Source: a virus | Lineage: Duplodnaviria; Caudoviricetes | IMG/VR virus record: IMGVR_UViG_3300031836_000002 | Location: 60,210 to 124,209 of that record | Length of the DNA: 64,000 nucleotides | Direction: 5' to 3' (one strand) | Shown: positions 1-64,000 of the stretch, one piece after another | Layout of the letters: each line of letters opens with the position of its first letter | How positions within the stretch are numbered: position 1 is the first letter of the stretch | Program-made: the position numbers and the translations under genes | The notes under the pieces: generated by a model | The model's input: the letters and a program-made list of their open reading frames with translations, nothing else | What the model was told of the DNA's origin: nothing | Database searches by the model: none

Positions 1-180
1 GTACATGTTGGGGTTAGCGGCCAACTTGATACGAGAGAAGCTGTTGAGGGCTACCGTGTCATTGTTGCCACCCTCTGGTGTGCCTTCGAGTACATGCACG
101 GAGTTGTCGGTAGTCAGTTGACTCTCGAAAAGAATGTCGAGGTTGATCTCTGGGCCTATGTCCATAACGTGTGTCTTCAT
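1..180 (-). CDS. hypothetical early protein (5' part, runs off window)
   Basis: ATG at 180 preceded by GGAGACACC RBS and a promoter-repeat variant; frame open to the window edge. Confidence 0.6.
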   Translation of the reverse strand, partial: MKTHVMDIGPEINLDILFESQLTTDNSVHVLEGTPEGGNNDTVALNSFSRIKLAANPNMY

Positions 181-241
181 GGTGTCTCCTTCAGTAGTTG
201 ACCTTACTCTTTGAGCATAGCACAAGATTGCTTTTGACTCA

Positions 242-451
242 CTACTCTCCACGGGCCTCTCGGCCTGCCTTACGGGCTGCTGTGCATACCTCTGTGAGAT
301 GGGCGATTGTCTCGGTGGTCATGGTCATCACAGGTTTTCCTCCGCTGAGCGCTGTCCACTCGTTACCCTGCTCGTCTAGGTAGGTCTCGATCTCGGCCTG
401 TCCTGATCCCATGGTTGAGCGGGTCGTGCGTATGAGCTTGAGTGGTGCCAT
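242..451 (-). CDS. hypothetical early protein
   Basis: ORF with GGAGACACC RBS before ATG 451. Confidence 0.65.
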   Translation of the reverse strand: MAPLKLIRTTRSTMGSGQAEIETYLDEQGNEWTALSGGKPVMTMTTETIAHLTEVCTAARKAGREARGE

Positions 452-512
452 GGTGTCTCCTAGTGTCTGGTGGGCTGTGAGCTTAGCACAAGATTGCATT
501 TGACTCACTCAA

Positions 513-977
513 CTAGCCCACCTGTTTCGTAATATGGAACTTGCCACACGTGCAGCGGTAGACACGCATCCCGTGCCCGGTGCCTCCTGATGACTTCAGT
601 GCCCATCGGCTGGCGTAGAACTCGCTGGGGAATGCACGCTTCTTAGGCGTTGGACACTTCGGCTTCCCTTTCTTCGTGTACTCCACTGGCGGTTGCTCCA
701 CTGGTTGCTCCGCTCGGCTGCTCGGTGTGCGGTGCCGCTGGCAGTACCTCGGTGCCTCCGCGGTGGGTTCGTGCCATGGCGGGGTGAAGCTCCACTCGGC
801 GTCACAGAAAGTGCACACGTGCTTCTGAGGATCGGGTTCCCGTGAGATAGTCCGGGCGAGGATACCGAGCTGGAACTCTAAATCTTCTTTCCTCAGTGGC
901 TCCTCGTAGTCGGCGTGGGCCTTTCGGGTTCTCCCGTTGGTGTCGGTAATGGTGATGCTCAAGCTGCGTGCTTTCAT
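513..977 (-). CDS. Cys/His-rich putative zinc-binding protein
   Basis: CxxC, CxxH and YRCxCGKFH motifs; GAGGAG RBS. Confidence 0.6.
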   Translation of the reverse strand: MKARSLSITITDTNGRTRKAHADYEEPLRKEDLEFQLGILARTISREPDPQKHVCTFCDAEWSFTPPWHEPTAEAPRYCQRHRTPSSRAEQPVEQPPVEYTKKGKPKCPTPKKRAFPSEFYASRWALKSSGGTGHGMRVYRCTCGKFHITKQVG

Positions 978-1052
978 ATCGGTCTCCTCGATGTCGGTAT
1001 GGACTCTTTGAGATTAGCACAAGATTGCATTTGACATAGGTTGCAATTGCAA

Positions 1053-1613
1053 CTATACTGAGAGTAGGCCTAGGTCCTCATTGGTGAGGGCGAACTCTCC
1101 GTGGTGTAGCTTCACGGCCTCGTCATAGGCTCGCGCGGCGTCTGCCACCTCTCGGTGCATGCTGCTGTAGACCTGCCTGCCGTTGAGCTTCACACGGGCC
1201 TGCCAGCGTGCCTTGTCCTTTCTCCACCGGACACCCTTGAATCCTGAGGTCGCATTGATGCTGTATCGGTTGCGGGACTGCTCCCCTGCGGTTGCGGAGC
1301 GTAGGTTCTCCCGGCGATTGTCGAGCGTGTTCCGGTTGACGTGATCCACTGAGGTGCCCGAAACAAGAATCAGGCTTGCCAGCGCGTACGTGCTCCCAAC
1401 CCGTAGGCCTCGACTGAGTGCGTACGTCGTGGGTAGGTGCGTGACTACCGCGATGTAATCGCCCTGCCTCACAACCCTGAGGGTGAATTGGGATGCGAAT
1501 TCTAGGTCCTCTGGGGACACCAGAACCTCGTGCAGCTCGCCAGTGCTGCGATCCAGCGCCTCCAAGCGAGTGGTTCCGAGTATTGGTGCATTACGAGGTC
1601 GGCCACGAGTCAT
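1053..1613 (-). CDS. HNH homing endonuclease with AP2-like domain
   Basis: VDHVNRNTLDNRRENLR HNH motif; SGFKGVRW..W.A...AARAYD AP2 motif; probable leaderless ATG 1613. Confidence 0.9.
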   Translation of the reverse strand: MTRGRPRNAPILGTTRLEALDRSTGELHEVLVSPEDLEFASQFTLRVVRQGDYIAVVTHLPTTYALSRGLRVGSTYALASLILVSGTSVDHVNRNTLDNRRENLRSATAGEQSRNRYSINATSGFKGVRWRKDKARWQARVKLNGRQVYSSMHREVADAARAYDEAVKLHHGEFALTNEDLGLLSV

Positions 1614-1891
1614 GGAAAAAAGGTTACACCAATATGCGCAAAAAGCTAGACATGGTTGCAATTGACATCTATAATAAGAATATAGGGTAAACCGAGACGG
1701 CAGAGGCCGAGGGAGGGGTGAGAGTAGAAGGCTGCCATAAAATAGTGGCGATATGAGCGCGCGGGTGGTACAACCCCTATCGGTTCATTCGCCGTGATTC
1801 CCGGCCCTGTCCTTCTGTCTCCTCTCGCTGGCTGACCTTACGTCTTTAGTCTAACAACTTTAGATGTCAATTGCAACCTCTAGAGACAAGA

Positions 1892-1928
1892 AAAGACGCA
1901 TATCCAGATAATACAGATATGCGTCTTT
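1892..1928 (-). terminator. intrinsic terminator
   Basis: AAAGACGCATATC/GATATGCGTCTTT inverted repeat followed by T-rich tract. Confidence 0.65.
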
Positions 1929-1981
1929 GTGTCTTTGACTACACGATGGACATCGTACAGTCATCGACTACAGCCTGTCAA

Positions 1982-3310
1982 TTAGTGATCGTAGGGTGTG
2001 CCTGACTGAGCTGCGCGGATCTCGGCATCGGCTGCCAGTCGTGCCTTGTACTCGATCCTGTTGACTACCTGCCTGACTAGTACCTCCAGATTCTTCAGGT
2101 TGCTGCTGTTGAAGATCACGTAGTCGGCATCGTCTTGACTGATGCTGTTCTCACTGCTGTGGTCGGTGACATCTTTCCCGTCATTGTCTCGCTGCACGTA
2201 GATGAGCACACCGCCCGCGGCCTTCACGGGTTCCCAGTCCTCGTGGTACCGCACACCTGCAACTATGCCTGAGTGCCCCTCGGCGGCGATCTGAGTGAGT
2301 TTCTCTGCTACGGGGATGTTCCATATGCCCATCCCGAATGTGCCTCGTGCTGCGTCGGTTCCCGAGGTGCGTAGTAGTCGCCTCACATCGGGAATATCCT
2401 TGGCGTCTTCATATCCGATTGCCTCAATGACATCCGCATATCTCATGTACTGAGCTGTGCCCTCTGGGACCATTCCCGCAGGCACCTGCACGTAAGAGTT
2501 CTGTTGAATCAAGAATTTGTTCAGGGCATCCGAGACATTGAATTTCACATAAGGGCCTCGGCGTTCGATCATGTTGGCCACGGTGTCTTTTCCTGCTCGG
2601 GTACCTGAGCCTGCGATGGCAATTGGCACGGTGATGCGTTGTTTCTTTGTCGGTGTGCTGCCCAATATGCGCTGTGCTGCCGCCTGTGCGGCTATGTGGA
2701 CCCTTTCACTGCTCTTGTGGGTTCGGCTAGGGGTAACTAGCTCTACGGCCTTCTGAGGGGCACTGAGCGATTCCCGTAGTGCTTGCTTGGCTTCCCCTAC
2801 GGCCTCATGAGCTGTGGCGATCTGGATCGTGTCCGCGTGACCCATGATGCGGTCCAACTCATTCTCGGCGTCGATGAGTTTCTGGAGTGCCTTTGCTCGT
2901 ATCGAGATCGTCCATGAGGGCGTCGCCATATCTGCTGGGAATATCGCCGGGTGATCGAGGTAGATCCTCTCGATACGGGCTGTGACCTTCTGAGCGTCCG
3001 CGGTCGTTTGATTAGCTGCCCGGTAGTCCTCGTCCTGCATCTGGGCGTAATAGTCCTCGTTCAGTTCCAATACCTCCGCTTGAAGCTTGCGCTCGGTGTC
3101 GAGGATCTCTTGAATGAGGTCACGGGTAAGTCTGACAGCTGTGTTGTTCTCATTCCACACTTCGGGTGCCACGTTGATACCTGTCGCGGGCTGCACTAGG
3201 TCACCGATATGCGTGAATTTGTTCTGCAAGTCCTCAGCGCGCTGTTCCCGTAGGCCTTGGCGCACGGCATCAGTGATGAAGGCTTTGAGCTTCTTGTCTG
3301 GGATGGGCAT
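1982..3310 (-). CDS. dNMP kinase-like domain fused to a long helical N-terminal region
   Basis: C-terminal GSGTRAGKDT P-loop, RRLLR..GTD, VRY..D, HSSE, DYVIFN motifs of phage dNMP kinases. Confidence 0.7.
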   Translation of the reverse strand: MPIPDKKLKAFITDAVRQGLREQRAEDLQNKFTHIGDLVQPATGINVAPEVWNENNTAVRLTRDLIQEILDTERKLQAEVLELNEDYYAQMQDEDYRAANQTTADAQKVTARIERIYLDHPAIFPADMATPSWTISIRAKALQKLIDAENELDRIMGHADTIQIATAHEAVGEAKQALRESLSAPQKAVELVTPSRTHKSSERVHIAAQAAAQRILGSTPTKKQRITVPIAIAGSGTRAGKDTVANMIERRGPYVKFNVSDALNKFLIQQNSYVQVPAGMVPEGTAQYMRYADVIEAIGYEDAKDIPDVRRLLRTSGTDAARGTFGMGIWNIPVAEKLTQIAAEGHSGIVAGVRYHEDWEPVKAAGGVLIYVQRDNDGKDVTDHSSENSISQDDADYVIFNSSNLKNLEVLVRQVVNRIEYKARLAADAEIRAAQSGTPYDH

Positions 3311-3353
3311 GGTCTACTCGTTTCCAAATTCTTGTTTGCGATCTGCTGCGGTG

Positions 3354-3599
3354 TCATGGTGTCTTATACGCCTTTGGCTCCATCTGGGCAGTGGTTCGCC
3401 TGACCGTCTCTGCGCGTAGCTCGGCTAGTTTGCGCTGGGCATAGTTGCCTTTGGGTTCCGCCCCGGTTGCGATCCTGTCCAGTTCCCTGAGCATGTCCAC
3501 TCGTGCGAGGGCCTCTGAGGTGCCTTGGCTTTCGAGAAACTCGATGAGGGTCTTGTCATTCAATGAGCTGTGCCTCCAGCTGGGCAATCTTCTCGTCAT
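3354..3599 (-). CDS. hypothetical protein
   Basis: ORF fills the operon gap; start uncertain. Confidence 0.45.
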   Translation of the reverse strand: MTRRLPSWRHSSLNDKTLIEFLESQGTSEALARVDMLRELDRIATGAEPKGNYAQRKLAELRAETVRRTTAQMEPKAYKTP

Positions 3600-3707
3600 A
3601 CTTCTCGGCTAGCCTCCACAGTTCCCGGCGCACGGCCTGCGTCCTCTTGGACTGGATCGTGGCTATCGTCTGGGTTAGCTGTTGCTGCGATAGCTGCACC
3701 TTCCCTC

Positions 3708-4673
3708 TCACGCTGCGTGCCCGTGCTCTAGCTCGGTAGTGCCTTGGCCACACGTAGGGCAGTTGCCTGCCTCGATGAGTAGCTCGGTGTACTGATCTTG
3801 TAGCTCTGCCTGCTCTGCGGAGAGTTCAGTGACCTGCACTGATGCGTCCTTTGCTGCATTGCTCTGGGTACGGATGCGAGCGATCACTGCTTTGTACGCT
3901 GCCAGTGCGTCGGCTGCTGCGGTGATCGGGGCTGCATCCGGTACGGGTATTTTCAAATTCTTCTCTAGGTTGGCCACCACAGTGTCCGCCATGTCTACCG
4001 TCTCGATGTACCGGCTGAGCTGGTCGATGTCCTTCTTGGCACTGCGGGCTTCGATGAGAGACTCTTCTGCCCGTCCCACTGCTGCGAGCTGGGCCTTCAG
4101 TGGTGCGTAGCTCTTAGCTTTCTCCCTGATGGTTGCGAGGTCCTCCGCCCGTGTCTTGAGCTGGCCTGAGTAGTTCAGCTTGCGTCGGTTGGATTCCCGT
4201 GCACCTTCGAATAGAACGTTGACGTTGGTGAGTGCTCCCAATACGCGGGCCACCTCTCCACCTGAATCGTTCAGTAGGTATGGTGCATCGAACTGGCCTG
4301 CGTAGTTGATCGGATCCTTTGGCTCGATACCAATGAACGCCGATACCTCCTCTGGCACGGATCCACCGAGTTTCGTGAAAGTCCTTTGGTCCACGTTGGG
4401 ATCGTCTGGGATGATCACGTACTCGTTGTCTTCAGTGCCCTTGCCACGCTTGAGAGTTACGCTGCCTCGGTCTACCTGCGCCTGTACGGTCATGAGCTTC
4501 TCACCATGGGTGATGAACGCTGATCCTCTGGTGTTGCCTGTGAGGGTCTTCAGCGCTCGTGTGAGTGCACTCTTGCCGCTGCTGCTCGGTCCCACGATCA
4601 CGGTGAGTCCCAATAGCTCTAGGTCTACCTTCTTCAGTGATTGGTAGTTCCTGATACTGACGTGACTAAGCAA
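3708..4673 (-). CDS. SbcC/Rad50-like ATPase (N-terminal half, coiled coil, Zn hook)
   Basis: IRNYQS, Walker A GPSSSGKS, Q-loop-like GQFD, coiled coil, terminal CPTCG. Confidence 0.8.
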   Translation of the reverse strand: MLSHVSIRNYQSLKKVDLELLGLTVIVGPSSSGKSALTRALKTLTGNTRGSAFITHGEKLMTVQAQVDRGSVTLKRGKGTEDNEYVIIPDDPNVDQRTFTKLGGSVPEEVSAFIGIEPKDPINYAGQFDAPYLLNDSGGEVARVLGALTNVNVLFEGARESNRRKLNYSGQLKTRAEDLATIREKAKSYAPLKAQLAAVGRAEESLIEARSAKKDIDQLSRYIETVDMADTVVANLEKNLKIPVPDAAPITAAADALAAYKAVIARIRTQSNAAKDASVQVTELSAEQAELQDQYTELLIEAGNCPTCGQGTTELEHGHAA

Positions 4674-5655
4674 TGTGCTTTCCCTTTCGGTTGCCTCGGC
4701 CTCGGAGGATAGCGCGGTCTCTTACCTGCTCGTGCAATGGGTAGCTGCGGGTCTCTGTGCGGGGCTTGGCATGCCGTGGCCCTAGTCGTCCCATGGACAT
4801 GATCTCGTTGATGTTGTCTACGACGGTGATCTGGGCTGCACTGACTGCTGACGTCCCATAGTCCACTCCGTAGTGATCGTCACTGGGGGTCTCCTTGCTG
4901 CGTGAGTCAATGTGTTTCTGCATACGGGTTGCGGCCTCCTCTAAATCCTCTGCGGTGTCATGCCCTAGTGCTTTGCGTAGCATCTCGGTGCCTGCCCCGT
5001 AGTGGAGTGCGACGCCATGTTTCCGTAGGCCTTGGCGATCCTCTGGGGTGAGGTGTCCATCCTCTTCGATGACGGTTGGCTCGGCTCCTTCGAACTGTCC
5101 GGTGCTTCCATTGATAATAGCGATCACCTCTGGGTCTACATCAGTGAGTGGGATGCTCACCTTGCGGATGCGTCCCTCGGTCTGGTCCATCAAGAATTTC
5201 TCTGATGGCTCCTCGATGGTGGTGCGCTCCGGCTGCTGTTTCAAGAACAGTGCATGTGCCTTGTCGAGTAGTGCTGCATGGTTCTCTGCATCCCCCGGTG
5301 TGCGTGTGACGGTGTACCCCAAGCGAGTGAACGTCTCAGTCCTCGGCCCGCGTGCCTCTCGTGCCTTCTGGTCCTCAGCGACGCGCTTGCGGAATGACTC
5401 AGTGGCGATCCTCTTGACTGTCTCTGGGTCTACGAGATACTCCTCCGGCTTTAGGTCTGGGTGGGATGCTTTGAGGTTCTGGAGTGCCTTGTTTGCTTGC
5501 TCCTTGGCCGTGGCCATTTGCTCTGGGGTGTAGTGCACCGTCCGGGGGTACTTTGGCTTGAGCTTGATGGCTCCTGAGTAGATGAGTGTGGTGAGCACAC
5601 CAACGATGAATCCAGCTGCGGTGGCCGCACTGGCGGTAAAGAGTATTGGGTCCAT
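4666..5655 (-). CDS. membrane-anchored hypothetical protein
   Basis: N-terminal hydrophobic helix; 329 aa ORF. Confidence 0.6.
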   Translation of the reverse strand: MDPILFTASAATAAGFIVGVLTTLIYSGAIKLKPKYPRTVHYTPEQMATAKEQANKALQNLKASHPDLKPEEYLVDPETVKRIATESFRKRVAEDQKAREARGPRTETFTRLGYTVTRTPGDAENHAALLDKAHALFLKQQPERTTIEEPSEKFLMDQTEGRIRKVSIPLTDVDPEVIAIINGSTGQFEGAEPTVIEEDGHLTPEDRQGLRKHGVALHYGAGTEMLRKALGHDTAEDLEEAATRMQKHIDSRSKETPSDDHYGVDYGTSAVSAAQITVVDNINEIMSMGRLGPRHAKPRTETRSYPLHEQVRDRAILRGRGNRKGKHIA

Positions 5656-5661
5656 GGTGTC

Positions 5662-5880
5662 TTATACGCTCCTGCGTGGGTTATTGGCAATGGTGTACAG
5701 GCGATCTCTTGAGAGTCTCGTGATCCGCACTAGGGCTTTGTAGCTGACCTTGGCCTGTAGGGCATCTCGGATGAGGTTGTCCCGTATGGCTCTCTCCCGC
5801 TCTACTGCCTGCTCTGCTGCATTGAGAGCGCCTACCTGCTCCTTGAGGCTCTCTAGAGCCATTGTGACGCTGATTAGCAT
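5662..5880 (-). CDS. small HTH DNA-binding protein
   Basis: IRDALQAKVSYKALVRITRLSRDRLY HTH-like pattern. Confidence 0.6.
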   Translation of the reverse strand: MLISVTMALESLKEQVGALNAAEQAVERERAIRDNLIRDALQAKVSYKALVRITRLSRDRLYTIANNPRRSV

Positions 5881-6045
5881 GTGTTCCCGTTCGTCCGGTG
5901 GTGCTGAATGTAATCACCACACTACACGTATTTGTATCCTGCTCACCTATGGCTATTTCGTGATATGAGATAGTGCTCGGTGGCCTATTTCGTAAAACAA
6001 CGGCCATCACGATATGTGATGGCCTGAGGTCTGGAGCTGTTCGGA

Positions 6046-6300
6046 CTACGAGAATCCGTGGTAATCGGTGACGTAGTTGACTGCTTGAGTTTCAGTGGCG
6101 AAGTTGTTGTAGGTCAAGAAGGTGACCAAGTTCCAACCGCTGTGAGCTTCCAAGCCTTGAGTCAACAATGCTGTTGCCTCTGCCCGGTTCTGCCCCTTAG
6201 CGACTGCCCGATTGACTAACCGAACTGTGCGGGTCTGTTGAGTCTCCGCTGCTACTGCTGCGAACGTGTCCCGTAATGTTTCCCGTGCTGTCTGTGCCAT
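6046..6300 (-). CDS. hypothetical early protein
   Basis: Promoter repeat plus GGAGACACC RBS. Confidence 0.7.
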   Translation of the reverse strand: MAQTARETLRDTFAAVAAETQQTRTVRLVNRAVAKGQNRAEATALLTQGLEAHSGWNLVTFLTYNNFATETQAVNYVTDYHGFS

Positions 6301-6347
6301 GGTGTCTCCTCTGTTGCTAGCTGACCTTACGTTCTCAGTCTAGCTGG

Positions 6348-6683
6348 TTAGGATGTCAATTGCAACCGCTCCTTGAGCTGAGCCATGGTGAGCTTAGGGG
6401 CCTCGTGCACGCTGGGCTTAGTTGCTGGTGCTGTGCCTACCTCGTGCGTGGGACTGTCACTCTTGACGTGCTCGGGATGCTTCTTCTCAAGACTGAGGAG
6501 ATTGGACCACCACAGGTCATAGGTGGCGTCGTCAACGACACTTTTATCATCGTCGTTGTAGTAGCTGTCCTTCCACATCCACACGTGCCAGATGATCCAG
6601 TCCATGAACGCGAGGTCGTATTCCAAACTGGGATAGCTGGCCACGTCTTGTGCGTAGCTCGGCATCGGTCCACGGTCAGTCAT
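6348..6683 (-). CDS. stand-alone domain Ia of NAD+-dependent DNA ligase
   Basis: YYNDDDKSVVDDATYD...LLSLEKKHPEHVKSDSPTHEVG matches the LigA N-terminal motif. Confidence 0.75.
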   Translation of the reverse strand: MTDRGPMPSYAQDVASYPSLEYDLAFMDWIIWHVWMWKDSYYNDDDKSVVDDATYDLWWSNLLSLEKKHPEHVKSDSPTHEVGTAPATKPSVHEAPKLTMAQLKERLQLTS

Positions 6684-6924
6684 CGTCTCCGCTGCACTGT
6701 CTGCACTCTCGCTCGTGCTTGTTCCATCCCTCGGGATCTGTGTAATAGCGAGTGCTGTCGTGGATGCTCCACAGATGTCTCGAATTCTTGTTTGGGTCCC
6801 GCTCGTTGTCACAACACGGGTGGTGCTCCGCTGCGTCCCTACCGACCGGCTTCATCGAGTGGCCGGGATGATCCGGGCAGTCTTGTGGTGTCCAGCACTC
6901 TGGGGTGCATCCGCGTCCGATCAT
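6676..6924 (-). CDS. hypothetical Cys/His-rich protein
   Basis: ORF coupled to neighbours by start/stop overlap. Confidence 0.45.
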   Translation of the reverse strand: MIGRGCTPECWTPQDCPDHPGHSMKPVGRDAAEHHPCCDNERDPNKNSRHLWSIHDSTRYYTDPEGWNKHERECRQCSGDDD

Positions 6925-7517
6925 TAGTCCTCTTCACATGTGACGCATGAGGTGTCGGTGGCTCGGCACGCGGTGCACATGAGATATCCGCAGTGTTCAC
7001 AAGAATCCGTGAAAGGGTTGCACGTCGGCGTCTCTAGGTTGCCTCTCACGCCTCCGCCCCCTCCGTACCCTGCCGGGTCCTCACAGTCTCCTGCAACCAC
7101 ACCACAGTGCTCGTAGTCTGCGATCTCGACTGTGCCCAAGATGGTGGCCGTGGCTGATGGGGTCCCGTTCATGCCCTCGACCCATTTCTCAATAGATGAA
7201 TAGACGGAGGCGTCGGGGTCTGGCGTGGCTATGGGAAGCCCCAAGCGCCCACTGATGCGCTCCATCTGGGTGCTACGGCCTGACTTGGCCAGTGTGGCAA
7301 TAGCTCCGCCACATGCACGGGTCTTAGCTGCCACTGCTGCCTCTTCTCCCGAGTAGTCCACAGTCTTGTGGCAGAAGAAGTCCACTCCGTTCAAGAGATC
7401 TTCAGCGATCTCGATCACGCGCTCTGGGCGTAGCTCGAACTTCTTGTCGTTGCGGAATGGGCAATTGCTGCACGGGCCGCTGAGAGTGTATCGGCTCTTG
7501 GCCTTCTTCTTAGTCAT
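6924..7517 (-). CDS. Cys-rich putative zinc-binding protein
   Basis: PCSNCPFR, FFCHKT and several CxxC motifs. Confidence 0.6.
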   Translation of the reverse strand: MTKKKAKSRYTLSGPCSNCPFRNDKKFELRPERVIEIAEDLLNGVDFFCHKTVDYSGEEAAVAAKTRACGGAIATLAKSGRSTQMERISGRLGLPIATPDPDASVYSSIEKWVEGMNGTPSATATILGTVEIADYEHCGVVAGDCEDPAGYGGGGGVRGNLETPTCNPFTDSCEHCGYLMCTACRATDTSCVTCEED

Positions 7518-7809
7518 TGGCTTTCCTCTCAGCTCGTTGTCCTGCACGGTAGTCCTGCCCCCGCATTTTTTCTTCTCGTGTCGCGTGTTGACGGCACACG
7601 ATTGGCACTATCGCTGTCGTCTCGATCACTGATGTCAGTATGTGAGTCAAAATCGGGTTCCAATCTCCCGCGGGGTAGGGGGCCTCGTAGTCTTCGGCCT
7701 GACTCCTCAGGTAGCTTTCAACGGCTTCCATCGAATTGAACGTTTTCGACTTCTGGGCGATGTTCGGCGGGAACCACACTAGTTTCCAAGATTCAGTGGT
7801 GCTCATCAT
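7510..7809 (-). CDS. hypothetical early protein
   Basis: GGAGACACC RBS. Confidence 0.6.
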   Translation of the reverse strand: MMSTTESWKLVWFPPNIAQKSKTFNSMEAVESYLRSQAEDYEAPYPAGDWNPILTHILTSVIETTAIVPIVCRQHATREEKMRGQDYRAGQRAERKAND

Positions 7810-7964
7810 GGTGTCTCCTCTGGTGACCTATATGGTGAATCCTCCGAGAGAATGAGAGCTTCAATCTCGGAGGACCCTTTTCATCCCGGAAATCTTCGAG
7901 TCCGGTATCTCGATCCTTCTTGGTACATTTTCAGTATAACTGGTATGGATTGCAATTGCAATAC

Positions 7965-8486
7965 CTATTCGGCAGATCGTGCCTGCATCTCTGAGATAGC
8001 TCCAACCAACTCGTTGGTGTCTGTCATCTCGTAGAAGCTCTGGTGAAACCCCTCGGTGTTCTGGCGCATCACGTGCAGCTCGATGGGAGTGGGGAAACTA
8101 CCTCGGCGTCCGTCCTCTACGGGGAATCCCCATGAGGCAATCAGCTCTTCGATCTCTGCTTGGCGTGCGGGGCTGGTGGTGCGTCCCGTGAACACGTAGT
8201 CGCTGCCGTAGTGAATTCGGCTGCCATCCGACTCCGTGAGGAAATTGGATGAGGCCATGTCGGTCATGCCATCGAAGCTCTTGCCTTCGAACTGGCGGGT
8301 GATCTCGCGTACTGCGGCATCACTGGGGCCGTCTGTCCAGCTCACCTGAGTGCTGGCTCCGCCTGAGTACTTGCTGCCTCGGACCGAGAACCTGACACTG
8401 GGGAATGCGTTCTTCAGCGTCAAACGGATCAACTGGTTGGTCTCGTTCAGTGTGACGTACCGGGTGGGGCTTGATGTCTGTGTCAT
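7965..8486 (-). CDS. LPD29-like domain protein
   Basis: LKNAFPSVRFSVR..YSGGAS..VSWTDGP...F.G..FDGMTD pattern. Confidence 0.7.
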   Translation of the reverse strand: MTQTSSPTRYVTLNETNQLIRLTLKNAFPSVRFSVRGSKYSGGASTQVSWTDGPSDAAVREITRQFEGKSFDGMTDMASSNFLTESDGSRIHYGSDYVFTGRTTSPARQAEIEELIASWGFPVEDGRRGSFPTPIELHVMRQNTEGFHQSFYEMTDTNELVGAISEMQARSAE

Positions 8487-8549
8487 GGTGTCTCCTTCAG
8501 TAGCTGACCTTACATTTTGAGTCTACGTCACAGAGAGGTCAATTGCAAC

Positions 8550-8879
8550 CTAAAGAGCGTTCAGGATCTCAGTCAGCTCTTCCGTGATGACCCTCAACTC
8601 TATGTGGACCTCCGAATAGGCCCTTCTTGACATCTCAGGGAGAGAGTTTCGGACCATGAGCAGAGTATCGCGGCGTTGACCGAGCCTATGTATTTCTCGA
8701 AACTGCTCGTCTCGGATCTCATCAGTGGATTGCACCACGGGAGCATTCTCGGCATCGTGCTGAGCGATAGCCTCGTCAAATTCTTGTTGTCGCACCTCTG
8801 GGTGCCGAAGCTGTCCGTCCACTAAGTGAGCGTAGTTGACATAGAAGCCTCTCAGCTGGGGTACGGATGTCTCAGACAT
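8550..8879 (-). CDS. hypothetical early protein
   Basis: GGAGACACC RBS; coupled ORF. Confidence 0.6.
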   Translation of the reverse strand: MSETSVPQLRGFYVNYAHLVDGQLRHPEVRQQEFDEAIAQHDAENAPVVQSTDEIRDEQFREIHRLGQRRDTLLMVRNSLPEMSRRAYSEVHIELRVITEELTEILNAL

Positions 8880-9114
8880 TGGGTGTCTCCTTGGTGGTGA
8901 ATTGGGTTATGTCGAGGATCTCCCCATTGAGAATGTGGAGGGTGGCGGGGTCTTTGGCGTTCTCTGTGGACACCAGAGAGAATCCGATGGTACTGTCCGC
9001 TCTGGTGTTGAAGACACGGCCATCGACCAGTGAGACGATCCAGCGGGGATTTCCGTCACGGGTATTCAGTCGGCGTTTGATCTGGGAGATCTCTCCCTGA
9101 GTTGTTGTGGTCAT
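8872..9114 (-). CDS. hypothetical early protein
   Basis: ATGA-coupled ORF. Confidence 0.6.
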   Translation of the reverse strand: MTTTTQGEISQIKRRLNTRDGNPRWIVSLVDGRVFNTRADSTIGFSLVSTENAKDPATLHILNGEILDITQFTTKETPNV

Positions 9115-9341
9115 GCCTGCACCGTGGGAACGGTGAAAGCAATCAGTGTCGCAATGACTTGCTCCTGAGTTCCGGTCTCGCCGTGCATGATGTCGTTGGT
9201 TCCATCCGCTGCGTCCCAGTAGGCTACCTCGCCAAAGAATTGGCCATTCTCTGGTGTGCGTCCCAGCTCGAACCGGTAGTATCCGGGAGCTGTCTGCTCT
9301 ACCTGCAATGTGTAACCGGTGGGGATGTTCAGTGCGTCCAT
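9111..9341 (-). CDS. hypothetical early protein
   Basis: Promoter repeat plus RBS. Confidence 0.65.
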   Translation of the reverse strand: MDALNIPTGYTLQVEQTAPGYYRFELGRTPENGQFFGEVAYWDAADGTNDIMHGETGTQEQVIATLIAFTVPTVQA

Positions 9342-9401
9342 GGTGTCTCCTCTAGTTGACCTTACGTTTTGAGTCTAGCAACTTTAGATTGCAATTGCAA
9401 C

Positions 9402-9674
9402 CTAGATGTGCTGTCCAGCTGCCTCATCTGCCCGCCACTGGGCCATGCCTGCGCTCCGTGCCCCGTTGTAAGCGTTCTGAGCGTCTGTGTATTGCTGCCA
9501 CAGTCCAGTCGAAGCCTCTCCCGGCTCCGCGGCCATTGCGGCCTCCCACGCATCAGTTGTTACTTGGGCCAAACTCTCCAATGTCTGTTCCATCGCTCTC
9601 ACGACCAATCTGTCAAATTTCTTGTTTGTGGCTAGGTTGCCACCTGAACTACGGGCTGTCCGCCCAACTCGCAC
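9402..9674 (-). CDS. hypothetical early protein
   Basis: ORF between promoter repeats; start uncertain. Confidence 0.45.
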   Translation of the reverse strand: MRVGRTARSSGGNLATNKKFDRLVVRAMEQTLESLAQVTTDAWEAAMAAEPGEASTGLWQQYTDAQNAYNGARSAGMAQWRADEAAGQHI

Positions 9675-9883
9675 AAGGTCACGTGGACCTGTGGATGCTT
9701 CTTCCGGCCTGTGTACAGAGCGCGGGCTGCCTGCTGGGCTGCATATGTAGTGTCTGCGTAGACCTCGTGGCGAACTCCTTCAACAAAAGCAACGTATCCG
9801 TTCATGGTGACTCCTTCACTAGCTAACTGACCTTACATATTGAGTCTAGCAACTTTAGATTGCAATTGCAACCTCTGAGCGGG

Positions 9884-10141
9884 CTAGTCGCGCTCTCCTT
9901 CAGGGAGGTTGGATCCCACTAGGGACTCCATCAGCTCGGTGCACGTCGAACACACTGTGCGGCCTTGAGGATCCACCTGTTGTGGGACTACCTTGCCACA
10001 TAGCGCGGTCATTGGCCTGCCGTCGAAGATGTTGGCCTCGATGTCCTTCTTGAGGAAATAGTGCTGGAAGCGATCATGGTCGCCATCGTCGGTGTGCTTC
10101 AAGACCCTCTCGGTCTCGATGATCTCCATTGTGTCTGCCAC
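9884..10141 (-). CDS. DUF3039-like protein
   Basis: DDGDHDRFQHY...G.P..ALCGK...CSTC pattern of the actinobacterial DUF3039 family. Confidence 0.8.
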   Translation of the reverse strand: MADTMEIIETERVLKHTDDGDHDRFQHYFLKKDIEANIFDGRPMTALCGKVVPQQVDPQGRTVCSTCTELMESLVGSNLPEGERD

Positions 10142-10143
10142 GG

Positions 10144-10581
10144 CTAGCCTTTCTTTGCTGCGTCGAGGTGCTTAGGACTTAGAGAGAACCCAACCTTGAT
10201 GTCGTATGAGAGAAGCCCATAGGATGGGACCCCCGTGCTGACGATACCCACGCTGGTGTGGTTCGACAACTCGTTCAAAATCTTCTTTAGCTCACCCACG
10301 TTGGTGACGTACCCAAGGTTGCCACGATTTCGTCCTGCCACTACCTGCTCCTGCATGTAGCGAAGAGCTGTTGAGCCTTCGGCTGCCTTGGGCCTTTCGG
10401 TCTTGGCGTTCTCGGCTTTCTTGTGGATGTTGAATGCGGCCTTGGCACGCGCTCGACTGGGTGCGTGCTTTCCGTCGCTAATGACTCCGTTTTTACCACA
10501 TGAGCACCTCCAAGAGACACTGCTGGGAAAGCTGGTGCCTGAGTAGTAGTGCTCTGTGTATGTAGCTGCGTGTGCTGCCAT
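10144..10581 (-). CDS. hypothetical early protein
   Basis: GGAGACACC RBS; WRCSCG motif. Confidence 0.6.
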   Translation of the reverse strand: MAAHAATYTEHYYSGTSFPSSVSWRCSCGKNGVISDGKHAPSRARAKAAFNIHKKAENAKTERPKAAEGSTALRYMQEQVVAGRNRGNLGYVTNVGELKKILNELSNHTSVGIVSTGVPSYGLLSYDIKVGFSLSPKHLDAAKKG

Positions 10582-10590
10582 GGTGTCTCC

Positions 10591-10866
10591 CTAGTCTATG
10601 TTCTGGGCTGCGAGGTGGTAGGACTCTTCTTGTCCACTGGCCACGATCAGGTCAAAGCGGTGACCCTGCTGGATCCGATGCTCCACGCCTTCGAGAGCGC
10701 CAATCATGTCATGAGTGGCATTCCACGCATCTGCAATGACTCCGAACTCTGGTGACGTGTTGTCCATGTCGGTGAAGTTCTCCGCAAAGAAGACTTGAAT
10801 AGCACGAGCTGCTGCGAGCTGTGCTTGTGCTGTGGCGATCTGTTCGTTCATCTGTTTCTTGTTCAT
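10591..10866 (-). CDS. hypothetical early protein
   Basis: Promoter repeat plus RBS. Confidence 0.65.
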   Translation of the reverse strand: MNKKQMNEQIATAQAQLAAARAIQVFFAENFTDMDNTSPEFGVIADAWNATHDMIGALEGVEHRIQQGHRFDLIVASGQEESYHLAAQNID

Positions 10867-10937
10867 GGTGTCTCCTCTGGTTGACCTTACGTCTTGAGTC
10901 TACATCACGTGGACTGCATTTGCAATCCACAGAAGGC

Positions 10938-10962
10938 AAAGAAAAACCCCTCTTTCGAGGGG
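10938..10962 (-). terminator. intrinsic terminator
   Basis: CCCCTC-GAAA-GAGGGG hairpin plus TTTTTCTTT. Confidence 0.85.
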
Positions 10963-10968
10963 CTAGTC

Positions 10969-11325
10969 CTAGTTGTTGGCGTACAGGTAGCCGAACCGGC
11001 GTGTGCGGTAAGCATCAACGGCCTCAGCGAACCCTGCGGGATCCGAGATGTTGAACCGAACGGCCAAACCACTGGGGTGGGTTTTGCTCTTCTGGGGAGC
11101 CTTCCATGAGGCTGCCTTGACCAGATCACCCGTGGCACGGACTACGAAGGCGTGAACCGAGAAGGAGAACTCTGACTCGCCCTGTTCCATGATCTTGTCG
11201 TAGACGTTTCCGGCCTGAACGATGAACTTGGGGGCCTTGATGTACTTCTCGTTGGCGTATCGAGCGTCATCGACTGACTGCAAGCTAGCGGCGAATCGAG
11301 CTGAAGCTTCTGTGGGGTTTGGCAT
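10969..11325 (-). CDS. conserved phage hypothetical protein
   Basis: SVHAFV..TGDLVKAASWKAP motif; promoter repeat plus RBS. Confidence 0.65.
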   Translation of the reverse strand: MPNPTEASARFAASLQSVDDARYANEKYIKAPKFIVQAGNVYDKIMEQGESEFSFSVHAFVVRATGDLVKAASWKAPQKSKTHPSGLAVRFNISDPAGFAEAVDAYRTRRFGYLYANN

Positions 11326-11401
11326 GGTGTCTCCTCTGTGACTGGTTGACCTTACACTTTGAGTCTAGCAACTTTAGATTGCAATTGCAACCTCTGAGCT
11401 A

Positions 11402-11593
11402 CTAGCTTTCTCTGTTGTTGTGGAGGAATAGCTGGATCTCATCCGTGCCTGCCACATCGAAATCGTAGGGACCATCTGGGAGTTCCACAGTGTCCGGATA
11501 CGTTTCTCGATCTGAGAATGTCACAAGGATCGACTCGCCCCCGTCTCCATGCCGGGGTAGGTACTTCCGCGTGGCTTCTATCTTGGGCTTCAT
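11402..11593 (-). CDS. hypothetical protein
   Basis: ATGA-coupled ORF. Confidence 0.5.
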   Translation of the reverse strand: MKPKIEATRKYLPRHGDGGESILVTFSDRETYPDTVELPDGPYDFDVAGTDEIQLFLHNNRES

Positions 11594-11883
11594 GGCTCTA
11601 ACTGGTAGCTGCCCACCAGTTGGTCGAAGTCCCCGGCTCGCACGAGGATCAGGTCAGCGGTCTCCACGAGGGCCTTGACGTTAGCAATGGTGTACTCGAA
11701 CCCGATGACACTGGACAAGGCAGAGCTACCGGGCTTGTAGCTCTCCATCAGCCTAAGGGTGATGGGCTTGGCGCGACTCTTGGGATTGTGCTTCACCTCC
11801 CACCAGCGGCTGTGTCCGGCTTTGGGGAGACTTTTCTTCAGCTGCTCACGCAGGTGGGAGGTGATCGGCTCTTTGGTGGTCAT
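11590..11883 (-). CDS. hypothetical protein
   Basis: ATG 11883 just downstream of a GGCGTACAA motif. Confidence 0.6.
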   Translation of the reverse strand: MTTKEPITSHLREQLKKSLPKAGHSRWWEVKHNPKSRAKPITLRLMESYKPGSSALSSVIGFEYTIANVKALVETADLILVRAGDFDQLVGSYQLEP

Positions 11884-11913
11884 GATCTGTTGTACGCCTA
11901 TCTCCGGGCGTAG

Positions 11914-11952
11914 AAAAGGGCTGGCCTTCCGAGAATACGGTTTGACCAGCCC
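11914..11952 (-). terminator. terminator ending the tRNA array
   Basis: GGGCTGGTC...GGCCAGCCC hairpin plus TTTTCT. Confidence 0.7.
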
Positions 11953-12004
11953 AGCGACCCAAAGCGCCCCCACCGGGCCGCGTGGTCAGTCTATACGACT
12001 ACTG

Positions 12005-12078
12005 TCCCTCAGGGTGGACTCGAACCACCGCGTCACCTTGTTATGAGCAAGGGGCCTTACCAGCTTGGCTACCGAGGG
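12005..12078 (-). tRNA. tRNA-Met(CAT) (or Ile2)
   Basis: Cloverleaf; CCTTG-CTCATAA-CAAGG. Confidence 0.9.
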
Positions 12079-12198
12079 AAGTGAGGGAGGCTCGCACCCG
12101 TCGATGCGAGCGTCACCCTCGTGCTCGTTTCACTGCCTCGATGAGCTTCGAGTGAGGGACCTTCTCCCTCAGGCAGTCGTGCCCGCAATTCTTCTTTG

Positions 12199-12272
12199 TG
12201 GATCCACAGGGACTCGAACCCTGAACCATGTGCTTGCAAAGCACGCGCTCTACCAGTTGGAGCTATAGACCC
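12199..12272 (-). tRNA. tRNA-Ala(TGC)
   Basis: Cloverleaf; loop TTTGCAA; G3:U70. Confidence 0.92.
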
Positions 12273-12283
12273 TCGATCATGCG

Positions 12284-12357
12284 TAGCCTCAACAGGATTT
12301 GAACCTGTGACTTCCTCCTTATCAGGGAGACGCTCTACCAGACTGAGCTATGAAGCT
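12284..12357 (-). tRNA. tRNA-Ile(GAT)
   Basis: Cloverleaf; loop CTGATAA. Confidence 0.92.
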
Positions 12358-12385
12358 TTGTCGCGGATCCGCCGCGCCGGTATTG

Positions 12386-12457
12386 TCCCCTCGACTGGAT
12401 TCGAACCAGTGGCCAAGAGATTAGAAGGCTCCTGCTCTTCCTCTGAGCTACGAAGGG
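12386..12457 (-). tRNA. tRNA-Arg(TCT)
   Basis: Cloverleaf; loop CTTCTAA. Confidence 0.9.
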
Positions 12458-12460
12458 AAG

Positions 12461-12534
12461 TGGAGACGGAACCCGGAATCTAACCGGGGTAAGAAGCTTT
12501 GCAGGCCCCTGCCTAGACTCTCGGCCATTCCGCC
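12461..12534 (-). tRNA. tRNA-Cys(GCA)
   Basis: Loop CTGCAAA, U73, CCA encoded; T-loop TTAGATT. Confidence 0.88.
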
Positions 12535-12544
12535 AAATTCTTGT

Positions 12545-12838
12545 TTAGGTCTCATCCTCTGGACGTTCCTCGAATGTGATAGCCACATCCTTTCCCAGCA
12601 TAGAGTCGAACCAAGCGGCTGCTTCAGGGTTCCCTACGGTGAGTTTGACCTCTCCCGATGGGGTGGCGGATGACCACGCCTCGTTCTGAGGCCCTTTAGC
12701 TCCTGATACAGGAGACATGACTACTTCGATGCGGGGGGCTGGATTCGCCCAACCACTAGCGTGAGCCTGAGAGACCGATGCAGCGAAACGCTTGACTTCA
12801 CGGACGTAGAAACGGGCGGTGACTTTGGATATGGACAT
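12545..12838 (-). CDS. conserved hypothetical protein
   Basis: GAGGAGG RBS before ATG 12838; NEAWSSATPSG.V.L.V.NP motif. Confidence 0.75.
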   Translation of the reverse strand: MSISKVTARFYVREVKRFAASVSQAHASGWANPAPRIEVVMSPVSGAKGPQNEAWSSATPSGEVKLTVGNPEAAAWFDSMLGKDVAITFEERPEDET

Positions 12839-12940
12839 AGTTGCCTCCTCGGCAATAGTTGAATTGAACTTGAGGAGGTCTGCGAACCAGATTTGAGCCT
12901 GCGTCCGAACCTGTGCCCAGTGTAGCTCATTTCTTCTTTG

Positions 12941-13012
12941 TAGGCCTTGAGGATTCTGCCACCTCGACCCTCCGCTTAAAAGGCGGATGCTCTGCTTCTG
13001 AGCTAAAGGCCC
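12941..13012 (-). tRNA. tRNA-Lys(TTT)
   Basis: TCCGC-CTTTTAA-GCGGA; atypical T-loop. Confidence 0.85.
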
Positions 13013-13017
13013 TAGCG

Positions 13018-13089
13018 CTCCGGGGGCTGGGGTCGAACCAACGCCACCTGATTCCAAAGATCAGCGTGCTGCCATTACACCACCCCGGA
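13018..13089 (-). tRNA. tRNA-Gln(TTG)
   Basis: Cloverleaf; loop CTTTGGA. Confidence 0.9.
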
Positions 13090-13163
13090 TTGAAGAGTCC
13101 ACTACCTGTTAGGCCGGTCTTGGATAGGGCTAGCCAGCCGTGTGCGCTGCCCGTGGACTCTAG

Positions 13164-13234
13164 CTCCCCACCAAGGATTCGAACCTCGACAAACTGGCTC
13201 AGAACCAGTTGTGCTGCCGTTACACCAGCGGGGA
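13164..13234 (-). tRNA. tRNA-Gln(CTG)
   Basis: Cloverleaf; loop TTCTGAG. Confidence 0.9.
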
Positions 13235-13307
13235 ATATAGCAAGACGTGAGTATTAGTACCGACCGTCTTCGCAGGGATGATTGATGTTTGTCCCCACGT
13301 CTTACCG

Positions 13308-13379
13308 TGCCCTTCGAGGGATTCGAACCCCCAACATACGGTTCCGAAGACCGGCGCTCTTCCGTTGAGCTAGAAAGGC
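13308..13379 (-). tRNA. tRNA-Arg(TCG)
   Basis: Cloverleaf; loop CTTCGGA. Confidence 0.9.
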
Positions 13380-13433
13380 AGACCCGGCGCTGATCCAACA
13401 GCACTCCTGAATCGAACAGTCCGTTCCGGGGTT

Positions 13434-13496
13434 GTTAGCGCTCTGCCATTGAGCTACCGATCAAATCGGCTGGGACTCGAACCCAGATACTCTAAC
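13434..13496 (-). ncRNA. circularly permuted tRNA-like RNA (YrlA/Y-RNA-like topology)
   Basis: Order GTTAG, variable region, T arm, closed acceptor hairpin, TA, D arm, G, CTAAC. Confidence 0.75.
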
Positions 13497-13498
13497 CG

Positions 13499-13570
13499 TG
13501 CCCTTCGAGGGATTCGAACCCCCGGCCCTCTCATCCGTAGTGAGATGCTCTTCCGCTGAGCTAGAAAGGC
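13499..13570 (-). tRNA. tRNA-Arg(ACG)
   Basis: Cloverleaf; loop CTACGGA. Confidence 0.92.
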
Positions 13571-13652
13571 ATGTGATGTGCCCGCCAATTACCTCAGGCA
13601 CATCGTCGTCAATTTTTCCTCCACTCCGAGTAAAATTGAAAAACCCTCGTCG

Positions 13653-13720
13653 TAACGTTGGCTGGATTCGAACCAGCGACCACCTCATGAGGAAGCTCTG
13701 CCTACCTGAGCTACAACGTC
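13653..13720 (-). ncRNA. tRNA-like RNA with truncated anticodon arm (CAT)
   Basis: Intact acceptor, D and T arms; only 17 nt between the D and T arms. Confidence 0.7.
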
Positions 13721-13819
13721 TATCCCGTGGGGCAATTACTCCCACTCGTCCAGCTTCTGAAGCCTTTGGATCCCCACGTCATGGCCATGCCGCGGTTCCT
13801 CTCCAGCTCCGTCTACTCG

Positions 13820-13891
13820 CTCCCCATCTTGGATTCGAACCAAGGACCAATCGGTTAACAGCCGAACGCTCTGCCTCTGAGCTAACAGGGA
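13820..13891 (-). tRNA. tRNA-Asn(GTT)
   Basis: Cloverleaf; loop CTGTTAA. Confidence 0.92.
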
Positions 13892-14128
13892 TTACGTGAG
13901 ATGGAAGCTGTCCTGCGTACTCAGGACCTTAGTGCTTCGTCGTTTCACCTATGGGGAGTACGACATTCCCCACCGGTAGGACACCCACTTGCCCTTTGTC
14001 TTCTCCAGAGCTTCGAGACACTGAAGAGGTGATCCGGAGATTTACGCACTCCGACAGTGACCTCATTACAGAGGATCGCGTGCCAGCTTTTCATTTTTGA
14101 AAGGTCTTGAGGCTGGATCCGTTGACCT
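13892..14128 (-). ncRNA. putative structured ncRNA (~235 nt)
   Basis: No ORF; multiple hairpins and complementary loops. Confidence 0.5.
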
Positions 14129-14130
14129 TG

Positions 14131-14202
14131 TGCTTCTCAGAGGACTCGAACCTCTGACCGGTGCCGTGTAAAGACATTGCTCTGCCGCTGAGCTAGAGAA
14201 GC
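14131..14202 (-). tRNA. tRNA-Val(TAC)
   Basis: Cloverleaf; loop TTTACAC. Confidence 0.9.
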
Positions 14203-14203
14203 A

Positions 14204-15067
14204 TTAGGCAGGAGAGAGTTTCTCCGCCGCCGCACGGTACCGATCTAGAATGTCTGTCTTCTGGATGTGGTCCCGTTGCGGGTAGAACGTGTAATGACTG
14301 ACCAGCGCGTTCCCGGCGATGGCAGTAGGCCGGTTCAGTCGCGTTGGCATCTCGATGGAGTGCCACGCCTCATCGTCAGTGTGTTCGATGTAGCCGGGAG
14401 GAGTGCAGTGGTTGTGATACTCCTCGGAGAGGCTGGCGAAACAGCTCACGCTAAACTGCTGCCCTAGTGGGAGCTGCACGTCGTGATAAAGAAACAGCTT
14501 GCTGACTGTTCCGGCTTCCACATGGTCTAGGAGAAGGTTGTGCATCTTTTCCGCGAATGGTCCGTCTGCCCAGCCAATTGGGTCCATGCAGTACGGCTGC
14601 ACTTCTCCCCACTCGCGGGGCACACAACCTTGCATCTGGAGGTACCACGTGGATATAGCGTTGTTCCAGATGATGGGGAAGGTCACGAAGGCTGAGCTGG
14701 AGAGCTTCGACTTCACCAAAGTAGCAAGGGCGTCCTCGTGGATGTAAACGATGTCGTCATCAAATCGGACGTAAACCGTGTTCGGCTCCACACAGTTCTC
14801 GAAGAAAACTCTTGTGTTGTACTGCTTCTTGTGGTTGAGATTCCGGGTGGCTGGCGCGTACTTCTGTGTGATCCAGTCATGCTCAGCTGCCAGCTTGTCG
14901 GCGTAGGAGACATCCGAGACCTGATCCGGGTCGGTGTTCATCCAAAGCTGCCACTCATCCAAGACTCCTCTTTCGTGGTCCCTTTGGAGGTAAGAGAAAA
15001 GGATGGATGCAGTCGCCACCCTGCCGTATGGTGTGCAAGCAACTACCCGGCTTTCCAGAACTGTCAT
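14204..15067 (-). CDS. GT-A-like glycosyltransferase
   Basis: TPYGR N-terminus, YVRFDDDIVYI DxD motif; start 15067 (leaderless) or 15139. Confidence 0.65.
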   Translation of the reverse strand: MTVLESRVVACTPYGRVATASILFSYLQRDHERGVLDEWQLWMNTDPDQVSDVSYADKLAAEHDWITQKYAPATRNLNHKKQYNTRVFFENCVEPNTVYVRFDDDIVYIHEDALATLVKSKLSSSAFVTFPIIWNNAISTWYLQMQGCVPREWGEVQPYCMDPIGWADGPFAEKMHNLLLDHVEAGTVSKLFLYHDVQLPLGQQFSVSCFASLSEEYHNHCTPPGYIEHTDDEAWHSIEMPTRLNRPTAIAGNALVSHYTFYPQRDHIQKTDILDRYRAAAEKLSPA

Positions 15068-15197
15068 GGGACCAACAGTAGCAAACTCTGGAATCTCATA
15101 CCCGTGGTTTTGGAGGCCCTTTGCGCTGTCGGAGGGCAAGTCCGTCTCATTCCTGAGAGATCTCTCTTTTCCTGTTGGACTGTTCGAGATAACATCG

Positions 15198-15272
15198 GGC
15201 CTCTGGAGGGATTCGAACCCCCGACCGTCGCTTTACAAGAGCGTTGCTCTGGCCAAACTGAGCTACAAAGGC
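15198..15272 (-). tRNA. tRNA-Thr(TGT)
   Basis: Cloverleaf; loop CTTGTAA. Confidence 0.9.
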
Positions 15273-15275
15273 ATG

Positions 15276-15544
15276 TGCTGAGGAGATCGTGAGATATCGT
15301 GCGCTCAGCTCGCTCTGGCCTTTCGGTATCCAGACCCATGCCACAGCGGGCGAAGGAAAGTCCACCCCCTGCAACTCCGACAAGTTGTTCGGTCAGGGGG
15401 CTTCACATCTGCGCTGCCTACGAGAGGCTGCGAGAAAAAGTGCACCGGATGCCCTTGCAAAGGCGCTCCTTCCGAGGGAGCCAGACGGACTCAAGTTGTT
15501 CGTGATGTCTGAGCCGAACGCTGGTGACTAACTGCGTCCTTCCG
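15276..15544 (-). ncRNA. putative structured ncRNA (~270 nt)
   Basis: Many stems with G-U pairs favouring the minus strand, GAAA tetraloop, internal repeats. Confidence 0.5.
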
Positions 15545-15615
15545 AGGAGTACGCGGGGATCGAACCCGCGATGTCTGTTTGGAAGACAGACGTGTTACCG
15601 CTACACCAGTACTCC
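15545..15615 (-). tRNA. tRNA-Gly(TCC)
   Basis: Cloverleaf; loop CTTCCAA; U73. Confidence 0.92.
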
Positions 15616-15701
15616 GTGAGCGCATTTAGCGGGTGCGCCTGACCATCCCGAAGAGAGGATACAGCCTCTCAATCCCAGCTCCCTGTATGAGGCTGGATCT
15701 G

Positions 15702-15773
15702 TGGGCCTGCGTGGAGTCGAACCACGTTCTCTTGATTAAGAGTCGAGAGCATCACCACTAATGCTTCAAGCCC
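15702..15773 (-). tRNA. tRNA-Lys(CTT)
   Basis: Cloverleaf; loop CTCTTAA. Confidence 0.88.
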
Positions 15774-16108
15774 CGATATTTTGCTATGTTCTCCGGTAAC
15801 TGCATCCTCTCGAATGTTCTAATTCGATGACAGGTACCACAAACTACGTCACATTTTGCAATCTCAGCCATGATCCGGTTTATGGACTTACCCATGAGAG
15901 CTGCCACTGTAGTAGCGGGATCGCTATCACGGTTCACCCTGTGGTCAAACTCTAATCCGGCGTGATGGGCTGAGTACCTGCAATCCGCACACCCCTGAGA
16001 CACCTTGTACTCCCGAACCACCATGACGTTCTTTTGATACCGGCCTCGCATGTACGCTGCCATGTAATCTCGGTACTCTTGGGAGCTTTTATCTCTGGGT
16101 CTACTCAT
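15758..16108 (-). CDS. HNH endonuclease
   Basis: CADC, LEFDH, KCDVVCGTCHRIRT motifs; stop codon lies inside tRNA-Lys(CTT). Confidence 0.9.
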   Translation of the reverse strand: MSRPRDKSSQEYRDYMAAYMRGRYQKNVMVVREYKVSQGCADCRYSAHHAGLEFDHRVNRDSDPATTVAALMGKSINRIMAEIAKCDVVCGTCHRIRTFERMQLPENIAKYRGLKH

Positions 16109-16131
16109 GCAGTAAGAATACCTTATCTAAC

Positions 16132-16220
16132 TTGGCGGAGAACTGAGGGCATGATCCCCTCACCTTGCGGTGCCAACCGATTAGCAATCGGTGCCGGTGC
16201 GCCTGCCCGGTAAGCTCTCC
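16132..16220 (-). tRNA. tRNA-Ser(GCT), atypical
   Basis: Loop TTGCTAA, long variable arm, G73-CCA; odd T-loop and bulged acceptor. Confidence 0.8.
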
Positions 16221-16221
16221 A

Positions 16222-16314
16222 TGGCGGATGAAGTAGGTCTCGAACCCACACGGGTATTACCCCCAACTGTTTTCAAGACAGCGCCCGATAGGCCGAAGCT
16301 CGGGTTATTCATCC
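16222..16314 (-). tRNA. tRNA-Ser(TGA)
   Basis: Loop CTTGAAA, long variable arm, G73-CCA. Confidence 0.88.
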
Positions 16315-16338
16315 TTGTGTTTTTCTCTGTGGAATTAG

Positions 16339-16366
16339 AAAAGCCCCAGACTGTTAGGTCTAGGGC
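16339..16366 (-). terminator. attenuator terminator 2
   Basis: GCCCTAGAC-CTAACA-GTCTGGGGC hairpin plus TTTTCT. Confidence 0.85.
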
Positions 16367-16396
16367 CGCATTAGCGAGATTCGAAAATCTGCTGAG

Positions 16397-16471
16397 TTAG
16401 GACAGCCCTGAAGTACTGCGATTGGCCACAATGGCCGATCCCATTACTTGCTTGGACTGGTTTTTTCTCAT
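16397..16471 (-). CDS. leader peptide 2 MRKNQSKQVMGSAIVANRSTSGLS (leaderless uORF)
   Basis: ATG 6 nt after TAGGGT; codons match downstream tRNAs; 3' end is complementary to the terminator stem. Confidence 0.8.
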   Translation of the reverse strand: MRKNQSKQVMGSAIVANRSTSGLS

Positions 16472-16477
16472 GCGTTG

Positions 16478-16507
16478 ACCCTACTACTACTTTCAATCGA
16501 GACGCAA
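16478..16507 (-). promoter_or_regulatory. sigmaA-type promoter of tRNA block 2
   Basis: TTGCGT-N18-TAGGGT. Confidence 0.7.
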
Positions 16508-16532
16508 GTGCATCCCGAAATTCTTCTTTGAT

Positions 16533-16668
16533 TGGACGATGCAGACGATTCGAACGCCACTTCCAACACTCTAGGCTGGCGAGCTGCCGCTGATGCTCTC
16601 CGGGATACGAACGCGCGCTCGACATCCTCCGGTGCTGTCTTTGGTCTACCTGATTACTCCATACATCG
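16533..16668 (-). ncRNA. expanded tRNA-like RNA with encoded CCA
   Basis: 7-bp acceptor CGATGTA/TGCATCG-T-CCA, D, anticodon-like and T arms, ~63-nt insert before the D arm. Confidence 0.7.
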
Positions 16669-16670
16669 AG

Positions 16671-16755
16671 TGCTCATCCCCGGACTTGAACCGGGACGAG
16701 GGTTACCCCTCACAGCCACCTCAAGGCTGCGTGTCTGCCATTTCACCAGACGAGC
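16671..16755 (-). tRNA. tRNA-Leu(GAG)
   Basis: Loop TTGAGGT; long variable arm. Confidence 0.92.
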
Positions 16756-16825
16756 TTATGCTGGGGTAGGTGGTCCATTCCTACCCCTGAGGTGGCATGC
16801 CCTTGGAGGAGCACTGCCACCTTTG

Positions 16826-16899
16826 TGTCTCTCCTCGGATTCGAACCGAGAACCTTTGGATCCTAAATCCAACGCCTCTACCAGTTGGGCTAGAAAGAC
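16826..16899 (-). tRNA. tRNA-Leu(TAG), short variable region
   Basis: Loop TTTAGGA; 5-nt variable region. Confidence 0.88.
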
Positions 16900-16921
16900 A
16901 TGTGGATTGATCGAGCTTCAG

Positions 16922-17029
16922 AAGGCCGGGAGGATTCGAACCTACACACCAGCGCGTTTCCCCTCGGGCTACCAAGGGTACTAAACGCCGCCTCTGCCAC
17001 TTCAGCTTTTTAATAGTGCGAACCAACCT
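16922..17029 (-). ncRNA. expanded tRNA-like RNA
   Basis: Acceptor AGGTTGG/CCGGCCT, GGTTCGAATCC T arm, D-like arm, elongated anticodon-position arm. Confidence 0.6.
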
Positions 17030-17071
17030 ACGTCCGCTCGATCAATCCCGATGAGTAGCTATCTCATCTTG

Positions 17072-17144
17072 TGCCCACCGAGAGGATCGAACTCTCAGCC
17101 TTCCCGGCTTCAACGGGACGCTCTTCCACATGAGCTTGGAGGGC
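17072..17144 (-). tRNA. tRNA-Phe(GAA)
   Basis: Cloverleaf; loop TTGAAGC. Confidence 0.9.
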
Positions 17145-17219
17145 ATATAGCACACCGACATGGAACGCCTCCTCTGACTCAGCGTATATACCGGTGTGCT
17201 AGAACGTCAAAGACGTTCG

Positions 17220-17302
17220 TGACAGGAGAGGGATTTGAACCCCCACAGTCGAAGACCACTGGGTTACAACCAGCTACCCTGCGCCAATAGGTGAGTCCTG
17301 CC
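17220..17302 (-). tRNA. tRNA-Tyr(GTA)
   Basis: Loop TTGTAAC; long variable arm. Confidence 0.88.
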
Positions 17303-17354
17303 TTGGTGCGGACACTTACGCGGCCCGCTTACGACCATATTTGGATGGCTTCCG

Positions 17355-17426
17355 TAGCGCGCACGGGATTCGAACCCGCACCGTAGAACCTGAAAAGCTC
17401 CAGAACTGCCGTTATTCTAACGCGCC
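17355..17426 (-). tRNA. tRNA-Glu(TTC)
   Basis: Cloverleaf; loop TTTTCAG. Confidence 0.88.
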
Positions 17427-17494
17427 ATAGGTAGAGACCGCCAATAACGCGGCTGGAAGGCCTGACACCCTTCTCACTCACCCTCTACCTGCCG

Positions 17495-17568
17495 TGACCT
17501 GCACGGGACTTGAACCCGTAACCTCCAGCTTGAGAAGCTGATGCAACTGCCAATTGTGCTAGCAGGCC
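17495..17568 (-). tRNA. tRNA-Glu(CTC)
   Basis: Cloverleaf; loop TTCTCAA. Confidence 0.9.
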
Positions 17569-17707
17569 ATATTGGAAGTTTCTGTGGTGCATCCTCGATG
17601 GGACCCTTGTGGGGGCTACCCCCTTCGCTGGTTTAGCGGCCAGCTACTCGGCACGTCCACTCCCTCAACTATTTTCTCCCATGCACTGGGACTGGATAGC
17701 TCCATAG

Positions 17708-17780
17708 CGGCCCTAGTCGGATTTGAACCGGCAACCTTCGCGCAGACAACGCACTGCTCTACCAATTGAGCTATAGGGTC
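17708..17780 (-). tRNA. tRNA-Asp(GTC)
   Basis: Loop TTGTCTG; G73. Confidence 0.85.
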
Positions 17781-17857
17781 AAAGCCAGTTTCTTCTTGCC
17801 ATGGAGTCTGGCATCCACGCCGTCCTTTTCTGATTGTGCCTCAGCGGTATCGGAAGT

Positions 17858-17934
17858 TGGGGTGAACAACGGGGATCGAACCCGCGACATCCGGCTCCAC
17901 AAGCCAGCGCTCTGCCTACTGAGCTATGCCCACC
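17858..17934 (-). tRNA. tRNA-His(GTG)
   Basis: G-1:C73, loop TTGTGGA, CCA encoded. Confidence 0.93.
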
Positions 17935-17983
17935 ATGTGACAGGACCACAAGGATCCTGTCTGTTCTCATTTCTGAAAACTTG

Positions 17984-18057
17984 TACGGATAGCAGGATTC
18001 GAACCTGCGATCTCTTGGTCCCAAACCAAGCGCCTTACCAAGCTGGGCTATACCCGT
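17984..18057 (-). tRNA. tRNA-Pro(TGG)
   Basis: Cloverleaf; loop TTTGGGA. Confidence 0.92.
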
Positions 18058-18096
18058 ATGTTGTTGCATTCACTGTGTAATTATCAAGGTGCAATG

Positions 18097-18127
18097 AAAA
18101 AACCTCCTTGCCCGGTGGCTAGGAGGT
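18097..18127 (-). terminator. attenuator terminator 1
   Basis: ACCTCCT-A-GCC-ACCG-GGC-A-AGGAGGT plus TTTTT. Confidence 0.88.
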
Positions 18128-18153
18128 CTGCTGCGTTTGAGCGCGTGCTACCT

Positions 18154-18198
18154 CTAGCCGAAGTAATCTTCCGGCAGGAGGTGTGAGAACGTGTTCAT
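18154..18198 (-). CDS. leader peptide 1 MNTFSHLLPEDYFG (leaderless uORF)
   Basis: ATG 7 nt after TAAGGT; codons match downstream tRNAs; stop region is complementary to the terminator stem. Confidence 0.85.
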   Translation of the reverse strand: MNTFSHLLPEDYFG

Positions 18199-18205
18199 GT
18201 AACAG

Positions 18206-18235
18206 ACCTTAGTTGCGTGAGCTGACGGTTGTCAA
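18206..18235 (-). promoter_or_regulatory. sigmaA-type promoter of tRNA block 1
   Basis: TTGACA-N18-TAAGGT. Confidence 0.8.
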
Positions 18236-18253
18236 CTCCATTTTCAGGTTTCG

Positions 18254-18327
18254 TTGCGGAGGTGGGATTTGAACCCACGACCTCTAGGATATGAGCCTAG
18301 CGAGCTGCCTAACTGCTCTACTCCGCG
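18254..18327 (-). tRNA. tRNA-fMet-like (CAT)
   Basis: C1:A72 mismatch; loop CTCATAT; only two terminal G-C pairs in the anticodon stem. Confidence 0.85.
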
Positions 18328-18362
18328 TCGTACTATAAGGATTGCATGTGCAATCTAATTTG

Positions 18363-18833
18363 TCAAGAGTTGATGAGTTCGAGGTAGTCGAACTTGGTTC
18401 CTAGGCAATCGTGGATCGTGACACCTAGGCCCTGAAGCTCGACTACGTTTCCGTTGTAGACGAATGCGTATTCCGGGATGGCTCCGACACCAAGGACGAA
18501 GCGGTTTCCCTCCTCAGTGAGCTTCCAGAAGCCTGCACGGCCTCCGTCTGGTCTCACGCTGTAGTTCTCTTCTTCGATCAGTCCCCACCAGCTGGCTTGG
18601 GAGATCTCGTGAGTGTCTCCGGGAAGCGAGGGGGTGTGCTGATAGTCCTCAGACCCTCCTGCGTGATGCAGCTGGATCAAGGCCTTGGCAATGGTGGCAT
18701 GTAGCTTGCGCCGGTACACCTTGGCGTTCTGTCCACAGCAAGGGCACTTGGCTCCTTCTGACACGTTAGTGAGGAGCCACTCCTTCGCCATCAAGAGGGT
18801 GGTATGTGCCCCCGTAACCATTCTTTTCAGCAT
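18363..18833 (-). CDS. hypothetical protein (CxxC, winged-helix-like)
   Basis: CPCCGQ and WGLIE...W.LTEEG motifs. Confidence 0.65.
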   Translation of the reverse strand: MLKRMVTGAHTTLLMAKEWLLTNVSEGAKCPCCGQNAKVYRRKLHATIAKALIQLHHAGGSEDYQHTPSLPGDTHEISQASWWGLIEEENYSVRPDGGRAGFWKLTEEGNRFVLGVGAIPEYAFVYNGNVVELQGLGVTIHDCLGTKFDYLELINS

Positions 18834-18864
18834 GCTGTTCCTTTTCGTTGACCTAACAAAATCG

Positions 18865-18984
18865 TACTGAAGACGGGATTCGAACCCGCATGCTACGTGT
18901 CGCGTTCACGTGCTTGCCTCTACACCTTGACCTCCGCCTCTAAAAGGCGTAGCCACACACTGCCAGCTTTTAAGTCACTCCAGT
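18865..18984 (-). ncRNA. expanded tRNA-like RNA
   Basis: Acceptor ACTGGAG/CTTCAGT, canonical T arm, ~88-nt structured core. Confidence 0.6.
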
Positions 18985-19073
18985 GGGGTGTTCTTCAGTT
19001 CCGGCCCATGTTTCAGCTTGCGCCCTTCCAGATCAACGGGGGACAGCTTCGGCAATGAGCTAATGCCTATGCG

Positions 19074-19147
19074 CGGGATGTGGTGGATTCGAACCACCGG
19101 CTTCGGTTTTGGAGACCAACGTGTTAGGCCACTAACACTAACTTCCC
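19074..19147 (-). tRNA. tRNA-Trp(CCA)
   Basis: Cloverleaf; loop CTCCAAA. Confidence 0.9.
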
Positions 19148-19148
19148 T

Positions 19149-19326
19149 TGGCGGCAGGACTCTCATTGAAGAGCTTCTCCTCTAGACTTCTTGCTCCATT
19201 TCCTAGGTTGGGAGCTGCCCATTTTCGAGGTTGGGGCTTCCGGGTGGATCCACATCTGGTCTAAGTTCTCGGTTCCGCGGAGGTCCGAAATTCTTCTACT
19301 GATCGTGGCCCGGTCAACACCTGCCG
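19149..19326 (-). ncRNA. CCA-ended structured RNA with twin hairpins
   Basis: Closing stem CGGCAGG/CCTGCCG-CCA; T-like hairpin; two hairpins with near-identical loops. Confidence 0.55.
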
Positions 19327-19401
19327 TAGCCCTCCTCGGATTCGAACCGAGACGTTACTGGTTTTTGAGACCAGCTCCTCTACCGATTGGGATAGAGAGC
19401 C
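19327..19401 (-). tRNA. tRNA-Leu(CAA), short variable region
   Basis: Loop CTCAAAA; 6-nt variable region. Confidence 0.88.
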
Positions 19402-19492
19402 AAGCGGAACCTGCCACTTCTGGGGGGAGAGCTTTAGGTTCCTAGCTGCTTCTCCGAGACTGAGGAGACTGTACGAGAAGCAGTTATCTATA

Positions 19493-19771
19493 TTACGATG
19501 ATGAACCATCGTTTGAAAAGGGTGTGGCAGAAACTTCTTCAAGTCCCGCCTCTTTGATGAACAGATCCAAAGTGCCCATGACTCCAGAGGTGGCCTGAGC
19601 ATCCTTACCTGCCTGCCTTAGGCGCTTCGCAATGATGGGTAGGGCAAACGTCACGGCCTCTTCAGCCTGAGCTGCCCACACCTCCCTGAGGAGTTCAAGG
19701 TCGATATGAAATTCTATCTTTGAGGCATTATCCTCTGAGAACCTCACAGCAATTTCTTGCGCTAATGTCAT
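19493..19771 (-). CDS. hypothetical protein
   Basis: AAGGA RBS; ATGA coupling. Confidence 0.6.
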   Translation of the reverse strand: MTLAQEIAVRFSEDNASKIEFHIDLELLREVWAAQAEEAVTFALPIIAKRLRQAGKDAQATSGVMGTLDLFIKEAGLEEVSATPFSNDGSSS

Positions 19772-19926
19772 TGGTTCCTTCTCTCGATCACGGCAGACCA
19801 GATCCAGAAACCAGAACCAGCTGCCATGAGGATAAACACGATGGGATACGCTGCGGACTCGATGAAGCAGGAAGCTAGCAAGTACAGAGCGCCTGCCCAA
19901 ATCAGCAACCGGTGCTCCCGCCTCAC
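19768..19926 (-). CDS. small membrane protein (52 aa)
   Basis: GTGA-coupled ORF with two hydrophobic helices. Confidence 0.55.
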   Translation of the reverse strand: MRREHRLLIWAGALYLLASCFIESAAYPIVFILMAAGSGFWIWSAVIERRNQ

Positions 19927-20057
19927 TGTACTTCCTCCACATCCGCGAACAACGAGTGGACCTGAACAGTCAGTGCGGTTCCGTTTGCCGTGTGTCCTAC
20001 TACTCGGGTTACGGTAGGCAAGCTGTTTACAAACCGATTGAAATCTCTGTTGTCCAT
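19923..20057 (-). CDS. small hypothetical protein (44 aa)
   Basis: GAGGAGG RBS behind a promoter repeat. Confidence 0.55.
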   Translation of the reverse strand: MDNRDFNRFVNSLPTVTRVVGHTANGTALTVQVHSLFADVEEVQ

Positions 20058-20072
20058 GGGGACCTCCTCTGT

Positions 20073-20113
20073 TGACCTATCTTCAGTCTAAGGCATGTGG
20101 ATTGCAATTGCAA
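20073..20113 (-). promoter_or_regulatory. early promoter repeat
   Basis: TTGCAA-N17-TAGACT. Confidence 0.8.
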
Positions 20114-20205
20114 GCTTATGGTGACGAAGGTAAGACATACGCAATCCGCGCCCAACCATCCAGCGCGCTCTCCTTCGTTCTTACGTCGATGTCCACACCA
20201 CAGGC

Positions 20206-20448
20206 TCAAGATTCGAGGCACATCTTCAGGATCTGCTCGTTCTCCTCGTGATTGTGGTCACAGGAGTTGTGGTGGAAGACCTTGCCGCAGACGAAACACT
20301 TGCCGTCTGGATCCCACTTTCCTCCGGCCTTTCGGACTCGGCTGACGATCTGGTCCATGTGGGAGCGTGAAATCTTCTTTCGCATAGCCTCTACCATCGA
20401 CTCAAGCCTCCAGCTCGTCAGTTCCGACCGTCTCCGATTCCACTGCAT
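20206..20448 (-). CDS. hypothetical zinc-binding protein
   Basis: CFVC..H..C.H; start uncertain. Confidence 0.5.
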   Translation of the reverse strand: MQWNRRRSELTSWRLESMVEAMRKKISRSHMDQIVSRVRKAGGKWDPDGKCFVCGKVFHHNSCDHNHEENEQILKMCLES

Positions 20449-20734
20449 CGAAGGTTTCTACTTCCGTCTCGGTCTCGTAGATGGGGACCATGTTATCCTC
20501 GGCCAGCTTGATGTTGGCTTCGATGATGGCCTGATTGAAGATGTCTGGGTCGATGGTGATTCCCACCTTGACCATCACTCGGCCTGTCTTGCCTACCGCT
20601 GAGGTGGGTCCACTCTTGGTCATCTTTTCAATGCTGAAGTCGTGCGCCTTCTTGGTATCGCTGCCCCGTGGCTTGCGGATGTCGGTGGGCAGTAAGTGCA
20701 ACCACACGTGGTGTGTCTTGGGCGTTTGTGCCAT
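20402..20734 (-). CDS. hypothetical protein
   Basis: AAGGA RBS before ATG 20734. Confidence 0.6.
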   Translation of the reverse strand: MAQTPKTHHVWLHLLPTDIRKPRGSDTKKAHDFSIEKMTKSGPTSAVGKTGRVMVKVGITIDPDIFNQAIIEANIKLAEDNMVPIYETETEVETFDAVESETVGTDELEA

Positions 20735-20802
20735 GAAATTCCTTTCCACTGTGTTGTACGCCCCCAGTGGCCAAAGAACAACTCGCTGGGGGCGTACATC
20801 TT

Positions 20803-21543
20803 CTAGTGGGTCTTGTTTTTCGAATTCTTCTTGTTGTGTCGGCTGGCGTGACGCTCATCCTTGCGGGCTTGCCGCATGTATGGCTTGATCAGCTCGTACT
20901 CCCAGTCCTTGAGGTAGTCCCTCCACTCGGATGTGGGGATGTTGTCCAGCTCCATCTCATTCAAGATAGAGAGGGCTTGGGAGGTGCTGCTCGGCTCGTA
21001 TGAACCAATGCCATCTTCGAATGAGTCATCATCGAACAGGTCAGCATCTCGGCTTCCGAAGCTAGCTCCCAAGGGACCTGCACTCCAGTGGTTCGAGTAC
21101 CCATTGGGATTCGACTTGCTGAATTTTCCGTAGGATCCTCCGGGGGATCCAATCCGACAGACGCTGCCCCAGATAGAGTTGAGCACGTTGTGGTACAGCG
21201 AGGTGTCATCCTTGGTGCCATACATCAGTTGTCCGTCGTCTCCGAGACGCTCGGCCTCAGGCTTGAACTTCTTGTAGTCGATGTCCAAGATAACGCCACG
21301 GATGCCATCAGCATATGCCTCACGAGTGGTGTAGAAGCGAGCGTTGTAGTCCATCGAAGGAGTCAGCTCGATCTCGTCATGAAATGATCCCGGCTCCATG
21401 TAGTTGTCCATGAAGTATTGAAGATGGGACGCCGCACGGCCTCGAACCTGAAGGTCATATTTACCTTCGGTGAGTTTCTCGTCTGCTTTGTCCATGGGTA
21501 CTGCTGCGGGCATTAGTAGCCCGAATGGTGTGAAATCCCACAT
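20803..21543 (-). CDS. hypothetical protein
   Basis: 246 aa ORF, GGAGG RBS, own promoter. Confidence 0.7.
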   Translation of the reverse strand: MWDFTPFGLLMPAAVPMDKADEKLTEGKYDLQVRGRAASHLQYFMDNYMEPGSFHDEIELTPSMDYNARFYTTREAYADGIRGVILDIDYKKFKPEAERLGDDGQLMYGTKDDTSLYHNVLNSIWGSVCRIGSPGGSYGKFSKSNPNGYSNHWSAGPLGASFGSRDADLFDDDSFEDGIGSYEPSSTSQALSILNEMELDNIPTSEWRDYLKDWEYELIKPYMRQARKDERHASRHNKKNSKNKTH

Positions 21544-21568
21544 AGTTGCCTCCTGTGTTAGTGCTATT

Positions 21569-21609
21569 TGACCTGTCTACATCCTAACACAGGAGGATTG
21601 CAATTGCAA
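21569..21609 (-). promoter_or_regulatory. early promoter repeat
   Basis: TTGCAA-N17-TAGGAT. Confidence 0.75.
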
Positions 21610-21756
21610 TCTATGCCTAGTACCGTAGCTTCTTCGATAGTTCTTCTGATGATACGAAGGTCAGCTCAATCCGGTCCTGCGTACCTGACCATGTGATGAG
21701 CTGCCCGCGGAATACTTTCCATGCCAGCCACAGCCGTGTCGAGAAGGTGAGTCGCA

Positions 21757-22380
21757 TTAGATCACCTTCCGGAACCACTCGCGGTAACGCTGAGCTTCAT
21801 CAAGGTGAGCCTTCACGTCGTCCATGGCGCGGTGAACCTTCACGCCATCCTCGTAGCTGGCCTTGACTGGTCGGATGATCTCGTGGCCACCGGTGAAGAT
21901 CTTCGACATGCGGCGCTCGATGCCGATGTCAAACGGATAGTACGCGAGCCACTTGGACATCTCAGGCATCTTGGCCTTGATGAGTGGGTGGTCGAATGCG
22001 GCCACACCGGATCCCGCGATCATGAACTCTCCGGGAGAGAAGCTGGTGGTCTCTTGAAAAAGCTTCACGATCTCGGCCTCGGCCATAGCGAGCGTGTTCT
22101 CCACAGGAGCCGAAATAGAGGCCTTGAGGAGTCCGTTGACTGTGTGCATCTTCTTCACGTAGTCGTTGGCCCTGATGGCGTCTGCGCCTGCTGAGGTGAG
22201 CTTGATGACTTCCTCGTACCCACTGATGGGCTGAAGGTCGAAGTCAGTGACAATGACCGCGATCTCCAGCACGTGCAAGTCGCTGAAGTCGATCACCTCG
22301 CGGTCGGAATCCTCGTCTGGGAGTCCAGTGGTCTCGATGTCCGTCCACACAAGGAGCTGGGGGTACTTCTGTCCTGCCAT
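21757..22380 (-). CDS. orn: oligoribonuclease (DEDDh)
   Basis: LVWTDIETTGL, LEIAVIVTD, MHTVNGL, HRAMDDV. Confidence 0.85.
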   Translation of the reverse strand: MAGQKYPQLLVWTDIETTGLPDEDSDREVIDFSDLHVLEIAVIVTDFDLQPISGYEEVIKLTSAGADAIRANDYVKKMHTVNGLLKASISAPVENTLAMAEAEIVKLFQETTSFSPGEFMIAGSGVAAFDHPLIKAKMPEMSKWLAYYPFDIGIERRMSKIFTGGHEIIRPVKASYEDGVKVHRAMDDVKAHLDEAQRYREWFRKVI

Positions 22381-22438
22381 GATGACCTAAATTCTTGTTT
22401 GGGTCCCTCCCGCAGAAGATCCACGGGAGGGATAGGAG

Positions 22439-23596
22439 CTAGATGGAAACGATCTCATATGGGTTCTGAGATGCGGGCTGTGCTGAGTTGCCTTCGCGCC
22501 ACACCTTGGCCTTGAGGGTGTCGAATACTGCCGATGGGATGTCTCCACCGATACGCATGAGCTTATCTGCTCGGCGTGGGTCCATGCCTTCGAGGTTGGC
22601 GGACCGGGTGATGGCCTGCATGATCGTGTACATGGTGAGAGTGTCTGCATCCATCATCTCGGCGCGGATTGTCTCGCGCTGAGATACTGGTACCTCGTAC
22701 TGGGAATAGATGTCCTTGAGAACGTCAGCGGTATTGCCTCTGACATCGAGAGCGGTCAGTGCCTGCACCTGATCGAAACGGTGCTCCAGACCGCCTAGGA
22801 CGGACTCTACGGAGTCTCGTGCCCAAGCGTAGACATCTTCCTCCTGACCGTCCACACGACGGCTCCAGACGCCAGCCTCATCCATCGTGGTAGTGCAGCC
22901 GTTAGTGCACCACCAGCGGAACAGGTAAGCCTCAACTGCTGTCTGCTTCTTCCCAATGAGGCTGTTGGTGAGGTGGATCCCTGCTGACCAGAGATCTGTA
23001 GCGTTTTCGGGAACGTCTGACATTCCGGAGTTGGCAATGATGCGATCCTGCTCCGGAACGATGAGGCGGATGTCCGTCTGCTGGAGCGTGTTCATGAACT
23101 TGTAGTCAGCAAGAATTTCAGCGTTGGCTCCGTAGCGGGCGCAGATGCCTTCCACTGCATTGTCCAAGAGCTGGAGGTTCGAGAACGGCACGACGTTGGG
23201 TCGAGTGAAGGCGGCAATGTTTTCTCCAACCGAGAGGACCTTGTACTCGTCACCGTCTAGACCTGCACCATAGTGATAGTTCAGGTGGTTCTCGATGAGT
23301 GCGCCGGGGGTCTTCTTGACGTATGCCGCGGACATCCCCACTTGAGTGGCTGCCTGAATGGCTGCGTCCTTTGTCATCCGGTGATCGGTGCCGTCGATAC
23401 GCATGACAGCTCCAACCGCCTCGGTGCCCTCCGTAGTGTCCAGAGAAGTCTCCCATCCCGGATCAAGCTTGAAGGTGATCTTGCGGTCTCCGTTGACCAT
23501 ATCCGTTGACAGAGGCTCAGTGGCCTGAAGTCGCTGGTGGACCTGATCGAGTGTGAGAAGGGAGTCCCTCATTTGAGCTACTACGGGTGCACTCAT
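22439..23596 (-). CDS. DUF932-like protein
   Basis: GIHLTNS..G...V...LFR..CTNG pattern. Confidence 0.65.
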   Translation of the reverse strand: MSAPVVAQMRDSLLTLDQVHQRLQATEPLSTDMVNGDRKITFKLDPGWETSLDTTEGTEAVGAVMRIDGTDHRMTKDAAIQAATQVGMSAAYVKKTPGALIENHLNYHYGAGLDGDEYKVLSVGENIAAFTRPNVVPFSNLQLLDNAVEGICARYGANAEILADYKFMNTLQQTDIRLIVPEQDRIIANSGMSDVPENATDLWSAGIHLTNSLIGKKQTAVEAYLFRWWCTNGCTTTMDEAGVWSRRVDGQEEDVYAWARDSVESVLGGLEHRFDQVQALTALDVRGNTADVLKDIYSQYEVPVSQRETIRAEMMDADTLTMYTIMQAITRSANLEGMDPRRADKLMRIGGDIPSAVFDTLKAKVWREGNSAQPASQNPYEIVSI

Positions 23597-23666
23597 TGCA
23601 TCCTCTTTCTGTCGTTGACTGGGTTCTGTATCTTATACGCCGCTGAGTTTCAAAAAACAAGCGTGC

Positions 23667-24917
23667 CTAGATCTTGACCCGGCCTCCGGCAGTCTTGGCT
23701 CCTACCTGCTCGATGTCGTCATCCTCTTCATCTTCGTCCTCTTCATCGACAGGCTCACCCTGAGGGGCCACCTTCGACAGGATCTCGATGTTTTCGAAAA
23801 CGACCTTCTTAGCCAGCTCGATGATCTTCTCTCGCCACACAGGGTCGGCGTCGGCTGCCTTGAATAGGCGCTTCTCGCCATTGACTGCCGGAGGCTTCGT
23901 GCCCTCCTTGAGGTGAGGCATCCACGAAGGAATCAGGTCGAACTCGACAAGATTGTGGAACTTGAAGTAGGGGGATGCGTAGATGATCTTCTTGTTGGCG
24001 ATCAGTACCTGCAAGGCGGTCCAGAAGTTGTCGAAACCCTTGCCGTACCGGACTCGGACCACTGCCTGTCGGAATGGGGGTGCCACCTTGTTCTTGATGA
24101 CCTTGACCATGACGTTGGTGGACACGTTGCGTTCCACCAGTTCGTTGGACAGAGGATCAATCACAGTGCCTTTCTGGCTCTGCATTTGGTTGTACTGTAC
24201 CCGAACACTGGCGAAGTACTTCATGGCGATTCCACCGGGAGTGGTGGTCGGCTTAGGCATGCCGGGGCGTGGGCTGCCTCCCATGTCGAACTTGTCAATG
24301 AGGTGGTTCAGGAAGATGGCTGAGGCGTTGTTGTTGGCCAGCACGCCATTGAGGGTTACTCCAAACTCCTTCATGAGCTTGGCCTGTACCGCGGGCAGAG
24401 ACTTTCCGATGTCAGCTTCCTGCTTGACGCTGGGGTTCATTCCCGCCACCGCGTCGAAGATTACCAATCGGCAACGGCCCGTCTTCAGTAGGTCGAGGGT
24501 GAAGTTGGCTCCATCCTCCAGAGTGTCCGGCTGGGCAAACAAGAAACTGGGGTGATTGACATCGAGACCGAGAGCCTTGGCGTAATCCTTGTCCATGGCG
24601 TGCTCGTAGTCGAGGTAGAGGATCACATCCTTGGCGCTCACACCAAGCTTCTTGTCACCACCGGCAATGATGACCTTCTGAAGATTCACGGCTGTCTGGA
24701 TGGCTGTTGTGGTCTTGCCACAGGATGGGGGTCCAAAAAGCTCTACCGAGCGGCCATAGGGGACCCCTCCGCCCATGGCGTAGTCGATGGCGATGTTCCC
24801 TGTCGTCATGAACTGAATGCCCTCTACGACATTGTTCATGGATCCCACCGTGAGGTCATACTTTTTGGCGGCGGATGCGAGAAGGGCTTGGACTGGATCT
24901 ACGGCTGCGCGAGCCAT
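23667..24917 (-). CDS. recA: RecA recombinase
   Basis: GGGVPYGR.VELFGPPSCGKTT, YLDYEHA, TTPGG.AMKYFASVR, KNKVAPPFR. Confidence 0.95.
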   Translation of the reverse strand: MARAAVDPVQALLASAAKKYDLTVGSMNNVVEGIQFMTTGNIAIDYAMGGGVPYGRSVELFGPPSCGKTTTAIQTAVNLQKVIIAGGDKKLGVSAKDVILYLDYEHAMDKDYAKALGLDVNHPSFLFAQPDTLEDGANFTLDLLKTGRCRLVIFDAVAGMNPSVKQEADIGKSLPAVQAKLMKEFGVTLNGVLANNNASAIFLNHLIDKFDMGGSPRPGMPKPTTTPGGIAMKYFASVRVQYNQMQSQKGTVIDPLSNELVERNVSTNVMVKVIKNKVAPPFRQAVVRVRYGKGFDNFWTALQVLIANKKIIYASPYFKFHNLVEFDLIPSWMPHLKEGTKPPAVNGEKRLFKAADADPVWREKIIELAKKVVFENIEILSKVAPQGEPVDEEDEDEEDDDIEQVGAKTAGGRVKI

Positions 24918-24925
24918 GGTGTCTC

Positions 24926-25522
24926 CTAGATATGTGCAGGCTGGACGCCTGAAGGCAAAGCTCGAAATTCTTCTTCTGTCATGCTGGTCACGAAGTGGTT
25001 CATGAGGAACGCACTCACGTAGTCCGTCTTTGACTTCTCAAGAGGATTCGTGTGCTTTTTCAAAATACGGGTGCCCTCCGGCTGAGAGTCAATGAACTCT
25101 TGAACCAGATCCGGTGGGGTGTAGCCAAAGGATAGTGCGTACTCCGCGGCCTTAGCGATCCGAAACTTGTCGCCCGCTGTCTTGGTATAGCCCTTAGGCG
25201 CACGCTGTACGCCGGGGTAAGGCCGCATCCACGTCGAGGGGTCCAACATCAGGACCTTATCGAGAACGGGGTGGAGAACGGCCAGCAAGACTCCTTGGAA
25301 CTTGAAGACTGGCTTGACCATCACCTGTGTGTATCGAGGGTTGAAAGGAACTTCTTCAATGACCACCAGCTCGACATCGGGATCTCTCGCGATTCTTCCC
25401 ACCTTGGCGGCGAACGCGAAGTGACTCATCCCTCTGGAGTCGAACTGAAGGTGGACCTTACCTGCTCGGTCCCGCAGGATCGCTGCTGAGAACTTGGCGG
25501 CAAGATCCACCGTCAGAATCAT
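24926..25522 (-). CDS. RuvC-like Holliday junction resolvase
   Basis: ILTVDL, VVIEE, PSTW pattern; adjacent to recA. Confidence 0.7.
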   Translation of the reverse strand: MILTVDLAAKFSAAILRDRAGKVHLQFDSRGMSHFAFAAKVGRIARDPDVELVVIEEVPFNPRYTQVMVKPVFKFQGVLLAVLHPVLDKVLMLDPSTWMRPYPGVQRAPKGYTKTAGDKFRIAKAAEYALSFGYTPPDLVQEFIDSQPEGTRILKKHTNPLEKSKTDYVSAFLMNHFVTSMTEEEFRALPSGVQPAHI

Positions 25523-25525
25523 TTG

Positions 25526-26656
25526 TTAGTCCAGACCGTTCAGGAGGTCATCGAAGCTTCCGTCTGAATCGTCTGAGGCCTCTTCTTTGGCCGGAGCTTC
25601 CTTGGCCGGAGCCTTCTTAGCGGGAGCCTTCTTGGCCGGTGCCTTGGCTGCCTCTGGAACGTCGATGTCTTCTGATTCCTCATCAGTGTCGCCATCTTCT
25701 CCGAGAAGGTCTGCGAGAGGATCTGAATCTTCAGTGTCGCTTGAGCCAGCCTTCGGAGCCGACTTGGACCATCCATCTTCGTCAGTGTTGCTGTCGCCAC
25801 CTAGAAGATCTGAGAGGTCGCCGGAGGTCTTCTCGGAGGTCTTGGCTTCTGAGCTTCCATTGAGGATGTCGTCAATGCCTTCATCCAAGGTTCCTACCGT
25901 GCTGTCTCCAGCCTTCTCAGACTCGTTGATGATGTCCCATGCTTCGTTGATCTTGGACAGGTCATCTTCGATCCAGCGGAGTTCCTTCTTGGCTCCACAG
26001 GCAATGGATAGGTCCTCGATCTGGTTCTCCTTGAAGGTCTGAGCCGTGAGGAGCTGGCGGGCCTTGTCAACTGTCCACTCGGCCTTGGCTGAGATTGAGA
26101 TCTCGAACTTCTGGAACGTATCGTTGGTGCAGGGACCCAGCGTGAGGTCGTGCTTCTTGAGGTCGCCCCACTCTTCCTTGAAGTCGATGAGCTTCGAGAA
26201 GATGGTGTCGGTGAAGGACCACACGACGGTCTCTACTGAGAATGGTGTGACCAGCTGGTGTCCACCGGGCTTGGTGCGGTAGCGGATGACGTGCATGGCG
26301 AAACGACGCTGAGGGGCCTGAGCCTTATCAGGGTTGTTCTTGGCCATGGCACACATCGGGCAGTTCTTGGTGTCAATGGCTTTGTCTTCGAGGATCGACT
26401 CGTCACCGATGCAGAGAGGACGCGACAAGAAGTCTGTGCGGTAATCCTCGTACTGGGTCTTGTCCTTGCGCTCGGCCATGAACGTGACGGGCTTGCCGTC
26501 CTTGATCTGAGGAGCCTTGAGAGTGTGGACGTATTCCATGTGGGGATCTTCGAGGAGAACGATACGGGCGTGCTCACCGTTGGTCAGTCGCAACTTCGGG
26601 TAGTTGAAGTTGGAGGAGACCTTTTTGTTCTCTACGGAGAAGGATACTCTTGCCAT
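25526..26656 (-). CDS. single-stranded DNA-binding protein (gp32-like)
   Basis: C..CPMC zinc site, acidic tail ending FDDLLNGLD, AKKAP repeats. Confidence 0.7.
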   Translation of the reverse strand: MARVSFSVENKKVSSNFNYPKLRLTNGEHARIVLLEDPHMEYVHTLKAPQIKDGKPVTFMAERKDKTQYEDYRTDFLSRPLCIGDESILEDKAIDTKNCPMCAMAKNNPDKAQAPQRRFAMHVIRYRTKPGGHQLVTPFSVETVVWSFTDTIFSKLIDFKEEWGDLKKHDLTLGPCTNDTFQKFEISISAKAEWTVDKARQLLTAQTFKENQIEDLSIACGAKKELRWIEDDLSKINEAWDIINESEKAGDSTVGTLDEGIDDILNGSSEAKTSEKTSGDLSDLLGGDSNTDEDGWSKSAPKAGSSDTEDSDPLADLLGEDGDTDEESEDIDVPEAAKAPAKKAPAKKAPAKEAPAKEEASDDSDGSFDDLLNGLD

Positions 26657-26768
26657 GATTTTGTGCTTCTTTCGTTTCTTATTACAGGCTTCACTGGGAG
26701 GCGGGACTCGACTCGCAATTGGTTACGCGGAGTAGCATACGACATCTCCGCGCTTTTGTCTCCTTGAA

Positions 26769-27305
26769 TTATCTCTCCAAGGAACTCTCAAATTGGATGT
26801 TGTGAATGGCTGCCCGGAGATCCTTTCGGATACTCTCTAGCTGCCAATGGATCTGATTGATTACCTCGTAGGCTTCGGTCGCAATGGAGACCGTCCTCTC
26901 GGCATGATGAGCTACTCTCTTCTGTTCCAGAGAGTCCAGAGCGGCATCAGCGTGGCGCTCGCGAGCTGTTGAGAACTCCACCCTCCTGTTCGCCGCGTTG
27001 GTCTTTGTGGCGGTGTCGTAGGCCACTGAGGCCTCGAACTCCGCGGCCTGTTGAGCGCGTCGCGTGCGCGCCTTGGCTTGGGTGACGTTGGCCAGCAACA
27101 TGTCCACTCGGTCTGAGCGGGAACGTACCCGCACCAGAAGGGCGCTGATGGCGTTTCCTCCTCTGGAGTAGTCGATGTTACCCAGAGGTCCTTCGGGATC
27201 CTCTCCAGCCCCATGACGCAGTTCCAGTGCCTCTCGGACCCAGTTCTGGATTGCTGCCTCGATCCCCGTGAACTCGATGTCGTATTGACCTAGCTCAGCG
27301 ATCAT
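26769..27305 (-). CDS. helical protein, possible recombination mediator
   Basis: Coiled-coil; lies between polA and ssb. Confidence 0.5.
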   Translation of the reverse strand: MIAELGQYDIEFTGIEAAIQNWVREALELRHGAGEDPEGPLGNIDYSRGGNAISALLVRVRSRSDRVDMLLANVTQAKARTRRAQQAAEFEASVAYDTATKTNAANRRVEFSTARERHADAALDSLEQKRVAHHAERTVSIATEAYEVINQIHWQLESIRKDLRAAIHNIQFESSLER

Positions 27306-29863
27306 AGTGAGATCCCCACAGTCAGTTCGTCGGCATTCACGTTCTCAGGAGCCACCGTCAGAGAAGCTCCTCCAAGGATGAGACTGATCTGGGGCTGGTG
27401 GTCAGCGGAGAGCGCATGCTTTGTATCTAGCTCTAGGTCTCCTTCAGGGGTGGCCACCGTCACGGAGTCGTGGCCGGGGTTCTTCTTAAGGAATGCTTCG
27501 AACTTGGTCCACTGGTGCTCGTCAGGCATTTCCGACATCGTGATGACGATCCGCTGAGTCTCCATGGCCATGGCCAGATACTCCGGGTTGTGCGCCCACA
27601 CGGGTTCGTCGTCATCCTCGATCTCCTGCTCTGGTTCCAAATTCTTCTTTGGGGCGTCATCGAGCTTGGGTTCGGGCATGGCTGGAATGGAGGCAGGGAA
27701 GCTGGGTAGCTCCTCGCCTTTGGAGTCAGCCATGTGCTTGTAAGCATCCACGATGTCATCGAAGATCTCGTCAACATCTTCGATGGAGTAGTTCAGGATC
27801 TGCTTGGTTTCCTTGTCTAGGTTCAGCTCAACTACGGATCCCCACTTCATGCCCTCGTGCCAGTCGGCCCGGATGTATGGCAGTCCCTTGACCGCGAAAG
27901 TAACGGCAGGGTTCACGATGTCGATGACCGTCTGCGTGGCCACAGACTCATGCACGTAGAACTCCAGTGCGTCGTGCACGGACATGACCAAGCGAATCCC
28001 TCCTACAGGGATCGTTCCATCTGCCTCGGCGCGTTTGATGGCCTTGTTGGTGCGGATCATGCCGATCTTGAGGTAGTCCGCTGCCCCACCCTGAACAGGC
28101 GCGTTGACACACATACGGTCACCCTTGGCGCGGATCCAGTCACGAGAGTCTCGGTATTCCCAGAGCGTGAACTTGCGCTTGAATAGTGTCTCCACGTAGC
28201 CCTGCTGTCGGCCTTCAGATACGCGCTCATCCATCCAGCGCTTGAGTCCGGGGAAGGCTGCGAAGTACTTCTCCAAAAGCTCCTGAGCATCTTCTGTGGT
28301 GACAGGGTTCTCTGGGCTGGTCAGCATCTCGGCAATGTTCTTTGCGCCAGATCCGTAGACCACCGCGAAGTTGAGAGTTTTTCCATTGCTTCGTTGCGCC
28401 TTGGTGACCTCATCGAGAGGGATGTTCATCATGGATGAAGCTGTCGCCTTGTGGATGTCCACGTCGTCGGCAAACGCCCTGAGTAGAGCTGCTTCCTGAG
28501 CCACCCCAGCCAGAACTCGTAGCTCCACTTGGGAGAAGTCGAAGCCCACGATTCGGTAGCCCTCAGGGGCACACAGAAGGTCTCGGAAGTTCAGGTCATA
28601 CGTGCGGCCACTCGCCAGTTCGTAGTGGTATGGCTTCGGCCATTGCTGGTAGGGTACGTGATCCACAGACATGCGGCCCGTGAGCGCGCCTGCTTGGTTG
28701 TGGTTCGGGTAGGCTCGCCCATTCCCGGCGTAGTTGAGAGAGGTGTGGTACTTCTTCAGGTAGGAGCCATGGAGCTTGGAGATCTCCTTCCACTCCAAAA
28801 TCTTCTTGATGACTGGATCCTTCTTGGCCAGTCCTCGGAGAGCCTCTTCGTCCGTGCTCGGCTGGTTAGTCTCCGTGCGCTTGGAGATGGGCAGTCCCAG
28901 CCCTTCCTGAGGGTCGTAGAGAACCTTTTGGAGCTGTGCCGGTGAGGCTAGGTTGGTCGTGACGATTCGATCTAACCGAACACTTAGCTCGGACAGGATC
29001 TCTTCGTTGGCGAAGTCCCGGAACTCCAGTACCTCGGTGGCCTTCTTCTCGATGGTCGCCCAGTCGAGGTACAGCCCCTCAATCTCCATGTCAATGAGCA
29101 CGGGAAGTAGCTCCATCTCAACGTTGAAGATGAACTGGTCCTTCATTTCCGGGTAGTGCTTCTCGTCCAGTGCGAGACACCAGACGGCATCCTCACAGGC
29201 ATAGTTGATGACTCGTGGATCTGTGGAGTCGAGTAGATGGAAGCGCTTGTCCTTCGGCGGCTTCTTTCCCATCTCGGCGTACAGAGTCGCGAATAGCTCA
29301 GAGAATGTCATCATGGTGTGATCAAAGGCCAGCTTCGTCACGCCCTTGAGGTCCTTGGTCGAGAGACCGGCACGGACAGGCTCGTACTCCGCGGCCAGCC
29401 ATACTTCCAACATCGAGTCGGCGCGGCCTTGGAAGAGTCCGTGAGCTGCACGCACTTCCTCCCCCAGCTCAAAGTCGTCCCAGAGAATGTCGATGAAGAA
29501 ACGGCGGCATCCCTTTACCTCGAAGGAGAGATTGTGTGCCACGATCAAGGGCTTGCCTTCGGCATCCCTTGCCGTCAGTAGCCTCCAGAGAGATCTAGCG
29601 GTCGCAGTCACGTCGTCAACATTGTTGCCCTCAGCGTGGGCAATGGGGACGTAGCGTGCCCAGTCAGTCGAGTTGGTGAAGCTGAATCCTGTGAGGAACC
29701 AGTCCGGGTGGAACTGCTGAAGTGCACCCTTTTCGATGAAGTGCGGGGAGCTATAGCTCGACTCGATGTCGAAGCCTACAGGCCTTCCCTGCTTAATCAT
29801 CCGGGCGACGAACTTGTCAAAGTTTTCGGCGGAGCGGACTGCCCCGTAGTTGCGCGTGCTCAA
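27302..29863 (-). CDS. polA: DNA polymerase, family A
   Basis: GFDIE exonuclease motif, YACEDA, DFSQVELR, KTLNFAVVYG, VHDAL. Confidence 0.95.
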   Translation of the reverse strand: MSTRNYGAVRSAENFDKFVARMIKQGRPVGFDIESSYSSPHFIEKGALQQFHPDWFLTGFSFTNSTDWARYVPIAHAEGNNVDDVTATARSLWRLLTARDAEGKPLIVAHNLSFEVKGCRRFFIDILWDDFELGEEVRAAHGLFQGRADSMLEVWLAAEYEPVRAGLSTKDLKGVTKLAFDHTMMTFSELFATLYAEMGKKPPKDKRFHLLDSTDPRVINYACEDAVWCLALDEKHYPEMKDQFIFNVEMELLPVLIDMEIEGLYLDWATIEKKATEVLEFRDFANEEILSELSVRLDRIVTTNLASPAQLQKVLYDPQEGLGLPISKRTETNQPSTDEEALRGLAKKDPVIKKILEWKEISKLHGSYLKKYHTSLNYAGNGRAYPNHNQAGALTGRMSVDHVPYQQWPKPYHYELASGRTYDLNFRDLLCAPEGYRIVGFDFSQVELRVLAGVAQEAALLRAFADDVDIHKATASSMMNIPLDEVTKAQRSNGKTLNFAVVYGSGAKNIAEMLTSPENPVTTEDAQELLEKYFAAFPGLKRWMDERVSEGRQQGYVETLFKRKFTLWEYRDSRDWIRAKGDRMCVNAPVQGGAADYLKIGMIRTNKAIKRAEADGTIPVGGIRLVMSVHDALEFYVHESVATQTVIDIVNPAVTFAVKGLPYIRADWHEGMKWGSVVELNLDKETKQILNYSIEDVDEIFDDIVDAYKHMADSKGEELPSFPASIPAMPEPKLDDAPKKNLEPEQEIEDDDEPVWAHNPEYLAMAMETQRIVITMSEMPDEHQWTKFEAFLKKNPGHDSVTVATPEGDLELDTKHALSADHQPQISLILGGASLTVAPENVNADELTVGISL

Positions 29864-30294
29864 GCTGAATCCTTTAGAAATATGGCTTTGTGGACCGGGT
29901 GAACTTTGGTGACCCGCTGGAGTGATTTTTTGGAAACGAGAGTGTAGAACCTTGTGGCTTTGGTGACGGCCCCACTTGCCCGTCTGCGGAGGAACTCCCT
30001 GCTAAGGGAGACTATGCACTGGCTGCGATCCAGAACGAACCTCCCCAGCGAGATCTCTTCGATGGTGGTCACCGTCAGGACAGGGATGTCCCTCGTCCAC
30101 GAGAGGTCTGAAGACTCATTCTCGATCACAACAAGGTTTTCCAAGGAGGGGTCTGAGACCAGCATTTCGTCAGCGAGTTGATGGACCAAATCCTTCATGA
30201 CCTCGCGGGCTGCGGGTTCATCACCCTCCTCGAACACTAGAACCTGCCGGGACTCGTCCAACATCTCCTTGGCTACATCCCCCGGAGCCTTCAA
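29860..30294 (-). CDS. hypothetical protein
   Basis: TTGA-coupled ORF. Confidence 0.55.
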   Translation of the reverse strand: MKAPGDVAKEMLDESRQVLVFEEGDEPAAREVMKDLVHQLADEMLVSDPSLENLVVIENESSDLSWTRDIPVLTVTTIEEISLGRFVLDRSQCIVSLSREFLRRRASGAVTKATRFYTLVSKKSLQRVTKVHPVHKAIFLKDSA

Positions 30295-30434
30295 CGGTTT
30301 TCCAGCAAGATCCGCTTCAACGGAGTTAGTGCTGCCCTCACGAGTAGGAGAACAGAAGCGCACACAGGGATGGTCAAAATAACTATCGCTATGAGTGCCT
30401 GAGCTATGAGGGTGAAGAAGACTATCCAGTCCAT
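30291..30434 (-). CDS. small membrane protein
   Basis: Hydrophobic 47 aa ORF with AAGG RBS. Confidence 0.5.
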   Translation of the reverse strand: MDWIVFFTLIAQALIAIVILTIPVCASVLLLVRAALTPLKRILLENR

Positions 30435-30465
30435 GATTACCTTTCGTCTTTCTCTTATACGCCGA

Positions 30466-31461
30466 TCACCAGAAAACGACAATCGCTTCCATGACTCCAA
30501 CCGAAGCTCCTCCTCGGATGGTCTCGTCGGCGGTAGAAAGGACGGTACGGATCTGGAGTCTACGCTTAGGGTCGTAGTGCTTGGCCACAGGAAGAAGCTC
30601 CTTGACCAAGAAATTCTTGTTTCCGGCAGCTCGTGCAATCTCACTCGGTGTCTTGTACTCAGTCTGCATATCGTGGACAAGTCCGGCTAGATCCAAGCGA
30701 GCATCCAGCAATCCAATCATGCGTCCGTACTCGGACACAGGAAGCTTCTCCAGTGCCAGTAGAGCGGTCGGCTTGTCGAGTGCTAGCAAAGCGTCAGAGA
30801 AGCTATCACGGGGCTGCTCAGCTAGCATCCCGTTGATGGTGGTCAGAGTAATCTCCGCGGGGAAGAGGGCCAGCTTGACGCAGAGGTCGCGAACCATTCG
30901 GAGATCCCCGTTGGCTCTTTCCAGAAGATGGCCAGCTATCCCTTCCCGCATCTTCACCTTGGACTGGACCCATGCAACCGCGTGATGTGCCGTCGATGAC
31001 GTATAGGGCCTGCATTCAATGATGTGGCCCTTTCCTGTGATGGTGGCAATGTGGGGCTGGGTGGCTCCCTTGAGATTCTTCCGGCGCTCGTCCTCGGTCG
31101 GTGGGATCCGTGGGACCTTCTCCTCGTTGGAGACGAAGATGACATGCGTCTTGGGGTTCTCAGACCGGGCTTTGACCCACGATATGAGGTGACTCCAGTC
31201 CTTGAGGTTCTCAGCATTCCGAATGACCGCCAAGCGGTTCCCGCCACCGACAGGGTGCTGGTTCAGCTCGGTCCAGATCAGGCGCTCGGAGTCGGATCCT
31301 GCGGCCAGAGAGATGTAGCTCCATGGGTCTAGGTCGAGAGCTGCTCGGACTTCCGAGATGACCTCCTCCATGAGCACCCTCTCGGTGCCACACAGCCAAG
31401 TGATCTGTCGAACTCCTCGACCCTTTGCGAGTGCTGCACGCCACATGCTGAATGTGCTCAT
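30466..31461 (-). CDS. DNA polymerase III delta (HolA)-like clamp-loader subunit
   Basis: WLCGTE..L, RLAVIRNAE, LLERANGDL...KL pattern. Confidence 0.7.
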   Translation of the reverse strand: MSTFSMWRAALAKGRGVRQITWLCGTERVLMEEVISEVRAALDLDPWSYISLAAGSDSERLIWTELNQHPVGGGNRLAVIRNAENLKDWSHLISWVKARSENPKTHVIFVSNEEKVPRIPPTEDERRKNLKGATQPHIATITGKGHIIECRPYTSSTAHHAVAWVQSKVKMREGIAGHLLERANGDLRMVRDLCVKLALFPAEITLTTINGMLAEQPRDSFSDALLALDKPTALLALEKLPVSEYGRMIGLLDARLDLAGLVHDMQTEYKTPSEIARAAGNKNFLVKELLPVAKHYDPKRRLQIRTVLSTADETIRGGASVGVMEAIVVFW

Positions 31462-31763
31462 GCGTGAGGCAAAGACTTGACGCAAGCGGAGCATGCCACC
31501 CCGGATACTGGAAGCATAGGGTTGTCGGCGCGCTGAACCCCAGAGACTGTGGTTCCCCGGCGAACCACGTGCTCGTAGTCGATGGTGCAGTGTCCGGAGT
31601 ACTGAGCATCGAACTTTCGGCCCACCAGCTCGTAGTCGTGTTCGGTGTCGCCAAATTCTTCTTCGTCGCCCAGCTTGTCACCTAGGCAGTGGGAACAGAA
31701 GGCCATGGGCAGGCCGGAGATTTCACAGTCCTCATCGGCGGGAAGTAGTGGGACCTTGGACAT
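31458..31763 (-). CDS. hypothetical zinc-binding protein
   Basis: Multiple Cys pairs. Confidence 0.55.
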   Translation of the reverse strand: MSKVPLLPADEDCEISGLPMAFCSHCLGDKLGDEEEFGDTEHDYELVGRKFDAQYSGHCTIDYEHVVRRGTTVSGVQRADNPMLPVSGVACSACVKSLPHA

Positions 31764-32563
31764 TATGCTCCTCGAAGAACGCTCATCAGGTTGGATCGAA
31801 CTACCAACCTTGGTCGGATGTTGGGACGCAGGGCCGCCAGAATCTTCAAGGGCAGTGCCTTTCCCGGCAGGTCTGTCTCTGACTCAGAGAATATACTCCA
31901 ACGCTGGGTGATGGACTCCCTACACCATGTGGCCAGTAACTCGGTGTGCTGATCAGTCCAGAGATCTGCCAGTCGGTCGAGAGAGGCAGCGTTGCGTTCA
32001 CGGAAAGCCTTCAGGAGGGACAGGACCAAAGGCTTGATGTCGTTGCCTTCGAAGGCCTCCAATGCGCGCTGCACGGACCCCTGAGACAGCTCAGAGAACA
32101 CCTTGGCCTCGGTCGAGTTGAACTTCTTGTCGAGAAGAACTGACTCCACCTCAGACGTGGACAATGTAGAGAACTCGAACTGAGAAGCCCGTGAAGATAT
32201 TGTGGTCAGCGGATCCGACTCAGACACCAGAATGATCCGGGCGTACATGAGACGGGACTCCAGAACCTTCAGGAGAGTGTTTAGAGCCTCCGGTCGCGCT
32301 TTGTCAATCTGGACGATGACCAGCTTTAGCTCGCTCTTTTGAGGAGCCAGCTGAGCGAACCAGACTAGGTTGGTCGCACTCTCTGCCGTGAGTGTTCGGA
32401 TCCGAAGAACGTCCGCACTGGACACTCTCCAGAATGTTCGAAGGTGCTCGGCGGTGGCCCACTTCCCTACTGAGGGAGGACCACTGAACAGCAAGACGCT
32501 GGGGACCTCGGACCCCTCGCGCTTCAGCTCATCCAAAATCTTCTTGTGTCCGTAGATGGGCAT
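31763..32563 (-). CDS. DNA polymerase III delta' (HolB)-like clamp-loader subunit
   Basis: IYGH, LLFSGPPSVGK, ALNTLLKVLE, TISSR. Confidence 0.8.
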   Translation of the reverse strand: MPIYGHKKILDELKREGSEVPSVLLFSGPPSVGKWATAEHLRTFWRVSSADVLRIRTLTAESATNLVWFAQLAPQKSELKLVIVQIDKARPEALNTLLKVLESRLMYARIILVSESDPLTTISSRASQFEFSTLSTSEVESVLLDKKFNSTEAKVFSELSQGSVQRALEAFEGNDIKPLVLSLLKAFRERNAASLDRLADLWTDQHTELLATWCRESITQRWSIFSESETDLPGKALPLKILAALRPNIRPRLVVRSNLMSVLRGA

Positions 32564-33222
32564 TACTGATTCCCTACGGCTATGGCCACCTCGCGCCGGA
32601 GGCGAACAAGCCAGTTCTGGATGGTGGTCTTGGACACCTCGAACTTCTCGGACAGCTCGGCCACGTTCACCTTGTCGATGTCCTCGGTCTGGATGAGGAT
32701 GGCTTCGAAGAGCACATCCAGCTTGCAGAGGTCTTGAGAGTTCAGAGGAGGAACGGAGTGCAGGTGGACCCGGATCTGCTGAAGGAAATCCTGAGCTTCC
32801 AGTTCGTAGTGGTCCACCACTCGTGATGTCTCTGCTACCTCGATCCACGTGGTCTCGGAGTTCGATTCGCCCCCAAGGCTGACAGGGGTTTCCGTCGAGA
32901 AACCCTCGCGGTGAATCAGCTTGCCTTGGCGATCCCGGTAGTGGCGGACGTAGATGGCCACGAACCCTGAAAGGAGCGTCCGGAACTTGGCGTGCTTCTG
33001 AGCTTCTTTGCGAACAGAAATGTGATCCGGTGAGTACTGAGAGAGGACATCCTTCTCGAAAAAGGTGGTGAGGATGCTCATGGCCACGTCCTCGGCATTC
33101 TTGGGGTAGATGCCTTGAGTGACTACGAAGCGGACCACGTAGTCGTAGTAGTGGCGAAAGAGATCTTCGTAGGACGTGGGGACGTAATCTTCTTTGAGTC
33201 GTGCGGGGGCTGTTGTCCTCAT
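32563..33222 (-). CDS. ECF-like RNA polymerase sigma factor
   Basis: YEDLFRHYY..V..F....AEDV region 2, FRTLL, C-terminal HTH VAELSEKFEVSKTTIQNWLVRLR. Confidence 0.7.
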   Translation of the reverse strand: MRTTAPARLKEDYVPTSYEDLFRHYYDYVVRFVVTQGIYPKNAEDVAMSILTTFFEKDVLSQYSPDHISVRKEAQKHAKFRTLLSGFVAIYVRHYRDRQGKLIHREGFSTETPVSLGGESNSETTWIEVAETSRVVDHYELEAQDFLQQIRVHLHSVPPLNSQDLCKLDVLFEAILIQTEDIDKVNVAELSEKFEVSKTTIQNWLVRLRREVAIAVGNQ

Positions 33223-33382
33223 GGGGATCTCCTCAGTACTGTGTGACCTAGTTGTTTTGAAAAACAAGAAGCGGTGAACGTTTCCATTCACCGCTTCTTA
33301 CTGTAGGTCAACACAGCTAGTTCAGGAGACATCCAGAACTGGTGTCAACTGTAGCATGCAGCCCACAGAAGCGGAGCCTGTT

Positions 33383-33883
33383 TTACGTTTTTGCTGCTGT
33401 GACCATGGCCGACTTCTTGATGTACCACGTGCAGTGCACCGCAGACTCAGACCCTAGCTGTTTCTGGACCTCGCGCACAACCTCAGGATCATCGTCCCAG
33501 AGAATCATCTCGCTGTAGGTGACTCCTTGAAGTGCTCGCTTGGCCTTAAGTTCCAGCATGTAGTTCGCCTTGAACGTGGCCAGCGGAAGCTTGGTTCCCA
33601 TGGGCTTCATATGAATCCTCAGAGTGGGAAATTCGTGGTACCAAAGCCATGCCCGCGTGGTGCCTCGGAGATCCTCACGACGGCCTGTGAGAAGTTCCAC
33701 GTCGTAGCCCTCGGCAAGTTTCTGAGTGATAAGGTCCCAGCCTTGTGGGAGGACCTTATCTGCCATCATATTCTGCTCGCTGAAGTACTGAATCCAGTTC
33801 TTGTCGAGCGCGTAGTGGATCCGGATTGAATCGTCAGCTAGAACGCCGTCGATGTCTATGAGTGCTAATTTACGGGATTCCAT
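33383..33883 (-). CDS. HAD phosphatase (polynucleotide kinase/phosphatase-type domain)
   Basis: DIDGVL, LTGR, T..WL, K, WDD motifs. Confidence 0.8.
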   Translation of the reverse strand: MESRKLALIDIDGVLADDSIRIHYALDKNWIQYFSEQNMMADKVLPQGWDLITQKLAEGYDVELLTGRREDLRGTTRAWLWYHEFPTLRIHMKPMGTKLPLATFKANYMLELKAKRALQGVTYSEMILWDDDPEVVREVQKQLGSESAVHCTWYIKKSAMVTAAKT

Positions 33884-33966
33884 GGTGTCTCCTCGTTTGT
33901 TGCATTGACCTTGAATTGAGTGCCCCGTTGCGATTGAACGCCACGGCAGACCGTGGGGCTGGTGGT

Positions 33967-34284
33967 TTAGAACCAGTGAGCTACGGGAGCATCCTCGATT
34001 TCTGGCTGCTCCTCACCGTCCTCCTCCGCCTCGGCCATGGCTACTGCCCCGTTCATGGCCTGAATCAGGGGAACCTGAGAGAGGTGAGGAACTGAGTGAC
34101 GTGCCATGGGGAGTCCCGTCGAAGGGCGGAAGACAGCCAAGTGAAGCTGTCCCATGGTGGGGACCACGAGAGAGTGTCCGGGCTGGATACTCTCCGCGGT
34201 TCCAATGACGATGGCAGCTCGCTGCAATCCCCGCTCATTGACGAAGGTAACTGCCTGTCCAAGAGTGCGTGTGTTTTCTGACAT
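33967..34284 (-). CDS. hypothetical protein
   Basis: GGAGACAC RBS; promoter repeat at 34309-34352. Confidence 0.65.
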   Translation of the reverse strand: MSENTRTLGQAVTFVNERGLQRAAIVIGTAESIQPGHSLVVPTMGQLHLAVFRPSTGLPMARHSVPHLSQVPLIQAMNGAVAMAEAEEDGEEQPEIEDAPVAHWF

Positions 34285-34353
34285 AGTGTGTCTCCTTGTT
34301 TTGTGAAATGACCTTATGTCTTCAAGATACACACCTTGGACGGCAATTGCAAC

Positions 34354-34626
34354 CTAGTCCACGTTTTCTTCTTTTTTGATCTGAGCTTTCTCCTTGCGAT
34401 CCTTGAGGATCTCGTCTAGCTCGGAGGTAGCTACCACGTAGGTAGCCTGATTTCCGACACGGTGGAGAGTCTTGTAGCCACCAACTTGGCCAAACCGGCT
34501 GGCCTTCTTGTAGCTATGTTGGCGGGTGATCCCTATGATCTCGGCAGCCTCTGTGAGATTTACCCATCCCTCCAGAACTGGAAGCTCTGGATTCTCGGAC
34601 AGCTTTACCTTGGGGCTATTCGCCAC
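34354..34626 (-). CDS. HTH DNA-binding protein
   Basis: LTEAAEIIGITRQ. Confidence 0.7.
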   Translation of the reverse strand: MANSPKVKLSENPELPVLEGWVNLTEAAEIIGITRQHSYKKASRFGQVGGYKTLHRVGNQATYVVATSELDEILKDRKEKAQIKKEENVD

Positions 34627-35179
34627 GGTGTTCTCCTAACGTCTTGCTCATTATCTGTTTGGTGATTGCAAGCCACTTGGTGGCCTCCCCTTCATCCCGT
34701 ACTCGTGGCAGAAGCTCCAAGCACAGGCGAAACTTTGTGGCTATCGGAGGATCAAATTGAACGTCCTCCCAGTCTGGGTCCATGCGTCCACACGCTACCT
34801 TCAGAGCCTCTGAAAGTGCGTCCTTGTCCACAGTGACAGTGATGGTTGTTGCGGCGGTCCAGCGGCTCTCTAGGTCCGGTGGGACGTATCCTGTGTGGTC
34901 GAGGATGACATCCGCGGCTTCCTCTTCCGAGATCCCACGGTCGAGTGAGAGAAGTCGAACAGGGTTGAACCAACCACATCCGGCGAAGCAGAAGGCTGTC
35001 TCGGTCTCTGTGTACACACGGAGCGACTTCGATGTTCCGCCATCTGCATGGTAGAGATGTCCAAATGGGCAGTACTGCTTCGAGTTTCCATACTCAGAAA
35101 CGTCAGATCCAATCATCTGGAAAACCGCGGCCATGGAGGATCGGCTGTTTGCCAGCGCAATGGGGCTTAGTTCGTCCAC
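34616..35179 (-). CDS. primase-type CHC2 zinc-finger protein
   Basis: CPF..H.D..S.S..VY...FCFAGC. Confidence 0.7.
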   Translation of the reverse strand: MDELSPIALANSRSSMAAVFQMIGSDVSEYGNSKQYCPFGHLYHADGGTSKSLRVYTETETAFCFAGCGWFNPVRLLSLDRGISEEEAADVILDHTGYVPPDLESRWTAATTITVTVDKDALSEALKVACGRMDPDWEDVQFDPPIATKFRLCLELLPRVRDEGEATKWLAITKQIMSKTLGEHRGE

Positions 35180-35296
35180 AGGCGTCTCCGGAACCGTATC
35201 GCGAGCGTCAGTAGGGTTCCCCAAATAATGGCCTCTAGAACGACGAACAGGATGAGCATGGGTAGCCAGAAGTTGGCCACGAACCATGGCAGGAAC

Positions 35297-35731
35297 TCAC
35301 TCATGGCGATCCTTGATCTTGAAGAGCCAGCCGTAGGTGGACTTGGTGCTGTCCTCTGGACGCTTGGGGGTCTCGCCAGCTCGGACGAAGTTGCCTCCGC
35401 GCCGAATACTCCAGACGAAGAATCCAAGCTCGATCTGCTTGCCAAGGAACAGTCCTAGCATCAGTGCTCGCCAACGCCAGTTGGGGATGGGCACGTTGAG
35501 GTACAGGTGAGCGTGGCCTGTGCTCGTGGACTCGACATGAGCGTGATCGAAGTCAAGATCGAGGATGGGCATCTGCCTACCGTCGTCTGTGATAGAGCTA
35601 ACAAGATTTCCGTGCTCCGGCACACTCGAAGGCCACCGATCTTCACTGCGCTTGTACTTGATCAGGGAGACGATGAGAGGCTCGTCTTCGATCCCCAGCT
35701 TGGGTGCAAACCAGATTGTGCGCTTAGACAT
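35297..35731 (-). CDS. hypothetical protein
   Basis: GGAG RBS; LDLD...S.TGH.HLY motif. Confidence 0.55.
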   Translation of the reverse strand: MSKRTIWFAPKLGIEDEPLIVSLIKYKRSEDRWPSSVPEHGNLVSSITDDGRQMPILDLDFDHAHVESTSTGHAHLYLNVPIPNWRWRALMLGLFLGKQIELGFFVWSIRRGGNFVRAGETPKRPEDSTKSTYGWLFKIKDRHE

Positions 35732-35899
35732 GGCGGTCTCCTGAGGTAACTTTTCGGTAGAGGATGATGGGGAGCTTGATAACAATGAACCAAGCGAGTT
35801 GAACAAGAACTATGGTGATGTCCCAAAGGGCTTCCATCACCTCTCCTCCATCAGGATCAGCGTGGAAGCCCTCAAGGAGATCCTCGTCACGGATATGCA

Positions 35900-36367
35900 C
35901 TAGAACCGCTTGGCACATGTCGGTCCTAGACCAGTCTGAAGTGATACTGGATCCGAGAGCTTGGCGGAGCACACTGCACAAATAGTGAAGTGTTTCGAGA
36001 AACGAACTGCTGCGGACTTCGGGTTCATGTCGAGGTCGAGCAACACCTGAGCCTTGGCCGCGCCTTTCACAGCGTGGCGTCGCCAGTCTCCGGGGGACCC
36101 CACAAGACGGTCTACGAACTGGACTCCGGCCCACTTCTTCTTGCCGGTGCGTACTTCGTAGAAGATGATCTTGCCGTGCTCATTGTAGAGCGCGTAGTGA
36201 GAGTCCGGGACGTTGATGTCGTCGGTGAAGACGTGAGACTTGACGTAAGCTTTCGCGAACCCTGTGACCTCGACATCCTGCGCCAGCATGGTCGCTCGTG
36301 CTGCGTAGCATTCACGAATGTGAGCGACTGTCTGACCTTCTGACTTGCAGTTTCCGCATGTTGGCAT
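35900..36367 (-). CDS. DUF6011-like zinc-finger protein
   Basis: CAVCSAKLSDPVS...GLGPTC. Confidence 0.75.
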   Translation of the reverse strand: MPTCGNCKSEGQTVAHIRECYAARATMLAQDVEVTGFAKAYVKSHVFTDDINVPDSHYALYNEHGKIIFYEVRTGKKKWAGVQFVDRLVGSPGDWRRHAVKGAAKAQVLLDLDMNPKSAAVRFSKHFTICAVCSAKLSDPVSLQTGLGPTCAKRF

Positions 36368-36494
36368 TGGGTTCTCCTCTGTGTAGACCTGAACTCAGTC
36401 TAGCACACGGATGTCAATTGCCAGCAAGTCTTTGTAGTTCGTGAATACGTCGTCGTGGATCGTGAGCTGTGTGGGGGCATTGAAATTCTTCTTT

Positions 36495-37958
36495 CTAGGT
36501 TAGGTAGTCGCTGAGTCCGCCGCCTGTGAGGCTGGACGCACCAAGAGCGGTGTCGAACGAGGTGCTTGCTTTGGACTGGAACCAGCTCGTGGCGTAGTCC
36601 ACTTCCATGAGAATCGAGTTGCTCGTTACGCCATCTCGGTTCTTGAGGATCTGACCCTTGAGATCCACGTAGCGGTTGGTGTTGTCCGTGGGAGCAAGGA
36701 TCGAGATGATCACGTCGGCAGAGTTGGTGGCTTCGGATGTCTCGGCCAGCGCTGAGCTGGTGTAGTAGCCCAGCTTCTCGGCCTCGTCACGCTTGGCTCG
36801 GTTTACCTGCCATGGAGACATGAAGGGAACGCCTGCGCCGTCGTTGAAGGTGGTAGCGAGCTGCTTCGATTCCTTGATGATGGAGCTAAGCTCCTCACGG
36901 TCGGACTGTCGGTGCCGGTCTGACTTCAAGAGGGCTAGGTAGTCACAGATCACAAGGTCGATGTTGAACTTCCGCTGGATCCTGTACAGCCTCTGCTCGA
37001 TGGAGCTGATGGTTGCGTTCCGCGGAACCTGTGCAATGTAGAGCTTGCCGTAGCTGGGATTCTTGGTGAGGTCAGAGACTACTTCGATGTGCTTCTCTTC
37101 CAACGCGTCGGAGAGAGTTCCCGCCTTCAGATCCCTAGTGTTGAGTCCTTCGGGAAGTTCGAAGATGGGGAGCTTGGAGTGGCGTGCCACGATCTTGCGT
37201 CGGACTTGTGGTCGAAGGGTCTCGGTGGTCAGGAAGACCACGTTCTTGCCTTGCTCCACCGATGCGCTCCATGCGGCCTGCACACACAGTGATGTCTTTC
37301 CATCGGAGGAGTAACCCACCGACAGGATCAGCTCACCATTCTGCATGCCTCCAACCATGGAGTCCAGCTCGGTGATTCCGAACAGGATTCCGCCACTGCT
37401 GCCTTCTAGGCGTGCTTTCTTTCGGTCGGAGTAGTCCTGAAGGATGTCCTGCCGTTCCTCTTGCATGTCGCCCTCAGGGGCTTCCTGCATGGTCAGATCA
37501 CGGTCGATCTCGGCAAACGCTTCAAGCACGTGAGCGCGGGCGTCGAGGTGGCCCTTGATGGTCTCACCGGTGGAGAGCTGCTTCCCTGATCTCAGGATCT
37601 CCATCGACTCTGTGATGACTTCAGCTGTGGCCTTTTCTGCTGCCAGCTCGCGCAACTCTTGAATGGACCATGCGAAGTCAGCGTCAGTGACCTCGGTGTC
37701 GTGGAAGAGCTGGAAGTTCTCCGTGTAGAGACTGCCCTGCCCTGCATCCTTGGTGCGGAGCATGTCATCGAGAGCGGAGGACGTGAGCACGGATCCCGTA
37801 ACGTCCGCGTAACGCTCCAGAAGGGTGAAGATGTTGGACTGCACCTTGTCTGGGAAATGCGCTGGTGTGAGGTGCCTCAGAGCTTTGTCTAGAAGGTCTC
37901 TCCGTTTGGGGATGATGGCTGAAAGCACTGTCCTAGCGTGCTCTTGAGCGTCAGCCAT
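36495..37958 (-). CDS. dnaB: DnaB-like replicative helicase
   Basis: GYSSDGKT, VICDYL, QVNR, KNRDG. Confidence 0.9.
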   Translation of the reverse strand: MADAQEHARTVLSAIIPKRRDLLDKALRHLTPAHFPDKVQSNIFTLLERYADVTGSVLTSSALDDMLRTKDAGQGSLYTENFQLFHDTEVTDADFAWSIQELRELAAEKATAEVITESMEILRSGKQLSTGETIKGHLDARAHVLEAFAEIDRDLTMQEAPEGDMQEERQDILQDYSDRKKARLEGSSGGILFGITELDSMVGGMQNGELILSVGYSSDGKTSLCVQAAWSASVEQGKNVVFLTTETLRPQVRRKIVARHSKLPIFELPEGLNTRDLKAGTLSDALEEKHIEVVSDLTKNPSYGKLYIAQVPRNATISSIEQRLYRIQRKFNIDLVICDYLALLKSDRHRQSDREELSSIIKESKQLATTFNDGAGVPFMSPWQVNRAKRDEAEKLGYYTSSALAETSEATNSADVIISILAPTDNTNRYVDLKGQILKNRDGVTSNSILMEVDYATSWFQSKASTSFDTALGASSLTGGGLSDYLT

Positions 37959-38169
37959 GTGGTTCCTCTTTTTCGTGGTTCGTTGTCATGTGAATATGGG
38001 CTGCGCGCTGCAAGGCTCTGGTCTGCATATGCCCAAAGACGGTGGCTTCCAGCTCGTGACGACAGGCAGACGTTTCTGGATATGAGTCGATGAGTGAGAG
38101 AAGTCTCTGAAGCTCGTCATCGGCGGTGGAGAAGTCCACGATCAGGGATCCGTCTTGCGCTGACCTCAA
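37951..38169 (-). CDS. hypothetical protein
   Basis: Coupled ORF. Confidence 0.5.
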   Translation of the reverse strand: MRSAQDGSLIVDFSTADDELQRLLSLIDSYPETSACRHELEATVFGHMQTRALQRAAHIHMTTNHEKEEPHG

Positions 38170-38438
38170 ATCTTCTCCACAAAGGCAAGGATCTCCAGAT
38201 CAGTGATGCCACTCTGGGTCGTCGTGTGGACCACTCTCCCTGACTGGAATCGGTGACTCACAACCCCTTTCATGGTGTCGTCGCGCTCAGTCACCAGACC
38301 CCAATTAGGAACAATGTCCCCAACCTGAAGGGTGTGGAAATCCACTGTGCGGTACTCTCTTGGTCGGCTCACGGAGTCGATGTCAATCGAAGGTCGGCTG
38401 AACTGCTTCCGGGGTTTCCCTGATGAGAAGGGTTTCAT
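38166..38438 (-). CDS. hypothetical protein
   Basis: Coupled ORF. Confidence 0.55.
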   Translation of the reverse strand: MKPFSSGKPRKQFSRPSIDIDSVSRPREYRTVDFHTLQVGDIVPNWGLVTERDDTMKGVVSHRFQSGRVVHTTTQSGITDLEILAFVEKI

Positions 38439-38842
38439 CAGAAAGTCTTGTTTCCGTGGAGCTGTGGGCGTTCGGAGTTGAAGTTCATCTTCTTTCCAAT
38501 CTCGTTCTCCAGTGAGATTTTGGCCTCTTCGGACAGGTCCATCAAGCGGATGCCAACGTCAGCTAGCTCCACAGGAACACCCTCAGGCTTTTTTCCATCT
38601 TCGTTGACATACACGTCACTCATCAGGTGGCCGGTACGAAGTTCCTCATGAGCCTCTGACAGCTCTCCGACGATGAGCATGAGTCGGTTCGAGTAGTACG
38701 AAGAGAGGATCAGTGCGGCTAGCTCAGGGTCTTGACTGCGAAGTTCTTCAACGTGAACCTTGAGGCGATCTGCAACAGCGTGGAAGCCTTTATCGCGGGC
38801 ATTCTTGTGTGCCTGCTGCTGGAGATCTTCAAGATTACTCAT
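38438..38842 (-). CDS. MazG-like nucleotide pyrophosphohydrolase
   Basis: LIVGELSEAHEELR, ELADVGIRLMD, KMNFN..R. Confidence 0.85.
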   Translation of the reverse strand: MSNLEDLQQQAHKNARDKGFHAVADRLKVHVEELRSQDPELAALILSSYYSNRLMLIVGELSEAHEELRTGHLMSDVYVNEDGKKPEGVPVELADVGIRLMDLSEEAKISLENEIGKKMNFNSERPQLHGNKTF

Positions 38843-39086
38843 TGGTGGTCTCCGGCATCTTCACAACCATGATTCCAATTTCCATGGGATTGGGTCCCGT
38901 GAGGCTTCTGAGGTCTTGGATAGCAAGCTCGTAGCCTAGATCGTAGGCATCGTCTGAGGAGATGTCCTTGAGCTGTTCTCGGTCGGTCTCAGCTCGATGC
39001 TTCAGAAGCTCGGCATCGAGTCGTGGTAGCGCTTCCTCAAGAGTGAGGTCGAATTGCTTGTTTGCCATGATTTCTCCTAGGTTCAA
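38835..39086 (-). CDS. hypothetical protein
   Basis: Coupled ORF. Confidence 0.5.
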   Translation of the reverse strand: MNLGEIMANKQFDLTLEEALPRLDAELLKHRAETDREQLKDISSDDAYDLGYELAIQDLRSLTGPNPMEIGIMVVKMPETTNE

Positions 39087-39121
39087 TCTGTTCTACGGGG
39101 CTGCCTTGCCTCTGACAAGGG

Positions 39122-39829
39122 TTAGGAATCTATCACGCGGGAGCGCATGGCTGTGTGCATGGCCAAAACCGCCTCCGTGTGTGCTTCCCGGACAGTGGTG
39201 GGGCTGAGTCCCAACTCGGCGGCAATGATCTGTAGCTCCATTCCTGTGTGGTAGCGAAGGGCTATCACTACCTGCTGCAACTGCGGAAGCTCACTCAATG
39301 AGGAAGCCACTGCCGTTTTGATGTGGGTCTCCAATGCGCTTGACTCGACATTTACCTCGGAAGGGACCCCCAGAGAGTCATTGAACTCGGTGTCTTGCTG
39401 AAGATCCAAAGACTTGGGAGGAAACTCCACAGCCCTGATCACCTGTCGAACCTTCTCAAGCTCTATTCCGGTAGCCTTCGCCACCTCTGCTTCGGTCTTT
39501 CCTGCTCCCCAGCCCTCGGCTACGAAGAGTTTGTACATCCGTCGATAGGGGCGTTGAACATGATCTGCTCCGCGCTGCCAGTCCATGATTGTTCCGAGAA
39601 TGCGTTGTCGAGCGTACCCCGCAAAAGCCTTTCCGCTCTCCAGATCCTCTGGTCGGATCTCCCTGCCTGTGGGGTCCCAACGCAGAGCTGCTGTGACCAG
39701 CCCTTGGTACGCAACGGAAACAACCTCTTCGAGGTCAATATCTCTCGTGTTTCGTTTCCAGACGGTTCTGGCTAAGAAGTGGGCCAGAGGCATGTGCCTC
39801 TCCACCAAATTCTTCTTTTCCTGATCCAT
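39122..39829 (-). CDS. FliA/WhiG (sigma28)-like RNA polymerase sigma factor
   Basis: GLVTAALRWDP, FAGYARQRILGTIMD, SLD, LPQLQQVVIALRY, IAAELGLS. Confidence 0.9.
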   Translation of the reverse strand: MDQEKKNLVERHMPLAHFLARTVWKRNTRDIDLEEVVSVAYQGLVTAALRWDPTGREIRPEDLESGKAFAGYARQRILGTIMDWQRGADHVQRPYRRMYKLFVAEGWGAGKTEAEVAKATGIELEKVRQVIRAVEFPPKSLDLQQDTEFNDSLGVPSEVNVESSALETHIKTAVASSLSELPQLQQVVIALRYHTGMELQIIAAELGLSPTTVREAHTEAVLAMHTAMRSRVIDS

Positions 39830-39833
39830 AGAG

Positions 39834-41540
39834 CTAACCACTGATGAGCTGGAGCAAGGCCATGGGATTCAAGGCTTGGAATAGTTGGGAGTTCTCATCC
39901 CAGATGTGACTGGCCAAGGCTGCCTCCCTTTCAAGGAGCGGTAGGTATCGCTCCTCTTGCGTGTTCACTGTCAGGAGGTTGTGGACAAATACGTGCTGGA
40001 AAGCGGAGCCATCTCGTCGGATTCTACCTGCGAGTTGTTCCATTCGAGCCGGATTCAGAATCATGTCCATGTTGATCAAGTGTCGAGCTACTTGAAGGTT
40101 CAAGGACTGCTCGATGGCTCTAGTTCCAATGAGTACCTTGCACGTGGGGTCTTCCCAGAACCTCTCCTGAGAAGCCTTGCGAGCCATCTTATCCGCCTGC
40201 TCACCCCAGACGGTCTCGAACCCAATTCCTGCCTCTCGGAATCTGTACTGGAGCGCTCGCACGGATGTCTTGTACTGGGCGAAGATCACAACCTTTTCGT
40301 CTTCGAGATCTCCGCCCTCTCCAAGCTTGTTGAGGATCCAGTCCATCTTGACTGAGGTATTGGGACCATCAGGCTCTCCAAGGGTCGCTAGACCCCCACA
40401 GATGGCGGCTCCGTAGTGAAGCTTCGACAGAGCAGTGGTGTGTTTCACCTGTGCACCCTCCTCCCGGAGGATGGTGATGACGCCCTTCTGTAACTCCGTG
40501 TACTTGGCCCGCTGCGCGGGGTATAGATCCAGCATCACATCGTCCGGGATGATGGTGGGAAGATTCACGTCAGTGAGGTCCGCGGCTGTCCGGCGAAGAA
40601 CCATGGGGGCCATCTTGCGTTTGACCACATCGAGGTTCCGGTATCCGGTGATCTGCTGTCTCTTGGTTTCCAGTCCCGTTCGCTTGTCGATCTCGGTGAA
40701 GTACCCGCGCCGGACGTGGCTCTTCTCGAAGTTGTCTCGGCTGCCAAAGACTCTGCTGCCCCCAATGCCATCTAGAACTGCATGCAGCTCAGGGAGACGC
40801 TTCTGGAGAGGTGTTCCCGTCATGATGACGTAGCGGTCGGCGTGGCCTCCCAGACGGTCACAAGAATACGAGGTGTTCGTTTCTGGATTCCGAAGTTGGT
40901 CGATGTCGTCCGTGACGAAAAGTGAGAGATCGAAACGCATGAGCATCTCTAGATCGTTGTTGAGCATCTCAGGACCGATCAGCAAGACCTGCCACGGGTT
41001 CAGGTACAGCTCGGCGCGCTGCTTCTTGGATCCAGTGGCCACGACGACATTCAGTCCCGGCATCATCCGAAGAAGCTCATCTTGCCATTGGTGAAGAGCG
41101 GCAGACCGTGGGGTGATGACCACTCGGCCCACGCCGCCATCAGGCTTCGAGCGGTCGCGTCGAACTGCCAGCTCACCCGTCTCGATGAGCATGGCGATAA
41201 GCCCACCTGCGGATGTGGTCTTTCCCGACCCCATGGTGTCCGCCAGCAAGGCTCGTTTCTTGAGATAGAGCCACATGATACTGACACGCTGGTGCTGCCG
41301 GAAGTGGATCCCACATTTACGGCATCCGGGGCTTGGCCGGTCGTGGATTGTTCTCTTCTTGTCTACTCCGTCTTCGAAGTAGTTTTCCACCCAACCGTTA
41401 CGGTGGGTGCGGCAAAGGTCGTAGTTCCATGCTCTCAGATGAGGGAGCTTGAAGTCTTTGTACCCACGGGCTTTCCAAGCGATTGCCTCACGGGCATCCT
41501 CGGTGAAATTTCTGGTGTCGAACTTTTGCAACTGGCACAT
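39834..41540 (-). CDS. SNF2-like SF2 helicase
   Basis: LLADTMGSGKT, MTGTPLQ, EKVVIFAQY, QLAGRIRR. Confidence 0.9.
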   Translation of the reverse strand: MCQLQKFDTRNFTEDAREAIAWKARGYKDFKLPHLRAWNYDLCRTHRNGWVENYFEDGVDKKRTIHDRPSPGCRKCGIHFRQHQRVSIMWLYLKKRALLADTMGSGKTTSAGGLIAMLIETGELAVRRDRSKPDGGVGRVVITPRSAALHQWQDELLRMMPGLNVVVATGSKKQRAELYLNPWQVLLIGPEMLNNDLEMLMRFDLSLFVTDDIDQLRNPETNTSYSCDRLGGHADRYVIMTGTPLQKRLPELHAVLDGIGGSRVFGSRDNFEKSHVRRGYFTEIDKRTGLETKRQQITGYRNLDVVKRKMAPMVLRRTAADLTDVNLPTIIPDDVMLDLYPAQRAKYTELQKGVITILREEGAQVKHTTALSKLHYGAAICGGLATLGEPDGPNTSVKMDWILNKLGEGGDLEDEKVVIFAQYKTSVRALQYRFREAGIGFETVWGEQADKMARKASQERFWEDPTCKVLIGTRAIEQSLNLQVARHLINMDMILNPARMEQLAGRIRRDGSAFQHVFVHNLLTVNTQEERYLPLLEREAALASHIWDENSQLFQALNPMALLQLISG

Positions 41541-41564
41541 ACCTCCACAGGGTTGTACGCCAAG

Positions 41565-41739
41565 TTAGTTCGATTGGTCACCCTGAGTGGGGATTAGTGC
41601 GGTCTTAGCGTTCCTTTTAGAAATCAGGGTGCCCGCCTGCTTAGCAATTGACTCCGAGATCCTGAAGTCCTCAAGTATAGCGCTGAGAGTTTCCTCCACC
41701 AGCGGCTTGAAGTTCTCCAGTACGTTTGTGCGAGCCATG
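41565..41739 (-). CDS. small hypothetical protein
   Basis: Possible leaderless ATG after TACTCT. Confidence 0.4.
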
Positions 41740-41844
41740 AAGTAAAGAGTACAAGACAATTCCTTGTTTTACGCACTGACACGCAAAAAAGCAAGGGTAA
41801 ACGAAAAATGGCCGCGCCGAAGCGAGGCCTTTCCAATTGTTGAG

Positions 41845-42306
41845 CTACTTTCCACGAGACTCGTTGATCTCTCGAATTCGGGCAGACTGTGCGGCTCTAC
41901 GTTCAGGGGTCCACCCAGCATCTTCCCCTGTCCGCCCCTTGATCCATGTCGCCCTGCCCTTTCGAGGATCTCCCGACTTACGCTTCATTCCCTCGCTCCA
42001 CGAATACTGCACTCCGTCAATGCTTACCTGATTCGACAGAGGGTGCCCTTCGGACAACAGTCTGGTAATCCACTTGATCTCAAGAGAGTCCAAATCATCC
42101 CCTTCCTCTAGCCCAACAATCTCCACATTCTCAACCCCACACTCACGCATCCAGTCATAGACAGGTGCGGTGTGTCCGTTCTTTGCTCGGGACCGGTGCT
42201 CCCACCATCGAGTCTTCAAATTGACTCGGGTGCTCCCGACATAGCCAAAGGACCCGCCAGCCCGTAGTCCGTAGACCGAAGGCTGGCGGGTCATATTCTT
42301 ATTCAT
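41845..42306 (-). CDS. GIY-YIG homing endonuclease
   Basis: VYGL..YVGST..R..EH...E..WI...N. Confidence 0.85.
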   Translation of the reverse strand: MNKNMTRQPSVYGLRAGGSFGYVGSTRVNLKTRWWEHRSRAKNGHTAPVYDWMRECGVENVEIVGLEEGDDLDSLEIKWITRLLSEGHPLSNQVSIDGVQYSWSEGMKRKSGDPRKGRATWIKGRTGEDAGWTPERRAAQSARIREINESRGK

Positions 42307-42474
42307 GCGAGAAGTCTACCCGCAAGTATCACACTGGTGTTATTTAGCGGCGGTGAGTTTTCGCTTCGCCTATTCTCCGAGGAGTATCGACCCTTTGACA
42401 GCTATCGCACTGAAGCAAGTCCAAGGGATCCATGGGGATTGCGTAGCCGTCTACCGTTGTTTCGTTATCCAAGG

Positions 42475-42984
42475 TCAGTACTTTCCTGACTGCTCGGCTT
42501 CTACCGAACTGTCTTCCACATCTGCGACAAGAACCACCGGCTCAGATGTATTCACAATCATCAGGTCGGCAGGAAGAGTGACTACCGCTGTGGCTTTATC
42601 TGCCTCAGGAAGCTGTCCGATAACTGCAAGCAAGAGTGAACCAAATCCGGCAGTTAGTGCCATGGATCCGATACTGGCCCAATCGACCCCAGAGAACAGA
42701 ACAGCTGTTCCTACTCCTGCGACTGCGGCCTGTGCGACCGTCTTCACAACGCGGGAAAGGATGGCGAAGTACCAAGGCTGGACCTCACCTTCTACCTCAG
42801 CAATCCCTGCGAAGGATGTGAATAGGGACAGGATCCCAGCCAGAGCTGCTGCACTAGCGAGAGTGATGTACGAGACATCACCGAGGAATGAAATCGGAAC
42901 GTAGGGGACGGCAACAACAAGAGCCGTGCGAAGTGCACGGATAGCTGCGGCCTTCCACCACGAAGCGGACAAGATTTTAGTCAT
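42475..42984 (-). CDS. holin (duplicated r1t-like)
   Basis: WWKAAAIRALRT / RVVKTVAQ internal repeat; several TM helices. Confidence 0.8.
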   Translation of the reverse strand: MTKILSASWWKAAAIRALRTALVVAVPYVPISFLGDVSYITLASAAALAGILSLFTSFAGIAEVEGEVQPWYFAILSRVVKTVAQAAVAGVGTAVLFSGVDWASIGSMALTAGFGSLLLAVIGQLPEADKATAVVTLPADLMIVNTSEPVVLVADVEDSSVEAEQSGKY

Positions 42985-43030
42985 TGTGTTTCCCTTCGAA
43001 GGAGATAGTTGCTCGTACTACTATCGACAG

Positions 43031-43543
43031 TTAGCTGATGTCCTCACGGATGCGGCGTACCTCTGAAAGTGGAGAGGTAATTTCCAAATCCGAAGACATG
43101 TCCTCTAGCTCCATACCAGTCACCTGTGCTCCGAACTTTCGAAGCTCTGAGACCAGCGTATTGATGTGTCGGTCTTTCGTAGACAGTCGAGTGCGAAGCT
43201 CGATGATCTCCACCCTCAGTTCTGAAATTCTGTCGTAGTCTCTATCTGCTGCCAGCTCCAGAGCATCCACGCGAGCGGTCTTATCCGCCAGCCTCTTGGC
43301 ATCTGCTAGCTTCTCTTCCTGAAGAATCTTCACCATGTTGTTTAGTCCTTCGAGGACCAAAGCAATGTTGGCACGGCCATCAGAGCGGCTAGGAATGGTG
43401 CGATCAAGAATCAATTTTCCAGAGAAGATCAAGGCTGCCATGATGGCTGCTCCTGTTCCGCCTGACATGAACGTGTCGAGGTCCCATCCGGCACTTGCTG
43501 TGGCTTCTGGAGTGGCTAGCACGGTGAATAGTGTGTACAGCAT
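43031..43543 (-). CDS. membrane/coiled-coil lysis-cassette protein
   Basis: TM helix plus coiled coil. Confidence 0.6.
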   Translation of the reverse strand: MLYTLFTVLATPEATASAGWDLDTFMSGGTGAAIMAALIFSGKLILDRTIPSRSDGRANIALVLEGLNNMVKILQEEKLADAKRLADKTARVDALELAADRDYDRISELRVEIIELRTRLSTKDRHINTLVSELRKFGAQVTGMELEDMSSDLEITSPLSEVRRIREDIS

Positions 43544-44037
43544 TACTTTGACTCCTTCGTGTTTTGTCCACTGTCAACTGCTTCCATGGCCCTCTTGCGG
43601 AGGGAAGACCTATGAACTTTTTTCATTTTCTCTGCTTCTGACGATAGTTCGTGTATGCGGGGGAGCATCAAAAACGCCGGAAGGATGGTGTAGGCCGTGA
43701 AAGCAATTCTAGGAACTACATCAATTCCCGGAACAGGTAGCACCACGTAGTAGACCTGAGCTGCGAAGTAGAAGATGGGTCCGATGATGGCTATCACCAG
43801 ACCGGGAAGTTCCATCTTCAAGTCGTATCGAGTCAAGGATCCTACGGTGGCCAACAAGGCTCCCGTGAAGGTAATTCCCATCCATGTGAGTCGTGTGACC
43901 ACTTCCACCGTCGAGACGTATGCCAGTGGAGGGAAAACAAGAAATAGCACTGCCCACACCATTAGCACAGAGTAGGCAGTGGCACGGAGAATGTCACCAG
44001 CCTTGGGAGCTAGTGCCTCGAATTGCTTTTTTTCCAA
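43543..44037 (-). CDS. multi-pass membrane protein
   Basis: Four hydrophobic helices. Confidence 0.65.
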   Translation of the reverse strand: MEKKQFEALAPKAGDILRATAYSVLMVWAVLFLVFPPLAYVSTVEVVTRLTWMGITFTGALLATVGSLTRYDLKMELPGLVIAIIGPIFYFAAQVYYVVLPVPGIDVVPRIAFTAYTILPAFLMLPRIHELSSEAEKMKKVHRSSLRKRAMEAVDSGQNTKESK

Positions 44038-44115
44038 AACTGCTCTCCCCCGTTGTCTGTACCTACTATCGGCCAAAGGGTAGACGGAGCTGTTTCCTTG
44101 GCCGATAGCCTGTTC

Positions 44116-45612
44116 CTACGTTGTTGTGGGTCCTCCAGAGGAGTTCTGCTTCATAACATTCAGGATTGCAAACAAGATGGCTGAGATTGGGCTGTCCTCT
44201 GTGAGAGGAGCTGGATCGGTAACAGGGTCCGGCTCGATCACGGGAGCCTTACCAGTTGCAGGATCCAGAGCGCCTGAGAAGAAGCTCTCTACGATGCTGC
44301 GAACCCGAACCGTGTCGATGTTTGAGCACGAGGTCTGGAAGGGCTTCCCGGTCGAAACGTTGATCTGGTTCTTGTGAAGCTCAATCGCTTGTTCGCGCAG
44401 ACGAGGGTTCAGCTTCTCCACGATGTATGTCAAGTATCCGAGCGTCAGGTAATCCAGATCGGTCAGGAGCGGATCGGTCTCAGTTGACCAACCGAACATG
44501 GATGCGCTTCCCGTCGTGTAGGCCACGAGATCCAGCTTCTGGAGCCGGGTGATTCGCGCCTTGCCATTTTCCGCAGACGTGACGAAGTGAACTGCATAGT
44601 CTGCGCGGCCAAGGAAGGTATTGACTACTGAATCGTGGGAGTAAGCTCCCGGCGTTCCCCACCAGTGTGCAATGAGCTTCTCTGGGAAGTACTGGCGGTC
44701 TTGCCCTTTGGACTTGTAGTAGTCGTATGCCTCCTTGTTGATAGCAACTCGGTCGTCCGCGGCGTCGCGCACCTCGTCATACCGGATCCAATCAGGGAAG
44801 TTGGAGAAGTCCGGCTGAACAATGTCAGCATCCTTCGGCTCCCAGATCGGAACGGGGTCTGTAGGTGTCGTTGGCTTGGGATCTGGATCCGGCGTTGGCT
44901 TGGGAGCTGGTGTGAGGTTGGCCAGACCGTTGACATTGGCACCACCAACGAATGAACCTGCCCAGAAGTACAGGCTGGAGTAGTAGCCGACGAACCAGAT
45001 GTCCGTGGTGATTCCACCTTGTGAGACCTTCTCACCCTTGACATATCCCTTGAAACGTCCAACAACCCCGCTGGGAACAACCTTGTCGAGAACGACAGAC
45101 GCCGTGGTAGTCGCCTCGGTTCGAGCGTTGGCATACCCCCCACCAGAGACAACGATGCGCTCGTTGGATTCCAGAGCTGCTGTAGTGCCGGGGAGATCCT
45201 TGGTGAAGTATGGCTTCGCGTCAACGCGGTCTCCATTGGGCAGATAAAGCTCGAAGTGGAGATGCCGCCCTTGGCTATCGCCGGTGCTGCCCATCATTGC
45301 GATAAGCTCGCCGCGTCCAACCGACTTGCCGACCCAGACCTTGATTCCACCAGTGATGAGATGGTTGTAGCCGGTCTTGGATCCACCGGCATGCTCAATG
45401 ACTACACGGTTGCCCCATCCGCCGTTGTAGCTGCCATCAGACGAGACTGAAACAACCTTCCCCGCTGCTGCTGCGAAGACGCGCTGAGACCCAGCGGGGT
45501 CGGCTGTATACCAGCCATAGTCGATGCCCTCGTGGCGGTCGGTCGATGAGTTGTACCAGAATCCCCGGTTCCAGAGACCGGCGTCTACTACTGGTAAGGC
45601 CAATGTGGTCAT
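44116..45612 (-). CDS. endolysin (M23 peptidase plus amidase-like domain)
   Basis: HEGID, GSTGDSQGRHLHFE; C-terminal AHWW...H..C. Confidence 0.9.
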   Translation of the reverse strand: MTTLALPVVDAGLWNRGFWYNSSTDRHEGIDYGWYTADPAGSQRVFAAAAGKVVSVSSDGSYNGGWGNRVVIEHAGGSKTGYNHLITGGIKVWVGKSVGRGELIAMMGSTGDSQGRHLHFELYLPNGDRVDAKPYFTKDLPGTTAALESNERIVVSGGGYANARTEATTTASVVLDKVVPSGVVGRFKGYVKGEKVSQGGITTDIWFVGYYSSLYFWAGSFVGGANVNGLANLTPAPKPTPDPDPKPTTPTDPVPIWEPKDADIVQPDFSNFPDWIRYDEVRDAADDRVAINKEAYDYYKSKGQDRQYFPEKLIAHWWGTPGAYSHDSVVNTFLGRADYAVHFVTSAENGKARITRLQKLDLVAYTTGSASMFGWSTETDPLLTDLDYLTLGYLTYIVEKLNPRLREQAIELHKNQINVSTGKPFQTSCSNIDTVRVRSIVESFFSGALDPATGKAPVIEPDPVTDPAPLTEDSPISAILFAILNVMKQNSSGGPTTT

Positions 45613-45664
45613 GTTGCTACTTCTCTCTAGATGATGTACTTCGAGGCGGTTGGTTGTGCCAAGG

Positions 45665-45976
45665 TCAAATGGTTAGTTGGCCGACGATTCCCACGACTAC
45701 TCCCACGAGACCAATCATGGCACCAGAAGTGGCAATGATGAAGCTACGGCCACTCACACTCTTGTGATTGTCGGTGGTCTCGTTGTAGCGTCTGGCTACT
45801 TCCATCTCATTGCGGGTGACGAAGGTGGCCGCTTGGTCACTGACTATGCTCCTCAGTTCATTGAGGAATACGAGACGCTCGTTGAGGGAACTGAGGGCAG
45901 CATCTAGGGCACGCTGGTCTGCAATGCGAAGCGCGTCGTAATGTTCTTTGAGGGTTTCAGCAGTCCACCCGCTCAC
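45665..45976 (-). CDS. membrane-anchored hypothetical protein
   Basis: C-terminal TM helix. Confidence 0.55.
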   Translation of the reverse strand: MSGWTAETLKEHYDALRIADQRALDAALSSLNERLVFLNELRSIVSDQAATFVTRNEMEVARRYNETTDNHKSVSGRSFIIATSGAMIGLVGVVVGIVGQLTI

Positions 45977-46121
45977 GATGGGTCCCCCCTTTCGCCCTCG
46001 ACCCGTTGTTGAAGACGGGCAGGTTCCCGAGAGCATCGAAGAGGGTCATGGGGTTGCTCCTAGGTAGGGGTTGTGTCCTAGTTACTATCGACCGAAAGGA
46101 AAGTGCCATCGGCTCAGGGTG

Positions 46122-46775
46122 TTACCAGTTGCCTCGGGGCCAGAGCTGTCCCCAAGCAAGGGTGGGCGCATCTTCGAAAAGTACAAGTCCGATAGTAGAG
46201 CCTTGCTGGGGCGAAACCTCGAAAGTTACGGCAGGAATCGTCACTTCCCCCCCGGAGGGGCTGACAGCCTGCGAGCCGTGTCCATACGCGGCAAATCTCT
46301 CATCGCCGCTCGCTAGGGAAGTGAGCAGGGTTCCTGCTGAACTCCACGCTCCGGGGGAGTACACCGAGGAGGAGCAGCTAAGGAGTAGCGCGTCGGAGTC
46401 CGCCCCTCCGGGGAAGACGGGGGATGGGGTGTAGTCGTTGGTAGTAATAGCTCGGGAGGAGAAGGAGACATTAGTGGCTCCCGAAACCGCCACGACAAAA
46501 GCGATGAATCGACCGCTCGTGGGCTGCTCGACAGTTACAGTGGACCCCTCCGTACCGTCAGCGATTCTCGACATCACAAATGTACTTTGGGTGTACCCTG
46601 ACACCTGCTCGCTGACAACCAGAACCCACCCGGCTGGGGGGGAGATCGTGCTGGACCTGTGCATCCCTGACAAAATAAGCATGTTTCCGGATACCACGCC
46701 TGCGGGAATGGTCACAGCAAGGCTTGTAGTCCCATTCGAAAAAGCCGTAGGACCTGTAGCAGTAATTCCAGCCAT
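46122..46775 (-). CDS. minor tail protein
   Basis: Beta-rich; P.G...GD, PAGW motifs. Confidence 0.7.
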   Translation of the reverse strand: MAGITATGPTAFSNGTTSLAVTIPAGVVSGNMLILSGMHRSSTISPPAGWVLVVSEQVSGYTQSTFVMSRIADGTEGSTVTVEQPTSGRFIAFVVAVSGATNVSFSSRAITTNDYTPSPVFPGGADSDALLLSCSSSVYSPGAWSSAGTLLTSLASGDERFAAYGHGSQAVSPSGGEVTIPAVTFEVSPQQGSTIGLVLFEDAPTLAWGQLWPRGNW

Positions 46776-46778
46776 CGG

Positions 46779-49463
46779 TTACTCCGTCTGAATCCATGTA
46801 AGGGTGACCGTCACAGACGCTGCCACCGTGTCAAGGTTCTGAACTGCAAGTGGAATGTCCGAAGTGGCTGGAGACTCCGTGTTCATCCCATCCACCACAG
46901 GAGACAGAACGGCAGACAGAACGGTGTTGGTGGATACGAAATCAAAGATCAAACCGTGATCCCCCGTAGGGTCCGTTCCGACTGCACGAGAGGCATCGAC
47001 GGTTCGATAGGCAGGTGTCGCGTACAGTCGAACGCGAGCCGGTCCATTTGTCTCAATCTTCAAGAGGCGGTAACCAACTGCGAGGGCCTGCGTTCCTGTC
47101 TCCTCGGCCTCAGTAGCCAAGGAGGCCGTCGTGTAGACAACGGTAGCCCTAGTCGGGAGCGCCCCACCACCACCTGCGTACAGGTCCCAATCAGTCCCTA
47201 CTCCCGGCTCTGATCCAGTGGTGGTGACGGACGTGACCCACTGCGCGCTGGCATGGGTAACGATGTCGTTCTGAACATACTGAGTGAGAGCGTCCCAGTC
47301 TCCTCGGTACACCAAGCCGGTGCCATTGGTGCCGGGGTCTCCTTTGATGTCCAACAACGCTACAAGGGTGACCCACGAAGGGTCTCCCACATATCTCCAT
47401 TGAATCTCTGTGGGGGTCTTCTGAAGTTCGACTTCCCTACCGTCTACAGCGTCTGTTCCATTGGTTCCCGCGGCTGCAATGAGTTTCCACTCTGCGGAAG
47501 TTCCCGTGGGTGGGACGTTGGTGTTAGTTAGCACACATAGCCAAGAGGACCCCAAGTACGAAACGGCTGCTAGCGGGGTGTAGGTGGAGCCACTGGACCA
47601 TACCCCCTCCCACCTGATCCCAATTGGTCCCACGACACCTTGCAGCCCCTGAGGACCTCTCTGGGTGGTTTGCGCGTTGGGAGTCCCTCCTCCACCGCCT
47701 CCACTGGATGTATTGGCTAGAGTCCCTCCCAAAGTTCCAGTGGAAGCGGACTTGAGCCATCTCTCGTATCTCTGATCACGATCCTCAAATATCGTGTCCA
47801 ACTCCACAGAAAACGTAGGTTCCCCTGTTTTGGAGTCTTCGGCAACAGACAACGACATCACACGACGGGGTTCCAGTCCTACTTTTCCGGGAGCCAGTAC
47901 CCAATCCCCAACAAAAAAGTCTACGAATGGTCTAGCATCATCCACGTCAATGATCTCGAAGGTGGCTGAAGTCTCTGGCTCTGCCTTCTGAGAGAAAACC
48001 TTTTGTGCCACATCGCTGCTCACAGATGGGGAGGCCCCTGTGGAGATAAATCCCTCAACTCGACCGTAATCCGTTATGGAAGTTGTCAGTCCATCAGCTG
48101 CCATCCCGTACCCAAGAGTGTGTTCAATGAGGAGAGTGTTCTTGATGTCGGAGACCCCATCCTCTCCGGCCTTAGTAACGTTCCTGCCGATCTCAAACTT
48201 GACGGGTTGGACCGCGGTCGATTGAACGTCCCTGTGGCTTCCACGGTCGCTGTACATGTTCAGCTCTAGTGTGTCTGGGTCAATCCAAAGGTCGCAAACA
48301 ACTTCCTCTAGCCGAGCTACGACATCAAAATACTCTGAGCCTACGTCGAATTCCCAGTCAAGGGATCTTGCCCAAGTGGCTCCATCACTATCTACGTCCG
48401 CTGTGAAGGTGGGGGTCAGGAAGGTGGGGAATCGGACACCACGAGCTTGTGCTTCACCCAGTAGGGTGAGAAGGATCTCTCCGGGTGACCATCCGGGTGA
48501 GGGGTCCGGGTAGCTATTGACTACCCAACCGGCATCACCTGTTACGGTGATCAGCACGGCTGCGGTTTCTGTGGCTGCATCCCCTGCCTTGAACAAGGCG
48601 GCAATTAGTGCGGCTACCCCGGAATTGTTCTGTACCCGTGCTGCCAGAACGTGGGTTCCGGGACCTAGCTGGAAGTCCGCTCTCCACGTCTGTGCGTAGC
48701 CTGCTGTGTCCCGTGAGGTTATTACCTGAGCGGCGTCCACGTACACGTCGAAGTCGTCATCCGCGGCGCAGAATATCGAATAGTCCGACAGACCAGTCCC
48801 CAATACCTCAAATTCAAATCTGAAGAAGTTCACCCCCAGAGGTGCTGGAGATACCGGGCTGTTTGCTACCCCCCATACCCAGTAAGCCAGTGGGGCATCC
48901 GGCCACTCTGCTGGAGCTGTTCCCCACGGGTTAGTGGTTCCGGGGTCCAGCGTATGTTGGGCTATCTTTACTGGCTCTACCCAATCCGCTGGTTTGTACC
49001 AACTACCACGCTCGGACGCGAAGGAGAAGACTCTGGATGATTGGGAGTCCTCCTTGAGTCCACCATAGGGAAGAACTACGGCATCTCGAAGCCACGAGCG
49101 AAGGCCCTCCCCTGCAATGTTCCAAGCTTCTCCAGCGTGCTCTAGTGCACTGGCGTAGTCGGCTTCCTTGCTTTGAATAAGAAATCCGCCAACAACCTTA
49201 GTGTCTAGTCGGCATTTGACTACGTTTCTCCACTCAAGAAGGTTAGGGGACTCTTTCAACTTGGCATCGTTCTGCATGATGCTGAAAGATCCGCCGCCAG
49301 AATTCTTAAGTTCGTCTAGGGCGCTCAGTCCGGTTCTACGGGGAATAATGTCGATGATCACTGTGGGGTCTGAGGCGGAGTACACTTCCAGCTCAAGTCC
49401 GATGCGGGTTGGTGTTCCAGCATCTGTCAGAACCGTGAAGGCTACCGGGTTTGACTCGGGCAC
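46779..49463 (-). CDS. minor tail protein (collagen-like and carbohydrate-binding repeats)
   Basis: GXY repeats; W...Y...D.V repeats. Confidence 0.8.
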   Translation of the reverse strand: MPESNPVAFTVLTDAGTPTRIGLELEVYSASDPTVIIDIIPRRTGLSALDELKNSGGGSFSIMQNDAKLKESPNLLEWRNVVKCRLDTKVVGGFLIQSKEADYASALEHAGEAWNIAGEGLRSWLRDAVVLPYGGLKEDSQSSRVFSFASERGSWYKPADWVEPVKIAQHTLDPGTTNPWGTAPAEWPDAPLAYWVWGVANSPVSPAPLGVNFFRFEFEVLGTGLSDYSIFCAADDDFDVYVDAAQVITSRDTAGYAQTWRADFQLGPGTHVLAARVQNNSGVAALIAALFKAGDAATETAAVLITVTGDAGWVVNSYPDPSPGWSPGEILLTLLGEAQARGVRFPTFLTPTFTADVDSDGATWARSLDWEFDVGSEYFDVVARLEEVVCDLWIDPDTLELNMYSDRGSHRDVQSTAVQPVKFEIGRNVTKAGEDGVSDIKNTLLIEHTLGYGMAADGLTTSITDYGRVEGFISTGASPSVSSDVAQKVFSQKAEPETSATFEIIDVDDARPFVDFFVGDWVLAPGKVGLEPRRVMSLSVAEDSKTGEPTFSVELDTIFEDRDQRYERWLKSASTGTLGGTLANTSSGGGGGGTPNAQTTQRGPQGLQGVVGPIGIRWEGVWSSGSTYTPLAAVSYLGSSWLCVLTNTNVPPTGTSAEWKLIAAAGTNGTDAVDGREVELQKTPTEIQWRYVGDPSWVTLVALLDIKGDPGTNGTGLVYRGDWDALTQYVQNDIVTHASAQWVTSVTTTGSEPGVGTDWDLYAGGGGALPTRATVVYTTASLATEAEETGTQALAVGYRLLKIETNGPARVRLYATPAYRTVDASRAVGTDPTGDHGLIFDFVSTNTVLSAVLSPVVDGMNTESPATSDIPLAVQNLDTVAASVTVTLTWIQTE

Positions 49464-50449
49464 TAGAGAACCTCCAAAACAACTTTGACCATGGCGGAAA
49501 CAGCGCCGGTTGGAACGATGGCTACAATCCACCCGTGTTCGGTGGTTATCTCATCTGGATCTAAGGCTTGGCCATGCTTAATTACCTTATCCAAACTGCT
49601 GTTCTCTGGGACCTTCTCCCACTTGGAGATCTGACATACGAGGTTTCCTAAGGTGATTTTCCCATTGTACTGATTTTGGAAGTCCCCAAATCCATGTCCA
49701 TAGATGTTGAAGATGTACCCCTCTTTACCCTGTTCAGGTCTAATCCACCAGATCACGGGTGAGGGTTGATCGGTGGTCACTGTCATATCTGCATAGGCCG
49801 CACGAGCGAGCACTTCCAAAATCGGATGAATGTTTAGGTCGGAATAGGTGGCTACCATTTTCCAGCCCGGAACCACCCCAAAGTTCATGTCTGCATAGGC
49901 CGCAGATGTGATCTGTACGGGGTACTCCTCAGCGCCTATGTTCATTTCTGAATACGCTACTGCCCCCAGCGAACTTCGACTAGGAACACCAACATTCATG
50001 GTCGAGTAAACTGCTGCTGAACCTAGAACAGGTTGAATGTCAAGGTTTCTATTTTTGTCTGTCCAGAAGGACCACTTCCCATCCGCTATAGACCCTGCGC
50101 GCATCCGGTAGAACCATGAGGTCTGCTTTAGGTCGGTGGGAGGCTGCACGAAACTGGTGACTCCAGAGGAGAGTGCCATCAGACTTTGTGTGTAGGTGGC
50201 CGTGGGGAGCCAGCCAGCTAATTCAGTCCCTGTGGGTACGGAGGTTCTCCACTCCACTTGAACATCAACCGGAGCGCCTAGATCAGACACTGGTGTGAAC
50301 TCAATGTTGGGTCGAAGCACACGAAAAACTGCCTCTGATGCTGGGGCAGTGATCTCCACAAAATACCCGTTGGCCGCTGGACCCTGTTGTGGGGCACGGC
50401 TGTATGACGCCGTACCTCCGCGATAAGGCCTAGTCGGTCTACGGGTCAT
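49463..50449 (-). CDS. minor tail protein
   Basis: Synteny; Ig-like composition. Confidence 0.65.
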   Translation of the reverse strand: MTRRPTRPYRGGTASYSRAPQQGPAANGYFVEITAPASEAVFRVLRPNIEFTPVSDLGAPVDVQVEWRTSVPTGTELAGWLPTATYTQSLMALSSGVTSFVQPPTDLKQTSWFYRMRAGSIADGKWSFWTDKNRNLDIQPVLGSAAVYSTMNVGVPSRSSLGAVAYSEMNIGAEEYPVQITSAAYADMNFGVVPGWKMVATYSDLNIHPILEVLARAAYADMTVTTDQPSPVIWWIRPEQGKEGYIFNIYGHGFGDFQNQYNGKITLGNLVCQISKWEKVPENSSLDKVIKHGQALDPDEITTEHGWIVAIVPTGAVSAMVKVVLEVL

Positions 50450-50452
50450 GGA

Positions 50453-50893
50453 CTACTCGTCAAAAATCATGAAAGCGGCTGCACTAACAATGGCACTGGC
50501 TTGAACCCTAATACCCAGCCTGCCTACCGCTGCTACAGACACTCTCTCGTCGTATGCGTACTGAAGAACGAGGTTCCCACCAGCTGGGGTGACATAGTGT
50601 CTCTCCAAGACATCCCCGTTGGTGGGTTCGGCGGTGTGGGAAGTTCTGGCCGTCATCAAAGGGGCGTCGTCTGAGGGGTTCAGCTTCACTGGAACAAAGG
50701 CTGCTGAGGTTCCTGCGCTGCTCAGTCGGATAAGCTCCACCAAAACAGGGGCGTCGGTGTTGGTGACTCCATTGAAGGATACCCCCCACCGAACCAACTC
50801 TATTTTCTTAGCTCCAGCCACTCCTTGAATGAGCGTCTCTGTAGTAGCTGCTGCCAAAGACTCGCCACTAACATTTACTCCATAAAGACTCAT
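50453..50893 (-). CDS. minor tail protein
   Basis: Synteny. Confidence 0.6.
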   Translation of the reverse strand: MSLYGVNVSGESLAAATTETLIQGVAGAKKIELVRWGVSFNGVTNTDAPVLVELIRLSSAGTSAAFVPVKLNPSDDAPLMTARTSHTAEPTNGDVLERHYVTPAGGNLVLQYAYDERVSVAAVGRLGIRVQASAIVSAAAFMIFDE

Positions 50894-50894
50894 T

Positions 50895-51794
50895 TTATAC
50901 CTCCCAAAGGTTTACGTCTGCTGCCACTCTGGCGGACCAGACACTTACTTGTGCGTTAGACGGGACTGTCCGTCTCAAAATAAAAACTCCGCTCAACGCT
51001 CCGGGGAGTATCGAGGCGATTACCTGACTGGGCAGGAATGAAGCGCCTCCGTCAGCCGATATGGTGTGCATGGCATCTACTGGAGGCACCCCCGGAGTCA
51101 ATGCCTCCACATACAGGTCTATGTCCGTTGCCGTTAGGGTGGCAGAAAGGTTCTTGATCCTAAAACTTCGATCTTCAGAGGAAGATCTAGGGACGTTTCC
51201 CCAGTCGAAGAAGTACGGTGTCAACTTAGCGTCGGTGAGTTCGGACCGAAAATCTAGTCTGTCAGGGGTGGCTGAGTTGGCGGGTTCCCCATAAATTTGG
51301 AAAGCTTTGAGGCGCAAGACCGAGCTACCGGAATAACTATAGTCGGAAGTTACTCTAATTCCTCTGAGGTCTCGGGATGAAGAATTGTCTTGAAGGGTAA
51401 TCAGGTTGCTAGAGATTCGATAATTTGGTTTTACGACCGACATAGGGGTTTGATTTGTGAGGTACTGCGTGGTCCATGTTCCGTCCACCCCGTTGGTGGT
51501 GTCTTTCGATGTCTCTACCGTCCATGCAGGAGCAGTATCATAAGTCACGGCGTAGGTTGCTGCAAAAAATAGAGCTACAGCGTTGGTGGGAATAGGAAAA
51601 ATTACTGCAAAAGATTTCTGATTTTCTACAGACTGTATAAAGTCCTCTGCCTCTGAGTTCACAACTCTTCTGTTGGCAGCTGCTTGAGCTGTTACGGCGT
51701 TGGCGGTAGAAATGAAAACCAGTATCGAGCCATCCCGGTCCCACGCCAGTCTAGGGCTGGGGGCATTCATGTAATTACCAGCCATCAGATCCAC
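50895..51794 (-). CDS. minor tail protein
   Basis: Paralog of the next gene (D.TNGVDGT, DWG.VP.SS). Confidence 0.7.
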   Translation of the reverse strand: MDLMAGNYMNAPSPRLAWDRDGSILVFISTANAVTAQAAANRRVVNSEAEDFIQSVENQKSFAVIFPIPTNAVALFFAATYAVTYDTAPAWTVETSKDTTNGVDGTWTTQYLTNQTPMSVVKPNYRISSNLITLQDNSSSRDLRGIRVTSDYSYSGSSVLRLKAFQIYGEPANSATPDRLDFRSELTDAKLTPYFFDWGNVPRSSSEDRSFRIKNLSATLTATDIDLYVEALTPGVPPVDAMHTISADGGASFLPSQVIASILPGALSGVFILRRTVPSNAQVSVWSARVAADVNLWEV

Positions 51795-52780
51795 TCTCCA
51801 ACTTCTGTAGTAAGTCTAGGTGCCCAGTTGGAAAGTTCAGCATTTGATGGAACCACCCTTCTGAACAAAATTTCGGAAGAAATGGCCTGTGGTGACAACG
51901 CTGCGATAGTCAACTCAGATAGCCACGTAACCCCGGCGTCCATAGAAAACAAGAACATGGTGTGTGGTGCTGGAGTTGTAGAAGAGGCTGCGGCTACTGC
52001 TCGCAGCAAAATACTTGAGGCTCCTTTGGTATCTGAGTTGTTTTTAACTCGGAAACTCTTATCCGCTGTTGAGGAGAGAGGGACATCCCCCCAGTCAAGC
52101 TCTCCGGGAGAGACTTCGATGTCAGTTGAAGATTTCCAGAATCTCAAATGTTCTTTCGTTGCATTAGTGTCTGGGGTTCCATAAAGGTGTAGATGCAAAG
52201 CAGCCTCGGGTTTCCTGTTGGAGTCCACGACGTACATCGAGAGCCTAACCACACGAACATTCCTAGCTGAAGAGCCTCCTACGGTCTTTACCCCTCTGCC
52301 TGCTGACCCACCAGAGTCAGGTCTTCGGTACACGTCATTCAGAGGAATTCCGTGACCAAATCCAGTCATGCCGTCGTACACTGAATAACCGGTTTCATGC
52401 GAAATGTCAATCTGTGTTCTAACAAATTGGAGAGGTTGAATAGTTGTGAATGTTCCGTCTACTCCATTGGTGGAGTCTGAACTAAACTCAACACCAACTA
52501 CCTCCTTGTGCGCGTTCGGGGTAGTGAAAATTTCATAACTGGCACCTTCTGCCAAATATCCTTGGATTTTGTAGGCCGTAGGAAGTATCAGAAAAGCTTT
52601 CAACACATATACCGATTCAGGACCCGGGAACACTGCACCTCCACTGTGCTCGTCGTTCAGTGCTTGGACGCTTCGCGGGTGAGCATCCAAAATTTCCAGT
52701 GTGAGGGGTGCTTGAAAAAGTAGTTGAGCACCCTCTAAGTCATACGCAATACGCAATCCGGGCGGTGTTGGGTAGGGCAT
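51785..52780 (-). CDS. minor tail protein
   Basis: Paralog of the previous gene. Confidence 0.7.
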   Translation of the reverse strand: MPYPTPPGLRIAYDLEGAQLLFQAPLTLEILDAHPRSVQALNDEHSGGAVFPGPESVYVLKAFLILPTAYKIQGYLAEGASYEIFTTPNAHKEVVGVEFSSDSTNGVDGTFTTIQPLQFVRTQIDISHETGYSVYDGMTGFGHGIPLNDVYRRPDSGGSAGRGVKTVGGSSARNVRVVRLSMYVVDSNRKPEAALHLHLYGTPDTNATKEHLRFWKSSTDIEVSPGELDWGDVPLSSTADKSFRVKNNSDTKGASSILLRAVAAASSTTPAPHTMFLFSMDAGVTWLSELTIAALSPQAISSEILFRRVVPSNAELSNWAPRLTTEVGEWI

Positions 52781-52785
52781 TCACA

Positions 52786-53700
52786 TCACATCCAAACAGG
52801 TCGGTATCGAAGTTCGGCGGTGCCTGTTCCTGCCTGAACTGTGAGTTCTAATTGAACACTACCCGGTTCCAGAAACATCCAGAAACGGTCCCCTGCGTGA
52901 GTGACGTACCCAGAAGATTTGTAGGAAGTGCCCACGGGATAGTGGGTGGCTGAGAAGTTGTGTGCTCGAACCGTAGCTGTCTCTGTTGCCGCCACCACAG
53001 TACTGTACTGAACCCAGAGTCCTAGTTCGGTTGAGTTGGTGACTCGTGGTGTGGTGACAGGACCCACGAAGTCCAGTTCTACATAGGTAGTTCGGTCGTC
53101 TCCCAGTACGCTGATGGTTTGAGAGGGTCCGGGGTTTACCGCGTCTGCGGGAGCAGTGGAGAAGGGCACCGAGATCTCTGGTCCATAAAAGTAGGGGTCG
53201 GCCAGTCGCAGATCCACCGTAAAGACTGCACGAGCTGGTCCACTCTTTCGTGGGTCCAAGCCACCACTGTAGGACGCTTGCGCCTCTGCTGTGTACAGTC
53301 GCCAGAGACCACTCTGCTGAAGAGCAGATACGTCCACTCCAGCGGCCACCAAATCCGCCTCAGGCACCCAGAATCTCTTCGTGAGGGTGAACTGGCGTCC
53401 CCTGCGCCACAGGAGCCGTCTCAGGTGTTTCCAGTTACGGTCATAGGTGCGTCGAACGTTCTCATCCACAGGGATGGAGCCGTCTTCGTTGGCTCCGATG
53501 ACCCACATACCCAGAGTGAGTATTCGAGAGTCTGGAACCTTGGTGACGTGTTTAGATCCGGGCATATAAGGGATCACAATGTCGGACCCGCGCAGAGGGA
53601 TAGCCGCTTCTCTGTCGTCTCCCAAGGTGGTGATGTTGAAGGCGAGAGTTTGCAACGACACACCGTCTACGGACCAGAAAACTTCAGTGCTATTAGTCAT
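52786..53700 (-). CDS. distal tail (Dit)-like protein
   Basis: Follows tape measure; DPYFYG motif. Confidence 0.75.
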   Translation of the reverse strand: MTNSTEVFWSVDGVSLQTLAFNITTLGDDREAAIPLRGSDIVIPYMPGSKHVTKVPDSRILTLGMWVIGANEDGSIPVDENVRRTYDRNWKHLRRLLWRRGRQFTLTKRFWVPEADLVAAGVDVSALQQSGLWRLYTAEAQASYSGGLDPRKSGPARAVFTVDLRLADPYFYGPEISVPFSTAPADAVNPGPSQTISVLGDDRTTYVELDFVGPVTTPRVTNSTELGLWVQYSTVVAATETATVRAHNFSATHYPVGTSYKSSGYVTHAGDRFWMFLEPGSVQLELTVQAGTGTAELRYRPVWM

Positions 53701-56700
53701 CGCTTCCCTCCAAGGTATGTCATCTTGCGGATGGTGCGTGGCAACGAGTCAGAAGCTGGTTCTGGTGCTGGGTTATTGATGGTGAGTTCTCCGACGCTAA
53801 AGCCAGATCCCGATTCGGATCCACCTGTGGGGCCTTGAGGGAAGCTTGGGCTGCTGGGGGGTCCTGAGGAAGGCATGGAAGGAACAAGTCCGCCAGCTCC
53901 GAAGAAGCTGAGGTTCGATTCCTGCTTGGTCTTTCCTGTGCTCTGGTTAGCTGCGGCGCTGTTCAGAAGACTTGCGTAGTCCATGACTCCTGAGTTGAAC
54001 TTCTGGAGGTTCTCCAGTCCGACTCTACCGACGATGGCCTTCCGAACTACAAACTCTCCGGGGGTCAGCATAGCTGGAACCGTGTCGCTGTTTCCAGATC
54101 CCGGAACTCCGCCGCCGCCTGCTCTGCGGATAACACCACCGTTGTTTTTCTTCTCCTTGGGCTTGAACATCCCATTGAAGAAATTGGTGAGTGTGTCTGA
54201 GAGGTCGAAGTTGAGGAAGGCATCCCAAGCCGATTTGATTCCATCAATCGCCGCACCGAACGGGGTGGTCACGTACTGTGCCCACGCTGCCTTGATTCCA
54301 GCAATCGCTCCGCTGAACGGGGTGGTCACGTATTGAGACCATGCCGCCTTGATTGTGGAGATGGCTGCACTGAACGGGGTGGTCACGTACTGCGCCCACC
54401 ACAGCTTGATGCTGGCGATAGCTGCGCTGAACGGAGTGGTTACCTTCTCCTGCCACCACGTCTTGATGTTGGCGATTGCCGCGTTGAACGGAGTAGTTAC
54501 ATATTCGGTCCACCCGCGACTCATGGCCGCGGTGAAGGCCTCGAACGGGGTGATGACGTTCTCTTTCCACCACGTCTGAATGGAGACGATAGCTTCTCCG
54601 AAAGGAGTAGTTACCTTCTCCTCCCACCAGACCCCTATGCTGTACCCGAAGTCTTCTAGCGGAGCGGTGATGGTCTTCCACCAGTCGGAAATTTCTGTTC
54701 CGGTCTGCTCCCACTGTTCCGGGGTCATGCTGACCGCTGCTGCTCCAGCTCCTACAGCGCCTCCTACTACGGCTCCAGCTGCTGTTCCGACGCCGGGGAC
54801 GACCGACCCAGCCAATGCCCCCACACCGGCTCCTGTGGCTGCTCCAGCTAGAAGTCCTCCTCCAGTGTCTCTAGCTCCTCCTTTGCCATCCTTGATAACC
54901 TCGTCGGCTACTGTGCCTACAACGAGGCTTGCGATGAGTCCAGCAATTCCACCCTTGAGTCCACCTGCTGCCCTACCGCCAAGTCGAGAGGCAAAGCCAC
55001 CCTTCCTAGGTGCTGCGGGCTTAGAGTGTTTTCCGCCAGCCGCGGCTACGGATCCTGAAGCTGTTGCGTGCTTTCCCTTGGCTCCGGCTGCTCCGATGAG
55101 AGGGAGCTTGTCCAGAACCTTCAAGAGGCCTGCACTTTTACCTACGGTCAGGAGGAGTCCCAGAAGCTTAGTCAGTCCAAAGAATCTAAGCGCTGCCAGT
55201 GTGGCGAAGGAGGAGGACAGAAGAGAGAGCACAGGGGCAGGGACGGAGCTTAGGAATCCGTTCAACGCGTCAAACAATCCAGAAACTGTGTCGTAGAAGG
55301 TTTTGAATCCTTCGATTCCACCGTTTTCAAGGAAGGTGGCTATTGCCTCCACAATGGAGACGATGGCATCTACTAGATCCTCTCCCACTCCTGACTCATT
55401 CAGGATGTCGAAGACTCTCCCTAGAGCGGGACCCAGCTCATCTCTAAACATGGCGACAATATCTGTCATGCCCTTGATGCTCGCTGGGTCAGCGGCTACC
55501 TTGGCGAACCATGAGAAGAAGTCTCCGAAGAGTCCCTTCATCTCCGACAGTAGGGGCTTGACATCCTCTAGGTACTTTTGGAACGGTGACCCGGCCTCAC
55601 GAGCCTTCCGGGACGCGTCCAGCCATCCCTTGGTAGTCTTCTCGAACCCATCCGTGAGCCACTTGCCGAATACCTCTGTGGCTGCTCCATAGTTGAACAG
55701 CGTCTTACCGATGTTCTTGATGATGCGCCACCACTGCTGCATGCGACCAAGAACCTTGTCTAGCCACGCTGCTAGAGATCCGTCCTGTCGAGCGGTAGCT
55801 ATCATGTCTCGGAAATTGTCCGAGCCTGTCTTGAAGCCTTCCGAGAGTGCTATTGCAAAGGGTCCTGCTGCAACGGCTAGATCCTTCATGGCGTCAATGA
55901 TGAAGAGGATACCATCCCCTACATTTTCAATCTGAGGAACACTCTGCTTAGAGATGGTTCCTAGATCCTCTAGCCACGCTGCCGATGTGACCATTTTCAC
56001 AAAACGAGATGTCACGCGGCCCGCGGCCCCTGCTGCATCTGAGAGAAGAGTGGTGAGCACGGGAATTAGCTTCAAAAGGGATTCAACATCCCCCACTACC
56101 TCAGAGAAGAACGCTTCTTGAACAGTCCGTCCAAGCGCATCCCATTCGTCTTTCATGTCAATGAGGGCTAGTACCACAGCCCGTGCAGAAGGGGATAGCT
56201 TGTCTAGGGCTGCCTTGAACTCATCGGTTGCAGAGGCTGCCCCACCTGCTGCGTCATTCGCCCCGGACTGCACGTTACGAAGATCCAGATACGCGTCCCG
56301 CTCGCGGTCTATAGCGTCTACGAGACCTCGCTTGGCCATGATGACCTGTCGGTCACCCTCTATTCCATCCTTTTGTGTCTGGAGTAGATCCTTCTGGTTT
56401 TGAATGTTCTCTTCAAGAACGTCTCGAAGAGACTGACCCGCCTCGTCAATCCCAACCTTGGCGTCCATCTTCTCACCCTTGGTGGAACCGGGATCGGCCA
56501 AAACATTCGCGTAGTTCTCACGTGCCAGCTGACTGTTGGCGCGAGCGCGAGCTTCGGAAGCTGCTGCCCTATCCACCGCCTTTTGGAGCTGGTTCATTCG
56601 GTCGAGCGCATCCTTGCGGGCGTCGTCCAATTCTTCTTCTGCGAAGGTTACGTCTTCAATGGCTCGTCGGTAGTCTTCTTGAGCACGGGCCAGCTGCTCC

Positions 56701-57560
56701 GCACGAGTCAGAGTTTCTTTCGCTGCTGCACCTCCGCCGCCTCCGCCACTAGCTTCGTTCATTTTGGTGAACGCGCTGAACACGGATCCCACGCCGCCAA
56801 AGGCTTTCTTCACAGCGAAGACCATGGAGAGAAGACCGGCCAGACCGGGAACTACAGCCACTGCTGCGCCAGCTATGGATCCAAGGCTGGATGCGAACCC
56901 GTAACCTGCTATTCCCACTGCTCCTAGACCTGCCACCAGAGGGTTCATTAGAGCCAGTAGGCCACCGATGATGGGTATGAGGGCAATGAAAGGAGGGATA
57001 AGCCGTGGTCGCCAGTTACCGAGCGTATTTAGTCCCTTATTTAGCTTGTTCCCTTTGGCCAGAGTGTTAGTAAAAGCTCGCCCTAGTCCGGAGATCTCGG
57101 AAGATCCTTTGCGGATGGACTTCCGGGTAGCATCCAGCTGTCTTTTCTGGTGCTTGTGAGAGTTGGCCGTCCGCTTGATGGTGTCAGAGAGCGTCTTGGA
57201 GACGGTTCCAGCCTCTGTTGTGGCTGATGTCAGGTCCTTGGTGGCTTTGGTGCTTGAACGCTTGGCAGAGGCACTCTCGATGAACGCTACTGTCGAGTCT
57301 CGAACTACCTGAGAATCTGTCCGGACAGCTCCTGAGTGCTTGCCAACCTCAGCGGAGTCCGCCTTTACTGCCTTGGCGTGCTTGCCTTGAGCTGCGGTCG
57401 CTATGCCGGAGGCTGCTGCCGACTCTGAGTTGAGTCTGTCCTCTGCTCTGCGGAGTTCATCGACATTCTTCTTGGCTGCCCGAACGGATCGAGACAGGGC
57501 TGAGAAGTCAGCAATGGCCTTGTAAAGGACCCGTGTTTCCTTCTCAGCCACTTCCCCCAC
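53697..57560 (-). CDS. tape measure protein
   Basis: 1287 aa helical; 11-aa W/F periodic repeats; DTVPAMLTPGEFV. Confidence 0.92.
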   Translation of the reverse strand: MGEVAEKETRVLYKAIADFSALSRSVRAAKKNVDELRRAEDRLNSESAAASGIATAAQGKHAKAVKADSAEVGKHSGAVRTDSQVVRDSTVAFIESASAKRSSTKATKDLTSATTEAGTVSKTLSDTIKRTANSHKHQKRQLDATRKSIRKGSSEISGLGRAFTNTLAKGNKLNKGLNTLGNWRPRLIPPFIALIPIIGGLLALMNPLVAGLGAVGIAGYGFASSLGSIAGAAVAVVPGLAGLLSMVFAVKKAFGGVGSVFSAFTKMNEASGGGGGGAAAKETLTRAEQLARAQEDYRRAIEDVTFAEEELDDARKDALDRMNQLQKAVDRAAASEARARANSQLARENYANVLADPGSTKGEKMDAKVGIDEAGQSLRDVLEENIQNQKDLLQTQKDGIEGDRQVIMAKRGLVDAIDRERDAYLDLRNVQSGANDAAGGAASATDEFKAALDKLSPSARAVVLALIDMKDEWDALGRTVQEAFFSEVVGDVESLLKLIPVLTTLLSDAAGAAGRVTSRFVKMVTSAAWLEDLGTISKQSVPQIENVGDGILFIIDAMKDLAVAAGPFAIALSEGFKTGSDNFRDMIATARQDGSLAAWLDKVLGRMQQWWRIIKNIGKTLFNYGAATEVFGKWLTDGFEKTTKGWLDASRKAREAGSPFQKYLEDVKPLLSEMKGLFGDFFSWFAKVAADPASIKGMTDIVAMFRDELGPALGRVFDILNESGVGEDLVDAIVSIVEAIATFLENGGIEGFKTFYDTVSGLFDALNGFLSSVPAPVLSLLSSSFATLAALRFFGLTKLLGLLLTVGKSAGLLKVLDKLPLIGAAGAKGKHATASGSVAAAGGKHSKPAAPRKGGFASRLGGRAAGGLKGGIAGLIASLVVGTVADEVIKDGKGGARDTGGGLLAGAATGAGVGALAGSVVPGVGTAAGAVVGGAVGAGAAAVSMTPEQWEQTGTEISDWWKTITAPLEDFGYSIGVWWEEKVTTPFGEAIVSIQTWWKENVITPFEAFTAAMSRGWTEYVTTPFNAAIANIKTWWQEKVTTPFSAAIASIKLWWAQYVTTPFSAAISTIKAAWSQYVTTPFSGAIAGIKAAWAQYVTTPFGAAIDGIKSAWDAFLNFDLSDTLTNFFNGMFKPKEKKNNGGVIRRAGGGGVPGSGNSDTVPAMLTPGEFVVRKAIVGRVGLENLQKFNSGVMDYASLLNSAAANQSTGKTKQESNLSFFGAGGLVPSMPSSGPPSSPSFPQGPTGGSESGSGFSVGELTINNPAPEPASDSLPRTIRKMTYLGGKR

Positions 57561-58040
57561 CTACCTAGCTTGTCCTTTGGATCCGAAGGTCAACATGAAC
57601 CTCTCGAATGAGCCGTTTGCATTTTCTTTTGGTTTATCACTGGTTGACCCGCCGAGTAGAACTGTTTCTATGTCGTCCATTGACAGCTTCGCTGAATTGT
57701 CCAAAGCCGAGTTAGGTTTGCCCTTTTCGACCATGTACCCTGCTGCGATATAGCCAGTTATCTGCCGTGCCAGCCACGAGGTCTGCGCTACCGCGTCTCT
57801 GCGGGCGTGGAACTTTCGCATCTGAATGGAAGCAGTTATCTGCCTAAGTCTTCCTAGGGGCAGTTCTCCGATCTGTTCATCTGACCATCCGTACTCTGAG
57901 GAGACGAGATCGTAAGCGCGTGAGAAGCCACCTACTAAGCCGTCAGGATCTAGTTGGTGGAGCTTTTCTTTGAGGAGGTCTTCCGCTTCGCGGTTTCGCT
58001 CTTCTTCTGCACCTTCAGAAGAAGAGCTAGGCGTTTTCCC
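57561..58040 (-). CDS. tail assembly chaperone -1 frameshift extension
   Basis: Slippery GGGAAAA at 58034-58040; -1 frame open to the stop at 57561. Confidence 0.8.
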   Translation of the reverse strand, partial: GKTPSSSSEGAEEERNREAEDLLKEKLHQLDPDGLVGGFSRAYDLVSSEYGWSDEQIGELPLGRLRQITASIQMRKFHARRDAVAQTSWLARQITGYIAAGYMVEKGKPNSALDNSAKLSMDDIETVLLGGSTSDKPKENANGSFERFMLTFGSKGQAR

Positions 58041-58480
58041 AGAGCTAGCATGTGAGGCGCTTCGTTCGTGACGATGACCTCCACGATAGCTACGAGATCT
58101 TCCAGCTCAGGGTTGTACATCTCCTTCGCCAAAGCTTCGTAGAGACCTGAGTTGATTTCCTTCTCAGGGGCAGATCGAGCACCCTCAATGAGTCCCACAG
58201 GGGAAGTCATCTTGCCTAGGAACTCCATCGTTTCGTCTTCCGCTTCTGGGATAGACATGACAATGGCTCCGAGAAGCTTCCCGGTGAAGTCGGCTGTCGT
58301 CGTGCTCTCGTCAAAGCTCAGATCAGCCATGGCTGCTCCGGCTCCACGGGTGATGATCTTCAACAGGCTCATGGTCTGTCGAGTCTTTAGTCTTTCGACA
58401 TTGACTCTGACTCCAGAGGATAGCGTTAGCGGCTCGGCCTCTGAAGCCAGAATCTCAGTGTCTTTATTCGCGGTCGTCAT
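57950..58480 (-). CDS. tail assembly chaperone
   Basis: Between major tail and tape measure; contains the slippery site. Confidence 0.8.
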   Translation of the reverse strand: MTTANKDTEILASEAEPLTLSSGVRVNVERLKTRQTMSLLKIITRGAGAAMADLSFDESTTTADFTGKLLGAIVMSIPEAEDETMEFLGKMTSPVGLIEGARSAPEKEINSGLYEALAKEMYNPELEDLVAIVEVIVTNEAPHMLALGKRLALLLKVQKKSETAKRKTSSKKSSTN

Positions 58481-58530
58481 GCGACTCTCCTAGCGTTCTT
58501 CTTTAGTTTGTGGAGCGGATCTCTTGGGGG

Positions 58531-59109
58531 TTAGAGCGGTCGGCTGATCAGGCGTCCGATGGCCTTCGAAGGCTGCCCTGTCTTCGAGTCGAGAACTGGG
58601 TCACCCTTCTCGTCTACGTCGGAGAACAAAGCTGAACCGTTGTAGTTCAGGAGAAGTCCTTCCTTGTAGGCTGGTCCATCAAAGCTGAAAGGCTGGAACT
58701 GAACCTTGTAGAGAACAAAGTCGAGCACACGAACTGCGCCGTCCTTGTCCTTGGAAGGAACACGGATGAGCATTGGTCGTGGAGACGTGTTCATCGAGCC
58801 TTCTTCCCACAGGGGAAGCTCGTAGGTCTGGTCCAAGGCTGCGCCTGAACTCGTGATGACCGAACCGGAGATGAGGGAAAGAGTCTCGAAGGGAACGTAG
58901 CCGGACTGAACCGTCACGTTTGCCTTGTTGGCCCAGTACCACGTGCTCAGAATCGCATCGTCACCGGTGTTGTCGTAGCTGTCCTGATCAAGCTCAATGG
59001 TGCCTGATCGGATGCCATAAATGTCTCCGAACTCTTCTTCCAGCCCGGTCGATCTGCTTAGGATCGCCGCGTGGGAGAGAGAAAATCCCTCGACAGTTGG
59101 GGAAGTCAT
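58531..59109 (-). CDS. major tail protein
   Basis: Synteny, size, own promoter motif. Confidence 0.8.
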   Translation of the reverse strand: MTSPTVEGFSLSHAAILSRSTGLEEEFGDIYGIRSGTIELDQDSYDNTGDDAILSTWYWANKANVTVQSGYVPFETLSLISGSVITSSGAALDQTYELPLWEEGSMNTSPRPMLIRVPSKDKDGAVRVLDFVLYKVQFQPFSFDGPAYKEGLLLNYNGSALFSDVDEKGDPVLDSKTGQPSKAIGRLISRPL

Positions 59110-59168
59110 TGTCGCTCCTTATAGATTGGCTGAAAGCCGTCTACGCCTACTATCGGCAAGAGACAGAT

Positions 59169-59384
59169 TCACAGCACTATTGTCTCGATCAACTCACCCA
59201 GAAAGTTATATCGGTGGAGCACTCTGACCACCTTAGGGTCATTCTTCCGGAACTTCCTACGGCAATCGTCACACGTCAGCTCGATGAGGTTTCCCTCCAC
59301 GTAGTCTGGCTTTCCTCCAGCCAACCGAATCTTGAATAGAAGACGCTGTGGACCCACCGGACATCGGATATCTACCGAACTCAA
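59169..59384 (-). CDS. small zinc-binding protein
   Basis: RCP...CDDC. Confidence 0.55.
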   Translation of the reverse strand: MSSVDIRCPVGPQRLLFKIRLAGGKPDYVEGNLIELTCDDCRRKFRKNDPKVVRVLHRYNFLGELIETIVL

Positions 59385-60490
59385 TGTGTCGCCTCACTCT
59401 TTGCAATCTGGGCCTTGATCCATAGGCGCTCGCCCGCTGGCGATACGTCGCGAAGTTTGAGAAACAGTCTCTCGACCACGGAATCCCACGAGGCCATGGC
59501 GGGGATAACACTCTGTGCTATCTCTCCCTTGGCCTGTGCCTCAGATCGGTTTCGGAAAGTTTGAAGCATCAGCTCCTTGAGGTGCTCCACCGAAGCACGG
59601 GCGTTGTAGGTGTCTGGAAACTTCCCACCCAGAGACACGAGTTCGTAATCGAGAGGATACGCGTAGTCCGGAGATAGCCACTGAGTGTGCCCTCCCCAGT
59701 TGGTGGCTATGACAGTCCCTCCGGTGCTCATGAACTCCAGTGCAGGCATGTTCTTTCCCTCACCACGGGAAGGTGCCAGAAGGACATGCTGAGCCGCATA
59801 GAACTTCCGAAGCGTCTCCGTTGACCACAGGCCGTAGAAAATACGGAGGCCGGGGTATACCTCCTCCATTTTGGAGTGCAGTCCGGGGGTGGCTGTCTTG
59901 AGGCTCAGTCGGGCTGGCTCAAATTCTTCTTTGTACTCATTCTTCAGCTCGGAGAAGGCTTGGATCGCCACAAACGGATCCTTGCGCTCGTGAAGCATCC
60001 CCACCATGCAGAAGTAGAAGTTCTTCTCGTTCCAGTCTCGTTCCACGGCTGGCCAGTTATCTGGCTCGAACCCGCCTTGGACAGTGAGTACTGGTCCTGA
60101 GTAGTACTCCTTGAGTCCAGCGCTGGACACTGCGTCGTAGCCCACCACAGCATCAAAGCCCTTGAGGCGCTTTCGCAGGGTGGATCGACCCTTCATATTC
60201 CGGAGGTTGGAGAACTCCCACATCGTCCACCCAACTGTCATCTCCGCGGAGCGTTTCATCTCAGGGGTGGCTTCAAGTGTGAGCGGATCCACATGACTCA
60301 GAATGAGGTCAAATGGAGCCTCTAGCCCTTTGGTTAGAAGCTGGGCCACGTCTTCTGGGATTGGGGCCTGAACCACTGTGGGGTCAAGGTAAACGTCTGC
60401 CCCCATGTTGACCAAAGCACGGGTGATTCCAATTCCGTCATTCCCGTATCCAGAGTAGGTACTGAGAGGGATTTTTACCAAGACCTTCAA
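59381..60490 (-). CDS. GT-B glycosyltransferase
   Basis: SGYG, VG...ERK, PSRGEG..MPALEFMSTG..VIATNWGG. Confidence 0.85.
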   Translation of the reverse strand: MKVLVKIPLSTYSGYGNDGIGITRALVNMGADVYLDPTVVQAPIPEDVAQLLTKGLEAPFDLILSHVDPLTLEATPEMKRSAEMTVGWTMWEFSNLRNMKGRSTLRKRLKGFDAVVGYDAVSSAGLKEYYSGPVLTVQGGFEPDNWPAVERDWNEKNFYFCMVGMLHERKDPFVAIQAFSELKNEYKEEFEPARLSLKTATPGLHSKMEEVYPGLRIFYGLWSTETLRKFYAAQHVLLAPSRGEGKNMPALEFMSTGGTVIATNWGGHTQWLSPDYAYPLDYELVSLGGKFPDTYNARASVEHLKELMLQTFRNRSEAQAKGEIAQSVIPAMASWDSVVERLFLKLRDVSPAGERLWIKAQIAKSEATH

Positions 60491-60516
60491 GAGGTTCTCC
60501 TTTTGGTGTGTTCTGC

Positions 60517-61050
60517 TTATGCGTGGTTTACGCCATACGTTATTCTGCCCATTCGTGCCCCATTGCCACCGCTGACATCGGAGTACTCAGGGCCATCAAT
60601 CATGGAGCTTCCCGTGACCATCACACCGGTGCGGTCGGTGATCTGTTCACTGGTTCCCCAGAATCTAGGCTGACCCTTTTTTCCAAAATAGGCCGGAGCG
60701 TCTTCAGGAACATCGGGGTTCACAAGATGAAAATGATGATTTATTACATTCAAGATCTCTTCGATCTTCGAGTCTGCATCGTGGATCTGAACGGAGTTGT
60801 CGGAGTTCCGTGAGGGGTCAGACCAGATGTCCACGAAGAGTCTTGGAAACTTCAGGGTGTTGTACTGATTCATCCGGTCGTGGGAGCCATTCTCCGTGAT
60901 GACTATCAGAGAGGTCCCCTTGTTCTCCAGACGAACCATGGGCAGGTCTGCGAAGACCCACGTATCCCAGTTCTTGCTGGCTCCCAAGAGGTCTCGGACA
61001 TCTGGGTCTTGAGCAAGAAGATTTCGAGCCGCTACCGTCAGTTTGGTCAT
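60517..61050 (-). CDS. tail terminator-like protein
   Basis: Synteny. Confidence 0.6.
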   Translation of the reverse strand: MTKLTVAARNLLAQDPDVRDLLGASKNWDTWVFADLPMVRLENKGTSLIVITENGSHDRMNQYNTLKFPRLFVDIWSDPSRNSDNSVQIHDADSKIEEILNVINHHFHLVNPDVPEDAPAYFGKKGQPRFWGTSEQITDRTGVMVTGSSMIDGPEYSDVSGGNGARMGRITYGVNHA

Positions 61051-61409
61051 CCTCGTAGTCCTATCAGTATGGCCGTGGCGTAGAGGTTGTCTAGGAGATG
61101 CACGTTCACAAGCCAGTCGTGTGGTCCGCCGCGTCGAAGCTCGTAGATCGCGTAGTCCACTGGATTATTTACACCAGCTGAAGGTCCTCCCCAGCGCATG
61201 GTTCCTGTCCACTTGGTGGGGTCGGTGTCCGAGGACTTCTTTCCGGAGTCCTTGAGGGATCCAGTGTCGATATGTACCAAGGCCTGTGCTTCTGCAAAGG
61301 TGGCATCGAGCACGGTGTCCAAGTAAGCCTTCATCTTCCGCGTGGGCATCGCCGCTATGCGGTTCATTTCCCTATCAAGCGCGCTGTAGTCGCTAGTGAG
61401 GTGGATCAT
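61047..61409 (-). CDS. HK97 gp10-like neck protein
   Basis: IDTGSLKDS...YAIYE. Confidence 0.7.
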   Translation of the reverse strand: MIHLTSDYSALDREMNRIAAMPTRKMKAYLDTVLDATFAEAQALVHIDTGSLKDSGKKSSDTDPTKWTGTMRWGGPSAGVNNPVDYAIYELRRGGPHDWLVNVHLLDNLYATAILIGLRG

Positions 61410-61852
61410 GGAACCAGACTCTCTGGGTCGTCGTCCGGCCAGATCCCATCGAGGTCTTGGTTCGTTTCAAGAATTTGGACTTCGATGTGGTGGGCTGTGG
61501 AGTAGTCGAGGGCCTTGTCTGGAATCACACGGATCTCGAAGGTCCCCTCCACAGGCATGAGTCCGTTTGCGTTGGGAATGGCTACGACGCGTTGTCCGGC
61601 CTTGAGAGGGGCATACCCAGCCGCGAACATCACTCCAATGCGGTCAGGCGCTCTGCCCGCCACAGGGGCTGGCATGATGTCTTTTCCGGGACGGACGAAG
61701 TTCAAGTCCAGTCGGCAGGGAAGTGCCCCCAGTAGCGCTTGCATGTCTGTATCTACGTGCTCGGCAAGATGCCACGTCATGGAGGCTTGGCCATCCGTCA
61801 CGCTGTACTTCATCTCCTCCACTCGAACGGTGGATGAAAACAGATGATCCAT
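61406..61852 (-). CDS. head-to-tail stopper
   Basis: Synteny; HHIEV motif. Confidence 0.65.
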   Translation of the reverse strand: MDHLFSSTVRVEEMKYSVTDGQASMTWHLAEHVDTDMQALLGALPCRLDLNFVRPGKDIMPAPVAGRAPDRIGVMFAAGYAPLKAGQRVVAIPNANGLMPVEGTFEIRVIPDKALDYSTAHHIEVQILETNQDLDGIWPDDDPESLVP

Positions 61853-61854
61853 GA

Positions 61855-62388
61855 CTAACCTCCGTAGATAGAGCTAGCTGCTGGATCAAACCCGTATGAG
61901 CGAGACAAGTCTATGTCCTGAGGGGAGAGCATACGGAAGTTGCCCAATGAGGCTCCCTGCACGAAGCTGGCGTCGTTTTCAAATACTTCGATTCCGCCAG
62001 ACATGGGGAGGTCGTCTTCGGTGTCGCAGACGGACAAATTCTTGATTGCTAGGTCGAACCACTCAACTCCTGTGGTCTCACCCTTGCTTACTGCTTTCGC
62101 TGCCTTGGAGTACGAATATGATCCAATGCTTTCTGAGCTGAACGGTGAAGACTTGGCCGCGGCGTAAGGCTGAGACAAGTGAATCGAGTCGGCCATGGAC
62201 ATGATCGCGAACCGGGCCATCTGAAACTGATCTTCGGTGAGATCATCGAGGCTGGCTAGGCATGTGCCTATCTTGAAAAGAAGAAGAGCCTGAGGATAGG
62301 CTGACGCCTCCACGAAAGCTGGAAAAGACGCCGGAGGGCGTCCGGTGAACGCTGCCAGCTCTGCTTTGGTGAAACTTGGGTAACCCAT
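61855..62388 (-). CDS. head-to-tail adaptor
   Basis: SESIGSYSYS motif. Confidence 0.75.
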   Translation of the reverse strand: MGYPSFTKAELAAFTGRPPASFPAFVEASAYPQALLLFKIGTCLASLDDLTEDQFQMARFAIMSMADSIHLSQPYAAAKSSPFSSESIGSYSYSKAAKAVSKGETTGVEWFDLAIKNLSVCDTEDDLPMSGGIEVFENDASFVQGASLGNFRMLSPQDIDLSRSYGFDPAASSIYGG

Positions 62389-62404
62389 TCTCAGGCTCTT
62401 CTCT

Positions 62405-63151
62405 CTAGCGAATTAGTGGAGCTGCTCGGTTGCGTAGGCGCTCGGCGGATGCTGCCTTGCGGATCCCTGCCTGATAGGCGGTGATTTCTGCGGGGTCTGT
62501 CATGTCTGCGGGAACTGGAGCATCTGCCCACCCCTTGCCTCGCCATGGACCGCTTGCAATGTACTGGGTACCCCAGCGCTCGTACTGGCCGTCGATGTCA
62601 TCGAGTAGATCGAGCCATGACTTTCCAGCCTTGTTGAGCTGCTGCTCGTGGGCCGGGGAACCTTTTTCAAATTCCAGCTCTTGGCCGCGGTACCACGTCT
62701 GGCCACAGACAATGAGTCCATCCTGAAGGAAGTGAAGAAGGATCGTCTCTCCAGTGGCCGCTGGAGCGTACTCGACTGGGGCACTCTCAGCCTGTTCTAT
62801 TGCGGCGTTGTTCTTCTCTGCCAGCTGTTGCTCCAAATCCTTGATACGGAGCTGGGCCGGAGTGAGTTTCCCTTCGAATGGGGACGGTTCCTCCAGAGCT
62901 GCTTCTAGCTCCTTGATACGGAGTTCGTCCGCTGTCAACTCTACTGAAGCCTCCACGGCAGCCACAGGGGCATCCACAGGCTTCTCAGCTGCTTCTGTGG
63001 TCCTCTCAGCCTGCACAGGTGCAATGTCATTGAGTAGTTCGTCAACATCGTCAGACTCAGCGGTGGGGGATACCTTCACGTTGTCGTCGTCGGTGAGTCC
63101 CAGAAGATCATCAAGATCTAAGGATTCATCCAAATTCTTCTCATCTGCCAC
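62405..63151 (-). CDS. acidic hypothetical protein
   Basis: 248 aa ORF after the capsid gene. Confidence 0.65.
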   Translation of the reverse strand: MADEKNLDESLDLDDLLGLTDDDNVKVSPTAESDDVDELLNDIAPVQAERTTEAAEKPVDAPVAAVEASVELTADELRIKELEAALEEPSPFEGKLTPAQLRIKDLEQQLAEKNNAAIEQAESAPVEYAPAATGETILLHFLQDGLIVCGQTWYRGQELEFEKGSPAHEQQLNKAGKSWLDLLDDIDGQYERWGTQYIASGPWRGKGWADAPVPADMTDPAEITAYQAGIRKAASAERLRNRAAPLIR

Positions 63152-63226
63152 GAGTCAAGCTCTCTCTCTTCTGGGTTCTACTATCGACACAGGAATGGTC
63201 AAGTACCAGAGTACTCCCCAGACAGC

Positions 63227-63258
63227 GAAAGACCCCCTTCGTTAGAAGAGGGTCTTTC
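63227..63258 (-). terminator. terminator after major capsid gene
   Basis: GAAAGACCC...GGGTCTTTC inverted repeat. Confidence 0.65.
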
Positions 63259-63272
63259 TAGTAGTCCTAGGA

Positions 63273-64000
63273 CTAAGCGGTTACGTCGGAAACGTAAACG
63301 AACTGCTCCGGGCGTGTGATGACGGGGAGGAGGTTCCACTCAAGCAAGTACTGACGAGCCGAAGGGTCCTTTTCCTTCCATGTCTTCGCGAACTTACCCG
63401 TGAAGCTCTCAGGAGCTTCGTCGTCTGCGGTGGGGCCTACGATAACCTCCAGCGGGCGGTTCTCGGTGAAGTTGCCAAGGACCAGAGCGTTCTCATTGAG
63501 GAAGCGCTGTTCCTGTGCCGGGTTGGTGGGGTTAGCACTATAGGCAGCGCCAGCGGCGTCGAACACTGAATCCTGCACGTGCCAGTCAAGGCCCATGAAG
63601 TTCGGAAGAGTTCCTTTGCCGTAGTACTGATCCTTCATGCGGTCCGAGAGAAGCACTCCGGGGTTCGCTCCTGCCGAAGCAAACGAGTCGAAGATGTGGT
63701 CAATCGTGGTGTCCGAGACATAAGCCTCAGTCGCCGCAACTCGACCATCACGGGATACGAGGCGCTTGAGCGCACGTACATCCGCAACGAGCTGCTTCGG
63801 AGTGGCCAGTGACCAGTCAGTACCAACCGAAGCCTTGTGACTTGGTAGGAACTTGTAGTCAATGTCGGCCTGCACGTCTGGGTAGTCGAGAACGAGGTTA
63901 CCCGTAAGCGACTGCCAAATCATGAATTCCGCGAAGTTGTCAAAGCGCTGGTTGAGGTCCTTGACCTCGCGCATGACAGCCTCTTCGGCACGAACCCTGT
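63273..64000 (-). CDS. major capsid protein (3' part)
   Basis: E.M..Q.L.G, W..KDPS and LPV..RP pattern of lambda gpE-like capsids; synteny. Confidence 0.85.
   Translation of the reverse strand, partial: RVRAEEAVMREVKDLNQRFDNFAEFMIWQSLTGNLVLDYPDVQADIDYKFLPSHKASVGTDWSLATPKQLVADVRALKRLVSRDGRVAATEAYVSDTTIDHIFDSFASAGANPGVLLSDRMKDQYYGKGTLPNFMGLDWHVQDSVFDAAGAAYSANPTNPAQEQRFLNENALVLGNFTENRPLEVIVGPTADDEAPESFTGKFAKTWKEKDPSARQYLLEWNLLPVITRPEQFVYVSDVTA

Follow-up and report, generated by a model that had tools for sequence, protein, structure and literature searches.

Candidate multivalent leader-peptide attenuators upstream of two tRNA gene blocks in a phage and its relatives

In a stretch of viral DNA of 64,000 nucleotides (IMGVR_UViG_3300031836_000002:60210-124209, hereafter the window), two blocks of tRNA genes are each probably gated by a multivalent ribosome-mediated (leader-peptide) transcription attenuator, a reading of the sequence to which we give a probability of about 0.75. 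The layout in two modules is real and conserved across related phages, and we observed in it the sequence elements, the alternative pairings and the match between each leader and its block. As judged by sequence and folding, the features of an attenuator that are present are a promoter with a short ORF, matched leader codons, an intrinsic terminator (in the window) and an antiterminator that excludes it. The phage probably makes a tRNA block when the codons of that block are read slowly.

Results

The array lies on the minus strand, as do all the features described below, and comprises 30 tRNA genes when ARAGORN, Rfam and low-threshold ARAGORN are combined. Block 1 (16670-18057) contains nine tRNAs, Pro-UGG, His-GUG, Asp-GUC, Glu-CUC, Glu-UUC, Tyr-GUA, Phe-GAA, Leu-UAG and Leu-GAG, just as a sequence-only reading of this DNA had listed them (18057-16670). 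Block 2 (12004-16314) contains 18 tRNAs: Ser-UGA, Ser-GCU, Lys-CUU, Gly, Thr, Val, Asn, an anticodon-UCA tRNA, Arg-ACG, Arg-UCG, two Gln, Lys-UUU, Cys, Arg-UCU, Ile, Ala and Met. Three protein genes are inserted in it, encoding an HNH endonuclease (15758-16108), a 311-aa glycosyltransferase-like protein (14204-15139) and an ORF at about 12545-12850. ARAGORN alone found 16 block-2 tRNAs; Lys-UUU (12941-13012) and Ser-UGA (16226-16314), both already present in the sequence-only reading, were added by Rfam and low-threshold ARAGORN. That reading had counted 17 tRNAs in block 2 and 26 altogether, having omitted the anticodon-UCA tRNA (13652-13720) and missed three tRNAs upstream of leader 1; with these three and the 18 of block 2 the total is therefore 30.

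The three additional tRNAs, Leu-CAA (19326-19401), Trp (19073-19147) and Met (18253-18327), form with a 156-aa gene an upstream unit (18253-19401) that lies outside both attenuators. We found no matched leader for this unit. The two blocks had been described as having disjoint amino-acid sets, but with the upstream tRNAs counted, Leu and Met tRNAs are also found outside their blocks.

The same anatomy is found twice in the window and in the same order: a promoter, an ORF starting 6-7 nt past the -10 box, a terminator and a tRNA block. Both modules had been proposed in the sequence-only reading and both were confirmed. Promoter 1 (18206-18235) has a -35 box TTGACA (18235-18230), an 18-nt spacer and a -10 box TAAGGT (18211-18206). 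The ATG of leader 1, at 18198, is 7 nt downstream of the -10 box, a layout that corresponds to a leaderless mRNA; from this spacing and that of leader 2, transcription would start at the ATG. Leader ORF 1 (18154-18198) has 14 codons followed by TAG and encodes Met Asn Thr Phe Ser His Leu Leu Pro Glu Asp Tyr Phe Gly. All seven amino acids of block 1 are covered (Phe twice, His, Leu twice, Pro, Glu, Asp and Tyr), and nine of residues 4-13 belong to the block-1 set, as previously counted.

Segment 2 of attenuator 1 (18151-18159, GGCUAGAGG) includes the stop codon and has two possible partners, either segment 3, giving the antiterminator, or the interior of the ORF (18182-18170), giving hairpin 1:2. 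Its duplex has a predicted energy of -20.1 kcal/mol (z = -3.7 against shuffles). Segment 3 (18117-18126, CCUCCUAGCC), which pairs with segment 2, is the 5' arm of intrinsic terminator 1 (18095-18128), a stem-loop at 18128-18101 of -17.5 kcal/mol followed by a T run (18100-18095). From there to tRNA-Pro, which starts at 18057, the distance is 38 nt. The fold of the leader 1 RNA has z = -4.6, and none of 200 shuffles was as good.

In the second module, promoter 2 (16478-16507) consists of TTGCGT (16507-16502), an 18-nt spacer and TAGGGT (16483-16478), and the leader ATG at 16471 is 6 nt downstream of the -10 box. Leader ORF 2 (16397-16471) has 24 codons and a TAA stop. The earlier counts were right here as well: 23 of the 24 residues are in the block-2 set and 11 of its 12 amino acids are covered, Cys being absent. 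The sole residue outside the set is one Leu (CUG), located within the conserved segment 2, GGGCUGUC. Segments 1 and 2 of attenuator 2 (feature 16403-16459) lie at 16459-16454 and 16409-16403; their 1:2 hairpin spans the ORF and is present in the four alignable leaders, with six of the eight pairs of the outer stem common to all four sequences. Segment 3 (16368-16362) overlaps intrinsic terminator 2 (the two together 16335-16368), whose stem of 10 pairs (16367-16342, -17.0 kcal/mol) is followed by TTTTCT. For this leader RNA the fold has z = -4.7, again with none of 200 shuffles as good. Leader 2 also has a middle hairpin conserved in nucleotides and a conserved ACAG(A/T)G tail.

We then compared leaders and blocks codon by codon. 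Standard wobble lets block-1 tRNAs read nine of the 13 non-start codons in leader 1, and these are all nine of its in-set codons; in leader 2, the block-2 tRNAs, with Lys-UUU and Ser-UGA counted, can decode 16 of the 23 non-start codons. The match is incomplete under strict wobble, since GCC, TCC and ACT are outside the reach of the block's UGC, UGA and UGU tRNAs, and no codon in the leaders of the window is strictly cognate to the Glu-CUC, Thr, Arg-UCG, Cys or Ala tRNAs. It had been suggested that about 20 host tRNAs are sensed. This number is overstated: Cys and Trp are absent from every leader, non-start Met occurs only once, in leader 2 of the window, and the Leu-CAA/Trp/Met unit has no matched leader.

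Short ORFs and hairpins abound, and the blocks and residue windows were chosen after seeing the data, which could favour a mere coincidence. We scanned 3714 short ORFs (10-30 codons, six frames) from seven related loci for at least nine of 10 consecutive residues in the block-1 set together with all seven amino acids. Nine ORFs were leader-1-like, seven of them being the leader-1 ORFs themselves, one per phage; the two look-alikes among the 3707 others give a background of about 5 in 10,000 per short ORF. Among random 13-mers with the protein composition of this phage, all seven amino acids occurred in 9 of 10,000, and 4 of 10,000 random 23-mers were as leader-2-like as the leader of the window. 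Given this background and the recurrence of the features at the same site in seven phages, we consider the probability of chance as negligible; the comparative data effectively refute it.

The comparison rests on syntenic arrays in six relatives: Magritte, a cultured Microbacterium phage whose DNA polymerase is 46% identical to that of the window, L005, L009, L010, L013 and L034. A neighbouring 385-aa protein is 47-60% identical across the group. The order common to the relatives is Leu-CAA, Trp, (Met), then Pro to Leu, then Ser, Lys, Gly, Thr, Val, Asn, Arg, Gln and others. When divergent tRNAs are taken into account, namely His-like genes in gaps of Magritte and L010, and Tyr in L005, L010 and L009, block 1 of each phage has all seven isotypes. 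Promoter 1 occupies the same position in the six relatives, with TTGACA or TTGCAA and/or an extended TG-n-TAAGGT, and the position of promoter 2 is conserved too.

Leader 1 precedes tRNA-Pro in all six relatives and leader 2 is present in five. The expectation that leader content tracks block content in homologous arrays was borne out in these phages. The leader-1 ORFs of all seven phages contain Phe, Tyr, Glu, His, Pro, Leu and Asp, in differing order, with an ungapped positional identity past residue 3 of only 0-7 of 11-13; leader 2 contains 10-11 block-2 amino acids in six of six phages (10 in the five relatives). Residues of the block-1 set make up 70 of 101 in leader 1 versus 12 of 130 in leader 2 (Fisher p = 4e-22, for lineages that are not independent). 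Indeed the seven lineages share ancestry and are therefore not seven independent inventions. In more distant relatives (about 40% identity), the tRNA blocks lie behind a promoter and a plain hairpin with no leader ORF; a phage tRNA array does not require the device.

It could be proposed that the terminated leader transcripts (about 100-130 nt) function as small RNAs in their own right, for instance in trans or as decoys, and that their ORF-like composition is secondary. Both leaders fold strongly (z about -4.6), the conserved hairpin and tail of leader 2 would fit such a role, and Sinorhizobium rnTrpL is described in PMC6614838 as an attenuator-derived small RNA acting in trans. We nevertheless regard this explanation as improbable. 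The leaders match no Rfam family, and leader 1 is barely alignable in nucleotides between phages yet keeps its amino-acid set, which points to selection on codons rather than on RNA sequence. A role in trans would moreover be compatible with attenuation.

As had been proposed, the 3' end of the leader pairs with the 5' arm of the terminator; this was found in 12 of 12 folded leaders, differing sequences compensating each other. Segment 2 includes or abuts the stop codon in every folded leader, and the complementarity of segments 2 and 3, whose sequences differ in each phage, exceeds that of dinucleotide shuffles throughout (mean z = -2.8). The 1:2 hairpin, which as an anti-antiterminator would enforce termination of an untranslated leader, is clearly seen for leader 2 of Magritte, L009 and L010 and for leader 1 of L005. 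For leader 1 of the window, of L013 and of L034, the hairpin is weak or loses to the 2:3 pairing.

None of the runs recorded as RNA contained this DNA. The switch was modelled, by computation only, by folding the 12 leaders with a ribosome mask. In such conditions, a stall at an early or middle codon leaves, in all 12 leaders, an antiterminator in which 5-16 nt of the terminator 5' arm (11-23 nt long) are sequestered. With the ribosome at the last three sense codons, the sequestered nucleotides fall to 0-5 in the eight leaders with simple-hairpin terminators; for leader 1 of Magritte, L009, L010 and L034, in which a longer composite stem was called, about half stays paired. In leader 1 of the window the drop, from 9 to 0-3 nt, occurs at codons 12-13. 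Segment 2 lies so near the last two or three in-set codons of leader 1 (Asp/Tyr/Phe in the window) that a ribosome stalled at them would cover it, so that under the classical model not every matched codon can signal. Folding also indicates that three leader-1 RNAs, those of the window, L013 and L034, can form the antiterminator with no ribosome present; in the untranslated state they would then read through, unlike the trp leader.

This last property would also suit terminators that are simple insulators or dampeners, ending the upstream unit and leaking a fixed fraction from the adjacent promoter, with ORFs that are not translated sensors. Terminators between tRNA sub-operons are ordinary. 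In addition, U tracts are poor in the leader-1 terminators of L009, L010 and L034 and in the leader-2 terminators of L034 and L013, and in the latter two phages a second promoter-like site overlaps the leader-2 terminator and would bypass it. However, the promoters lie just upstream of the terminators and not downstream, a wasteful arrangement unless read-through is regulated. Insulation also leaves unexplained why seven lineages keep an ORF that starts 6-7 nt past the -10 box and stops within segment 2, and why leader composition tracks the downstream block while residue order drifts. We consider it unlikely, although the least unlikely of the alternatives.

Discussion

Under the attenuation model that we favour, transcription would begin at or beside the leader ATG, and a ribosome would translate the 14- or 24-codon leader as RNA polymerase advances. 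If every codon is decoded fast, the ribosome would reach the stop codon and, because this codon lies within segment 2, cover that segment; the terminator hairpin would then form and the transcript would end before the first tRNA. If an aminoacyl-tRNA is scarce, the ribosome would stall at an early or middle codon and leave segment 2 free to pair with the terminator 5' arm, allowing the polymerase to continue into the tRNA block. We infer the translation of the leader and the read-through switch itself from the sequence. Since each leader is written in the amino acids of its own block, slow decoding by the tRNA classes of a block would turn that block on, and a restored supply would shut it down, a negative feedback on tRNA supply.

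The natural cause of scarcity may be the loss of host tRNAs during infection, tRNA-cleaving defences or amino-acid shortage. It is tempting to speculate that cleavage or shortage of host tRNAs through anticodon nucleases or toxins is the trigger, as the sequence-only reading had imagined. Such a design would react just as readily to amino-acid starvation or to the tRNA that the phage itself produces, and the signal is ambiguous because extra tRNA cannot relieve amino-acid starvation. The attenuators might thus work but report amino-acid supply, in a stringent-like response to starvation, rather than tRNA abundance, and so time or throttle tRNA output with host physiology. Known leader-peptide attenuators all respond to amino-acid supply (PMC11857589) and, since they sense aminoacyl-tRNA, cannot distinguish uncharged from missing tRNA. 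Extra tRNA is however of no help when the amino acid is lacking, and a match between a leader and its own block is sensible only if the product can correct the signal. We hold this version to be slightly less probable still than a small-RNA function.

The large tRNA sets of phages are seen as probable replacements for host tRNAs cleaved or depleted in infection (PMC10264068; PMC11464382); these studies deal with the tRNAs carried and with nuclease resistance, and report neither sensing nor feedback in the control of tRNA transcription. A survey published in 2026 on tRNA genes in phages (PMC13015707) makes no mention of an attenuator, leader, terminator or promoter, and our literature search found no published account of tRNA genes controlled by leader-peptide attenuation. 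The ilvBNC operon of Corynebacterium glutamicum is a precedent in the probable host group of the phage. Its multivalent leader has 15 residues and a start codon just one nucleotide away from where transcription begins (PMC11857589), and this geometry is that of the phage leaders, with the ATG at or near the presumed start.

Like the enterobacterial thr (Thr, Ile) and ilvGMEDA (Ile, Leu, Val) operons and C. glutamicum ilvBNC, the phage modules have a short, presumably translated leader rich in regulatory codons, an intrinsic terminator and an overlapping antiterminator that would be set by ribosome position. Those operons regulate biosynthetic enzymes through runs of 1-3 amino acids, whereas the phage attenuators would act on tRNA genes, with one or two codons each for seven and for 10-11 amino acids; the phage stop codon is also part of segment 2, and the system is found in a phage. 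In E. coli, pheM-pheST is a leader-peptide attenuation system of Phe-tRNA synthetase that senses Phe-tRNA. It acts, as the phage modules would, on the translation apparatus, but it concerns a single amino acid, a protein gene and a cell.

Neither leader matches a T-box riboswitch, whose hallmarks are a stem I with a specifier loop and a conserved T-box bulge in the antiterminator, or any other Rfam family at E <= 1. T-boxes couple tRNA status to terminator read-through via an antiterminator, as the phage modules would. The T-box, however, binds one uncharged tRNA through a specifier codon and the T-box loop, without translation, whereas the phage leaders are about 100-130 nt long and presumably coding.

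The phage and its tRNA array

The window covers the right-hand 64 kb of the complete 124-kb genome of an uncultured phage with direct terminal repeats, and all its genes lie on the minus strand. Among them are genes for a family-A DNA polymerase, for DnaB-like and other helicases and for a UvsX/RecA-like recombinase, as well as tail genes. When public sequencing runs were searched with the tRNA-array stretch 16100-18400, nearly all the matching runs were brine metagenomes, and none was listed as RNA. Among cultured phages, Microbacterium phage Magritte (133 kb) is the closest relative, with a DNA polymerase showing 46.5% identity across 99% of its length; since Magritte infects Microbacterium foliorum, the host of the window phage is probably an actinobacterium.

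Between 12004 and 19401, ARAGORN detected 28 tRNAs, every one of them on the minus strand. Two further minus-strand tRNAs were found with Rfam, at 12941-13012 and 16226-16314, and typed by low-threshold ARAGORN as Lys-UUU and Ser-UGA, respectively. The sequence-only reading had divided the array into two blocks, each preceded by a leader: block 1 (Pro, His, Asp, Glu x2, Tyr, Phe, Leu x2) and block 2, which starts with Ser. The leader regions are as it described, and its picture of the array has to be amended. Three tRNAs (Leu-CAA, Trp and Met) lie upstream of leader 1; in block 2, one tRNA has anticodon UCA and the tRNA genes are split up by a gene for an HNH endonuclease, a glycosyltransferase-like gene and a third ORF. 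The anticodon-UCA tRNA (69 nt, 13652-13720, minus strand), called SeC by ARAGORN and scored at 44 bits by the Rfam tRNA model, is located between tRNA-Asn and tRNA-Arg; it would read UGA and could be an opal suppressor. The ORFs of the window phage look normal under code 11.

Two leader modules precede the tRNA blocks

We re-read both leader regions in the sequence and found that the elements previously proposed (a promoter, a short ORF and an intrinsic terminator) had been described exactly. Leader 1 (minus strand) consists of TTGACA, 18 nt, TAAGGT, 7 nt and an ATG at 18198 which opens a 14-codon ORF, followed by a hairpin of -17.5 kcal/mol and a T run, ending 38 nt before tRNA-Pro. Leader 2, on the same strand, has TTGCGT, 18 nt, TAGGGT, 6 nt and an ATG at 16471 opening a 24-codon ORF, with its terminator at 16367-16342. 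The amino-acid counts reported for the two leaders, with all seven amino acids of block 1 present in leader 1 and 23 of the 24 leader-2 residues drawn from the block-2 set, were also correct on recount. Both leader RNAs fold much more stably than shuffled sequences (z = -4.6 and -4.7), and no Rfam family matches leader 1 or leader 2. A 30-codon ORF with two Trp codons (19255-19163) was considered as a third leader, for the upstream Leu-CAA, Trp and Met tRNAs, and rejected, having neither a terminator nor a counterpart in the relatives.

Leader content matches block content in related phages

The Magritte array is syntenic with that of the window: Leu-CAA, Trp, two genes, Pro Asp Glu Glu Tyr Phe Leu Leu, genes, then Ser Ser Lys Gly Gly Thr Thr Val Asn Arg Arg Gln and others. 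Before its tRNA-Pro we observed TTGACA, 18 nt, TAACGT, 7 nt, an ATG at L003:11384 that opens a 15-codon ORF, and a G/C-rich terminator. Beyond the first three residues, this ORF has none of 11 aligned residues in common with leader 1 of the window, and its residues include Tyr, Phe, Glu, Glu, His, Leu, Asp, Leu and Pro, that is, the identical set of seven amino acids. Its Glu codons (GAA/GAG) and Leu codons (CTG/CTT) correspond one-to-one with the two Glu and two Leu tRNAs. Leader 2 of Magritte, before tRNA-Ser, has TTGCGA, 18 nt, TAGCGT, 7 nt and, from an ATG at L003:13141, a 23-codon ORF composed mostly of Ser, Arg, Gln, Lys, Thr, Gly, Ala, Asn, Val and Ile, then a terminator. The annotated 32-codon gene gp99 of Magritte (L003:13092-13190) lies on the opposite strand, antisense to the leader 2 promoter and to the ORF's first 50 nt, and is probably not a real gene.

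Other relatives were gathered from viral and metagenome contigs with an alignment of a 385-aa neighbouring protein, and another, L005, came from a Logan assembly. Five of them, L005, L009, L010, L013 and L034, have their tRNAs in the same order as the window, and in all five a leader-1 ORF occupies the equivalent site and contains all seven amino acids, each time in a different order. The leader-2 ORF is present in L009, L010, L034 and L013; the stretch of L005 examined contains no block 2. A near-identity DNA search of cultured phages matched single tRNAs only, the leader-2 DNA pattern matched a single viral contig, L004, which carries no tRNAs, and single-protein searches of the viral collection with a 311-aa gene, a 156-aa gene and the DNA polymerase returned no usable relatives. 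The 156-aa protein (PHROG 2693) has many homologues, mostly in unrelated phages lacking a tRNA array, and the only useful one was L005.

Magritte and L010 at first looked devoid of tRNA-His, and L005, L009 and L010 of tRNA-Tyr; this proved to be a detection artefact. The Pro-Asp gaps contain divergent genes resembling tRNA-His(GUG), whose T loop is non-canonical (L003:11591-11691 in Magritte and L010:9432-9508); both were missed by ARAGORN and Rfam, and that of Magritte also by the GenBank annotation. Tyr-GUA genes were found in L005, L009 and L010 by relaxed search or alignment. With these genes located, block 1 contains all seven isotypes in 7/7 phages. A Val-GAC tRNA called by ARAGORN in L005, a potential match to a Val codon of its leader, had no Rfam support and was not counted. 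Thus the prediction that leader content should track block content in homologous arrays is borne out among phages sharing the block-1 isotypes, the set being kept and the order changed. In the more distant relatives L015, L016, L020, L022 and L024, whose block contents are different, the leader ORFs are absent.

Of the 3714 short ORFs in the seven loci, nine draw nine or more of ten consecutive residues from the block-1 set and contain all seven amino acids, and seven of these nine are the leader-1 ORFs. Random peptides with the protein composition of the window phage and of the leader lengths contain all seven amino acids in about 0.1-0.25% of cases; since the lineages share ancestry, the seven leaders are not independent draws. 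The block-1 set accounts for 69% of leader-1 residues and 9% of leader-2 residues, versus 34.5% in the proteins of the window phage. Because the order of the residues has turned over and the set has been kept, the pattern is the signature that would be expected if selection acted on codon content rather than on the peptide.

A predicted terminator/antiterminator switch

We folded nascent leaders up to the synthesis of the terminator 3' arm, masking the RNA covered by a ribosome with its A site at successive codons. With the ribosome at early or middle codons, a stable hairpin between segment 2 (the stop-codon region) and segment 3 (the terminator 5' arm) remains in 12/12 leaders, sequestering 5-16 nt of a 5' arm that is 11-23 nt long. 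In the eight leaders with simple-hairpin terminators, a ribosome at the last three sense codons reduces the sequestered length to 0-5 nt, so that the terminator can form. In the four called with a longer composite stem (leader 1 of Magritte, L009, L010 and L034), roughly half the arm is still paired. The alternative pairing suggested earlier between the 3' end of the ORF and the terminator 5' stem is therefore predicted, by masked folding and duplex energies, in each of the 12 leaders.

The 2:3 pairs differ between phages in a compensating manner; for instance, in the window GGCUAGAGG pairs with CCUCCUAGCC, in Magritte a G run with a C run, and in L005 GGCUUAG with CUAAGCC. All of the duplexes score better in energy than dinucleotide shuffles (z between -1.2 and -5.0, mean -2.8). 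The seven leader-1 RNAs are too divergent to align, so RNAalifold was uninformative and per-sequence folding and duplex tests were used in its place. For leader 2 the alignment shows the 1:2 helix kept in 4/4 sequences and compensatory changes in the terminator. The lone out-of-set residue of leader 2, a Leu (CUG) near its end, falls within the nucleotide-conserved GGGCUGUC, which is a strand of both the 1:2 and the 2:3 helices. Some features weaken the case for such a switch: the final in-set codons of leader 1 lie too near segment 2 for classical signalling, the anti-antiterminator is weak in some leader-1 RNAs, U tracts are weak in some relatives, and a promoter-like site overlaps the leader-2 terminator in L013 and L034.

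A possible controller of decoding capacity

The reasons for large phage tRNA sets have long been debated: codon compensation, replacement of degraded host tRNAs, and escape from tRNA-cleaving defences. The best reading of the leaders, as judged from their sequences, is that they are a pair of multivalent ribosome-mediated attenuators gating the tRNA blocks. Slow decoding of a block's own codon classes would open that block and fast decoding would close it. We consider it somewhat better than an even bet (probability of about 0.55) that the whole forms a closed-loop controller of decoding capacity, in which the leaders act as multiplexed test strips, each switching on the block that repairs the deficit, and the loss of host tRNAs, including loss to tRNA-cleaving defences, is compensated class by class. 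Such test strips would carry one or two codons per amino acid, and the two together would cover 17-18 amino acids. Candidate natural triggers would be the loss of host tRNAs, a defence that cleaves tRNAs, or a shortage of amino acids; tRNA loss and cleavage are supported as pressures on phages (PMC10264068, PMC11464382).

This attenuator geometry has been demonstrated for ilvBNC in the actinobacterium Corynebacterium glutamicum (PMC11857589). Like ilvBNC, the phage modules have a short leader that starts at the transcription start (which we infer here), multivalent codons and an overlapping terminator and antiterminator; unlike it, they belong to a phage, target tRNA genes and span 7 and 10-11 amino acids, each represented by one or two codons. 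The mechanism class is thus already known, and its use on tRNA genes and its breadth are new. Full-text literature searches turned up neither leader-peptide attenuation of tRNA genes nor regulated phage tRNA arrays, nor any account of how phage tRNA genes are controlled, and a 2026 survey of phage tRNA genes (PMC13015707) mentions no attenuators, leaders, terminators or promoters. If the reading is right, this would be the first case found of leader-peptide attenuation on tRNA genes, and with 7 and 10-11 amino acids it would far exceed the known attenuators, which sense at most three. The phage would gauge decoding speed and respond with matching tRNAs, each leader listing the amino acids of its block. 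The tRNA-replacement idea would become directly testable, since one member, Magritte, is in culture with its host. For annotation, gaps within such arrays would have to be treated as regulatory and not as empty, as gp99 lying over leader 2 of Magritte illustrates.

Other elements of the arrays

Full-length GOLLD RNAs (Rfam RF02032) lie inside block 1 in L005 (14266-14699, 233 bits) and L034 (11100-11541, 214 bits); none was found in the array of the window. Sub-threshold Rfam matches to YrlA (Y-RNA-like) occur inside the window array at 13440-13487 and 12331-12415 (minus strand; 34 and 23 bits, cut-off 69). Magritte encodes a Ro-like protein directly after its tRNA array, and the genome of the window phage has no gene of the TROVE-domain (Ro) family.

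A conserved hairpin, its stems co-varying and its tail rich in U, lies immediately upstream of tRNA-Leu-CAA at L005:12470-12542, L013:13175-13242 and L034:9255-9323. Its loop is CUCCUUUCU(N)GUUGGUAGCU in L005 and L034, with one additional U in L013; the exact loop motif is absent from the window. The first nine loop bases resemble the 3' end of 16S rRNA (anti-Shine-Dalgarno region).

The gap separating each terminator from its block's first tRNA holds a short, conserved (C/A)ACAG(A/T)G motif, in the window (16329-16322 and 18079-18072), in Magritte (L003:13283-13290) and in L009, L010 and L034; it also occurs 3' of the upstream promoter in L005, L013 and L034. It is a possible processing site.

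tRNA-like fragments with T-arm-like GGTTCGAATC motifs, called as tRNA by no tool, are present in the window at 16530-16650 and 18870-18950 (minus strand) and are probably decayed tRNA genes. Finally, the HNH endonuclease of block 2 lies at 15758-16108, and in L009 an ORF with a LAGLIDADG-type motif (homing-endonuclease-like, 16120-16470) is inserted in block 1 beside the divergent tRNA-Tyr; mobile nucleases seem to have colonised such tRNA arrays.

Follow-up and report, generated by a model that had tools for sequence, protein, structure and literature searches.

Discussion of phage tRNA genes is usually confined to codon usage or to escape from the cleavage of host tRNAs, and, to our knowledge, little has been established on how phages control these genes. 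The locus described here raises the question in a concrete form. A long tRNA array of a phage is interrupted by a 355-nt spacer, separating tRNA-Leu(GAG) from tRNA-Ser(TGA), in which a promoter-like sequence, a small open reading frame and a terminator-like hairpin follow each other, and it has to be asked what this arrangement is for. In our judgement it is likely that the spacer carries a ribosome-mediated (leader-peptide) transcription attenuator, called attenuator 2 below, which would gate the second block of tRNA genes. As far as can be read from the DNA, the phage probably makes this block mainly when the codons of the leader are read slowly.

The window, i.e. the whole stretch of 64,000 nt that was analyzed, is the right part of a virus record of 124,209 bp with direct terminal repeats and has a G+C content of about 55%. 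The sequencing runs in which the window was found at full identity were from brine metagenomes of several studies and from one aquatic metagenome; they were DNA runs, and no RNA run was among those listed. When the segment 16100-18400 was compared across four runs, the sequence was found to be identical; one run had single-base deletions, mostly in homopolymers, which look like assembly errors. The relatives of the phage and its gene content point to a host in the Actinobacteria. Thirty tRNA genes lie on the minus strand between 12004 and 19401 of the window. ARAGORN detected 28 of them; the other two, tRNA-Lys(TTT) (12941-13012) and tRNA-Ser(TGA) (16226-16314), were overlooked by it and were recovered with Rfam and relaxed ARAGORN. 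Nine tRNAs, with the identities Asp, Glu, Phe, His, Leu, Pro and Tyr, are located between a sister element, attenuator 1, and attenuator 2. The large features of the array are:

12004..16314, minus strand: second tRNA block, 18 tRNAs with three interspersed ORFs, directly behind attenuator 2; first gene tRNA-Ser(TGA), last gene tRNA-Met (12004-12078).
18093..18235, minus strand: attenuator 1, directly upstream of tRNA-Pro, of the same design as attenuator 2.

Several other genes of the array deserve mention. One tRNA of the second block (13652-13720, minus strand, 69 nt) has the anticodon TCA and was labeled tRNA-SeC by ARAGORN; it could be an opal-suppressor-like tRNA. A 116-residue ORF (15758-16108, minus strand) has tRNA-Ser(GCT) on one side and tRNA-Lys(CTT) on the other; at the DNA level it shows 68% identity to genes of Streptomyces phages (Braelyn and others) that are annotated as HNH endonucleases, and it is probably a mobile nuclease inserted into the array. 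The protein encoded at 14204-15139 (minus strand), also within the second block, has 252-311 residues and no Pfam hit; more than 450 homologues were found in phage contigs and Streptomyces genomes, and in one contig the homologue is flanked by an epimerase/dehydratase-family gene and a glycosyltransferase gene. Between tRNA-Trp and tRNA-Met the array encodes a 156-residue protein (18363-18833, minus strand) with a conserved Cys-Pro-x-Cys, which has no Pfam hit and is 31% identical to gp89 of the Microbacterium phage Magritte, found at the corresponding place; homologues are widespread among large actinophages, of which many lack tRNAs. Rfam also gave weak, sub-threshold matches to the Y RNA-like YrlA among the tRNAs (13440-13487 and 12331-12415, minus strand), and in Magritte a Ro-like RNA-binding protein is encoded beside the tRNA array.

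Attenuator 2 consists of the following parts, given here in the order of the proposed transcription and with the observations that identify them:

16502..16507, minus strand: -35-like hexamer TTGCGT; TTGCNN at equal distance in all five phages compared.
16478..16483, minus strand: -10-like hexamer TAGGGT, 18 nt past the -35; TA(G/C)(G/C)GT in all five.
16397..16471, minus strand: leader ORF, 24 codons and TAA stop, with the ATG at 16471; homologous ORFs in four relatives.
16454..16460, minus strand: region 1 (CCAGUCC), partner of region 2; MFE folds of all five sequences and RNAalifold consensus.
16420..16440, minus strand: inner hairpin P1, inside the region 1:2 pairing; folds, and compensatory changes between lineages.
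16402..16409, minus strand: region 2, AGGGCUGU, 5' strand of the antiterminator, over the last ORF codons; core GGGCUGUC invariant in all five.
16377..16390, minus strand: hairpin P2, five pairs and a UUCG loop, within the antiterminator; a hairpin here in all five, with differing sequences.
16358..16369, minus strand: region 3, 3' strand of the antiterminator and 5' strand of the terminator; folds, consensus fold and terminator scan.
16342..16351, minus strand: region 4, 3' strand of the terminator stem; stem pairs changed on both sides.
16333..16342, minus strand: U-rich tail UUUUCUAAUU; terminator scan.
16327..16332, minus strand: CCACAG motif, past the terminator and before the first tRNA; conserved in all the phages, as is ACAG(A/T)G at 18075-18090, in the corresponding position after attenuator 1.

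The anatomy proposed in the initial annotation was borne out. TTGCGT, 18 nt and TAGGGT are found at 16507-16502 and 16483-16478 (minus strand) with the ATG 6 nt further on, and the 24-codon ORF at 16471-16397 has the residues and codons that had been listed. The antiterminator strand, too, is where it had been placed: AGGGCUGU (16409-16402) is complementary to GCGGCCCU within 16369-16358, in the 5' half of the terminator, over 7-8 pairs, and the UUCG-capped hairpin (16390-16377) stands between the two strands. Since the ATG is only 6-7 nt past the -10 hexamer in the phages compared (6 nt in this one), the mRNA is predicted to be leaderless. By terminator scan, a hairpin of 10 pairs (16367-16342, minus strand) is followed by a U-rich tail, so that this phage has the G+C-rich hairpin and the U run of an intrinsic terminator. 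The conserved promoter, ORF and antiterminator that precede the hairpin are left unexplained by an intrinsic terminator alone. The CCACAG and ACAG(A/T)G motifs may be a processing signal. An 84-residue ORF lying over the leader in another frame (16371-16625) was set aside; it has no Pfam hit and is unlike the Magritte protein at that place.

Homologous elements are present in four related actinophages with genomes of ~125-135 kb. The closest isolated phage is Magritte, whose laboratory host is M. foliorum NRRL B-24224; its DNA polymerase is 46.5% identical to that of the phage studied here (one pair compared), and the genes of its annotated tRNA array come in the same order. The other three are G001, an IMG/VR genome of 135 kb found by one of four motif scans of viral contigs, the other three of which gave only chance matches or known copies; L237, an IMG/VR contig of 128 kb that was reached via the 156-residue array protein; and L385, a phage contig of 126 kb that had been binned with a bacterial MAG, which was the one new relative among 97 matches of a motif scan of genome contigs. 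A motif scan of metagenome contigs gave 24 matches, all of them chance. As an anchor the 156-residue protein also yielded L219 (see below), most of its homologues being from phages without tRNA arrays; the 14204-15139 protein was discarded for this use, its homologues occurring in unrelated contexts without tRNAs. Attenuator 2 is unchanged in two near-identical genomes, L002 and L003. The copies compared represent only three independent lineages with attenuator 2.

In every phage the element lies directly upstream of the first tRNA-Ser of the second block. Its upstream neighbour varies, being a tRNA or unrelated CDSs, and the downstream tRNA-Ser is constant; in Magritte it comes after an unrelated CDS and directly before tRNA-Ser(CGA). 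Both leader ORFs are absent from the Magritte annotation. On the opposite strand, over the promoter and leader of the attenuator, that annotation has a 32-residue CDS, gene 99 (L006:11091-11189), which is probably a mis-call.

The layout of the promoter is the same in all five phages: TTGCNN, a non-conserved spacer of 17-18 nt, TA(G/C)(G/C)GT, 6-7 nt and the ATG. The leader ORF has 19-24 codons in each of them. The distances from the ATG to region 1 are 12, 18, 18, 15 and 15 nt, and those between regions 1 and 2 are 51, 42, 48 and 48 nt, with 41 nt in G001. Insertions and deletions within the ORF are multiples of three, the single exception being a 1-nt deletion in G001. A stop codon (TAA or TAG) is situated directly past region 2 in four of the five copies; in G001 the deletion shifts the frame and a TAG is found directly before region 2. 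In both positions the stop would allow a terminating ribosome to mask region 2. Between lineages the identity of the leader peptides is low (4-11 identical positions), and their composition is kept. A good U tail is seen in this phage, in Magritte and in G001; that of L237 is weak, and L385 lacks one.

When each of the five sequences was folded singly, the same shape was obtained, with the 1:2 stem round P1, then P2 and then the terminator. The RNAalifold consensus has 35 pairs; compensatory changes were found at seven, most of which belong to the inner hairpin and the upper terminator stem; the alignment used for it replaced the first MAFFT alignments, in which region 1 of this phage was misplaced. 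If the 5' part was masked and region 4 omitted, the best fold was in all five cases the 2:3 antiterminator round P2, with -16 to -26 kcal/mol. With region 4 present, the terminator form was more stable than the antiterminator by ~10-14.5 kcal/mol, and this energy relation resembles that of the trp attenuator. The invariant GGGCUGUC strand can pair either with the earlier segment of the ORF or with the 5' half of the terminator, region 3 being GGACAGCCC or CGGCCC across the copies. Region 2 is the same in every copy, so that covariation cannot support the 2:3 pairing; its support is the complementarity kept in each copy. By folding, then, the five copies share three mutually exclusive pairings, 1:2, 2:3 and 3:4, the last being the terminator.

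Conserved folding could also be expected of an RNA element that works without translation, such as a small RNA gene under a promoter and terminator of its own, or a switch in which a protein, a metabolite or a tRNA (as in a T-box) acts on the long 5' hairpin, the ORF being incidental. Compensatory changes in the 5' hairpin and in the terminator fit such an element, and so does the comparison of Magritte with G001, where the ORF is nearly identical, synonymous sites included, and P2 has been replaced; identity at synonymous sites is compatible with a constraint on the RNA as well as with one on coding. The frameshift tolerated near the end of the ORF in G001 is a further point in its favor. On the other hand, the spacer gave no Rfam match at E values up to 1, the T-box included, an ATG is kept at the predicted start in all five copies of attenuator 2 and in six of six copies of attenuator 1, and the indels respect the reading frame with the one exception mentioned above. 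Taking into account also that the amino-acid roster described below is confined to the ATG frame, and that two unrelated leaders each match their own tRNA block, which an RNA-only model does not predict, we regard this explanation as unlikely.

The composition of the leader speaks for the leader-peptide attenuator. In this phage 23 of the 24 leader residues are amino acids for which a tRNA is encoded downstream. Such a share was found in 3 of the 398 small ATG ORFs of the genome (the leader included) and in 0.1% of random 24-codon windows of genes. Ten distinct downstream anticodons are matched exactly, by 11 of the leader codons, and 18 codons can be read if standard wobble is allowed; at least 10 distinct exact anticodons were matched in 0.7% of the controls. 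At the level of amino acids, the comparison with small ORFs that had been proposed as a check came out above chance, and the nominal chance of the composition of the leader is ~1e-3.

The initial annotation had gone further and held that the leader samples the anticodons nearly one by one. The match to the amino acids of the tRNAs stands, but the exact complementarity is explained by the peptide and the codon usage alone. When synonymous codons were redrawn according to phage usage with the peptide fixed, a mean of 11.5 exact complements was obtained, as compared with the 10 observed (after the initiator). Nor was any anticodon tuning beyond amino-acid identity detected with all relatives and both leaders (P for at least the observed number 0.33-0.99). 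It follows that the match of the leader is real for amino-acid identity, not for the isoacceptor. Codons for both Lys and both Gln isoacceptors are indeed present here, but this is peculiar to this phage. Rare codons are not favored, and the leader codons are mostly common ones. Leu is the sole residue out of the set in this leader, as had been noted, but a few out-of-set residues (Phe, Leu, Tyr) occur in the leaders of the relatives.

What is common to the relatives is the roster of amino acids. All ten of Ser, Thr, Gln, Arg, Ala, Lys, Gly, Asn, Val and Ile occur in each of the five attenuator 2 leaders, and these are the identities of the tRNAs downstream of attenuator 2. The probability that a random peptide of similar length and phage composition contains all ten is 0.004-0.024. 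The roster is restricted to the ATG frame. Survival of all ten residues over the observed divergence has a probability of 12-16% per lineage, and is in itself only mildly unlikely. Fisher tests of leader against amino-acid class gave, phage by phage, p = 6.6e-5, 0.007, 0.0024, 5.9e-5 and 1.4e-4. The claim that the leader residues mirror the downstream tRNAs was thus strengthened: the correspondence is conserved in relatives, and, as described next, a second attenuator matches the tRNA block that precedes this one.

A scan of the arrays for the promoter-plus-ATG pattern gave a second match in every phage, directly upstream of tRNA-Pro. This element, attenuator 1, has the parts TTGACA, 18 nt, TAAGGT, 7 nt, ATG, a 14-codon leader (18198-18154), an antiterminator and terminator, and a U6 tract, and its antiterminator takes in the stop codon. 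The architecture folds in six of six phages. In the leaders of all six, all seven of Asp, Glu, Phe, His, Leu, Pro and Tyr are represented, in differing order; for a random peptide of similar length and phage composition the probability of containing all seven is 0.001-0.004, and survival of the seven over the observed divergence has a probability of 1-5% per lineage. The leader keeps a His codon in Magritte, G001 and L385, where no tRNA-His was found in the block. In the whole 124-kb genome there are two sites with the promoter-plus-ATG pattern, each heading a tRNA block, as compared with 0.15 in shuffled genomes; the pattern was derived from these same two sites.

It could be argued that all this is mere punctuation of the array, in which the hairpin ends the upstream block and the promoter restarts transcription, the small ORF and its composition being due to chance. 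Promoters and terminators are needed by tRNA arrays, the region holds many small ORFs, and in the further relative L219, which has the first tRNA block only, a plain terminator is found after tRNA-Leu(GAG). In attenuator 2, however, the promoter lies upstream of the terminator and not behind it, and the ORF with its start and stop positions is kept in five phages. The chance calculated for the composition (~1e-3), the partition of the amino acids between the leaders (p down to 6e-5) and the complementarity of the antiterminator in every copy also argue against punctuation, which we consider very unlikely. Conservation of the presence and length of the ORF would also be expected if the small ORFs encoded functional micropeptides and the hairpins merely ended their mRNAs. 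Peptides of 14-24 residues in which the order of residues is poorly conserved while the composition is kept, whose C-terminus can be cut by a frameshift as in G001, and which share no motif beyond that encoded by the invariant RNA strand, make this explanation highly improbable.

The leader-peptide attenuator was therefore taken as the preferred reading: there is a short ORF with a usable, predicted leaderless start, and its codons correspond to the products of the genes that it would control. In the mechanism that we envisage, a SigA-type promoter would produce a leaderless transcript starting at the ATG, and a ribosome would translate the 24-codon leader while RNA polymerase moves ahead. If decoding is fast, the ribosome at the stop codon would cover region 2, regions 3 and 4 would pair, and transcription would terminate ~130-140 nt from the start. 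If, in contrast, the ribosome is slowed anywhere within approximately the first 15 codons, region 1 would be masked and region 2 left free. Region 2 could then pair with region 3 round P2, the terminator would not form, and the polymerase would enter tRNA-Ser and the rest of the block. Without translation, both 1:2 and 3:4 would form and transcription would stop. Because the amino acids in the leader are those of the downstream tRNAs, shortage of any such charged tRNA would be expected to increase expression of the entire block; the tRNAs made in this way would restore decoding speed and close the loop. The hairpin of attenuator 2 would also stop transcripts coming from the upstream block, since the ORF is internal in these and has no evident ribosome-binding site.

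The two attenuators might together form a self-tuning tRNA supply, in which each block is on only when its own set of amino acids is decoded slowly, and the sorting of the tRNA genes into blocks evolved together with the two sensor peptides. We put this forward tentatively, as a possibility that we hold to be somewhat less probable than its opposite. The triggers might be a host tRNA pool unsuited to the phage, or the cleavage or depletion of host tRNAs, be it in the course of infection or through a defence directed at tRNAs.

If the leader-peptide attenuator is true, the leader, in naming the amino acids of the tRNAs that follow it, would sense decoding speed directly and couple it to the production of tRNAs. 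Attenuation in the style of the trp operon would then extend from enzymes to the translation apparatus, and to viruses, and the sorting of tRNA genes into blocks would be explained. The elements would also provide natural parts reporting the supply of many aminoacyl-tRNAs at once. As Magritte is an isolated carrier with a laboratory host, the idea is directly testable.

A search of the full-text literature found no description of a leader peptide or attenuator associated with phage tRNA genes or arrays. The nearest parallels are the multivalent leader-peptide attenuators of the amino-acid operons of enterobacteria, such as thr (Thr and Ile codons) and ilvGMEDA (Ile, Leu and Val), to which trp, his, leu and pheA may be added. 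The phage element shares with these the short leader ORF and four regions, with the 1:2 pairing, the 2:3 antiterminator and the 3:4 terminator followed by a U tract. In both, the codons name the end products of the operon and, in the phage by prediction, a terminating ribosome at the stop codon covers region 2 and more than one amino acid is sensed. Unlike the enterobacterial attenuators, the phage elements stand before tRNA genes and not before genes of biosynthetic enzymes. Their rosters cover seven or ten amino acids, most of which occur singly or a few times instead of in runs, their mRNA is predicted to be leaderless, and there is no sequence homology.

T-boxes are leader RNAs of Gram-positive bacteria in which the choice between terminator and antiterminator depends on tRNA charging; such an RNA recognizes a single uncharged tRNA directly, with no translation involved, and carries a conserved T-box sequence. 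A choice between terminator and antiterminator is predicted for the phage as well, but the signal there is a frame-specific ORF of many amino acids. An Rfam search of 11500-20000 at E values up to 1 gave only tRNAs and weak, unrelated matches.

Two systems of mycobacteria provide precedents in the host phylum. For the uORF of whiB7 it is reported that stalling leads to antitermination, that the composition of the uORF sets which amino-acid starvation is sensed, and that the attenuator is activated by knock-down of tRNAs, of synthetases or of amino-acid synthesis (10.1101/2023.06.02.543512). The actinobacterial setting and antitermination caused by uORF stalling, as proposed for the phage, are shared features. 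The whiB7 uORF differs from the phage element in being chromosomal, in being enriched for alanine and not matched to downstream tRNA genes, and in controlling a stress-response transcription factor. Leaderless mRNAs are common in Actinobacteria, and polycysteine leaderless short ORFs at the 5' end of mycobacterial operon transcripts are reported to act as amino-acid-responsive attenuators via ribosome pausing (10.1101/834739). A leaderless short ORF at the 5' end of the transcript is also predicted for the phage. The polycysteine ORFs sense a single amino acid, in contrast to the phage leaders, and they differ as well from the phage element in that the latter has a terminator hairpin and is followed by genes that are not translated. 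Attenuators 1 and 2 thus differ from the known attenuators in that phage tRNA genes would be controlled, in the breadth of the roster, and in occurring as a pair, each member of which covers the amino acids of one block.

Follow-up and report, generated by a model that had tools for sequence, protein, structure and literature searches.

The tRNA array and the element at its Leu-Leu unit

The window analysed here, 64,000 nt in all, is the right-hand 64 kb of an IMG/VR phage record of 124,209 bp with direct terminal repeats. Among its replication genes are those for a DNA polymerase of family A, a recombinase like RecA/UvsX and a helicase like DnaB. Of the named phages, Microbacterium phage Magritte comes closest, as a distant relative with 46.5% amino-acid identity in the polymerase. 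Near-identical DNA (all sampled words of the window) was present in at least ten runs labelled as brine metagenomes, from several studies; permafrost metagenomes contain the phage as well. In four runs that share part of the DNA, the contigs left 16510-16671 uncovered. The minus strand carries an array of about 30 tRNA genes (Table 1), 28 of them called by ARAGORN and two added by Rfam, namely 12941-13012 and the class II gene 16226-16314.

Relatives were collected by aligning a neighbouring 385-aa protein, which gave 19 loci, L007 (IMG/VR) alone having a syntenic array; L027 (a Logan contig) and L035 were added by contig look-ups, and the contigs of the closest relatives (67-68% identity) stop short of the array. 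A DNA polymerase search of IMG/VR for relatives gave no match, and a leader-based pattern run on IMG/VR and metagenomes returned L007 again plus one chance match in a bacterial ABC transporter gene. Magritte, L007 and L027 share the gene order of this array, and L035 does so in part.

A 136-base tRNA-like element sits within the 355-nt gap from tRNA-Leu(GAG) to tRNA-Ser(UGA). The latter gene was called Ser(tga) in the scan described below, with a native acceptor partner at the normal distance, and Ser(tga/cga) is syntenic in L027, L007 and Magritte. Beyond the element, 26 nt past its CCA, lies a promoter-like sequence (TTGCGT, 18 nt, TAGGGT) that is conserved in L007, L027 and Magritte. Since this sequence opens the next unit, the element closes the upstream Leu-Leu unit.

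Table 1. Features of the array, of the element and of its surroundings, in the direction of the minus strand
Feature	Coordinates	Strand	Remarks
tRNA array	19401 to 12004	minus	about 30 genes
Second oversized tRNA-like element	18999-18862	minus	about 138 nt, between tRNA-Trp and a 156-aa ORF
tRNA-Leu(GAG)	16755-16670	minus	last canonical tRNA ahead of the element (ARAGORN, Rfam)
Whole element	16668-16533	minus	136 bases
5' acceptor strand CGATGTA	16668-16662	minus	begins 2 nt past the Leu(GAG) 3' end (16670)
T usable as U8	16661	minus	ARAGORN cloverleaf of the in-silico spliced form
Insert	16660-16600	minus	61 nt, with T16661 read as U8 and A16599 as position 9
D-loop-like AATCAGGTA in insert	16655-16647	minus	positions 14-21 from the element's 5' end
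Anticodon-arm-like hairpin GACAGC/ACCGGAG/GATGTC in insert	16639-16621	minus	7-nt loop
CCGG..CCGG hairpin, 3' half of insert	16632-16600	minus	z -0.20 against shuffled sequence
84-aa ORF	16625-16371	minus	ATG start
T-loop-like GCGTTCGTATC in insert	16614-16604	minus	direct repeat of the true T loop, 10/11 bases
A9 and D arm GAGC/ATCAGCGGCA/GCTC	16599-16581 (arm 16598-16581)	minus	4-bp stem, 10-nt loop
G26 and anticodon arm CCAGC/CTAGAGT/GTTGG	16580-16563 (arm 16579-16563)	minus	U33, anticodon AGA, G37
Variable loop AAGT and T arm GGCG/TTCGAAT/CGTC	16562-16544 (T arm 16558-16544)	minus	4-nt variable loop; read from sequence
3' acceptor strand TGCATCG	16543-16537	minus	7/7 pairs with CGATGTA (6 Watson-Crick, 1 G-U)
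U73 and encoded CCA	16536 and 16535-16533	minus	read from sequence
Promoter-like TTGCGT, 18 nt, TAGGGT	16507-16478	minus	conserved in three relatives
Leader ahead of tRNA-Ser	16507-16315	minus	four phages
Leaderless leader ORF	16471-16397	minus	MRKNQSKQVMGSAIVANRSTSGLS
tRNA-Ser(UGA)	16314-16226	minus	missed by ARAGORN; Rfam 34.5 bits as tRNA-Sec
116-aa ORF	16108-15758	minus	within the array
tRNA-SeC(tca), ARAGORN	13720-13652	minus	Rfam tRNA, 44 bits
YrlA-like Y RNA core	13487-13440 (region 13497-13380)	minus	T arm, closed acceptor hairpin, D arm
tRNA, Rfam only	13012-12941	minus	48.6 bits; missed by ARAGORN

A tRNA-derived body and its insert

A preliminary description of this DNA had proposed a tRNA with an extra domain between acceptor stem and D arm, and every one of the pairings it named was found, on the minus strand at 16668-16533. 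Both the arms and the conserved core bases of a functional tRNA are there: the D arm has A14, G18, G19 and A21 together with an A11:U24 pair, and the T arm keeps G53-C61, T54, T55, C56 and A58. What is missing is the contiguous connection from acceptor to D arm at positions 8-9. The T stem, moreover, is just four pairs long, a G-U among them, and at 49-65 U would face U; in place of a purine-pyrimidine Levitt pair, 15 and 48 carry U/U. The insertion is confirmed, at 61 nt instead of the roughly 63 nt first estimated.

The native element stays below detector threshold: ARAGORN made no call, and Rfam gave no match to it at gathering score, nor at E up to 10 when run on the 8.5-kb array, as had been anticipated for standard scanners. 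With the 61-nt insert cut out in silico, ARAGORN drew a cloverleaf, tRNA-Ser(AGA), at its default threshold. ARAGORN was also run on every TTCRA site of the two strands after a synthetic, perfectly pairing 5' acceptor strand had been attached. Across the 124-kb genome this prosthesis scan returned the known tRNAs and four other sites only, all within the array and on its strand: the element (6 constructs), tRNA-Ser(UGA), the YrlA-like element and a weak site at 18884. When the window was dinucleotide-shuffled 60 times (7.68 Mb), eight sites had any call and none had three or more. As the element was called in six constructs and no shuffled site in even three, its D-anticodon-T body is tRNA-derived, and on this point the preliminary description holds.

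The distal acceptor closure by itself is weak evidence for a tRNA origin: 7-mers able to pair turn up at 1.1e-3 per nt (2.1e-4 if no more than one G-U is allowed), so that 0.02-0.1 are expected per 100 nt. The location of CGATGTA does fit a tRNA 5' end, 2 nt after Leu(GAG) and followed by T. When folded as a whole, the element had a minimum free energy (MFE) of -39.6 kcal/mol (z +0.42), no stabler than shuffled sequence, and the fold constrained to the cloverleaf lay 3 kcal/mol above the MFE, so that the cloverleaf does not come out as the fold of lowest predicted energy.

All four relatives, L007, L027, Magritte and L035, lack the element at this place in the array. The spot between the transcription units is variable across them: from Leu(GAG) to the next promoter there are about 72-90 nt of unrelated sequence in L007 and L027, against 180 nt in this phage; in Magritte a 221-aa gene lies between Leu(GAG) and the Ser leader; and in L035 the array stops after Leu(GAG). 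Compared by BLAST with five whole records of related phages, the 136 nt gave chance matches of 14-26 nt only, and blastn of 16200-16800 against 50,697 phage records matched the tRNA-Ser part alone. Neither an exact 22-mer from T arm and acceptor nor a loop-anchored degenerate pattern matched in IMG/VR, and two exact patterns found nothing in GTDB genomes. The preliminary description had named a lack of conserved pairing as evidence against its tRNA. That lack counts weakly here, as the relatives and collections searched hold no homologue in which conservation could show, and with one sequence only it fits a young functional gene and a relic alike.

The insert itself contains three tRNA-like motifs, and these follow tRNA order (Table 1). 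The last of them, GCGTTCGTATC, recurs at a spacing of 57 nt as the true T-loop segment, the true one downstream. Insert and downstream body gave a collinear global alignment (p 0.01), and against 40 real tRNAs the insert's mean alignment score was above 199 of 200 shuffles (p 0.005). Ranked among tRNAs by similarity to the insert, the element's own downstream body came 52nd of 123. Since the insert is no nearer its own body than other tRNAs, the comparison supports generic tRNA-likeness, and self-duplication is at most a possible origin. No other copy of the insert was found in the genome, and no Rfam family matched it. The preliminary description had called the insert structured; the CCGG..CCGG hairpin is present, but it is no more stable than shuffled sequence, and purposeful structure is not borne out. 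As far as sequence comparison can tell, the insert is probably a decayed tRNA body and not a dedicated domain, and the motifs suggest a locus in which two tRNA bodies are fused inside one acceptor helix. For the downstream body the best-scoring tRNA was the initiator-type tRNA-Met of L007/L027, with 52 of 72 bases. The next tRNAs reach 50-51, barely below the best score, which singles out no parent.

Decoding, mimicry or remnant

One reading makes the element a decoding tRNA, Ser(AGA) or, after deamination, IGA, with its insert kept or removed. The ARAGORN call on the spliced form agrees with this, and Ser(GGA) of L007 is missing from the present array, where TCT and TCC have no dedicated phage tRNA. 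Nevertheless, we give decoding very little credence. SerRS requires a long variable arm (class II) and G73, and the element, a class I body, has neither; the preliminary description had itself cautioned that U73 and a short variable loop speak against SerRS charging, and both the U73 and the 4-nt loop were confirmed. G37 is atypical next to A36 for the reading of U-starting codons, and bacterial A34 is essentially confined to tRNA-Arg(ACG). If kept, the 61 nt at the core of the tRNA would presumably collide with the ribosome. As to its removal, a group I or II intron needs more than 61 nt, no Rfam intron family matched at E up to 10, the insertion lies at 8/9 and not in the anticodon loop, and no bacterial pathway is known to remove 61 nt from that position. 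The element is furthermore unconserved in the relatives, and a tRNA-Ser(UGA) is already adjacent, 220 nt downstream. Ser(AGA) had been put forward to account for the lone TCA codon of the leader. That explanation is unneeded, because tRNA-Ser(UGA), the ordinary reader of TCA, lies just past the leader. It is just as hard to credit that a small protein-coding gene happens to look like a tRNA. The 84-codon ATG ORF spans the tRNA-like body and ends just ahead of a terminator-like hairpin, but its GGAGG touches the ATG with zero spacing, it has no Pfam match, and against 1.84 billion representatives it gave one marginal match (E 1.8e-4; 33 residues aligned within a 1230-aa protein). The terminator goes with another ORF, the conserved leaderless one of 24 codons in a different frame, and the shuffle null rules out chance for the tRNA body. 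A third possibility, in our view quite improbable, is a 5'-truncated tRNA remnant running from the D arm to the CCA, in which case the CGATGTA match 125 nt upstream would be coincidental, and there would be neither a closed acceptor helix nor an insert, just three quarters of a tRNA beside spacer unrelated to it. The expected frequency of pairing-competent 7-mers allows for such a coincidence and the fold of the whole element is not favoured; against this, the partner stands where a tRNA 5' end belongs, followed by T and then by a D-loop-like motif at 14-21, the chance of pairing at that fixed position is about 1e-3, and the spacer is itself tRNA-like.

More deserving of attention, though still unlikely, is a tRNA mimic that functions without decoding. 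RNase P would release it as a stable, CCA-ended RNA of about 136 nt, with a role at the RNA level. It could, for example, act as a decoy for, or compete for, host factors that bind or cleave tRNA, or it could partner a Ro-type protein of the host, and the insert would be a tolerated or useful additional domain. Consistent with a mimic, the four stems of the outer cloverleaf are intact despite the decayed insert, as are the tertiary-contact bases U8, A14, G18, G19, A21, U33, G53, T54, T55, C56, A58 and C61; the 5' strand starts 2 nt past the previous tRNA and CCA is encoded. The array also holds a YrlA-like core (34 bits) whose position is kept in L007 and L027 and, at 18999-18862, another tRNA-like element of about the same size as the first, with a perfect 7-bp terminal helix and a fold z of -2.5. 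There are precedents in the tRNA-mimicking Y RNAs (PMC4201824) and the small RNAs of phage T4 (PMC3014915, PMC9697503). On the other side, no collection searched contains a homologue, hence no covariation is seen; shuffled sequences fold just as well; neither YrlA nor any other Rfam family hits the element at E up to 10; the phage lacks a Ro gene; and the second element is supported by one ARAGORN construct, which is chance level. We regard it as distinctly unlikely that the element is a working, CCA-ended mimic of about 136 nt in which an acceptor/T-arm minihelix frames an intact body and a degenerate body serving as a domain at 8/9, and we hold the same low expectation that such an RNA would act, after RNase P processing, as a decoy or partner beside the YrlA-like RNA and the second oversized element.

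We therefore favour, somewhat above even confidence, a rearranged tRNA remnant that is specific to this lineage and closes the Leu-Leu unit just ahead of the conserved promoter. A local rearrangement within the array would have left a remnant of tRNA genes in this lineage, with a single acceptor helix and its encoded CCA enclosing two tandem tRNA bodies. The upstream body, now the 61-nt insert, would have decayed until its D and T stems no longer paired, while the downstream body would still fold into D, anticodon and T arms. Such an arrangement may have arisen by duplication of the D-to-T segment within one tRNA gene, or by a deletion that fused two adjacent paralogous tRNA genes. The remnant is presumably transcribed as the tail of a Leu(UAG)-Leu(GAG) precursor; its 7-bp acceptor and T arm may still permit an RNase P cut before C1 and 3' trimming to CCA, and neither charging by SerRS nor decoding would be expected. 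The short T stem with its G-U and adjacent U-U, the U15/U48 combination, the lack of any Rfam hit and the cloverleaf's departure from the MFE fold are signs of decay or non-function. The remnant reading gains further because other degenerate tRNA-like elements occur in these arrays. Against it, if both bodies date from one duplication, the retention of all outer stems beside the heavy decay of the insert hints at selection on the outer fold.

Compared with known systems, the element resembles a canonical bacterial or phage tRNA (RF00005) in its 7-bp acceptor, its D arm with A14/G18/G19/A21, its 5-bp anticodon stem with U33, its TTCGAAT T loop, G53-C61 and encoded CCA, and its in-register place in the array; it differs in the 61 nt between U8 and A9, the 4-pair T stem, an AGA anticodon on a U73 class I body, being missed by ARAGORN and Rfam, and the lack of an orthologue in relatives. 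Pseudogenes and degenerate tRNA-like genes in phage tRNA clusters, such as the tRNA-Pseudo/tRNA-OTHER feature of Acinetobacter phage AbTZA1 and the Magritte genes at 13446-13626, are alike in lying in the array and on its strand, in keeping a good T arm and acceptor, in failing scanners and in being lineage-specific; here, however, the defect is an added tRNA-like segment and not a lost arm or point decay. Being tRNA-derived, structurally lesioned and unconserved, the element has the attributes of a tRNA pseudogene or rearranged remnant, and it is probably an unusual, non-functional member of this known kind.

Archaeal tRNAs with non-canonical introns share with it extra sequence outside the anticodon loop. 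To be spliced, such introns require a bulge-helix-bulge motif along with the archaeal splicing endonuclease, which is not expected here, the relatives of this phage infecting actinobacteria (nearest named: Microbacterium). RNAC and RNAD of phage T4, about 120-140 nt long with paired 5' and 3' ends, are expressed, whereas the present candidate is known from its sequence alone. These two RNAs (species 1 and 2) are small RNAs of unknown role from the T4 tRNA gene region (PMC3014915, PMC9697503). YrlA RNAs (RF02553) mimic tRNA without decoding; they measure about 110-150 nt, have T and D arms and occur in actinobacteria and in the phages of these (PMC4201824); that of M. smegmatis is cut by RNase P and has CCA added (Chen et al. 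2014, PMC4201824). A core of the same type is present in the element's array. YrlA differs from the element in its permuted order of T arm, closed acceptor hairpin and D arm and in its stem for Ro binding, the element having the normal order and free ends; 16533-16668 matched RF02553 at no E up to 10, nor was a Ro partner found.

Read as a remnant, the element is a small, clear case of turnover in a phage tRNA array, in which duplication or fusion at a transcription-unit boundary yields genes that elude standard scanners. It also advises caution in reading anticodons off rearranged elements, as Ser(AGA) would be spurious here. Were it functional, the tRNA fold would tolerate a 61-nt domain at its core junction, and this would be a new type of phage tRNA mimic. 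The surrounding array is of more interest than the element, with its conserved tRNA-Ser leader and terminator and its Y-RNA-like mimic, the phage itself lacking Ro.

Neighbouring elements of the array

A conserved leader precedes the tRNA-Ser genes in four phages: besides the window, it lies at 17100-17320 in L007, 16552-16768 in L027 and 11118-11335 in Magritte (L002, OR553905). It consists of a promoter-like TTGCNN, 18 nt and TAGGGT, then 6-7 nt and a leaderless ORF of 24-25 codons that is Ser-rich near its end and always closes with GGG CTG TCN stop. After this ORF come a small hairpin and a terminator hairpin, the stems of both covarying, a T run, an invariant TTCCACAG and the tRNA-Ser. 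The GGGCUG at the end of the ORF can pair with the 5' arm of the terminator. The layout may be that of a leader-peptide attenuator controlling the phage tRNA-Ser genes.

The YrlA-like core is located between tRNA-Arg(ACG) and tRNA-Arg(UCG), and its Rfam score is under the gathering score of 69. YrlA-like elements are found at the same array position in L007 and L027, with a second one in L007 near 20233. A search for Ro (TROVE, PF05731) gave no match in the 124-kb genome; Magritte (gp118) and L027 encode Ro.

Degenerate or unusual tRNAs recur within the phage group. In the second oversized element the terminal helix is ACTGAAG/CTTCAGT and the T arm GCGGG/TTCGAAT/CCCGT; an anticodon-like arm lacks U33, about 76 nt of branched structure take the place of the D arm, and the 80 nt upstream are conserved with L027. 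Magritte (OR553905) has two unannotated tRNA-like genes at 13446-13626, between tRNA-Cys and tRNA-Ala, with anticodons TCT and GAT; in both, the acceptor and T arms are good, an ordinary D arm is missing and there are long additional regions. The gene called by ARAGORN as tRNA-SeC(tca) has a 3-bp D stem, two G-G mismatches in its anticodon stem and, under relaxed settings, an 8-nt anticodon loop (CTCA). It is a possible degenerate tRNA, or possibly a stop or frameshift reader.

The 116-aa ORF within the array has weak tblastx similarity to the HNH endonuclease gp112 of Magritte. It has no Pfam match and is missing from L007 at that spot; it is possibly a mobile endonuclease gene inserted into the array. 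Finally, the motif (A/C)AAAGAAGAATTT occurs at about 20 sites genome-wide, almost only on the coding strand (e.g. 16531, 12199, 36496, 27652 and 59934, minus strand). Some copies are within ORFs, where they read KEEF, and others directly follow tRNAs or gene ends, including the CCA of the 136-base element.

Follow-up and report, generated by a model that had tools for sequence, protein, structure and literature searches.

The tRNA array and its two blocks

The window, that is the whole 64-kb stretch of DNA analysed here, is the right part of a 124,209-bp virus record and carries almost all of its genes on the minus strand. ARAGORN detected 28 tRNA genes within positions 19401-12004. Rfam added one tRNA at 13012-12941 and a tRNA-Ser(tga)-like gene at 16314-16226, both missed by ARAGORN. 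Downstream of the leader region described below, the genes recognized by these two tools form two blocks on the minus strand. Block 1 (16670..18057), which is proposed here to be under the control of a first attenuator, comprises nine tRNA genes up to the next promoter, in the order Pro-tgg, His-gtg, Asp-gtc, Glu-ctc, Glu-ttc, Tyr-gta, Phe-gaa, Leu-tag and Leu-gag. They correspond to seven amino acids (Pro, His, Asp, Glu, Tyr, Phe and Leu). Block 2 (12004..16314), in which a few ORFs are interspersed, includes the Ser(tga)-like gene, Ser-gct, Lys, Gly, Thr, Val, Asn, a tRNA with the anticodon tca, Arg, Arg, Gln, Gln, one extra tRNA, Cys, Arg, Ile, Ala and Met.

The tRNA order of block 1 is common to Magritte, Pumpernickel, Zooman, Cece, A3Wally and the IMG/VR contig L140. 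Moreover, the best match of the DNA polymerase I among phages is the one of Microbacterium phage Magritte (46.5% identity), which makes an actinobacterial host probable for the window phage. A nucleotide search of INPHARED for close relatives of this phage gave tRNA matches only.

Other promoter-like sites were noticed in the window. The tRNA-Met gene located upstream of the leader is preceded by a palindrome and a TATAGT promoter, and transcripts initiated there could also enter the leader. Within block 1, a TTGACG-N18-TACGCT site lies between tRNA-Tyr and tRNA-Phe.

A promoter, a short ORF and a terminator precede block 1

The initial annotation had described, ahead of block 1, a TTGACA-N18-TAAGGT promoter, an ATG 7 nt further on, a short ORF and a terminator; all these coordinates match the minus strand base for base. 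The -35 hexamer TTGACA, read directly from the sequence, is located at 18230..18235. The -10 hexamer TAAGGT (18206..18211), which is of the TANNNT type, lies 18 nt past it and 7 nt ahead of the ATG (18198-18196). This ATG opens an ORF of 14 codons followed by a TAG stop at 18156-18154 (leader ORF 1, 18154..18198, minus strand), which ends 96 nt ahead of tRNA-Pro. The encoded peptide is MNTFSHLLPEDYFG, whose residues 4-13 include Phe, His, Leu, Leu, Pro, Glu, Asp, Tyr and Phe. In the 124-kb genome, this site is the sole occurrence of the combination TTGAC-N16-19-TANNNT, ATG and short ORF.

The promoter is well preserved in related phages, since TTGACA or a one-mismatch variant is found at matching spacing in the 10 related units described below. 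Furthermore, the distance between the -10 hexamer and the ATG is 6-7 nt in all 11 copies of this unit and in all three copies of a second unit. Searches with neighbouring genes retrieved five other related IMG/VR phages, whose fetched 21-kb loci have no tRNA array (0-1 tRNA each). In these phages, real genes that are 70 and 133 codons long use the arrangement TTGACA-N17-TAAGAT-N6-ATG. From this conserved distance and the same geometry on real genes, we infer a transcription start at most one or two bases away from the leader ATG, so that the message would be leaderless. Leader ORF 1 is presumably translated.

Four segments able to form alternative helices extend from the ORF to the terminator, all on the minus strand. 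Segment 1 (18173..18182), located over the His-Leu-Leu-Pro codons, is the predicted 5' arm of a 1:2 hairpin, and segment 2 (18150..18159), which covers the Gly codon and the TAG stop, is the possible partner of either segment 1 or segment 3. A spacer (18131..18149) harbors a small apical hairpin with an ACGCGC..AAACGC motif that would cap the 2:3 antiterminator. Segment 3 (18117..18127) is at the same time the 5' arm of the terminator and the 3' arm of the antiterminator. Segment 4 (18112-18102) and a U6 tract (18102-18097) complete the unit (18097..18112). The terminator hairpin (18128-18101) has eight pairs, an A/A mismatch, three further pairs and an ACCG loop, and is followed by the U6 tract. 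tRNA-Pro starts at 18057 and the U tract is 40 nt upstream of it.

Taken as single helices, 1:2 (18183-18149), 2:3 and 3:4 have predicted energies of -16.4, -20.6 and -18.2 kcal/mol, respectively. The minimum-energy fold of the full leader associates 1:2 with 3:4 (-40.1 kcal/mol, z = -4.6), and none of 200 shuffled sequences was as stable. When segment 4 is omitted, the minimum-energy structure becomes 2:3. The predictions thus agree with two earlier proposals, namely that segment 2 alternates between segments 1 and 3 and that segments 3 and 4 form a terminator with a U tract. A 2:3 helix that is predicted to be the best single one, together with a 1:2 plus 3:4 combination that is predicted to be the best overall, is the hierarchy expected of an attenuator. 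Moreover, the duplex between segment 2 and the 5' arm of the terminator reaches -15.2 kcal/mol (empirical tail 0.007): a pairing with this arm as good as that of the stop-codon region occurs in just 0.7% of random genome segments. A cmscan of the region 11500-20000 with E-values up to 1 gave no match to Rfam leader families or to the T-box inside 18097-18235.

Homologous units in Microbacterium phages

Ten homologous units precede the syntenic tRNA block in other genomes. Seven of them are carried by Microbacterium phages (Magritte, Pumpernickel, Cece, Zooman, Big4, A3Wally and one further phage) and three by IMG/VR contigs (L139, L140 and L141). The phages that bear the unit include cultured SEA-PHAGES isolates, with Microbacterium foliorum, M. 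paraoxydans and M. radiodurans as hosts. All 10 units keep the promoter spacing, the ATG at the leaderless distance and a short ORF with the seven amino acids of the block. They also keep the terminator, along with the complementarity between its 5' arm and the region of the stop codon. Every helix differs among them in primary sequence.

In Magritte, the array contains Leu-caa, Trp and a homologue of the upstream gene, then Pro, Asp, Glu, Glu, Tyr, Phe, Leu and Leu. The upstream gene is the 156-aa gene that precedes the leader in the window, and its Magritte homologue is 31% identical. The gap before the Magritte tRNA-Pro harbors TTGACA-N18-TAACGT-N7-ATG and a 15-codon ORF that holds Tyr, Phe, Glu, Glu, His, Leu, Asp, Leu and Pro, in an order unlike that of the window. 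Helices built on G6/C6 runs and then a terminator follow. The Magritte leader retains a His codon, and no tRNA-His was detected in Magritte.

The other units belong to six Microbacterium phages of 186-195 kb and to the three IMG/VR contigs. They share the leader core Y-E-L-D-F-H-L-E-P, within an ORF of 13-17 codons whose ATG lies 6 nt after the -35/-10 pair, and their terminators have a U-rich tail. The array behind them starts with Pro-Pro-Pro-His-Met-Asp-Glu-Glu-(Tyr)-Phe-Leu. In every relative, the hairpin begins at the His-Leu codons CAC-CU. The spacer motif ACGCGC..AAACGC, which is predicted to fold as the apical stem of 2:3, is kept in the window and in the units of the 190-kb type, and Magritte retains its GCGCGCG part alone. 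Since the upstream genes are divergent in the 190-kb phages, their terminator can act only on transcripts that come from the leader promoter. The loop of this terminator always holds ACTTGACA in these phages, and the window and Magritte have no TTGACA at this place. The TTGACA of the loop may be an internal promoter that bypasses the switch and provides a constitutive floor of expression.

A contig from soil carries a related locus with the promoter and a single tRNA-Pro, devoid of leader ORF and of terminator. Neither the terminator pattern of the window, searched in IMG/VR, nor the back-translated pattern of its leader, searched in metagenomes, gave any match. A loose pattern that combined the promoter with ATGAACAC was discarded: it gave at least 120 unrelated IMG/VR matches, none of them with a comparable short ORF.

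Sequence variation in the leaders

The leaders vary in a manner that is informative for both the reading frame and the RNA. A comparison of the 9-codon core among nine sequences gives five variable sites at synonymous third positions, which supports reading in the leader frame. The sole two first-position changes of this core, both found in A3Wally, swap a Leu and a Phe codon and leave the composition unchanged. Between lineages, the order of the residues is scrambled and the seven-amino-acid composition is kept, which is not the behaviour of a peptide working through its own sequence.

Segments 2, 3 and 4 also differ by lineage, with maintenance of both the 2:3 and the 3:4 complementarity. 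For instance, L140 and Zooman differ by compensatory changes in all three segments and have different peptide tails, indicating that RNA pairing is what is kept. In all the units compared, the pairing of the stop-codon region with the 5' arm of the terminator beats 90-99.5% of random windows from the same phage (10/10 units, tail 0.005-0.1). Covariation was judged from per-sequence tables of duplexes and hairpins. A MAFFT alignment of 6-8 sequences analysed with RNAalifold was set aside, as it placed the helices of the subgroups out of register and introduced a spurious outer helix.

Leader 1 contains all the amino acids of block 1

The genome has 388 ORFs of 12-17 codons that start with ATG, and leader 1 is the only one among them to have all seven amino acids of block 1. 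A random peptide of the same length would have all seven in about 1-2 cases per 1000. After the Met, 9 of its 13 residues are block-1 amino acids and the remaining 4 are block-2 amino acids. According to the initial annotation, the downstream tRNAs would read all the listed leader codons but TCA. This holds for the codons that specify block-1 amino acids, all of which (9/9) are read by block-1 anticodons, but not for GGC (Gly), which the Gly-tcc of the array cannot read under standard wobble. The codons AAC and ACG are readable by block-2 tRNAs, and TCA itself is probably read by the product of the tRNA-Ser(tga)-like gene. Since genome codon usage already predicts 8.1 readable codons out of 9, the codon-level matching of leader 1, its amino acids being given, is not significant. 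Therefore, the match between leader and block is one of amino-acid identity and not of special codon choice. Each regulatory amino acid is sampled once or twice and there are no runs, so that sensitivity to any one tRNA may be low.

A second unit precedes block 2

A putative second attenuator (16337..16507, minus strand) is located ahead of block 2 and follows the last Leu gene of block 1. Its promoter has a -35 hexamer TTGCGT (16507-16502), a spacer of 18 nt and a -10 hexamer TAGGGT (16483-16478), 6 nt ahead of an ATG at 16471. This ATG opens a 24-codon ORF that ends with TAA at 16399-16397. The candidate segment 2 of this unit lies at the last codons (16410-16403) and is complementary to the 5' arm of a terminator (16367-16342), after which comes a U tract. 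After the Met, 22 of the 23 residues of leader 2 are block-2 amino acids and one is a block-1 amino acid. The proportions of block-1 and block-2 residues are therefore 9:4 in leader 1 and 1:22 in leader 2 (Fisher p = 6.6e-5).

Homologous second units are found ahead of the second blocks of Magritte (locus L002, from 11141) and Pumpernickel (locus L132, from 9759). The compositions of leaders 1 and 2 differ in the same way in Pumpernickel (p = 1.8e-4) and in Magritte (p = 0.03). Hence, the window, Magritte and Pumpernickel each carry two cassettes of complementary composition, one per block. The occurrence of a second unit whose leader is built of the amino acids of its own block is the strongest support for the idea that the leaders match the codons served by the tRNAs behind them. 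The second unit of Pumpernickel also has a TTGACA in its terminator loop, with TAGACT 18 nt further on.

An apparent leader ORF of block 2 at about 16310 was rejected, because it belongs to the tRNA-Ser(tga)-like gene and the true second unit lies upstream of it. A purpose-built scanner, which needs a U-tract terminator and either a TANNNT or a Shine-Dalgarno signal and may therefore let variants escape, recovered exactly units 1 and 2 plus one other match in six related array loci. With the same scanner, two unrelated actinophage arrays of about 35 tRNAs each, those of Gordonia phage Sixama and Streptomyces phage Genie2, yielded no candidates.

Predicted effect of ribosome position on the switch

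The effect of a ribosome on the leader was modelled on a transcript folded up to the terminator loop, in which the stretch beginning 15 nt ahead of the first base of the A-site codon and ending 12 nt past it was kept unpaired. In this masking model, a ribosome at the stop codon or up to five codons earlier frees segment 3 in every lineage. For the window, the model gives segment 3 a probability of sequestration of 0.06-0.16 when the ribosome is at or near the stop. This probability is 0.75-0.77 when the A site is at any codon from Asn through Pro and 0.69 when it is at Glu. The model thus agrees with two elements of the initial annotation: full translation would lead to termination, and stalling over segment 1 would lead to antitermination. 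The suspicion that stalls at the last codons mask segment 2 is borne out for Asp, Tyr and the second Phe, where termination is favoured over readthrough. In the relatives, a stall at Pro likewise favours termination in the model. Termination is hence predicted to respond to the position at which the ribosome stalls.

The additional proposal that an untranslated leader terminates has to be put less firmly. When untranslated, the truncated transcript of most units favours 2:3 at equilibrium, so that termination would then need kinetic priority of the 1:2 hairpin.

Proposed mechanism and alternative explanations

We propose, with a probability of roughly 0.77, that a ribosome-mediated transcription attenuator with a leader peptide gates tRNA block 1 and senses the decoding of the very codons that the block serves. 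Host RNA polymerase would start at or near the ATG and produce a leaderless message, and a ribosome would translate the 14-codon leader while the polymerase proceeds through segments 3 and 4. With fast decoding, the ribosome would reach the last codons or the stop and cover segment 2, segments 3 and 4 would pair, and transcription would end at the U tract. If the ribosome had to wait at the Phe, Ser, His, Leu, Leu, Pro or perhaps Glu codons for a scarce aminoacyl-tRNA, it would mask segment 1. Segment 2 would then be free to form the 2:3 antiterminator, allowing readthrough into the Pro-His-Asp-Glu-Glu-Tyr-Phe-Leu-Leu genes. As the leader draws on the amino acids carried by the tRNAs of block 1, this block would be made on demand and shut off once its own tRNAs have restored decoding. 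The second unit would do likewise for block 2.

Other explanations can account for some of these features. The unit might be a general sensor of translation capacity that reports whether ribosomes engage with and complete a leaderless ORF, independently of the supply of specific aminoacyl-tRNAs, with a composition of secondary importance. The preference of the ribosome-free truncated transcript for the antiterminator in most units fits this explanation, since poor initiation alone could then read through. The representation of each amino acid just once or twice and a codon choice that is not tuned past genome usage also agree with it. However, such a sensor needs neither two units per genome with nearly non-overlapping amino-acid sets that track their own blocks, nor a composition that is kept when the order is scrambled between lineages, nor a Leu/Phe swap that preserves composition as in A3Wally; we therefore consider it unlikely. 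Slightly less likely still is a stand-alone micro-gene or small RNA, in which the peptide or the RNA of about 100 nt would have a function of its own and the tRNAs would be transcribed from other promoters. The strong terminator is compatible with this, as is the TTGACA that the 190-kb phages have in their terminator loop and that TAGACT could complete as an internal promoter in the second unit of Pumpernickel. Furthermore, trans-acting attenuator RNAs and leader peptides exist elsewhere, such as rnTrpL/peTrpL (PMC7968998). Yet a functional peptide would be expected to hold its residue order, whereas only the composition is held across lineages and the tail varies where RNA pairing is kept. 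In addition, the unit always stands directly ahead of the tRNA block that it mirrors, and does so twice per genome; the window and Magritte lack the TTGACA of the loop; and the soil relative with its single tRNA-Pro has the promoter but neither the ORF nor the terminator. Finally, an ordinary promoter and terminator could flank an accidental ORF in the spacer, short ORFs being frequent (388 of 12-17 codons in the genome). Only one of these 388 covers the amino acids of the block, however, and eleven units in three lineages as well as a paralogous second unit have the same properties, so that chance is extremely improbable.

Beyond the preferred explanation, in which stalling on the leader gates block 1, the two attenuators of an array might together constitute a self-limiting, stall-sensing circuit. 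Two sampler peptides would read the decoding speed for disjoint amino-acid sets, and only the block whose host counterparts run short would be switched on. The trigger would be a shortage of host tRNAs, due for instance to their decay during infection or to anticodon nucleases of defence systems. We put forward this extension tentatively and regard it as rather doubtful.

The tRNA genes of phages are usually viewed as constitutive aids to codon usage or as decoys for defence systems that cleave tRNAs. If the proposed attenuation is true, it would be the first feedback loop described in which the decoding activity of tRNA genes controls the genes themselves, and it would imply that leader peptides can serve as multi-input sensors. 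If the circuit also operates, tRNA arrays would have to be considered as an inducible counter-defence and not as a constitutive aid to codon usage. Since the device is carried by the cultured isolates Magritte, Zooman, Big4, A3Wally, Pumpernickel and Cece, all with Microbacterium hosts, these possibilities can be tested at the bench. Moreover, such portable units of about 140 nt might be used to report decoding stress for chosen sets of amino acids.

Comparison with known regulatory systems

T-box riboswitches bind uncharged tRNA directly, without translation, and have one specificity. Like the phage unit as proposed here, they couple genes for translation supply to tRNA charging by a choice between terminator and antiterminator. 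Unlike them, the phage unit has a conserved ORF, and the cmscan of 11500-20000 gave no T-box match.

Classical leader-peptide attenuators control amino-acid operons (trpL, hisL, pheL, leuL, thrL and the multivalent leader of ilvGMEDA) as well as pheST, whose leader is pheM. The phage unit resembles them by its short leader ORF, its four segments with mutually exclusive 1:2/3:4 and 2:3 pairings, its intrinsic terminator before the first regulated gene and its codons that name the supply under control. A mixture of several amino acids, as in the phage leader, is likewise seen in the ilv and thr leaders. The anatomy fits the classical four-segment type, in support of the attenuator with a full 1:2/2:3/3:4 switch that the initial annotation described, and it is conserved with covariation. 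At the level of the sequence, the device displays all the features that define the class of leader-peptide attenuators. It departs from the classical examples, among them the pheL leader attenuator (PMC3082878), in several respects. Its targets are tRNA genes instead of enzymes or synthetases, its leader samples seven amino acids once or twice each without runs, it is phage-borne and probably leaderless, and two paralogous units split the array.

Closer parallels exist in actinobacteria. In mycobacteria, leaderless sORFs rich in consecutive Cys codons (poly-Cys) attenuate downstream genes (bioRxiv 10.1101/834739), and Corynebacterium glutamicum has leader peptides before trpE, leuA, ilvB and aroF (PMC3890552). 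These systems share with the phage unit an actinobacterial host (likely in our case), an ORF at the 5' end of the transcript (predicted in our case) and a first cistron that controls the rest (as proposed in our case). They act via ribosome stalling at specific codons, as we propose for the phage unit. However, the actinobacterial sORF attenuators use repeated codons of one amino acid and have biosynthetic or uptake targets. Such a repeated-codon sensor is absent from leader 1, in which seven amino acids occur once or twice each. The phage unit combines a multi-amino-acid leader with a canonical hairpin and U-tract terminator, and its targets are tRNA genes.

No account of leader-peptide control of tRNA genes was found in the literature searched, which covers a minority of subscription journals. 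Compared with the systems described above, three aspects of the proposed device appear to be new: the target, which would be tRNA genes; the sensor, which would sample at least seven amino acids once each and exist as two complementary versions in an array; and the carrier, which is a phage.

Conserved elements in the proposed attenuator units of related phages

In the units of the type found in 190-kb Microbacterium phages, the proposed attenuator, i.e. the unit of leader ORF and terminator preceding a tRNA block, has a constant terminator loop. Its sequence, ACTTGACA, is unchanged in all nine of these units, while the stems around it covary. The loop is located at 3803-3835 of the Pumpernickel locus (L132) and is also found in the phage loci L133, L134 (A3Wally) and L135 and in the IMG/VR contigs L139-L141. 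It may serve as the -35 element of an internal promoter or as a protein site. In the 190-kb phages, a conserved hairpin, GTCCGATCAGG ... CGATCACGGAC, also lies 3' of the attenuator terminator and 5' of the first tRNA-Pro (about 2540-2585 in L133, corresponding position in L132 and L134-L137) and may have a role in processing or stabilisation.

In the 190-kb phages, a peptidyl-tRNA hydrolase gene is located directly 3' of the first tRNA block (L132, 6451-6921; L133, 5714-6124; L134, 5822-6202) and would therefore share the attenuator of this block. The enzyme has a functional tie to stalled translation. In a soil metagenome contig (L142, 1600-1775), a gene related to the upstream 156-aa gene (57% identity) precedes TTGACA-N18-AAAGAT and a lone tRNA-Pro(tgg); neither a matched leader ORF nor a U-tract terminator is present.

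The GenBank record of A3Wally (MZ150783.1) names tRNA products with the anticodon taken as the codon, for instance 'tRNA-Trp(tgg)' for a Pro-tgg tRNA, and its tRNA annotation is therefore unreliable. In Pumpernickel, the 245-nt gap between the Glu-ttc and Phe tRNA genes includes an unannotated sequence (L132, 5420-5500) that, read by eye, resembles tRNA-Tyr(gta).

Additional features of the tRNA array in the window

Two tRNA genes of the minus strand were not called by ARAGORN: a Ser-like tRNA that has a long arm and TGA in its anticodon loop (16226-16314; 34.5 bits with the tRNA-Sec model) and a standard tRNA (12941-13012; 48.6 bits). Block 2 also includes, on the same strand, a 69-nt tRNA with a tca anticodon (13652-13720). 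ARAGORN assigns it to SeC, its score with the general tRNA model is 44 bits, and it may be a UGA-reading, suppressor-like tRNA.

Immediately 5' of tRNA-Met, the palindrome TTGCACATGCAA is followed after 4 nt by TATAGT (18331-18352, minus strand), a geometry also seen at 1031 on the plus strand. Another motif, AAAGAAGAAT, has three copies on the minus strand, two of which continue into TTCGGG-like bases, and a variant, GTAGAAGAAT, at 19292. These sites (about 19292, 16530, 12195 and 12935) lie just 3' of tRNA or tRNA-like sequences, and at 19317-19290 (minus strand) the motif gives TTGACC-N16-AAGAAT. The recurrent motif may represent a second class of promoter or a signal for processing.

Inside the array, two minus-strand segments, 13440-13487 (34 bits) and 12331-12415 (23 bits), weakly and partially match YrlA, a Y RNA-like family, both under the gathering score. 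A gene encoding a Ro-like RNA-binding protein adjoins the tRNA arrays of Magritte, the nearest Microbacterium phage, and of the unrelated actinophages Sixama (Gordonia) and Genie2 (Streptomyces).
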